A stretch of 24,000 nucleotides of DNA from Jiangellales bacterium (lineage in GTDB: Bacteria > Actinomycetota > Actinomycetes > Jiangellales > Jiangellaceae), in the NCBI GenBank assembly GCA_030447955.1, contig JAUJNY010000001.1, positions 315,381 through 339,380 on the forward strand, given 5' to 3'. How positions within the stretch are numbered: the first letter of the stretch is position 1; the number at the start of each line of letters is the position of its first letter. A program made the translations under genes and the position numbers. The notes beneath the pieces are model-generated. The model was not told the origin of the DNA, did not search any database, and saw only the letters and a list, made by a program, of their open reading frames with translations. Shown here in pieces: positions 1 through 24,000 of the stretch.

Positions 1-521
1 GACGACTCCCGTCGAACTTCGTCGGTATCCCCGTCGCCAAGCAGCTGACTGAGCTGCTCAAGTCCCCGCGCAAGCCTGCTTTTCACCGTGCCGGCGGGTA
101 TGCCGAGCACGTCGGCGACCTGCCGCTCGCTGAGGTCGGCGTAGTAGCGCAGCATGACCACTGCACGCTGCTGCTCCGTAAGCGCACCGAGGGCCGCCAA
201 CACCGAGGCGCGCTGGGTGACCGCGGCAGCCGGGTCCTCCACCACTCGATGGGGGAGGCGCTCGGTGGGGGTCTCGCCCCACCACCTACGGCGTCGACTC
301 TTGGCCAGACAGTTGACAAGGATCCGGTAGACATAGGCGTCCGGTACAGCGGCCGACTGGACCTTGGCCCACCCGGTGTAGCAACGGATCAGCGTGGTTT
401 GCACGATGTCCTCCGCCTCCGTCCGTGAGCATCCGAGCAGAATGGCCGAGCGGACCAGCGGACCCCAGCGCATGTGGACGTACGTCACGTAGTCCGCATC
501 CGGGTCCGCATCCGGGTCCAT
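1..521 (-). CDS. ECF-type sigma-70 family RNA polymerase sigma factor (SigE/SigM-like); 3' end runs off the left window edge
   Basis: Absent from the ORF track because no stop lies in the window. Manual minus-strand translation from ATG at 521-519 gives MDPDADPDADYVTYVHMRWGPLVRSAILLGCSRTEAEDIVQTTLIRCYTGWAKV...DAYVYRILVNCLAKSRRRRWW (region 2), then LTEQQRAVVMLRYYADLSERQVADVLGIPAGTVKSRLARGLEQL (region 4 HTH). The frame stays open to position 1. Confidence 0.85.
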   Translation of the reverse strand, partial: MDPDADPDADYVTYVHMRWGPLVRSAILLGCSRTEAEDIVQTTLIRCYTGWAKVQSAAVPDAYVYRILVNCLAKSRRRRWWGETPTERLPHRVVEDPAAAVTQRASVLAALGALTEQQRAVVMLRYYADLSERQVADVLGIPAGTVKSRLARGLEQLSQLLGDGDTDEVRRES

Positions 522-605
522 TCAGTGCCCCGTTTCTCATCGGCTCTCCACTAGCTGACCCGGCAGGAGACGATTCGGTTCCGTTGGCGCCTCAATCCAC
601 AACGG

Positions 606-1721
606 CTAGGTCGGCTGCTTGGCCAGTGATTGCCGCGCCACCCGATGCTGCTGTCGTACGGCCTCCAGCGGCCAGCTGCGAGTTAGCGTCCAGGTCACGG
701 CAGCGCCGACGGCGTGCCGGGGGGGACCGGGCTCACGAATCAGGACCTCTCCAGTTGGGGTCTCGACGAGATGGTCCGAGTGCGGCCCGCGGAAACGGAC
801 AACCCGGAGCCGTCCACGCAGCGAGCCGCCGAATTGTGCCCAGCCGGGCCGCACCAGCAGCGGCACTGTGTCACCCACCCGTGCCGCCGGAGGACGCCCG
901 ACTGTGACCACGTGGCCTTGCACCGCCACCGAGCAGCGGTCGCTGCGGGCGTCCACGACAACGCCGTTCACGACTGAGGCGGGGCCGGTCAGCCGGGCGG
1001 CCCACACGTCGACGGGCTCGGCGTACACCTGTTGGGGGGTTCCCAGCTGAACGAGCCGCCCTGCGTTTAGCAGCGCGACCCGGTCGGCGAGTCCGAGCGC
1101 CTCCTCGGCGTCATGGGTCGCGTACAGGCCACCGGCGCCGCTCACCTCCCGCCGGACGACCAGCTCGTCAAGGAAAACCCCCCGGACGTGGGTGTCCAGA
1201 TGCGCTGTCGGCTCGTCGAAGAGATAGAGGGACGCCCGCCGGGCCAGCGCGCGGGCCAGTCCGACCCGCTGCTGCTCACCGCCCGAAAGCTCCGCCGGCC
1301 GTCGGTTGGCGAGGTGGGCGATCCGGAGCCGGTCGAGGATCTCCAGCGCCTCCTCACGGGCTGCCCGCCGGCCGGAGCCGCTGCGCCTGATCGGGTAAGC
1401 GACGGTGTCCAGCGCAGACAGGTGCGGCCAGAGGGCGTAGCTCTGGAAGACGACGGCGACGTCACGACGTTCCGGGGGCTCTGCCTGTCGCGAGGTCGCC
1501 ACCCGCCGACCGTTCAGCCAGACCTCTCCAGTCGTCGGCGGCCGGAATCCGGCGACGGTGTGCAGCAGGGTCGACTTGCCCGAGCCAGATGGGCCGAGGA
1601 GGGCCAGCATCTCCCCGCGGCGTACCCGCAGGCTCACTCCGTCCACGGCGATGGCCCCGTCGTAGGCGACGGTGAGGTCTCGCACCGCGACGACGTCTGG
1701 GCTGGGCGCGTCAGCGGGCAT
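606..1721 (-). CDS. ABC transporter ATP-binding protein (Fe3+/polyamine-type importer ATPase with C-terminal TOBE-like region); substrate not established
   Basis: 371 aa. Walker A GPSGSGKST, signature LSGGEQQRVGLARAL, Walker B LYLFDEPTAHLD. Overlaps the upstream permease gene by 11 nt. Confidence 0.9.
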   Translation of the reverse strand: MPADAPSPDVVAVRDLTVAYDGAIAVDGVSLRVRRGEMLALLGPSGSGKSTLLHTVAGFRPPTTGEVWLNGRRVATSRQAEPPERRDVAVVFQSYALWPHLSALDTVAYPIRRSGSGRRAAREEALEILDRLRIAHLANRRPAELSGGEQQRVGLARALARRASLYLFDEPTAHLDTHVRGVFLDELVVRREVSGAGGLYATHDAEEALGLADRVALLNAGRLVQLGTPQQVYAEPVDVWAARLTGPASVVNGVVVDARSDRCSVAVQGHVVTVGRPPAARVGDTVPLLVRPGWAQFGGSLRGRLRVVRFRGPHSDHLVETPTGEVLIREPGPPRHAVGAAVTWTLTRSWPLEAVRQQHRVARQSLAKQPT

Positions 1722-3378
1722 GCGCGAGGCTCCGCACGCGAGGATCGCTGAGGCGGCGAGGGGAGCCCAGCCACCGGATCAGCATCCACAACAACACCGC
1801 CGGCACGAGCATGACCAAGGTCAGCAGCACCGAGAGCGCTGCTGTCGCCCCGATGCGGCCGAGCTCCCCACTGTTGAGGACGACGACGGCGAGGGTTTCG
1901 CCGTCCGGCCCGTAAAGGAGGCTCGACATGGTCACCTCGTGCAGAGCGGTGACGAAGCAGACGAGCCAGGCGCCGAGAAGAGCTGGCGCGAGCGGCCGCA
2001 ACGCCACAGTGCGTACGGCCGTCAGGGAGTTGGCGCCACTTGCGCGCGCCGCCTGCAGCTCGCCGGCCGGGAGCCGATCCAGCGCCCCCGAGATGGGACG
2101 GTGCGCGAACGCCCACAGCTTGGCGAGGTAGGCGAGCAGGATCAGCGTCAAGGTGCCGCCGAGCCAGCGGCCGTACGTCATGAGCAGGGCCACGGCGAGG
2201 GTGGACCCGGGGAGCACCAGCGTGACGGTCACTAGACTGGCCATCGCACGCCCGCTGCGTTGCCGCTCCAGGACCGCGACGGCCCCGCCCAGCACGGTGA
2301 GCAACGCCGCCGCAGTGACGGCGAGCACGGCGCTGCGTCCCAGCGCCTCCACATTGCGTGCGTTGAGGACGAACCGGAAGTTGTCGAGGGTCCAGTTGCT
2401 CGGTGTCGGGCTCACACCGACCGCAGGGGTGATCGCGGCGGAAACCAGCGCCACCATCGGGAGGACGACGCCCAGCAGCAGGTATCCGCCGAGCCCGGTG
2501 GCGATCCAGCGACCGGTGGCACCGGGCGGGGTCACGATCGGCGCGCCCTCAGGGGCGGCTACCCGGGTGACGCGCAGCCGGGGTCCCAGCCACAGATCTG
2601 CGGGAACCACCACGATCACGGTGAGGACGACCAGCAGCAGCGCCAGGGCGAGGGCTTCGACGAAAGAGATCGGGTCGCTGCCGAGCGAAAGGTCGCGATA
2701 GATCGTCGTGGTCACCGTCGTGAAACCGGCGGGGGTGCCCATCACCTGGGGGATCGCGAAGCTCTCCAGGGTCAGCACGAAGGACAGCACGGACGCCGCG
2801 GCGATCGAAGGGCGCAGCAGCGGCAGCGTCACGTTGCGCAGCACCGATCCGGGCCGAGCCCCGGACGCCCGCGCCGCCCGGTCGAGGTTGGGCTCGGCTC
2901 GGGTGGCGAGGCCGACGGCGGCGAGCAGGTATGTCAACGGCACGGTGTTGACCACCAGCACTGCCCACACGCCCCAGGGACCGTGAACCGAAGGCCATGG
3001 CACGCCCAAGACGGTGTCGGTGAAACCAGCCCGGGCGTAGGCCTGAGTCCAGCTGTAGCCGAGCACGTACTGGGGAACGAGCACGGGCAGCAACATCGCG
3101 AACCGCCACCACCGCCGACCCGGCACGTCGGCTCGACGCAGCCCCAGCGCCACCAGAGTCCCCACCGGGACGGCGACCACGGTGACGGCGACTGAGAGCA
3201 GGACGGTGTTGACGATGGAGTCGCCGAGACTCGGCCGGCCGATCACTTCGTCCAGGCTTGCCGACCCCTCGGTCCAGACGACGTACGCCAGCCGAAAGAT
3301 CGGCAGGACGACGAGCAGTGCGATGACGGCGCCAACAGCCAGCAGCCCGGCCCGCGGCGCTAGACGCGCGGACCGCAT
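1711..3378 (-). CDS. ABC transporter permease, fused two-domain type (FbpB/AfuB-like)
   Basis: 555 aa, strongly hydrophobic with many predicted TM segments. Lies between the SBP gene (3-nt gap) and the ATPase gene (11-nt overlap). Confidence 0.88.
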   Translation of the reverse strand: MRSARLAPRAGLLAVGAVIALLVVLPIFRLAYVVWTEGSASLDEVIGRPSLGDSIVNTVLLSVAVTVVAVPVGTLVALGLRRADVPGRRWWRFAMLLPVLVPQYVLGYSWTQAYARAGFTDTVLGVPWPSVHGPWGVWAVLVVNTVPLTYLLAAVGLATRAEPNLDRAARASGARPGSVLRNVTLPLLRPSIAAASVLSFVLTLESFAIPQVMGTPAGFTTVTTTIYRDLSLGSDPISFVEALALALLLVVLTVIVVVPADLWLGPRLRVTRVAAPEGAPIVTPPGATGRWIATGLGGYLLLGVVLPMVALVSAAITPAVGVSPTPSNWTLDNFRFVLNARNVEALGRSAVLAVTAAALLTVLGGAVAVLERQRSGRAMASLVTVTLVLPGSTLAVALLMTYGRWLGGTLTLILLAYLAKLWAFAHRPISGALDRLPAGELQAARASGANSLTAVRTVALRPLAPALLGAWLVCFVTALHEVTMSSLLYGPDGETLAVVVLNSGELGRIGATAALSVLLTLVMLVPAVLLWMLIRWLGSPRRLSDPRVRSLAHAR

Positions 3379-3381
3379 CCC

Positions 3382-4374
3382 TCAGCCGCCGAAAATCTGC
3401 TCGTAGTCGGCCAGCAGGGCGTCCTTGTTCGCGGTGACCTGCGACCAGTTCGGATAGACCACCGGGGCGTCGGCTGGAACCTCTGGACCTTCGACGCCAG
3501 GCCGCGTTGGGTAGGAGCCCGCCTCCGCCACGACCTGCTGTCCCGGCTCGCTGACGACGTAGGAGATGAAGTCCTTGGCCAGCGTGGAATTTCCGCTCTC
3601 TCGGGCCAGCGCGATCGGCCCGTAGATCGCGACCGCGCCCGGTTCGGGCCACTCGACTTCGATCGGCGATCCGGAGTCGCGTGCCAGGTAGGCGGAGTTC
3701 GCGATCGTGATTCCGGCCTGATAGAGCCCCTGCGCGACCCCGGCCGTCACCTCGTCGGGCGTGCTGAGCTGCTCGGCCCCCCGCTCCTTCAGCGTGGAGT
3801 AGAAGTCGAGCCCGTAGCCGGGCGCCTGGGCGAAGTAGGCCAGCGCCCCGAGCGCGGAAGCTGCGGTGTTCGGGTCCGGGACGGCTACGGGCTCGTAGTC
3901 GGGGCCGGCGAGGTCTGACCAGCTGCTGGGTGCGGGGACGTCGTCGTGGTAGGCCGCCACCATGTACAGCAGCGCGACGCCCACGTAGTCGTCGGTCCGG
4001 AACTGCTCGGGGATGTCGGCTGCCTCCTCCGGGGTCCAGCCGCCGACCAGGTCCTGGTCGACGTACCCCTGCATGGAGAGCGGGTCGCAGGCCCAGATCA
4101 CGTCGGCCTCCAGCCCGCCTGACCGCACGTCCCCAGCGATCCTTGCGTTGAGGTCTCCGGTCGTGGCGCGGAACAGCTTGACGTCGGTGCCCGGGTGCTC
4201 CGACTCGAACTGCGAGATGACCGGCTGGATCGTCTCGTCACTGACGCAGGTATAGAGCGTGATCGCCTCCGACTCTCCTCCCGACCCCGAGCTGCAAGCG
4301 AGCGGCAGCAGGACGAGCGGCAGGAGGGCGAGCCGTCGCCTGAGGCCCAGACGTTCGGCTCCAGGCGCCAGCAT
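3382..4374 (-). CDS. ABC transporter substrate-binding lipoprotein (family 1 SBP, Fe3+/thiamine-like)
   Basis: Track ORF 3382-4428. I prefer the ATG at 4374 (MLAPGAERLGLRRRLALLPLVLLPLACSSGSGG), which gives a signal peptide and lipobox L-A-C. First gene of the SBP-permease-ATPase operon. No IdeR-like box seen upstream, so the iron assignment is weak. Confidence 0.82.
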   Translation of the reverse strand: MLAPGAERLGLRRRLALLPLVLLPLACSSGSGGESEAITLYTCVSDETIQPVISQFESEHPGTDVKLFRATTGDLNARIAGDVRSGGLEADVIWACDPLSMQGYVDQDLVGGWTPEEAADIPEQFRTDDYVGVALLYMVAAYHDDVPAPSSWSDLAGPDYEPVAVPDPNTAASALGALAYFAQAPGYGLDFYSTLKERGAEQLSTPDEVTAGVAQGLYQAGITIANSAYLARDSGSPIEVEWPEPGAVAIYGPIALARESGNSTLAKDFISYVVSEPGQQVVAEAGSYPTRPGVEGPEVPADAPVVYPNWSQVTANKDALLADYEQIFGG

Positions 4375-4532
4375 GCGACGGAGCCTACGGGCAGGTGGCG
4401 CGACCGTTGGAGGACGACTTCCCCGCACCGCGTAAGGCGGACGGCGCCTGAATTCGCCTGCCCGCGACGCCTCGTCGAGCCGAGGTGCCAGGGCGGCGCC
4501 GGGGCATGAGTCGGCGGTTCACGCGTTCAGGG

Positions 4533-5000
4533 TCAGAGCGACTTGGTCAGTCGGACGTCTTCCTCGGCGTAGCCGAGCGCCTCGTAGAAGGCGCGCGCGG
4601 CGCGGTTGGCGGCTCCCGTCTCGAGCGTGAGAAGGCAGAGCCCGCGTCGCCGAGCCCAGTCCTCCGCGGCGGCCATCAGCGCGCTGCCGACGCCACGGCG
4701 TACGGCCGAAGCAGCCACGACCAGCTCACCGACGTACCCGTCCAGCTGCCCGCTGAAGTGGCGTCGCTCGGACACAGCGACCAGGCCGAGCAGCTCTTGG
4801 CCGGCCACGGCGACCAGGACGGCTCGCCCAGCGTGCTCCGCGGTGTCCAACGACCCGGCCACCCAGGTGCGAACGGCACCGCGGACGGCGTCCGGATCGC
4901 GCCAGTCCGCGACGCCTTCTCCCAGCCGCGGTGCCAGGGCCATCGCGGCCGGCCGATCCGTTGGGTGGTAGCGGCGAACCTGCACGTTGGACGTGTCCAC
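4533..5000 (-). CDS. GNAT family N-acetyltransferase
   Basis: 155 aa. Acetyl-CoA binding motif RRGVGSALMAAAEDWARRRG, with typical GNAT length and end (ANRAARAFYEALGY). Confidence 0.85.
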   Translation of the reverse strand: MDTSNVQVRRYHPTDRPAAMALAPRLGEGVADWRDPDAVRGAVRTWVAGSLDTAEHAGRAVLVAVAGQELLGLVAVSERRHFSGQLDGYVGELVVAASAVRRGVGSALMAAAEDWARRRGLCLLTLETGAANRAARAFYEALGYAEEDVRLTKSL

Positions 5001-5044
5001 GCCTCGAGAGTGGCACCCCGCGCGGCCTTCAATAAAGGCCGAGG

Positions 5045-5677
5045 TCAGCTCGGCGGTGGAGTCCCTGCTGGAGCGCCGCTGGGCGGCGAAGCCTCGCTGG
5101 TCGCTGAAGCCTGGCTAGGCGGCGGAGCCTCGTCCGGCGGCGCAGCCTCGGCCGGCGGCGGTACATCTTCGCGCGGGTCCTCCAGGTGGGTGGTACCTGC
5201 CTCGCGGGCACGCTGGTACGACTCGCGGATCTCCGCCTCCGCCGCTCGCCGACCCACCCAGGTGGCGCCCTCGACCGACTTGCCTGGCTCGAGGTCCTTG
5301 TAGACCTCGAAAAAGTGCTGGATCTCCAGCCGGTCGTACTCCGGCATGTGGTGGATGTCGCGCAGGTGCTCCAGCCGCGGGTCCTCGGCTGGTACAGCGA
5401 TGACCTTGTCGTCGCCGCCCTTCTCGTCGCTCATCCGGAACATGCCGATCGCGCGGGCGCGGATGAGACAGCCGGGAAAGGTGGGCTCTTGCACGAGGAC
5501 GAGCACGTCGAGCGGGTCACCGTCGAGGCCGAGGGTGTCGTCCACGAACCCGTAGTCGGCGGGGTACTGCGTCGCGGTGAACAGCGTCCGGTCCAGCTTG
5601 ATGCGGCCGCTGACGTGGTCCAGCTCGTACTTGTTGCGGTTCCCTTTGGGGATCTCGATCGTGACGTCGAAGTCCAC
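5045..5677 (-). CDS. ppa: Inorganic pyrophosphatase (family I) with a ~46-aa Pro/Ala/Ser-rich C-terminal tail
   Basis: Track ORF extends to 6235, but homology begins at GTG 5677 ([21 protein letters not shown]...[21 protein letters not shown]...[15 protein letters not shown]...[13 protein letters not shown]). GGAG lies 7-10 nt upstream. Product is 210 aa. Confidence 0.92.
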
Positions 5678-5764
5678 GGCTGCTCCGCGTGCGAGGGTCG
5701 GGGTGCTCGGGGCCGCCCCAGTGTCCCCTACGGTCGAGAACGCTGACACGAGGCGTGAGGTGGT

Positions 5765-7243
5765 GTGCCGGTGCGGGAACGCAGGACGGCGCTGGCCGCG
5801 CTCGCGGCCGTGCTCGCCGGGCTCCTCGCCGCAGGCGTTGTCCTGGTGGCCAGTCCCGTTGCCCGGAACTCCGTCCGGAGCAGCGTCAGCGACGCCCTCG
5901 GGGCGGCGCAGCCCGGCGGGGCGAGCGATCGACCCCACGGAGGGGGGACGCGACCGCAGTCGCCGTCGGCATCGCAACCGGTGGTGCGGCTGGTGGCGGA
6001 CCCCGTGCTGGGCACCGCCCGACCCGAGCCGGTCCGCAAGGGACGCTCGTACGACTCCGTCCTCGACCCGCTGCTGGATGACTCCGCGCTGGGCAGCCGG
6101 GTCGGGGCCGCGGTGCTCGACCTGCGCGCCGGGCGCATCGTCTACGCACGCGGCTCGGGGCGGGAGTACACGCCGGCGAGCACCGCGAAGCTCTTCACCG
6201 CGCTTGCCGCGCTGGCCACTCTGGGACCGCAGCATCGGTTCGTGACGACAGTGGTGCCTGCCCGGCGGGGCCGCATCGTGCTGGTCGGTGGAGGCGACCC
6301 CCTGCTCTCGGCGACCACTCCCGGGGTGAGCTCCACCGACGTTCCCTCCCTGACGTCACTGCCCGCGCTCGCTCGGCACACCGCAGCACGCCTGCTCGAG
6401 CGCGACCGCTCCCGGGTGCGACTCGCGGTGGACGACTCGCTGTTCGTCGGACCTGCCGTGTCCGCCGCCTGGGAGAAGTCCTACGTCCCCTCCGGCGTCG
6501 TCGCGCCGGTCAGCGCCCTCGCCGTCGACGGCGGCCGGCTCGAGCCCGGCCTGGCCGCGCGGGCGCCGGATCCGGCGCTCGCGGCCGGCCGGGTGTTCGC
6601 CGCCGCGCTCGAACGGGCCGGAGTCGAGGTCGCCGGTCGAGTCGTCCGTACGGCGGCGCCACGTGACGCCGCGGCGCTGGCCCGGTCGAGGTCGGCGCCG
6701 CTGTCCGCCGTGGTCGAGCAGGTGCTGGCCAGCAGTGACAACGACGGCGCGGAGGTCCTCATCCGGCACGTCGCCCTCGCCGAGCAGCGCACAGGCTCCT
6801 TCGCCGGTTCGCGCCGCGCCCGTACGGCGGTGCTCCAGCGACTCGCCCTCCCGCTCGCGGACGCCGTGCTGCCCGACGGCAGCGGACTGGCTCGGGGTGC
6901 CCGGGTGAGCCCGCGCCTGCTGGTGAGGGCGTTGGGCGTCGCCGCCTCGACGAGGCACCCGGAGCTGCGCCCCGTCATCACCGGGCTACCGGTGGCCGGC
7001 TTCTCCGGGACCCTGGTCGACCGCTTCGTCGACGGGGCAGCGGCGTCGGCCGGTGGACTCGTCCGCGCCAAGACCGGGACCCTCACCGGGGTGACGTCCC
7101 TCGCCGGAGTCGCCACCTCCGCCGCCGGTCGGGTCCTGGCGTTCGCGCTGCTGGCCGATCACGTGGACCCCGCCGCCGTCCTTGAGGCGCGAGCAGCCCT
7201 CGACGAAGCCGCCGCGGCACTGGCCCAGTGCGGCTGTCGCTGA
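5765..7243 (+). CDS. dacB: D-alanyl-D-alanine carboxypeptidase/endopeptidase (PBP4, peptidase S13)
   Basis: 492 aa. N-terminal TM/signal segment. Motifs SxxK (ASTAKLF), SxN (SSDNDGAE) and KTG (KTGTLTG). Divergent from ppa, as in mycobacteria. Confidence 0.9.
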
Positions 7244-8200
<957 letters not shown>

Positions 8201-8219
8201 TCGTCTCGAACCGCGCAGC

Positions 8220-8252
8220 GGCCCGCACCGGTTCTCGGTGCGGGCCGTTTCG
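8220..8252 (+). terminator. Intrinsic terminator hairpin downstream of rpf
   Basis: GGCCCGCACCG (8220-8230), loop GTTCT, CGGTGCGGGCC (8236-8246), followed by GTTTCG. Perfect 11-bp GC-rich stem starting 20 nt after the stop codon. Confidence 0.7.
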
Positions 8253-8335
8253 CTGTCCAGCGCCCGGTTGAGGAGCAATCCCGCGTCACCTCCAGCGCCC
8301 CGACCGCCCGCGCGGTCGGCACGTACGGTTGTCCC

Positions 8336-9478
8336 ATGACCGACCCCAGCGGTGACGCTGCTCCCGACCTCGTCGACTGGAACCTCGCGGTCAGTACCGC
8401 CCGCCGGCTCACCCGTCCCGGCCCCGAGGTCAGCCGCGCCGAGGCCCGCAGCGTCGTCGCGGACCTGCGCGACCTTGCCGCCAAGGCCGAGGGCCACGTA
8501 CGTGGCTACACCGGCCTGTACGCCGAGAGCGGGACCGCACCGGTCGTGGTGGTCGACCGTGCCGGGTGGGTGCAGGCGAACGCCGACGGCATGCGCATCG
8601 TGCTCCGCCCGCTCATGGCCAAGATCGCCGCCCGCCGAGCCGCCGGGGCGTGGGGCCCCACGGGCGGCCTCGCGGACGTCGTCGGCCCGCGGGTCACCGG
8701 TGCCGAGACCGGCGCTCTGTTCGCCTTTCTCTCCTCCAAGGTGCTCGGCCAGTTCGACCCGTACTGGGCCGCGCCCGCCGGCCCGGAAGCCCCCGGGTCG
8801 GTCTCCTCGGGGCGGCTGCTGCTCGTCGCGCCCAACGTCGTCCAGGTCGAGCGCGAGCTGGGTGTGGACCCCCGCGACTTCCGCATGTGGGTGTGCCTCC
8901 ACGAGGAGACCCATCGGGTGCAGTTCACCGCCGTGCCGTGGCTGCGCGACCACGTCCGCGCCGAGATCGCCGCCTTTCTCGAGGCGACCGACATCGAACC
9001 GGCGGTGCTTGTCGCTCGGCTGCGCAAGGTCCTCAGTGGGCTGGTGGAGTCGCTGCGCAGGGGTGACGCCGGGGACCTGTCGCTCCTCGACCTCGTGCAG
9101 TCGCCGGAGCAACGTGCGGTGCTCGAGCGCCTCACCGCGGTCATGTCACTGCTGGAAGGGCACGCCGAGGTCGTCATGGACGAGGTGGGCCCCGACGTGG
9201 TCCCGTCGGTGGCGAGGATCCGGGAGCTCTTCCAGTCGCGGCGGGCCGGCAGCGGACAGCTCGACCGGCTGCTGCGCCGCCTGCTCGGCCTGGAAGCCAA
9301 GATGCGCCAGTACCGCGATGGCGCGATCTTCGTACGGGCGGTCGTCGAGCAGGTCGGGATGGACGGCTTCAACCGCGTCTGGCAGAGCCCGCAGCACCTG
9401 CCGCGACCGGAGGAGATCATCGACCCGCAGGCCTGGGTGACCCGGGTGCACGGCAACCCCGCCCTCGGGCCGGCCTGA
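8336..9478 (+). CDS. Zinc-dependent metalloprotease (zincin-like, DUF2342/TIGR03624-type conserved actinobacterial hydrolase)
   Basis: 380 aa. HExxH motif in CLHEETHRVQF. Sits between dacB and tilS like the mycobacterial conserved hypothetical at that position. Confidence 0.82.
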   Translation: MTDPSGDAAPDLVDWNLAVSTARRLTRPGPEVSRAEARSVVADLRDLAAKAEGHVRGYTGLYAESGTAPVVVVDRAGWVQANADGMRIVLRPLMAKIAARRAAGAWGPTGGLADVVGPRVTGAETGALFAFLSSKVLGQFDPYWAAPAGPEAPGSVSSGRLLLVAPNVVQVERELGVDPRDFRMWVCLHEETHRVQFTAVPWLRDHVRAEIAAFLEATDIEPAVLVARLRKVLSGLVESLRRGDAGDLSLLDLVQSPEQRAVLERLTAVMSLLEGHAEVVMDEVGPDVVPSVARIRELFQSRRAGSGQLDRLLRRLLGLEAKMRQYRDGAIFVRAVVEQVGMDGFNRVWQSPQHLPRPEEIIDPQAWVTRVHGNPALGPA

Positions 9479-9491
9479 CGCGCAGCCTCCC

Positions 9492-10469
9492 GTGGGCCCG
9501 GACCCGCAGACCGCAGCCTGCCGGCTGGCCGTACGTCGCTGCCTCACCGACCTGCCCCCCGGGGCGCTGGTGCTCGCCGCCTGCTCGGGTGGGGCCGACT
9601 CCTACGCGCTGGCGGTTGCGCTGGCCTTCGAGGGGCCGCGGGCAGGGCTGCGGGTCGGGGCGCTGACCGTCGACCACGGCCTGCAGTCCGGCTCCGGTGA
9701 GCGCGCCGAGCGCGTCGCCCAAGAACTGCGCGTGCTGGTGCTGGACCCGGTGGAGGTGTTGTCGGCCCCGGTGGGCGGGCGCGATGGTCCAGAGGGCGCC
9801 GCCCGGGCGGCGCGCTACGCAGCGCTGGAGGAGGCGGCGCGACAGCACGGGGCCGCCACCGTGCTGCTCGGGCACACCCGCGACGACCAGGCCGAGACGG
9901 TCCTGCTCGGGCTCGCCCGCGGCTCCGGCGCACGTTCGCTTTCCGGCATGCGGCCGCGCACCGGTTGCTACCGCCGGCCGCTGCTCGACCTACCGCGCTC
10001 GACGACCCTCGCCGCCTGCCGGGCGGCGGGACTCGTGCCGTGGGAGGACCCGCACAACGCCGACCCCGTCTTTGCCCGGGCGCGCGTGCGCCACGCGGCA
10101 CTGCCGGCACTCGAAGACACGCTTGGGCCGGGGGTCGCCGATGCGCTCACCCGCACCGCCCGGCTGCTGCGCGACGACGCTGACGCCCTCGACGCCTGGG
10201 CTGGGCGGGCGGCCGCCGAGTGCGCCCGGCCCGGTGAGACTTACGACGTCGCCGCCCTGGCCGCGCTGCCGGCGGCCGTACGACGCCGGGTGCTGCGTGC
10301 CGCCGCCCTCGGCGGGGGAGCCCCCCCGACGGACCTCGCTTGCGCCCACATCGACGCGCTCGAGGCCCTGGTGCTCAACTGGCACGGGCAGCGTGGCGTC
10401 GACCTCCCGGGTGGGCTGCGCGGATGGCGCAGGGGCAGCGTGATCCGGGTCGAGCGGGTGCCGCGCTGA
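9492..10469 (+). CDS. tilS: tRNA(Ile)-lysidine synthetase
   Basis: 325 aa, GTG start. PP-loop motif ACSGGADS, then TVDHGLQ...LLGHTRDDQAETVLL. Confidence 0.9.
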   Translation: MGPDPQTAACRLAVRRCLTDLPPGALVLAACSGGADSYALAVALAFEGPRAGLRVGALTVDHGLQSGSGERAERVAQELRVLVLDPVEVLSAPVGGRDGPEGAARAARYAALEEAARQHGAATVLLGHTRDDQAETVLLGLARGSGARSLSGMRPRTGCYRRPLLDLPRSTTLAACRAAGLVPWEDPHNADPVFARARVRHAALPALEDTLGPGVADALTRTARLLRDDADALDAWAGRAAAECARPGETYDVAALAALPAAVRRRVLRAAALGGGAPPTDLACAHIDALEALVLNWHGQRGVDLPGGLRGWRRGSVIRVERVPR

Positions 10470-10504
10470 GCGAGGGTTGCGGGGTGCCGCGCTGACGCAG
10501 CGCT

Positions 10505-11074
10505 GTGGCAGGCTGCGCCCCCGTGGACGAGCGGGACGTCGGTGACGACCTCGACCGAGTCCTGCTCAGCGAGCGGGACATCGCCGCCCGCATCGGCGAG
10601 CTAGCCGCCGACATCCGCCGCGACTACGAGGGCCGCGACCTGCTGCTCGTGGGTGTCCTCAAGGGTGCGGTCATGGTCATGGCGGACCTCGCCCGGGTCC
10701 TCGACCGCCACGTCGCGATGGACTGGATGGCGATCTCGTCCTACGGCTCCGGCACCCGCTCCAGCGGCGTGGTCCGCATCCTCAAGGACCTCGACGCGGA
10801 CATCAGCGCGCGCGACGTGCTCGTGGTGGAGGACATAGTCGACACCGGCCTCACCCTGTCCTGGCTGGTGTCCAACCTGCGCAGCCGCGGACCCGCGTCG
10901 GTCGAGGTCTGCACGCTGCTGCGCAAGCCGGAGGCGGCCAAGCTCGACGTGGACGTGCGCTACGTGGGTTTCGACATCCCCGACGCCTTCGTCGTCGGGT
11001 ACGGCCTGGACTACGCCGAGCGCTATCGCAACCTGCGCGTCGTGGCCACCCTCGCCCCGCACGTCTACTCCTGA
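10505..11074 (+). CDS. hpt: Hypoxanthine-guanine phosphoribosyltransferase
   Basis: 189 aa. PRPP-binding motif [15 protein letters not shown], plus [13 protein letters not shown] and [16 protein letters not shown]. Start is uncertain (GTG 10505 or GTG 10523). Confidence 0.9.
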
Positions 11075-11313
11075 GCCGCATCGTCCACATCCCCATCCGC
11101 CCGGGAACACCGTCACGACCAGCGGCGTTCTTGCGTACGGCGGGTCGCCCGCGCCGGTTTAGCCGGGGCCGGCGTCGCCGCGGCGGTGTACCGTCTAGGG
11201 ACTCGACATGGTGGGGCCAGGCCCCGCCGGTCCGGGCCGCGGGACCCGGGTGCGCGAAGCATCCGTGCCCGGGCGTCAGATGGCGAGGAGGGACGGGGCC
11301 GCGGTCCCGCGTC

Positions 11314-13335
11314 ATGAACGTCAAACGCATCTTCCGAGGGCCGATCTTCTGGATCGTCTTCGTCGTCGTGGGCTTCCTACTGATCGGGCAGCTGGTCACC
11401 TCGACCAGCGGCTACGACCAGGTAGACACGGCCCGGATCTTCGCCGAGCTGGAGGCCGAGAACGTCCAGTCGGCCAAGCTGGTCGGCGGCGAGGACCCCG
11501 AGGTGCAACTGACCCTCCAAGACGGCAGTCGCATCCGTGCTGACTACGTGGAGGCCGAGCAGCAGCCACTGGCGACCATGCTGCGGGGACAGGACAAGAG
11601 CGGCGCCCTCCCCGACGGCTGGACCTCGGACGTTCCCACACCCAGCTTCCTGGCCACGGTCCTCGGGACGCTGCTGCCCTTCATCCTGCTCGCCGCCTTG
11701 ATCCTCTTCTTCATGAACCAGGTCCAGGGCGGCGGCAGCCGGGTCATGAACTTCGGCAAGTCCAAGGCCAAGCTGATCAGCAAGGACATGCCCAAGACCA
11801 CCTTCGCCGACGTCGCCGGCTGCGCCGAGGCCCTGGAGGAGCTGGAGGAGATCAAGGAGTTCCTCCAGGAGCCGGCCAAGTTCCAGGCCGTCGGCGCCAA
11901 GATCCCCAAGGGCGTGTTGCTGTACGGGCCTCCGGGCACCGGCAAGACGCTGTTGGCCCGGGCGGTCGCCGGTGAGGCGGGGGTGCCGTTCTACTCGATC
12001 TCCGGATCCGACTTCGTCGAGATGTTCGTCGGCGTCGGTGCCTCCCGGGTGCGTGACTTGTTCGAGCAGGCCAAGGCGAACGCCCCAGCCATCGTCTTCG
12101 TCGACGAGATCGACGCCGTCGGCCGGCACCGCGGCGCCGGCCTCGGCGGCGGCCACGACGAGCGGGAGCAGACCCTCAACCAGCTGCTGGTCGAGATGGA
12201 CGGGTTCGACGTCAAGGGCGGCATCATCCTCATCGCCGCCACCAACCGTCCCGACATCCTCGACCCCGCCCTGCTGCGCCCCGGGCGCTTTGACCGGCAG
12301 ATCGCCGTCGAGCCGCCCGACTTGCGGGGGCGGCAGAAGATCCTCGAGGTGCACGCCCGCGGCAAGCCCTTGGACAGCGACGTCGACCTCGCCGCGGTGG
12401 CGCGGCGTACGCCTGGGTTCACCGGTGCCGACCTCGCCAACGTCCTCAACGAGGCCGCGCTGCTGACGGCCCGGGCCAGCCGCAAGCTGATCGACGCGGA
12501 GGCGCTGGACGAGGCGATCGACCGGGTGGTCGCGGGCCCGCAGAAGCGGTCGCGGTTGATGAGCGACAAGGAAAAGAAGATCACCGCTTACCACGAGGGC
12601 GGCCACGCGCTCGTGGCCGCCGCCATGCACCACACCGACCCGGTGCACAAGGTGACGATCCTGGCCCGCGGCCGCGCCCTGGGCTACACGATGGTGCTGC
12701 CGGAGGAGGACAAGTACTCCACCACGCGCAACGAGATGCTCGACCAGCTCGCGTACATGATGGGTGGCCGGGCGGCCGAGGAGATGGTCTTCCACGACCC
12801 CACGACAGGGGCCGCCAACGACATCGAGAAGGCCACCGGGCTGGCCCGCAAGATGGTCACCCAGTTCGGCATGACGGAGCGCCTCGGCGCAATCAAGTTT
12901 GGCCAGGACCGCTCGGAGGTCTTCCTGGGCCGTGACCTGGGGCACGAGCGCGACTACTCCGAGAGTGTCGCCGCTGTCGTCGACGAGGAGGTGCGCCGGC
13001 TCATCGACGCCGCGCACCAGGACGCCTTCGACGTGCTGGAGGACAACCGCGACATCCTGGACGCCCTCGTCAGCCAGCTGCTCGAGAAGGAGACCCTGGA
13101 CAGGGACGAGGTGGCGCAGATCTTCACCGGCATCCGCAAGCGCGAGGCACGTCCCGCGTGGACCGGTTCGGCGACGCGCCGTCCCTCCGAACGGCCCCCG
13201 GTGCTAAGCCCTCGGGAGGTCGCGGCGGCCAACGGCTCCTCGCCGAACGGCTCCCACGCGCTCGGCAACGGGCACGCCCAGCAGCCGCAGCCGGTCGGCG
13301 AGCACGCGGAGCGCGTCGAGGGTCCCGAGAGCTGA
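11314..13335 (+). CDS. ftsH: ATP-dependent zinc metalloprotease FtsH
   Basis: Track ORF starts at 11131. The true start is most likely ATG 11314 ([25 protein letters not shown], first TM). Walker A GPPGTGKT, Walker [33 protein letters not shown], zinc site HEGGHAL. Product is 673 aa. Confidence 0.95.
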
Positions 13336-13340
13336 ACGCG

Positions 13341-13982
13341 GTGGCGACCGACGCCCCGCCCGCCGGCCCGGCCGACGCCCCGGACCTGCTCGGTCCCATG
13401 CCGGCACGTTTCGACCACGCGCGGGTAGCAGCGGCGATCCGCGAGCTGCTCCTTGCCATCGGCGAGGACCCCGACCGAGACGGCCTGCGCGAGACCCCGG
13501 TGCGGGTGGCGCGGGCTTACGAGGAGATGTTCCGCGGACTTCGCATGGAGGCCGAGGACGTGCTCGCCACCACGTTCGACCTCGGGCACGGTGAGCTGGT
13601 GCTGGTCAAGGACATCGAGGTGCAGTCGATGTGCGAGCACCACCTGGTGCCGTTCCACGGCGTCGCGCACGTCGGCTACATCCCCGGCGAGGACGGCCGC
13701 ATCACTGGGCTGTCCAAACTGGCGCGGCTGGTGGACGTGTACGCCAAGCGTCCGCAGGTGCAGGAGCGGCTGACGACGCAGGTGGCCGAGGCGCTCGTCC
13801 GCATCCTGCAGCCGCGAGGTGTGCTCGTCGTCGTCGAGTGTGAGCACCTCTGCATGACGCTGCGCGGTGTCCGCAAGCCCGGGGCCAAGACGGTGACGTC
13901 CGCCGTCCGTGGCCAGCTGCGGGACGCGGCCACCCGGGCCGAGGCGATGGCTCTGCTGTTGGGGCGGACCGCGCCCGGCTGA
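13341..13982 (+). CDS. folE: GTP cyclohydrolase I
   Basis: Track ORF starts at 13158, inside ftsH. GTG 13341 lies 6 nt after the ftsH stop (alternative ATG 13398). Motifs [38 protein letters not shown] and [10 protein letters not shown]. Confidence 0.9.
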
Positions 13983-14104
13983 GCCGGTAGCGCGCCTCGT
14001 CCGCTGACCGCCGCTTGAGCCGCAGTCCGCCGACCGACGGCCTCGTCCGCTGACCGACGCAAGAACCCGTACCCGAGGCGCGGCCGTGTCCCGCCCACCG
14101 CCTG

Positions 14105-14255
14105 TCGCGCCCAAGGGGCCCTTGCCCGCATCCCCGCCGCGTCCAAGGGCCCCTTGCCCGCGCTTTACGCGGTCAACGGCCCCTTGCGCGCATTGGACCG
14201 GCGCACCAAGGGTCCCTTGCGCGCATTGGACGGCGCATCCCAGGGTCCTTACCAC
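14105..14255. repeat. Tandem array (about 5 units, 30-34 bp period) built around the 13-bp palindrome CAAGGG-N-CCCTTG, in the folE-folP spacer
   Basis: Cores are CAAGGGGCCCTTG (14112), CAAGGGCCCCTTG (14144), CAACGGCCCCTTG (14174), CAAGGGTCCCTTG (14207) and a degenerate CCAGGGTCCTTAC (14240). Units 3 and 4 share an identical 18-nt block, CCCTTGCGCGCATTGGAC. Confidence 0.75.
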
Positions 14256-14283
14256 CGCGGGCGGGCGGGCGTAGCGTGCGGGC

Positions 14284-15174
14284 GTGAATGCGTCCGTCGC
14301 CAGCCTGCCGGGCGCCGGGCGCCCCGCTGCCTACGCCGCGGGCCTCCCCACCCCACCGCGCTGCCTGGTCATGGGAGTCCTCAACGTCACCCCGGACTCG
14401 TTCAGCGACGGTGGCCGGTGGCTAGACGGCCCGGCTGCTGTTGCGCACGGGCTCGAGTTGGCCGCGCAAGGCGCCGACATCGTCGACGTGGGCGGTGAGT
14501 CGACGCGCCCGGGAGCCGACCGGCCACCGGTCGCCGAAGAGCTGCGCCGGGTGCTGCCGGTGGTGCGGGAGCTCGTCGCGGCGGGCGTCGTCGTCAGCGT
14601 CGACACGATGCGCGCCGCAGTGGCGGAGCAGGCACTCGACGCGGGGGCGCGCATGGTGAACGACGTGTCCGCCGGGTGCGCCGACCCGGGGATGCTGTCG
14701 CTGGTCGCGGCGGTGGGTGTCCCGTACGTGGGCATGCACTGGCGCGGGCACTCGGATCGGATGCAGGACGCCGCGGTCTACGACGACGTGGTCGTCGAGG
14801 TCGTCGCCCACCTACGCCGGCGCGCGGAGGCAGCGCTCGACGCGGGGATCCGTCCGGCGCAGCTTGTGCTCGACCCAGGGCTCGGCTTCGCCAAGGAGCC
14901 GGCCCACAACTGGGCGCTGCTCGGTCGGCTGGCGGAGGTCGTGGCGCTCGGACACCCCGTCCTCGTCGGCGCTTCTCGCAAGAGTTTCCTCGGCAGCCTG
15001 CTCGCTGACCCGGTGACCGGGGATCCGCGTCCCCCGGCTGAGCGCGAGGCGGCGACCGCAGCCGTGTCGACGTTGTGCGCCGCGGCGGGCGTGTGGTGCG
15101 TGCGGGTCCACGAGGTGCCGCCCAACCTGGACGCGGTCCGGGTGGCCGCCCGTTGGGCGGCGGAGGCTCGGTGA
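14284..15174 (+). CDS. folP: Dihydropteroate synthase
   Basis: 296 aa, GTG start (a shorter start at the M of VMGVLNV is possible). Motifs GVLNVTPDSFSDGG, DVGGESTRPG, MVNDVS, DPGLGFAK and VGASRKSF. Confidence 0.92.
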   Translation: MNASVASLPGAGRPAAYAAGLPTPPRCLVMGVLNVTPDSFSDGGRWLDGPAAVAHGLELAAQGADIVDVGGESTRPGADRPPVAEELRRVLPVVRELVAAGVVVSVDTMRAAVAEQALDAGARMVNDVSAGCADPGMLSLVAAVGVPYVGMHWRGHSDRMQDAAVYDDVVVEVVAHLRRRAEAALDAGIRPAQLVLDPGLGFAKEPAHNWALLGRLAEVVALGHPVLVGASRKSFLGSLLADPVTGDPRPPAEREAATAAVSTLCAAAGVWCVRVHEVPPNLDAVRVAARWAAEAR

Positions 15175-15300
15175 GCCGCCGGAAACTCCCCCCGGTACTG
15201 TCGGCGCGGACGCGGGACGGCCTCGACCGCACGTGCCGCGCAGTGCCGCTGCTCCCGACGTTGTCGTCCTTCGTCGTCCGCCCGGTTGAGAGGGAGGGCC

Positions 15301-15690
15301 GTGGACTCCGCCCTGGCTGCCGCGCCGGTCACTGACCGGCTGTCCCTGCGCGGCATCCGTGTGCGCGGGCATCACGGCGTCCTGCCCGCCGAACGCCAAC
15401 GCGGCCAGGACTTCGTCGTCGATGTCGAGTTGTGGCTCGACACGCGGGCCGCCGCGGCGACCGACAACCTCGGTAGAACCGTCGACTACGGCGAGCTGGC
15501 GGCGGCGGTGGCGACCGTTGTCGGCGGTGAGCCGGTAGACCTCATCGAGACCTTGGCCGCGCGGATCGCGCAGACGTGCCTGGCCGAGGCGCTGGTCGCG
15601 GAGGTCCAGGTGAGCGTCCACAAGCCGCAGGCACCGCTGCCGGTGCCGGTGGCCGATGTGTGCGTGACGATCCGGAGGTCCCGCTCGTGA
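15301..15690 (+). CDS. folB: Dihydroneopterin aldolase
   Basis: GTG 15301 is preceded by AGGGAGGG (15291-15298). The track start at 15286 is a TTG. Motifs LRGIRVRGHHGV, TVDYGEL and VHKPQAPLP. Product is 129 aa. Confidence 0.9.
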   Translation: MDSALAAAPVTDRLSLRGIRVRGHHGVLPAERQRGQDFVVDVELWLDTRAAAATDNLGRTVDYGELAAAVATVVGGEPVDLIETLAARIAQTCLAEALVAEVQVSVHKPQAPLPVPVADVCVTIRRSRS

Positions 15691-16256
15691 CCAACGCACC
15701 GAACCCGTACATCGTGGACACCGACACCCTGACTGGCGACCTGCGGCCGTTGCGTCGCGCGGCCTTCGCGCTGGGCAGCAACCTCGGTTCGCGCCGCGAC
15801 AACCTGCAGGGGGCGGTCGACGCCCTGACCGAGGCCCCCGAGGTCTTCCCGGTCGCCGTGTCACCGGTGTACGAGGCCGACCCGGTCGGCGGCCCCGAGC
15901 AGCAGCCGCAGTTCCTCAACGCCGTACTGATCGTGGACACCACGCTGTCGGTGCACACGCTGCTCGACCGGGCGCTCGCCACCGAGGACGCCTTCGGCCG
16001 CGAGCGGGAGGTCCGCTGGGGCCCGCGTTCTCTCGACGTCGACCTGCTCGCGGTCGGCGACCGGGTCGTCGACGAGCCGGCGTGCACGATCCCGCACCCG
16101 CGGATCGCCGAGCGCGCGTTCGTGCTCGTCCCGTGGGCGGACGTCGACCCCGACTTCCCGGTGCCGGGGCTGGGCCGGGTGGCCGACCTACGCGACAAGG
16201 TGGGGTCGGCCGGCGTGACCCGCGTCGCCGACTTCTCCCTGCACCTGTCCGGCTGA
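15687..16256 (+). CDS. folK: 2-amino-4-hydroxy-6-hydroxymethyldihydropteridine diphosphokinase
   Basis: GTG 15687 overlaps the folB stop (GTGA). GGAGG lies at 15674-15678. Motifs FALGSNLG, RWGPRSLDVDLL and IPHPRIAERAFVLVPW. Product is 189 aa; the track ORF is over-extended to 15576. Confidence 0.9.
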   Translation: MTNAPNPYIVDTDTLTGDLRPLRRAAFALGSNLGSRRDNLQGAVDALTEAPEVFPVAVSPVYEADPVGGPEQQPQFLNAVLIVDTTLSVHTLLDRALATEDAFGREREVRWGPRSLDVDLLAVGDRVVDEPACTIPHPRIAERAFVLVPWADVDPDFPVPGLGRVADLRDKVGSAGVTRVADFSLHLSG

Positions 16257-16263
16257 CCGGCCG

Positions 16264-16743
16264 GTGACGCGGACGAGTCCGCGGCTGCTCGTCCTCCTCG
16301 GGCTCGCCGCCGCACCCGTCGGCTGGACCGTCGGCGGCATCGTCGACACGCTGGCGGTCGGCCCGCCGCAGGTCCCTCGGCTCACCCCGGTGCTCGTGGG
16401 CTTCCTTGCGGCGTTGCTCGCAGTGCTGGCCTTGGCCGCCCGGGGCTGGGTCGCCGAGCGGCGCTACGACCGCAGGATCGACGCGCTCGTCGTTGCCCGT
16501 CTCGTGGTGCTGGCCAAGGCGAGCGCCGTCTTCGGGGCGCTGGCGGCCGGCGGGTACGGCGGCTTCGCCGCACTGGCGCTGCGTGAGAGCGGCTTGTTCG
16601 CGGGCTCCGAGCGGCCCGTCGTCGCCGCGCTCACCGCGCTCGCCGGGGTCGCCGTCGCTGTCGCGGCGTGTTGGCTGGAGCGGTCGTGCACGGTCCCTCC
16701 ACGCGACGACGAGGAGGCGCCTCCGCTCGCGCCCTCGACGTGA
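16264..16743 (+). CDS. DUF3180 family integral membrane protein (conserved partner of the fol cluster)
   Basis: 159 aa with about 4 hydrophobic segments. GTG start lies 7 nt after the folK stop. Same position as the membrane protein following folK in mycobacteria. Confidence 0.8.
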   Translation: MTRTSPRLLVLLGLAAAPVGWTVGGIVDTLAVGPPQVPRLTPVLVGFLAALLAVLALAARGWVAERRYDRRIDALVVARLVVLAKASAVFGALAAGGYGGFAALALRESGLFAGSERPVVAALTALAGVAVAVAACWLERSCTVPPRDDEEAPPLAPST

Positions 16744-16808
16744 TCGCGCCTAATAGTTCGCTCACCCGCCGAGTGTCCCCCTCCCCGAGACATGGGACGC
16801 TTCGAGAC

Positions 16809-18078
16809 GTGACCGCGGCCCCACCGGATGCCTCGACGATGGCCGTGGGGGCGTTGGGGTGGCTTCTCGGGTCGGCGCGCGACACCCCGACGGTCTGGCG
16901 TGGGCGGGTACTGCGGACGATGACGATCTCGACCCCACGCTGTACAGCGGTGCGGCGGGAATCGTGCTCGCGTTGCTCGAGGGCTATGGCCACTTCGGTG
17001 ACGCCCGCTATGCCGATGCCGCCTTCCGCGGCGGCAGGGCATCGCCGCCGTCGTTCCCCACTGGCGTCCCTGCTCCTTGTACTTCGGTCTGACCGGGATG
17101 GCTGTCGCGTTGCGCGCGGTTGACGACCTGCTCGGAGACCCAGCTGTCTGCGTGGCGGCAGACCGCGCCTTGCAACTGGTGCGCTCACGGTTTGATGGGG
17201 AACGGTGGAGTGATCAGTTCGAACTGCTCGGCGGTAACGCCGGAATCGCGCTGGGCGCGCTGAGCGTCGGTGACGTCGAGTTGGCCATCCTCGCAGTGAC
17301 GCCGTACCTGCACAGAGCCGAACCGACCGCCAGCGGCGTCCAATGGGAGGTACGCGCTGGAATGCCGGCGCGGTTCCATCACATCTCACACGGAACGCTG
17401 GGCATCGTTCAGGCCTTGGCCGCCGTCGGCCGAGCGGCCGGTCGATCAGATCTGACCGAGCTGGCGCTGGCCGGTGCCGCGGACGTCGTGGCCCGCAGCG
17501 AGGCCGACCAAGAGGGCTTTCTGGTCCCGCACTCCGACCCGCAGCACAAGCCGGACCTGATCGAGCGCTACAGCTATGGGTGGTGCCACGGCCCGGCGGG
17601 GGACGCCCAAGTGTTCCGGCTGCTCGGGGCAGTGACCCACGACCCGGCGTGGCAAGCCCTGACGGACAGGTGCTGGCACACCGTCACCCAGTCCGGCCTG
17701 CCGAGACAGGTCTGACCCGGCTTTTGGGACAACAGCGGTCGCTGCTGCGGGACGGCGGGGGTGCTAGCGCTCGCGTGCGACCGCTACGTCGAACGGGGCG
17801 ACGAACTGAGCTTCGCGAACATCCTCGTCGACGACCTCGCATCGCGCGCAACCACGGACGCCGACGGTGTGCGCTGGTCGAACCGCGAGCACCGGCTCAC
17901 CCCGAGCAAGCTGCAGCCCCGGACCGGATGGGCGATGGGCAACGCCGGCATCGTTCGAGAGCTGCTCCGGTTCATCCGCGCCAGCAATGGAGGAGACCCG
18001 GCCTACGCCATTGCGTGGCCGGACCAGCCAGCCGCAAGTACGTCGGCTCCGTACCAGCGCACTGACGCGTCTCGCTAG
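16809..18078 (+). pseudogene. LanC-like (lanthionine synthetase C family) gene disrupted by at least one frameshift and an in-frame TGA
   Basis: LanC repeat motifs are spread over three frames. ALGWLLGSARDTP is in frame 0. DGLAWAGT...LYSGAAGIVLALLEGY is in frame 2. SLYFGLTGMAVAL, GNAGIALG, HISHGTLGIVQAL and YGWCHGPAGD are in frame 1. After the TGA at 17713-17715, PGFWDNSGRCCGTAGV...GWAMGNAGIV continues in frame 1. Confidence 0.7.
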
Positions 18079-18478
18079 CCGGTCCTCTTTGCGCACGTGG
18101 TTAGACGACCTCGCCTGTCGCTACTCGCTACTGGTGGCGGGGGACGAGCTGTACGCACTCCGCGCAGCGTTGGCGCGGCGCCGGTCCGCTCCACGGCAAC
18201 TCCGGGCGAACAAGGTAGCTGCGTCGCGTGATGGGGTGAGCTCCCGCGCCGGACTCCGCGTCATACGCGTGCACCACAGTGTCGTCAATGATATGGCGCC
18301 CAGCGGGGTCTTGATCCGCCTGCTCAACTGCCATCACCCATTCTGCCACAAGCCCATATTGCCACACAGTGCCCCGCGCCTACCACGGCCCGCGTGACGG
18401 TGAGCGATTCTCTGATTGCTTAGCGGACGTCCCCCGCTGGGAGCCGCTGGTCAGTGGAAGCATTCGGGAAGTTGGTCG

Positions 18479-19753
18479 TCAGTGGAGCTCTTCCACGTTC
18501 TCCAGTGGAGTCTTGAGCGGGGTGAGCGCCTTAGCGACATGGCCGGCGATGGCGAACGGGACAAGCAGCGCCGCGAAGCAAAGCACTGCCGTGGGAGCGC
18601 TGAACTGGTCCGAGAGCCAGCCGACCAGCAGCATGCCGAGCCAGACTAGTGACTGGGCGGCGAAGTTGGAGACAGCTCCCACGCGCCCGATGAGCCGATC
18701 TGGGACGACAACGGTGGTGTAGGCCTCCCACACCGACGCGGTCGGCACGGTAGCGAAAACCATCACGGAGGCCGCGAGGGCAATCTGCCACGGCCGCGAG
18801 GCCAGCGCCGCAAGGCCGAGGCAGACGACGTAGATCCAGCCGCCCAGCAGGAAGACCCGGCGTGAACCCAGTCTCCTGATGATGAACCCGGTCAGGACTG
18901 AGCCGAGGATTCCACCGGCCACGACGGCGGAGCTAGTCACTCCGATGATGTTCGGGTTCGCGCCCCGATGCTTGAGCAGCGCCACCAGCATCAACAGGAA
19001 GCTGTTGCCGACCATGTTGGCCACCGCGACCCAGGCTGTCATGTAGCGCAGGAACTCCTGCCTGCGCACGAAACTCATGCCCTCGCCGATGTCGGAGATC
19101 ACTCTGCCCCACCCGGCCCGGTCGCCCTCCTTGGCATGCTGGGTGCTCTCACCCCGCTCCGGGCCGAGCGGACGGCGAATCAGGGCCGAGCCCGCGGCGG
19201 CGAAGATGAAAGACAGTGCGTCGGCGCCGAAAGGCAGCCAGCGCGACACAGTGAACAGGAAGGCGGCCAGCGGCGAGCCAACGAGCTGCGCCGCCATCGC
19301 CATGCCCTGCTCCTGAGCCGCGCGGGCAGCGAACTGCTCCCGCGGTACGATCCGACGCAGCGCCGGCAGGACCGCGCTCTGCTTGACGCCGAGCAAAGCT
19401 CCGTCGACCAGCGAGGCGCCGGCCAGAAGTGGGATCAGCACGTGTCCGGCGTGAACGGACCAGGCCACCAAGGCCATGAGGACGGCCTCCGCCAGCGGCA
19501 CGGTGACGAGGATCAGCCTCCGGGAGACTCGGTCGGCCAACACCCCGCCCCACAGCGTGGTAAGGAGATAACCGATCCGTCCCGTCGCCGCAATCACACC
19601 CGCGTCAAACACCGAGCCGGTTGTGAACACCACCAGGAGCGGGAAGGCCATGACCGACACGTAGCTCCCGACAAGCGAGAACGCATTTCCGGTCCACCAG
19701 CACATGTAGTCGCGGTTGCGCCAAAGCGACGGCGGAGGTCCGCGGCCCTGCAT
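18479..19753 (-). CDS. MFS transporter (12-TM efflux type)
   Basis: Start is the ATG at 19753 (MQGRGPPPSLWRNRDYMCWWTGNAFSLVGS...). Product is 424 aa and hydrophobic throughout. The start overlaps the regulator stop by 1 nt (TGATG). The 633-aa track ORF is a spurious 5' extension. Confidence 0.88.
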   Translation of the reverse strand: MQGRGPPPSLWRNRDYMCWWTGNAFSLVGSYVSVMAFPLLVVFTTGSVFDAGVIAATGRIGYLLTTLWGGVLADRVSRRLILVTVPLAEAVLMALVAWSVHAGHVLIPLLAGASLVDGALLGVKQSAVLPALRRIVPREQFAARAAQEQGMAMAAQLVGSPLAAFLFTVSRWLPFGADALSFIFAAAGSALIRRPLGPERGESTQHAKEGDRAGWGRVISDIGEGMSFVRRQEFLRYMTAWVAVANMVGNSFLLMLVALLKHRGANPNIIGVTSSAVVAGGILGSVLTGFIIRRLGSRRVFLLGGWIYVVCLGLAALASRPWQIALAASVMVFATVPTASVWEAYTTVVVPDRLIGRVGAVSNFAAQSLVWLGMLLVGWLSDQFSAPTAVLCFAALLVPFAIAGHVAKALTPLKTPLENVEELH

Positions 19754-20364
19754 CAGGCGCCGCCGGAAATGAGCCGGCCGGGACGTGGGAAACCGTGCAG
19801 CTGAATGCTGTACTGCTCGGTGCCCTCCCGTGCGTGATCCCGATCGCGGGGTGTCGCGTCCACTGCTTCCCGAATCACATCGTTGACCCGTTCCATGAGC
19901 CCGCGCGCCTCCTGGGGTGTGAGCCAGATGGTCCAGTCGCTGTCCTCGGTGACACTCGCCCACTCCCGCGGCAGCTCGGAGCGCTCCAGCAACGAGTCCT
20001 GGAGCTGCGCCATGCCCTCCAGGACGGCTGCGTGAAGGAATGCCTGCCGAACGTGTTGGTCCTGGAGGTCGGACGGGTCCTCGTGACGCACGCGGGTGAA
20101 CTCGTGGGCCGCCCGCCACCACCGATCTCGTCTCGTTCCGCGCTCCCGGTCGTCCTCGATGAACCCGTGCAGGGCCAGCTGGCGCAGGTGGTAGCTGACG
20201 GTGCCGGTGTTCATCCCCAGCCGCGCAGCGAGCGAGGTGGAGGTCGCCGGGCCGTCCAGCCGCAGCATCTCCAGCATGCGGATCCGAACCGGATGCGCGA
20301 GGGCCTTCAACTGCGTCGGATCCGGTGTGACCTGGTTGAGATCTTGGCTCCTGGCCGCGGGCAT
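19753..20364 (-). CDS. ArsR-family winged helix-turn-helix transcriptional regulator
   Basis: 203 aa. LKALAHPVRIRMLEMLRLDGPATSTSLAARLGMNTGTVSYHLRQLALHGFI is a canonical ArsR/HTH_20 region. Translationally coupled to the MFS gene. Confidence 0.85.
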   Translation of the reverse strand: MPAARSQDLNQVTPDPTQLKALAHPVRIRMLEMLRLDGPATSTSLAARLGMNTGTVSYHLRQLALHGFIEDDRERGTRRDRWWRAAHEFTRVRHEDPSDLQDQHVRQAFLHAAVLEGMAQLQDSLLERSELPREWASVTEDSDWTIWLTPQEARGLMERVNDVIREAVDATPRDRDHAREGTEQYSIQLHGFPRPGRLISGGA

Positions 20365-20393
20365 ACCGGAGACAGTACAACCACAGAGGAAGG

Positions 20394-20415
20394 TCTGCAG
20401 AGGGCTCTCTGCAGA
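20394..20415. promoter_or_regulatory. Perfect inverted repeat TCTGCAGAG-GGCT-CTCTGCAGA; candidate operator of the ArsR-like regulator
   Basis: 9-bp perfect arms with a 4-bp spacer, 30-51 bp upstream of the regulator start codon (20364). Confidence 0.4.
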
Positions 20416-20502
20416 TTGTCCGTAGGGTTGACTTCCGCGACGCCGCAGCGGGCGTGCGGCTGACGGGATCGTCTACGGGTTCGGCGAGACCGGCGCTGAT
20501 CC

Positions 20503-20641
20503 ACGGCGGCAGCTACGGGATTGAGGTCAGCTCCACGTCGGCGGGGTTCACGCCGCGCACGTCTGCCTCCACCGAGCGGCGCAGCGCCTCATGCAAGGCG
20601 CGCGGCGTCAGCACGCCAAGGAATCGCTCGCCGTCGAGCAC
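20503..20641 (-). pseudogene. Fragment: diverged second copy of the last 43 codons plus ~10 nt of 3' flank of the CBS-domain ABC ATPase gene
   Basis: Aligns without indels to 22645-22785, with about 10 mismatches in ~135 nt by hand. It encodes AVLDGERFLGVLTPRALHEALRRSVEADVRGVNPADVELTSIP, against ...ELASIP in the intact gene. Confidence 0.8.
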
Positions 20642-20805
20642 GGCCAAGGCGAGCGCCGTCTTCGGAGCGCTGGCGGCCGGCGGGTACGGCGGGTTCGCCG
20701 CGCTGGCGCTGCGCGAGGCCGGCTTGTCCACGGGCTCCGAGCTGCCCGTCGTGACCGCGCTCACCGCGCTCGCTGGGGTGGCCGTGGCTGTCGCGGCCTG
20801 GTGGT
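20642..20805 (+). pseudogene. Fragment: diverged second copy of an internal segment of the DUF3180 gene
   Basis: Aligns without indels to 16512-16670, with about 15 mismatches in 159 nt by hand. It encodes KASAVFGALAAGGYGGFAALALREAGLSTGSELPVVTALTALAGVAVAVAAWW. Similarity fades after about 20800. Confidence 0.8.
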
Positions 20806-21215
20806 CACGCTTGGCGCATCGGCGGTCTCCTGCTGTCGGTGGCGGGAACACCTGGATCTGCGGCACACCCGAGGCGGACAGCGGCAGCGCCGAGGCGTCT
20901 GTCAGCCGTCCAGAGTGCGGTGTCAGGAGTGAGGTGCGTCGCCGCGAGGAGTTGCGCGTCGACGTAACCGATGCCGAGCCCGAACAGCTCACGGCGCTCG
21001 ATGAGCGTCAGGACTTCGTCCGTTGTCGCGACCACCGCCTGCGGCAAGCTGGTCAACAATCCGAGGACCTCGCGACGCTGAGAAAGTTGGCCGAGCGCGA
21101 GCTCGCCGACCACCCAGGGGTGACTCAGGACGAGGCCGCGCTCGAGCAGGTGCGCGAGCGGCGGCTGTCCGGTCCTCAGATGATCAATCCAGATCGACGT
21201 GTCGACGAGGATCAC
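20805..21215 (-). CDS. vapC: Type II toxin VapC (PIN-domain ribonuclease)
   Basis: 136 aa, GTG start. N-terminus (M)ILVDTSIWIDHL, then VVGELALG, GIGYVDAQLLA and LWTADRRL. Lies 5 nt downstream of vapB. Confidence 0.85.
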   Translation of the reverse strand: MILVDTSIWIDHLRTGQPPLAHLLERGLVLSHPWVVGELALGQLSQRREVLGLLTSLPQAVVATTDEVLTLIERRELFGLGIGYVDAQLLAATHLTPDTALWTADRRLGAAAVRLGCAADPGVPATDSRRPPMRQA

Positions 21216-21220
21216 GAGGG

Positions 21221-21409
21221 TTAGGCGCGGCGCCTGGGAGCCTCGGTGAGCGCAGGCTCACTGCCGCCCAGCCTCGACAGCCGCCGAGCGCTCTCTCGCT
21301 GGATGAGGGCGCGTAACGCCTCACGAACGAGAGCGCTCTTCTCCCTGGTCCCGGTGAGACGCTGCGCCTCGGCGACCAGGTCGTCGTCGAGCGCGAGGGT
21401 GGTCCTCAT
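21221..21409 (-). CDS. vapB: Type II antitoxin VapB
   Basis: 62 aa. MRTTLALDDDLVAEAQRLTGTREKSALVREALRALI is typical of the VapB antitoxin family. AAGGAG RBS lies 8-13 nt upstream. Confidence 0.8.
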   Translation of the reverse strand: MRTTLALDDDLVAEAQRLTGTREKSALVREALRALIQRESARRLSRLGGSEPALTEAPRRRA

Positions 21410-21670
21410 GATCGTTTATCTCCTTGACACCCACAGCGGCATCTCATGATGACACAAACCGTGCCGTGTCGACTCGGGTAGGGCGCTCGACCCACTCGCC
21501 CGCTGCCAGACCATCCCCGCCCGCCCGACAACAACACGACCACCGAGGAGTACCCGACCTGAAGGCCATCACCGCCTGATCCCTCGTGGTCCTCAGCACC
21601 GACGCATCGGCTGGCTGTGAGACGCCGGCGTCCGGCCTCGACGTTCCGGACCCGACGACTCGCCGTGACG

Positions 21671-22510
21671 CTAGGGCATCGACGCCGCCCGACCGTCGGC
21701 CAGCACCTCGCCCAGCCGCACCCAAGCCACGGTGGCGTCGTCCGCGCGTGGGTCGTCGCCGCTGCGTCGCGTCGTGGCCTCGGCCTCGCGCACCCTGCGG
21801 ATGACCTCGGCCGGGCCGGTGCAGTCGAGCATTCGCACGACCTCGGACCAGGTGGCCAGTTGGTACGGGTCCACGATGCGGCTAGCGCCATTGCTGAGGA
21901 GGCCCACCCCGATCCCGTCGGCCAACGGCAGACTCACGCGCACCGCCTCGTCCGCCGCCCGAGGGTCGTCCTTGGCGATCCAGTACCCCTCGGACCGGTT
22001 CCGCCGCCCGCGAAAACAATCGATGACCTCCTCGAGAGCCCGATCGTGCGCCGGGGTGCCGGGCGTGACACCGTCCAACGCCGCCATGCATTCACGTCGT
22101 ACCGCGACCTCACGCCCGTCCGTCACGACCCCGATCCCTCCCGCAGTCTGGTGCAGCAGGACGAAGGAGTCGCCGAGAACCAGGACGTCCAAGCGTTGCT
22201 GCTCGACGACGCGCACCAACGCCACGGTGGCCTGTGGGCTGCTCGGGTCGCCGATGTCGCAGGTGGCCCGATGATCTTCGGCCACGTCCTCGATGGACTC
22301 CGCCAGGATCGCGGCGAGGTCGCGCCCATCGTCGCGCGAAAGCCGACCGAGCAGCGCGCCCCCGAGGCGATGGGTGTACCAGGCGACGCCGTGACGACAG
22401 ATCGATTCGGTGCCGCGGATCCCGGCGCCGTCCAAGAGCGCGACGGCACCGGCCACCGAGCCGACGAAGTCCTCGTTGGATCGGTCCGCATGCCCGGCAC
22501 TAGTCAGCAT
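21671..22510 (-). CDS. PP2C_2-type (protein phosphatase 2C-like) domain protein
   Basis: Motif series SNEDF, ALLDGAG, LGDSF, LLSNGASR and DDATV is spaced as in PP2C-fold proteins. Start is uncertain: ATG 22510 (279 aa), GTG 22522, or the track start at 22600. Confidence 0.7.
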   Translation of the reverse strand: MLTSAGHADRSNEDFVGSVAGAVALLDGAGIRGTESICRHGVAWYTHRLGGALLGRLSRDDGRDLAAILAESIEDVAEDHRATCDIGDPSSPQATVALVRVVEQQRLDVLVLGDSFVLLHQTAGGIGVVTDGREVAVRRECMAALDGVTPGTPAHDRALEEVIDCFRGRRNRSEGYWIAKDDPRAADEAVRVSLPLADGIGVGLLSNGASRIVDPYQLATWSEVVRMLDCTGPAEVIRRVREAEATTRRSGDDPRADDATVAWVRLGEVLADGRAASMP

Positions 22511-22654
22511 CCGTACGTCCACAGCCGCACGGTATTTGGCGCTCCTCGACCCGGCGGGCGGGTTCTCCTGCCAGCAGCACTCAAAGCACGTTGCGACCAC
22601 AGCCAGCGGCGCAGCAGAGCCCCGGACGCACTTTCTTCGGTCGTACCGCGGCAG

Positions 22655-23803
22655 CTACGGGATCGAGGCCAGCTCCACGTCGGCGGGGTTCACGCCGCGT
22701 ACGTCTGCCTCCACCGAGCGGCGCAGCGCCTCGTGCAGGGCGCGCGGCGTCAACACGCCGAGGAAGCGCTCGCCATCCAGCACCGCCACCCAGCCGGCGT
22801 CCTCCTGCAGCATCGCGGAGAATGCCGTCTTGAGCGAGGCACGTGCCGGCACCCAGGCTTCCATGCGGCGTGCCCGGTCACGCACCAGACCGCCACCCAC
22901 CGCGTCGGCACCGACCCAGCCGTGCAGTCGTTCGGCGTCGTCGAGCACCACCCCCCAGCGAGCGCCCTGCGCGCGTAGCCGCGTCACCGCCTCGGCCAGC
23001 TGGTCGTCGAGGTGGACGACCGGAGGCAGCTCCAGGTCGTTCAGGTCGATCGGCGTCACCGACAGCCGCTTGAGGCCCCGGTCGGATCCGACGAAGTCCG
23101 CGACGAACGGGGTGGCCGGCGCGCCGAGCACCGTCGCCGGAGGGTCGTACTGCTCGAGGTGCCCGCCTTGGGCGAAGACCGCGATGCGGTCACCGAGCCG
23201 AACGGCCTCCTCGAGGTCATGGGTGACGAACAGGATCGTCTTGCAGACCTCGGCCTGCAGCCGCAGGAACTCCCCCTGCAGCTGCTCGCGCACCACCGGG
23301 TCGACGGCGCTGAACGGCTCGTCCATGAGCAGGACGGGCGGGTCCGCGGCCAGCGCGCGGGCGACACCGACCCGCTGGCGCTGGCCGCCGGAGAGCTGGT
23401 GGGGGTAGCGCCGCCCGTGCAGGTCCGGGTCCAGCCCGACCAGCTCGAGCAGCTCGCGGGCCCGATCCTGACGGCGCCGGCGGTCCCAGCCGAGGAGCTC
23501 CGGCACGGTGGCGACGTTGTCCTCCACCGTGCGATGCGGGAACAGCCCCACCTGCTGGATCACGTACCCCATGCCACGGCGCAGCCGTACGGGGTCACCA
23601 CCGGTCACGTCCTGCCCGTCGACGTAGATCCGGCCACTGGACGGCTCCACCAGCCGGTTGACCATCTTCATCGTCGTCGTCTTGCCGCAGCCGGACGGGC
23701 CGACGAGCGTCACCAGCGCCCCGGTAGGCACGTCCAGCGAGAGCTCCTGCACCGCGACGGTGCCGTCCTCATAGCGCTTGGAGACACGGTCCAGGCGGAT
23801 CAT
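22655..23803 (-). CDS. Glycine betaine/osmoprotectant-type ABC transporter ATP-binding protein with C-terminal tandem CBS domains (OpuCA/ProV-like)
   Basis: I prefer the ATG at 23803 (MIRLDRVSKRY), with GGAG 5-8 nt upstream. Walker A GPSGCGKTT, signature LSGGQRQRVGVARAL, Walker B LLMDEPFSAVD. CBS-like tail ...WVAVLDGERFLGVLTPRAL. Product is 382 aa. Confidence 0.9.
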   Translation of the reverse strand: MIRLDRVSKRYEDGTVAVQELSLDVPTGALVTLVGPSGCGKTTTMKMVNRLVEPSSGRIYVDGQDVTGGDPVRLRRGMGYVIQQVGLFPHRTVEDNVATVPELLGWDRRRRQDRARELLELVGLDPDLHGRRYPHQLSGGQRQRVGVARALAADPPVLLMDEPFSAVDPVVREQLQGEFLRLQAEVCKTILFVTHDLEEAVRLGDRIAVFAQGGHLEQYDPPATVLGAPATPFVADFVGSDRGLKRLSVTPIDLNDLELPPVVHLDDQLAEAVTRLRAQGARWGVVLDDAERLHGWVGADAVGGGLVRDRARRMEAWVPARASLKTAFSAMLQEDAGWVAVLDGERFLGVLTPRALHEALRRSVEADVRGVNPADVELASIP

Positions 23804-23875
23804 CGGGTCTCCGCTACGGTCGCCACCGTGACCGGCGTGGTCGCTCATGCGCAGACCCTGACCGAGGACTGCCTG

Positions 23876-24000
23876 GTGCGCAACGAGTGGATTTGCGCCG
23901 AGTACGTCACCACGCGCCGCGAGGAGATCCTCGCCGCACTGGGACAGCACTCGTTCATCACAGTCGTCTCCGTGGTACTGGGGGCTCTCATCGCTTTCCC
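23876..24000 (+). CDS. ABC transporter permease, N-terminal part (osmoprotectant type); continues beyond the right window edge
   Basis: Absent from the track because no stop lies in the window. Manual translation gives (V)RNEWICAEYVTTRREEILAALGQHSFITVVSVVLGALIAFP, which ends in a first TM segment. GAGGA lies 7 nt upstream of GTG 23876. Alternative in-frame GTG starts are at 23837 and 23828. Confidence 0.5.
   Translation, partial: MRNEWICAEYVTTRREEILAALGQHSFITVVSVVLGALIAF

Follow-up and report, generated by a model that had tools for sequence, protein, structure and literature searches.

A microhomology joint in an uncultured actinomycete that probably links two diverged versions of one variable gene interval

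In enterobacteria, RecA-independent tandem-duplication joints that lie at short junction homologies have reportedly been found by Roth, Reams and colleagues. In homology-facilitated illegitimate recombination (HFIR), homology guides the integration of one end of a segment, the other end is joined at a short microhomology rich in G+C, and DNA without a counterpart in the recipient is added; experimental HFIR joints show 3-8 nt of microhomology. According to passages of PMC3240628, the source of the definition of HFIR as used here, and to references 41, 42 and 47 in PMC5361080, the process has been described in Acinetobacter, Streptococcus pneumoniae and Pseudomonas stutzeri, and at low frequency in E. 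coli conjugation. Orphan 3' gene ends and displaced modules are found in Rhs, CDI and T6SS effector-immunity arrays, and passages of the same work propose HFIR as the origin of displaced effector gene ends in Vibrio T6SS arrays and of orphan Rhs 3' ends (Kirchberger et al., 2017, PMC5361080). On the scale of a species, small variable segments or recombination hot spots between conserved core genes form a related pattern (PMC2884548).

The locus described here lies in a stretch of 24,000 nt from a Jiangellales bacterium (positions 315,381 to 339,380 of contig JAUJNY010000001.1, assembly GCA_030447955.1), which is called the window and has a G+C content of 71%. At positions 20641/20642 of the window two gene pieces abut, one from the 3' end of an ABC transporter ATPase gene and one from the middle of a DUF3180 gene. 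The joint is probably the scar of one illegitimate, microhomology-mediated event that linked two versions of the same locus from lineages about 8-10% apart. It is an unusually legible instance of a known process, and no new kind of element, gene, RNA or system. The two versions are called haplotypes P and Q, and contigs with L numbers are relatives or independent assemblies, which are described below. The features of the locus are as follows.

16264-16743, plus strand: intact DUF3180 gene, last of the fol cluster; its stretch 16512-16674 is the resident copy of the repeat (Pfam PF11377, E 1e-25).
16778-18099, plus strand: LanC-like gene (lanthionine synthetase C-like), broken up across several frames; it opens haplotype P (Pfam PF05147 on 17077-17715; NCBIfam match to the LanL/LanM C-terminal region).
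18479-19753, minus strand: MFS transporter gene, 424 aa, haplotype P (Pfam MFS_1/MFS_3; gene call in L007).
19753-20364, minus strand: ArsR/SmtB-type HTH regulator gene, 203 aa, haplotype P (NCBIfam NF033788; Pfam HTH_5/HTH_20).
20416-20502, no strand: spacer type 1, from the regulator to the ATPase 3' end (the same spacer precedes the ATPase 3' end of L004).
20503-20641, minus strand: ATPase piece, a second copy of the ATPase 3' end, truncated at the joint (self-comparison, codon alignments).
20642-20646, no strand: crossover microhomology GGCCA, or GCCA against the resident ATPase allele (sequence comparison).
20642-20804, plus strand: DUF3180 piece, which repeats codons 84-137 of the 159 in the DUF3180 gene (self-comparison).
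20805-21215, minus strand: PIN-domain (VapC-like) toxin gene, 136 aa, haplotype Q (Pfam PF01850, GC3 phase).
21221-21409, minus strand: VapB antitoxin gene, 62 aa, haplotype Q (Pfam PF09957, protein cluster names).
21671-22510, minus strand: PP2C-like gene, 279 aa, haplotype Q (weak Pfam PP2C_2 match; homologues carry PF13672).
22542-22654, no strand: spacer type 2, the alternative ATPase-proximal spacer, common to L006 and L012 (alignments, blastn blocks).
22645-22788, minus strand: resident copy of the repeated ATPase 3' end (self-comparison).
22655-23803, minus strand: intact gene of a ProV/OpuA-type osmoprotectant ABC transporter ATP-binding protein with a CBS tail, 382 aa (Pfam ABC_tran and CBS; 326.1 bits against NCBIfam TIGR01186 proV, cut-off 326.6; exact protein on record).

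In a blastn self-comparison of the window, 20503-20646 is a direct repeat of 22645-22788 (132/144 identical, 92%, ungapped, E 3e-54), with an offset of exactly 2142 nt between the ATPase copies, and 20642-20804 is a direct repeat of 16512-16674 (147/163 identical, 90%, ungapped, E 4e-59). Both repeats are sharply bounded, identity dropping to background directly beyond their limits, and no further repeats of comparable quality were found by self-comparison of the 24-kb window. The first-pass annotation had noticed these two abutting second copies from the letters, and the machine alignment recovers them. The limits it gave were right to within 2-4 nt: position 20641 pairs with 22783 rather than 22785, and the DUF3180 repeat ends at 20804/16674 rather than at 20800/16670.

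Identity to either parent ends at 20641/20642, where a short microhomology joins sequences that are otherwise unrelated at this point. The shared bases are GCCA (20643-20646), as first read, when the resident ATPase allele is compared, and GGCCA (20642-20646) when the alleles of two relatives, L002 and L011, are used, which carry a G at that site; the longer overlap applies if the truncated ATPase allele had this G as well. The ATPase piece is read on the minus strand and the DUF3180 piece on the plus strand, so that each starts at the joint and runs outward. The ATPase 3' end is followed by the DUF3180 middle, which is the reverse of the order of the intact genes and of the end-to-start type known from tandem duplications; the first reading of a microhomology joint in this order is upheld, with a microhomology of 4-5 nt.

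The ATPase piece consists of 10 nt of 3' flank, the stop codon (20513-20515) and the last 42-43 codons of the CBS region, and the DUF3180 piece is without the 5' and 3' parts of its gene; neither piece has an evident function of its own. Two open reading frames that read through the joint region, 20454-21224 (plus strand) and 20513-20992 (minus strand), were considered as genes and rejected: their high third-position G+C is inherited from two pieces that happen to be in the same phase, and the phase shifts at 20805, where the PIN gene starts. Their Pfam matches are either noise or due to the DUF3180 piece, which matches positions 73-128 of the PF11377 profile. Exact look-ups of the PIN protein and of both read-through frames found no record. 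Among the island genes, no Pfam or NCBIfam match to a transposase or integrase was found, nor were tRNA genes, terminal repeats, repeats at cassette boundaries, or promoter-like or terminator-like sites detected near the joint. Since transposase, integrase, tRNA and terminal repeats are all missing, the structure does not have the marks of a mobile-element insertion.

The surroundings of the two pieces were compared with eight short contigs from other samples (L002-L006 and L011-L013, of which L012 and L013 are the same), retrieved via the 90% cluster of the DUF3180 protein, which is about 97% identical at the amino acid level, and via clusters of neighbouring proteins. In L002 and L003 there is no island, and the DUF3180 and ATPase genes are convergent and only 81 nt apart. 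L004 has the order DUF3180, PIN remnant, VapB, MFS, ArsR, ATPase 3' end. Its positions 4109-6362 align without a break to 18381-20635 of the window, through spacer type 1 and into a 124-nt ATPase 3' end, and the contig stops short of the site that would correspond to the joint. L005 and L012 begin as DUF3180-PIN-VapB, and L012 continues with a GrpB fragment, a spacer homologous to 22542-22654 and the ATPase. The order in L006 is DUF3180, intact PIN, VapB, LanC-like and, further on, a spacer of the 22542-22654 type followed by the ATPase, and in L011 an internal PIN fragment abuts the ATPase. PIN-VapB adjoins DUF3180 in every island-bearing relative in which the DUF3180 side is visible (L004, L005, L006 and L012), and in L005, L006 and L012 this block is collinear with 20642-21464 of the window except for a gap of 105-106 nt. 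At the level of single genes, the LanC-like gene of the window is 91.6% identical to 1440-2759 of L006, the MFS gene is about 90% identical to its counterparts in L004, L012 and L013, and the PIN protein, whose tail is altered by a 1-nt indel, has 79% amino acid identity to that of L006.

Comparison with the loci of relatives, which had been proposed with the first-pass annotation, thus finds both contexts of the joint separately: the series MFS-ArsR-spacer-ATPase in L004, and DUF3180-PIN-VapB in L005, L006 and L012. Both kinds of ATPase-end context in the window likewise occur beside the ATPase 3' end, in different relatives. Six arrangements of the interval have been seen, and since its cassette content differs among the eight contigs, the DUF3180/ATPase interval is hypervariable. 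The haplotypes of L006 and of L012/L013 coexist in one sample (SRR12717697).

Outside these contigs the clade is thinly sampled. The closest named DUF3180 protein is 46% identical (a Jiangellaceae MAG). Beyond the 90% cluster, the closest ATPases come from MAGs of Acidothermaceae and other actinomycetes and have 76-78% identity, the nearest named relatives being Acidothermaceae/Jiangellales MAGs at about 76%. A search of the species-representative genome collection with the DUF3180 protein, in which patterns were matched, gave no relative, so the clade is absent from that collection. The joint with third codon positions masked had no match in genome and metagenome contigs, and the searches of such contigs gave no donor-like genome and no close relative of either parental haplotype. 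The PP2C-like gene occurs at this locus in none of the eight relative contigs, and a complete Q haplotype including it was not among the relatives found; against the JGI metagenomes its protein gave 80 loci, the best at 63% identity, and in no case was the context that of DUF3180 or ProV. A member of the VapB cluster on the 166-kb contig L009 was set aside as a different locus.

The joint is not the only scar at the locus. A second one, absent from the first-pass annotation, lies at the right end of the DUF3180 piece, and a third behind the intact DUF3180 gene:

20804-20815, no strand: second scar, with 105-106 nt missing relative to L005 and L006 (alignment, blastn blocks).
16776-16779, no strand: junction CCC(C) behind the intact DUF3180 gene (blastn blocks, boundary sequences).

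The loss at the second scar comprises the last 23 DUF3180 codons and the spacer, and beyond the gap the sequence is collinear with the PIN gene of L005 and L006; apart from these 105-106 nt, the passage from the DUF3180 piece into PIN-VapB matches the adjacency that is usual for DUF3180 and PIN. At the CCC junction, the window precisely lacks the 711-nt PIN-VapB cassette that L006 carries there. Together with the PIN fragment that abuts the ATPase in L011, this junction is a further illegitimate scar at the locus.

The divergence between the copies bears on how they came to be in one chromosome. The ATPase pair differs at 10 synonymous and 1 non-synonymous sites over 43 codons, with 1 amino acid change (dN/dS 0.03, dS 0.33), and the DUF3180 pair at 9 synonymous and 7 non-synonymous sites over 53 codons, with 6 amino acid changes (dN/dS 0.30). 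The amino acid counts are those of the first-pass annotation. When seven ATPase 3' ends are aligned, the ATPase piece shows 7 private substitutions (6 synonymous; one at a first position, Leu CTG>TTG). The probability of at least 6 of 7 being synonymous in the absence of selection is 0.003 under uniform mutation, 0.017 if only GC>AT changes occur and 0.045 if only GC>AT transitions occur, a test that rests on seven substitutions and is marginal under the most biased model. Because a non-coding piece should not show such a bias, most of the divergence of the ATPase piece was acquired within a working gene. The piece bears the signature of purifying selection, and comparison of the alleles suggests that it was once part of a functional gene of another lineage.

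For the DUF3180 piece the picture is more mixed. Over its 163 positions it shows 16 differences from the resident gene, 11 from L002 and L003, 12 from L005, 16 from L006 and 19 from L004, and the resident gene has 8 private changes in the repeated segment. That the copies had diverged as functional orthologues in separate lineages, as first proposed, agrees both with the private changes of the ATPase piece and with the DUF3180 piece being nearer to L002, L003 and L005 than to the resident gene. Of its 5 private changes, 3 are non-synonymous (R>L, A>T and C>W) and fall at residues that do not vary among the other five distinct alleles, which looks like some decay after truncation. The distances among the DUF3180 segments are star-like, and the state of column 130 is common to the DUF3180 piece and the resident gene only; because of the star-like distances topology alone does not decide the origin of the piece, and a sister relation to the resident gene is possible. 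The pieces assigned to P (the resident DUF3180 gene and the ATPase piece) are farther from the relatives than those assigned to Q in 7 of 8 comparisons, with one tie, which weakly supports the pairing. Context and allele are imperfectly linked, because the ATPase 3' end of L004, whose context is of the P type, has fewer differences from the intact copy of the window (7/124) than from the ATPase piece (13/124). Evidently, to judge from these distances, the lineages of L004 and of the window recombine. A breakpoint within the ATPase gene was sought by sliding-window divergence against L002 and L011 and none was seen; the divergence profile reflects domain conservation, because the control pair L011 and L002 gives the same pattern.

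Three other origins of the joint have to be weighed. According to the first, two complete and functional copies of the region existed side by side as long-lived paralogues, and a recent deletion at GGCCA ran from the first ATPase copy into the second DUF3180 copy. This history has the same topology as the preferred one, and it accounts for the synonymous bias of the ATPase piece and for the microhomology. It requires, however, that a second fol-cluster end and a second transporter operon were kept over a dS of 0.2-0.3, and no trace of them is seen. The relatives have a single DUF3180 gene and a single ATPase gene at the locus, and the flanking contexts match allelic variants of one locus in these relatives, not two loci. 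If the second copy is taken to have come from a relative, the proposal becomes a two-step version of the preferred explanation. As a separate history we consider it unlikely.

The second alternative starts from an ancestor with a full island, DUF3180-PIN-VapB-LanC-MFS-ArsR-ATPase, and holds that the stretch from mid-DUF3180 to the ATPase 3' end was duplicated in place via GGCCA, after which the two units lost complementary cassettes and drifted 8-10% apart. A tandem-duplication joint has exactly this end-to-start order. PIN-VapB beside DUF3180 and MFS-ArsR beside the ATPase are in their usual positions, so that reciprocal loss would yield the observed order, and the column 130 state shared by the DUF3180 piece and the resident gene alone fits as well. 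Yet the ATPase piece would then have been non-coding throughout its divergence, against the synonymous character of six of its seven private changes, and the 302 nt of both repeats contain no indels despite 8-10% divergence. The PP2C-like block and spacer type 2 are missing from the first unit and spacer type 1 from the second, and because these parts are unit-specific, extra replacement steps are needed. Moreover, such a duplication would be as old as the split of the lineages and should be expected in some relatives, whereas none of the eight contigs shows it. A recent duplication in place does not fit either, because the copies are 8-10% apart and the first unit contains LanC-MFS-ArsR where the second contains PIN-VapB-PP2C. 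On balance, an origin by duplication in place is improbable.

The third alternative concerns the assembly. Three Logan contigs of run SRR24765286 are 100% identical to the window: L001 to 15658-17948, L007 to 17919-20588 and L008 to 20561-22730. L008, from an independent k=31 assembly, spans the joint, so the joint is no product of scaffolding and is present in the reads; the assembly chimera against which the first-pass annotation had warned is not borne out. The 1.03-Mb NCBI contig and the Logan assembly agree on the joint, which has been seen in the data of this one run. The proteins of the window are on record from both sources, the NCBI contig being 1,025,267 nt long. The ends of the Logan contigs are set by a short identical stretch:

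20559-20590, no strand: 32-nt run identical to 22701-22732 (identical-run table).

This run is the only stretch of at least 31 identical bases common to both ATPase copies, and because a k=31 graph must branch there, the end of L007 and both ends of L008 lie inside it. Taken alone, the k=31 contigs are compatible with two structures, the window as assembled or a P-type chromosome accompanied by a 2142-nt circle; the long NCBI contig resolves the pairing of the branches as in the window. An artefact of chimeric reads, or a P-type chromosome with a separate 2142-nt circular or tandem molecule mispaired at the 32-nt run, is very improbable: all joint-bearing data do come from SRR24765286, a sample with very many contigs, and L008 starts and ends in the same 32-nt sequence with a length of 2170 nt (2142 + 28), as a circle would give, but two assemblers agree, any ordinary read spans a 32-nt repeat, a de Bruijn assembler cannot create an overlap of 4-5 nt, a chimeric read would have to bring together, in the order of a duplication, two sites within one small locus, and a circle would itself require the biological formation of the same illegitimate joint.

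The reading favoured here is thus a meeting of two haplotypes of one locus. In this group of uncultured actinomycetes the DUF3180 gene (plus strand, at the end of the fol cluster) and the ProV-type ATPase gene (minus strand) face each other, with variable cassettes between them. Haplotype P would have had the order DUF3180, LanC-like, MFS, ArsR, spacer type 1, ATPase, and would have been cut 43 codons before the ATPase stop; haplotype Q would have had DUF3180, PIN/VapB, PP2C-like, spacer type 2, ATPase, and would have been entered at DUF3180 codon 84. DNA of one haplotype presumably entered a cell with the other, by lateral transfer. At one end ordinary homologous recombination would have taken place in shared flanking genes, and at the other the GGCCA join would have linked codon -43 of the P ATPase to codon 84 of the Q DUF3180 gene. 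The product would contain an intact P DUF3180 gene and an intact ATPase gene that is of Q origin at least at its 3' end, together with both sets of cassettes and, back to back at 20503-20804, two useless gene pieces. The loss of 105-106 nt from the end of the DUF3180 piece may be later than the join or may have occurred already in the donor. The joint, its presence in reads, the divergence of the copies and the contexts in relatives support the HFIR-type microhomology joint between diverged orthologues that was suggested at the first annotation, and we infer that it arose in one step. A two-step route, in which a segment from a relative first makes the cell merodiploid and a microhomology deletion follows, may give the same product.

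As in HFIR, one end would have been made by homology and the other lies at a short G+C-rich microhomology, here GGCCA, and DNA without a counterpart in the recipient would have been added. In contrast to the experimental work on HFIR, the present case is reconstructed from sequence. The 'foreign' DNA is here an allelic version of the same locus, unlike the usual case, and it is for this reason that duplicated gene pieces stand at the illegitimate end. The hosts differ as well, because the organism of the window is an uncultured actinomycete with no known competence. Within its phylum only conjugative transfer of chromosomal DNA is, to our knowledge, known, and conjugative delivery of the segment is a guess.

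With the Rhs, CDI and T6SS arrays the locus shares a truncated old 3' end left beside the new copy, and would share an incoming variant module, anchored in conserved sequence, that takes the place of the resident one. However, the genes involved are an ABC ATPase with its CBS tail and a membrane DUF3180 protein rather than toxins with variable tips, and a single event is seen, with no array, a leftover that has no immunity partner and no plausible selection on that leftover. The duplication joints of enterobacteria are similar in that the end of a segment is joined to its start at a homology of a few bases, creating direct repeats that can collapse, but the copies at the present locus differ by 8-10% and in gene content, and the truncated ATPase copy has been under purifying selection in the past; for these reasons it is not a recent duplication of one template. 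The small variable segments between core genes (PMC2884548) likewise are short intervals with strain-specific cassettes and flanking homology for exchange, whereas at the present locus the mechanism of one exchange can be read from a single joint.

Homologous recombination between the direct repeats of 144 and 163 nt could resolve the structure. If it took place between the ATPase copies, a unit of 2142 nt with vapBC would be excised and a P-type locus restored; if it took place between the DUF3180 copies, a DUF3180 gene without its last 23 codons would be left. As loss of the 2142-nt unit removes vapBC, it may be speculated that vapBC helps to keep the structure in place. Such joints are usually lost or can no longer be recognised. 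In this case both parental gene ends and the microhomology survive, as do examples of the two parental contexts in relatives, and for this reason a single exchange of islands between diverged lineages can be followed base by base. It is tentatively possible that the interval is a hot spot, in which cassettes are shuffled among co-occurring lineages of about 90% identity by illegitimate recombination anchored in core genes, and that the window has caught an HFIR intermediate before its resolution, which may be held by vapBC. The locus offers a natural example of how islands between core genes gain cassettes without mobile-element enzymes, and marks a place where population-level long-read data could measure island exchanges.

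The interval between the DUF3180 gene and the ProV-type ATPase gene (window 16744-22654) occurs in six distinct cassette arrangements among eight contigs from close relatives that carry the same locus (L002-L006 and L011-L013). These range from complete absence of the island to combinations of a PIN-VapB toxin/antitoxin pair, a LanC-like gene, an MFS-ArsR cassette and a GrpB fragment. A single run, SRR12717697, is the source of two different arrangements, one in L006 and the other shared by L012 and L013.

Where the DUF3180 fragment ends on its right-hand side (window 20804-20815), 105-106 nt that are present ahead of the PIN gene in L005 and L006 are missing, corresponding to the last 23 DUF3180 codons and part of the spacer. 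The C-terminal tail of PIN is altered here by a 1-nt indel, and therefore the PIN reading frame stops at 20805, flush with the DUF3180 fragment. The Logan contig L004, from SRR25621607, stops (at 6363) 6-7 nt short of the position equivalent to the joint between the ATPase and DUF3180 fragments. This may be a coincidence, or may reflect a graph branch arising from a similar rearrangement or from strain mixture in that run.

In the window (16778-18099) as well as in L006 (1471-2740), the LanC-like gene is broken up over two or more reading frames, and is possibly a shared pseudogene or subject to a programmed shift. The PP2C-like protein (279 aa; window 21671-22510) has homologs with 60-67% identity in Micromonospora and Streptomyces. 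Several of these are called "integrase" in public records, yet PF13672 (PP2C_2) is their only domain, and the label is probably a propagated misannotation.

Elsewhere in the window, a 60-nt direct repeat with 80% identity (E 2e-6) links 4437-4494 and 4881-4940. The minus strand carries a further ABC ATPase gene at 606-1721, whose segment 1202-1291 is 75% similar to 23307-23397 within the ProV-type ATPase gene; this stretch is the conserved signature/Walker B region of paralogs and not a repeat element.

The 711-nt PIN-VapB cassette of L006 (boundaries 728/729 and 1439/1440) is precisely missing downstream of the intact DUF3180 gene in the window, and CCC microhomology is found at this site (16776-16779), which is an additional illegitimate deletion/insertion scar at the same locus as the joint. 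In L011 (positions 1-100, reverse complement), a contig of GCA_017884105.1, the ATPase 3' flank is directly abutted by an internal PIN fragment equivalent to window 20965-21042. This abutment is a further deletion scar, in a separate lineage.
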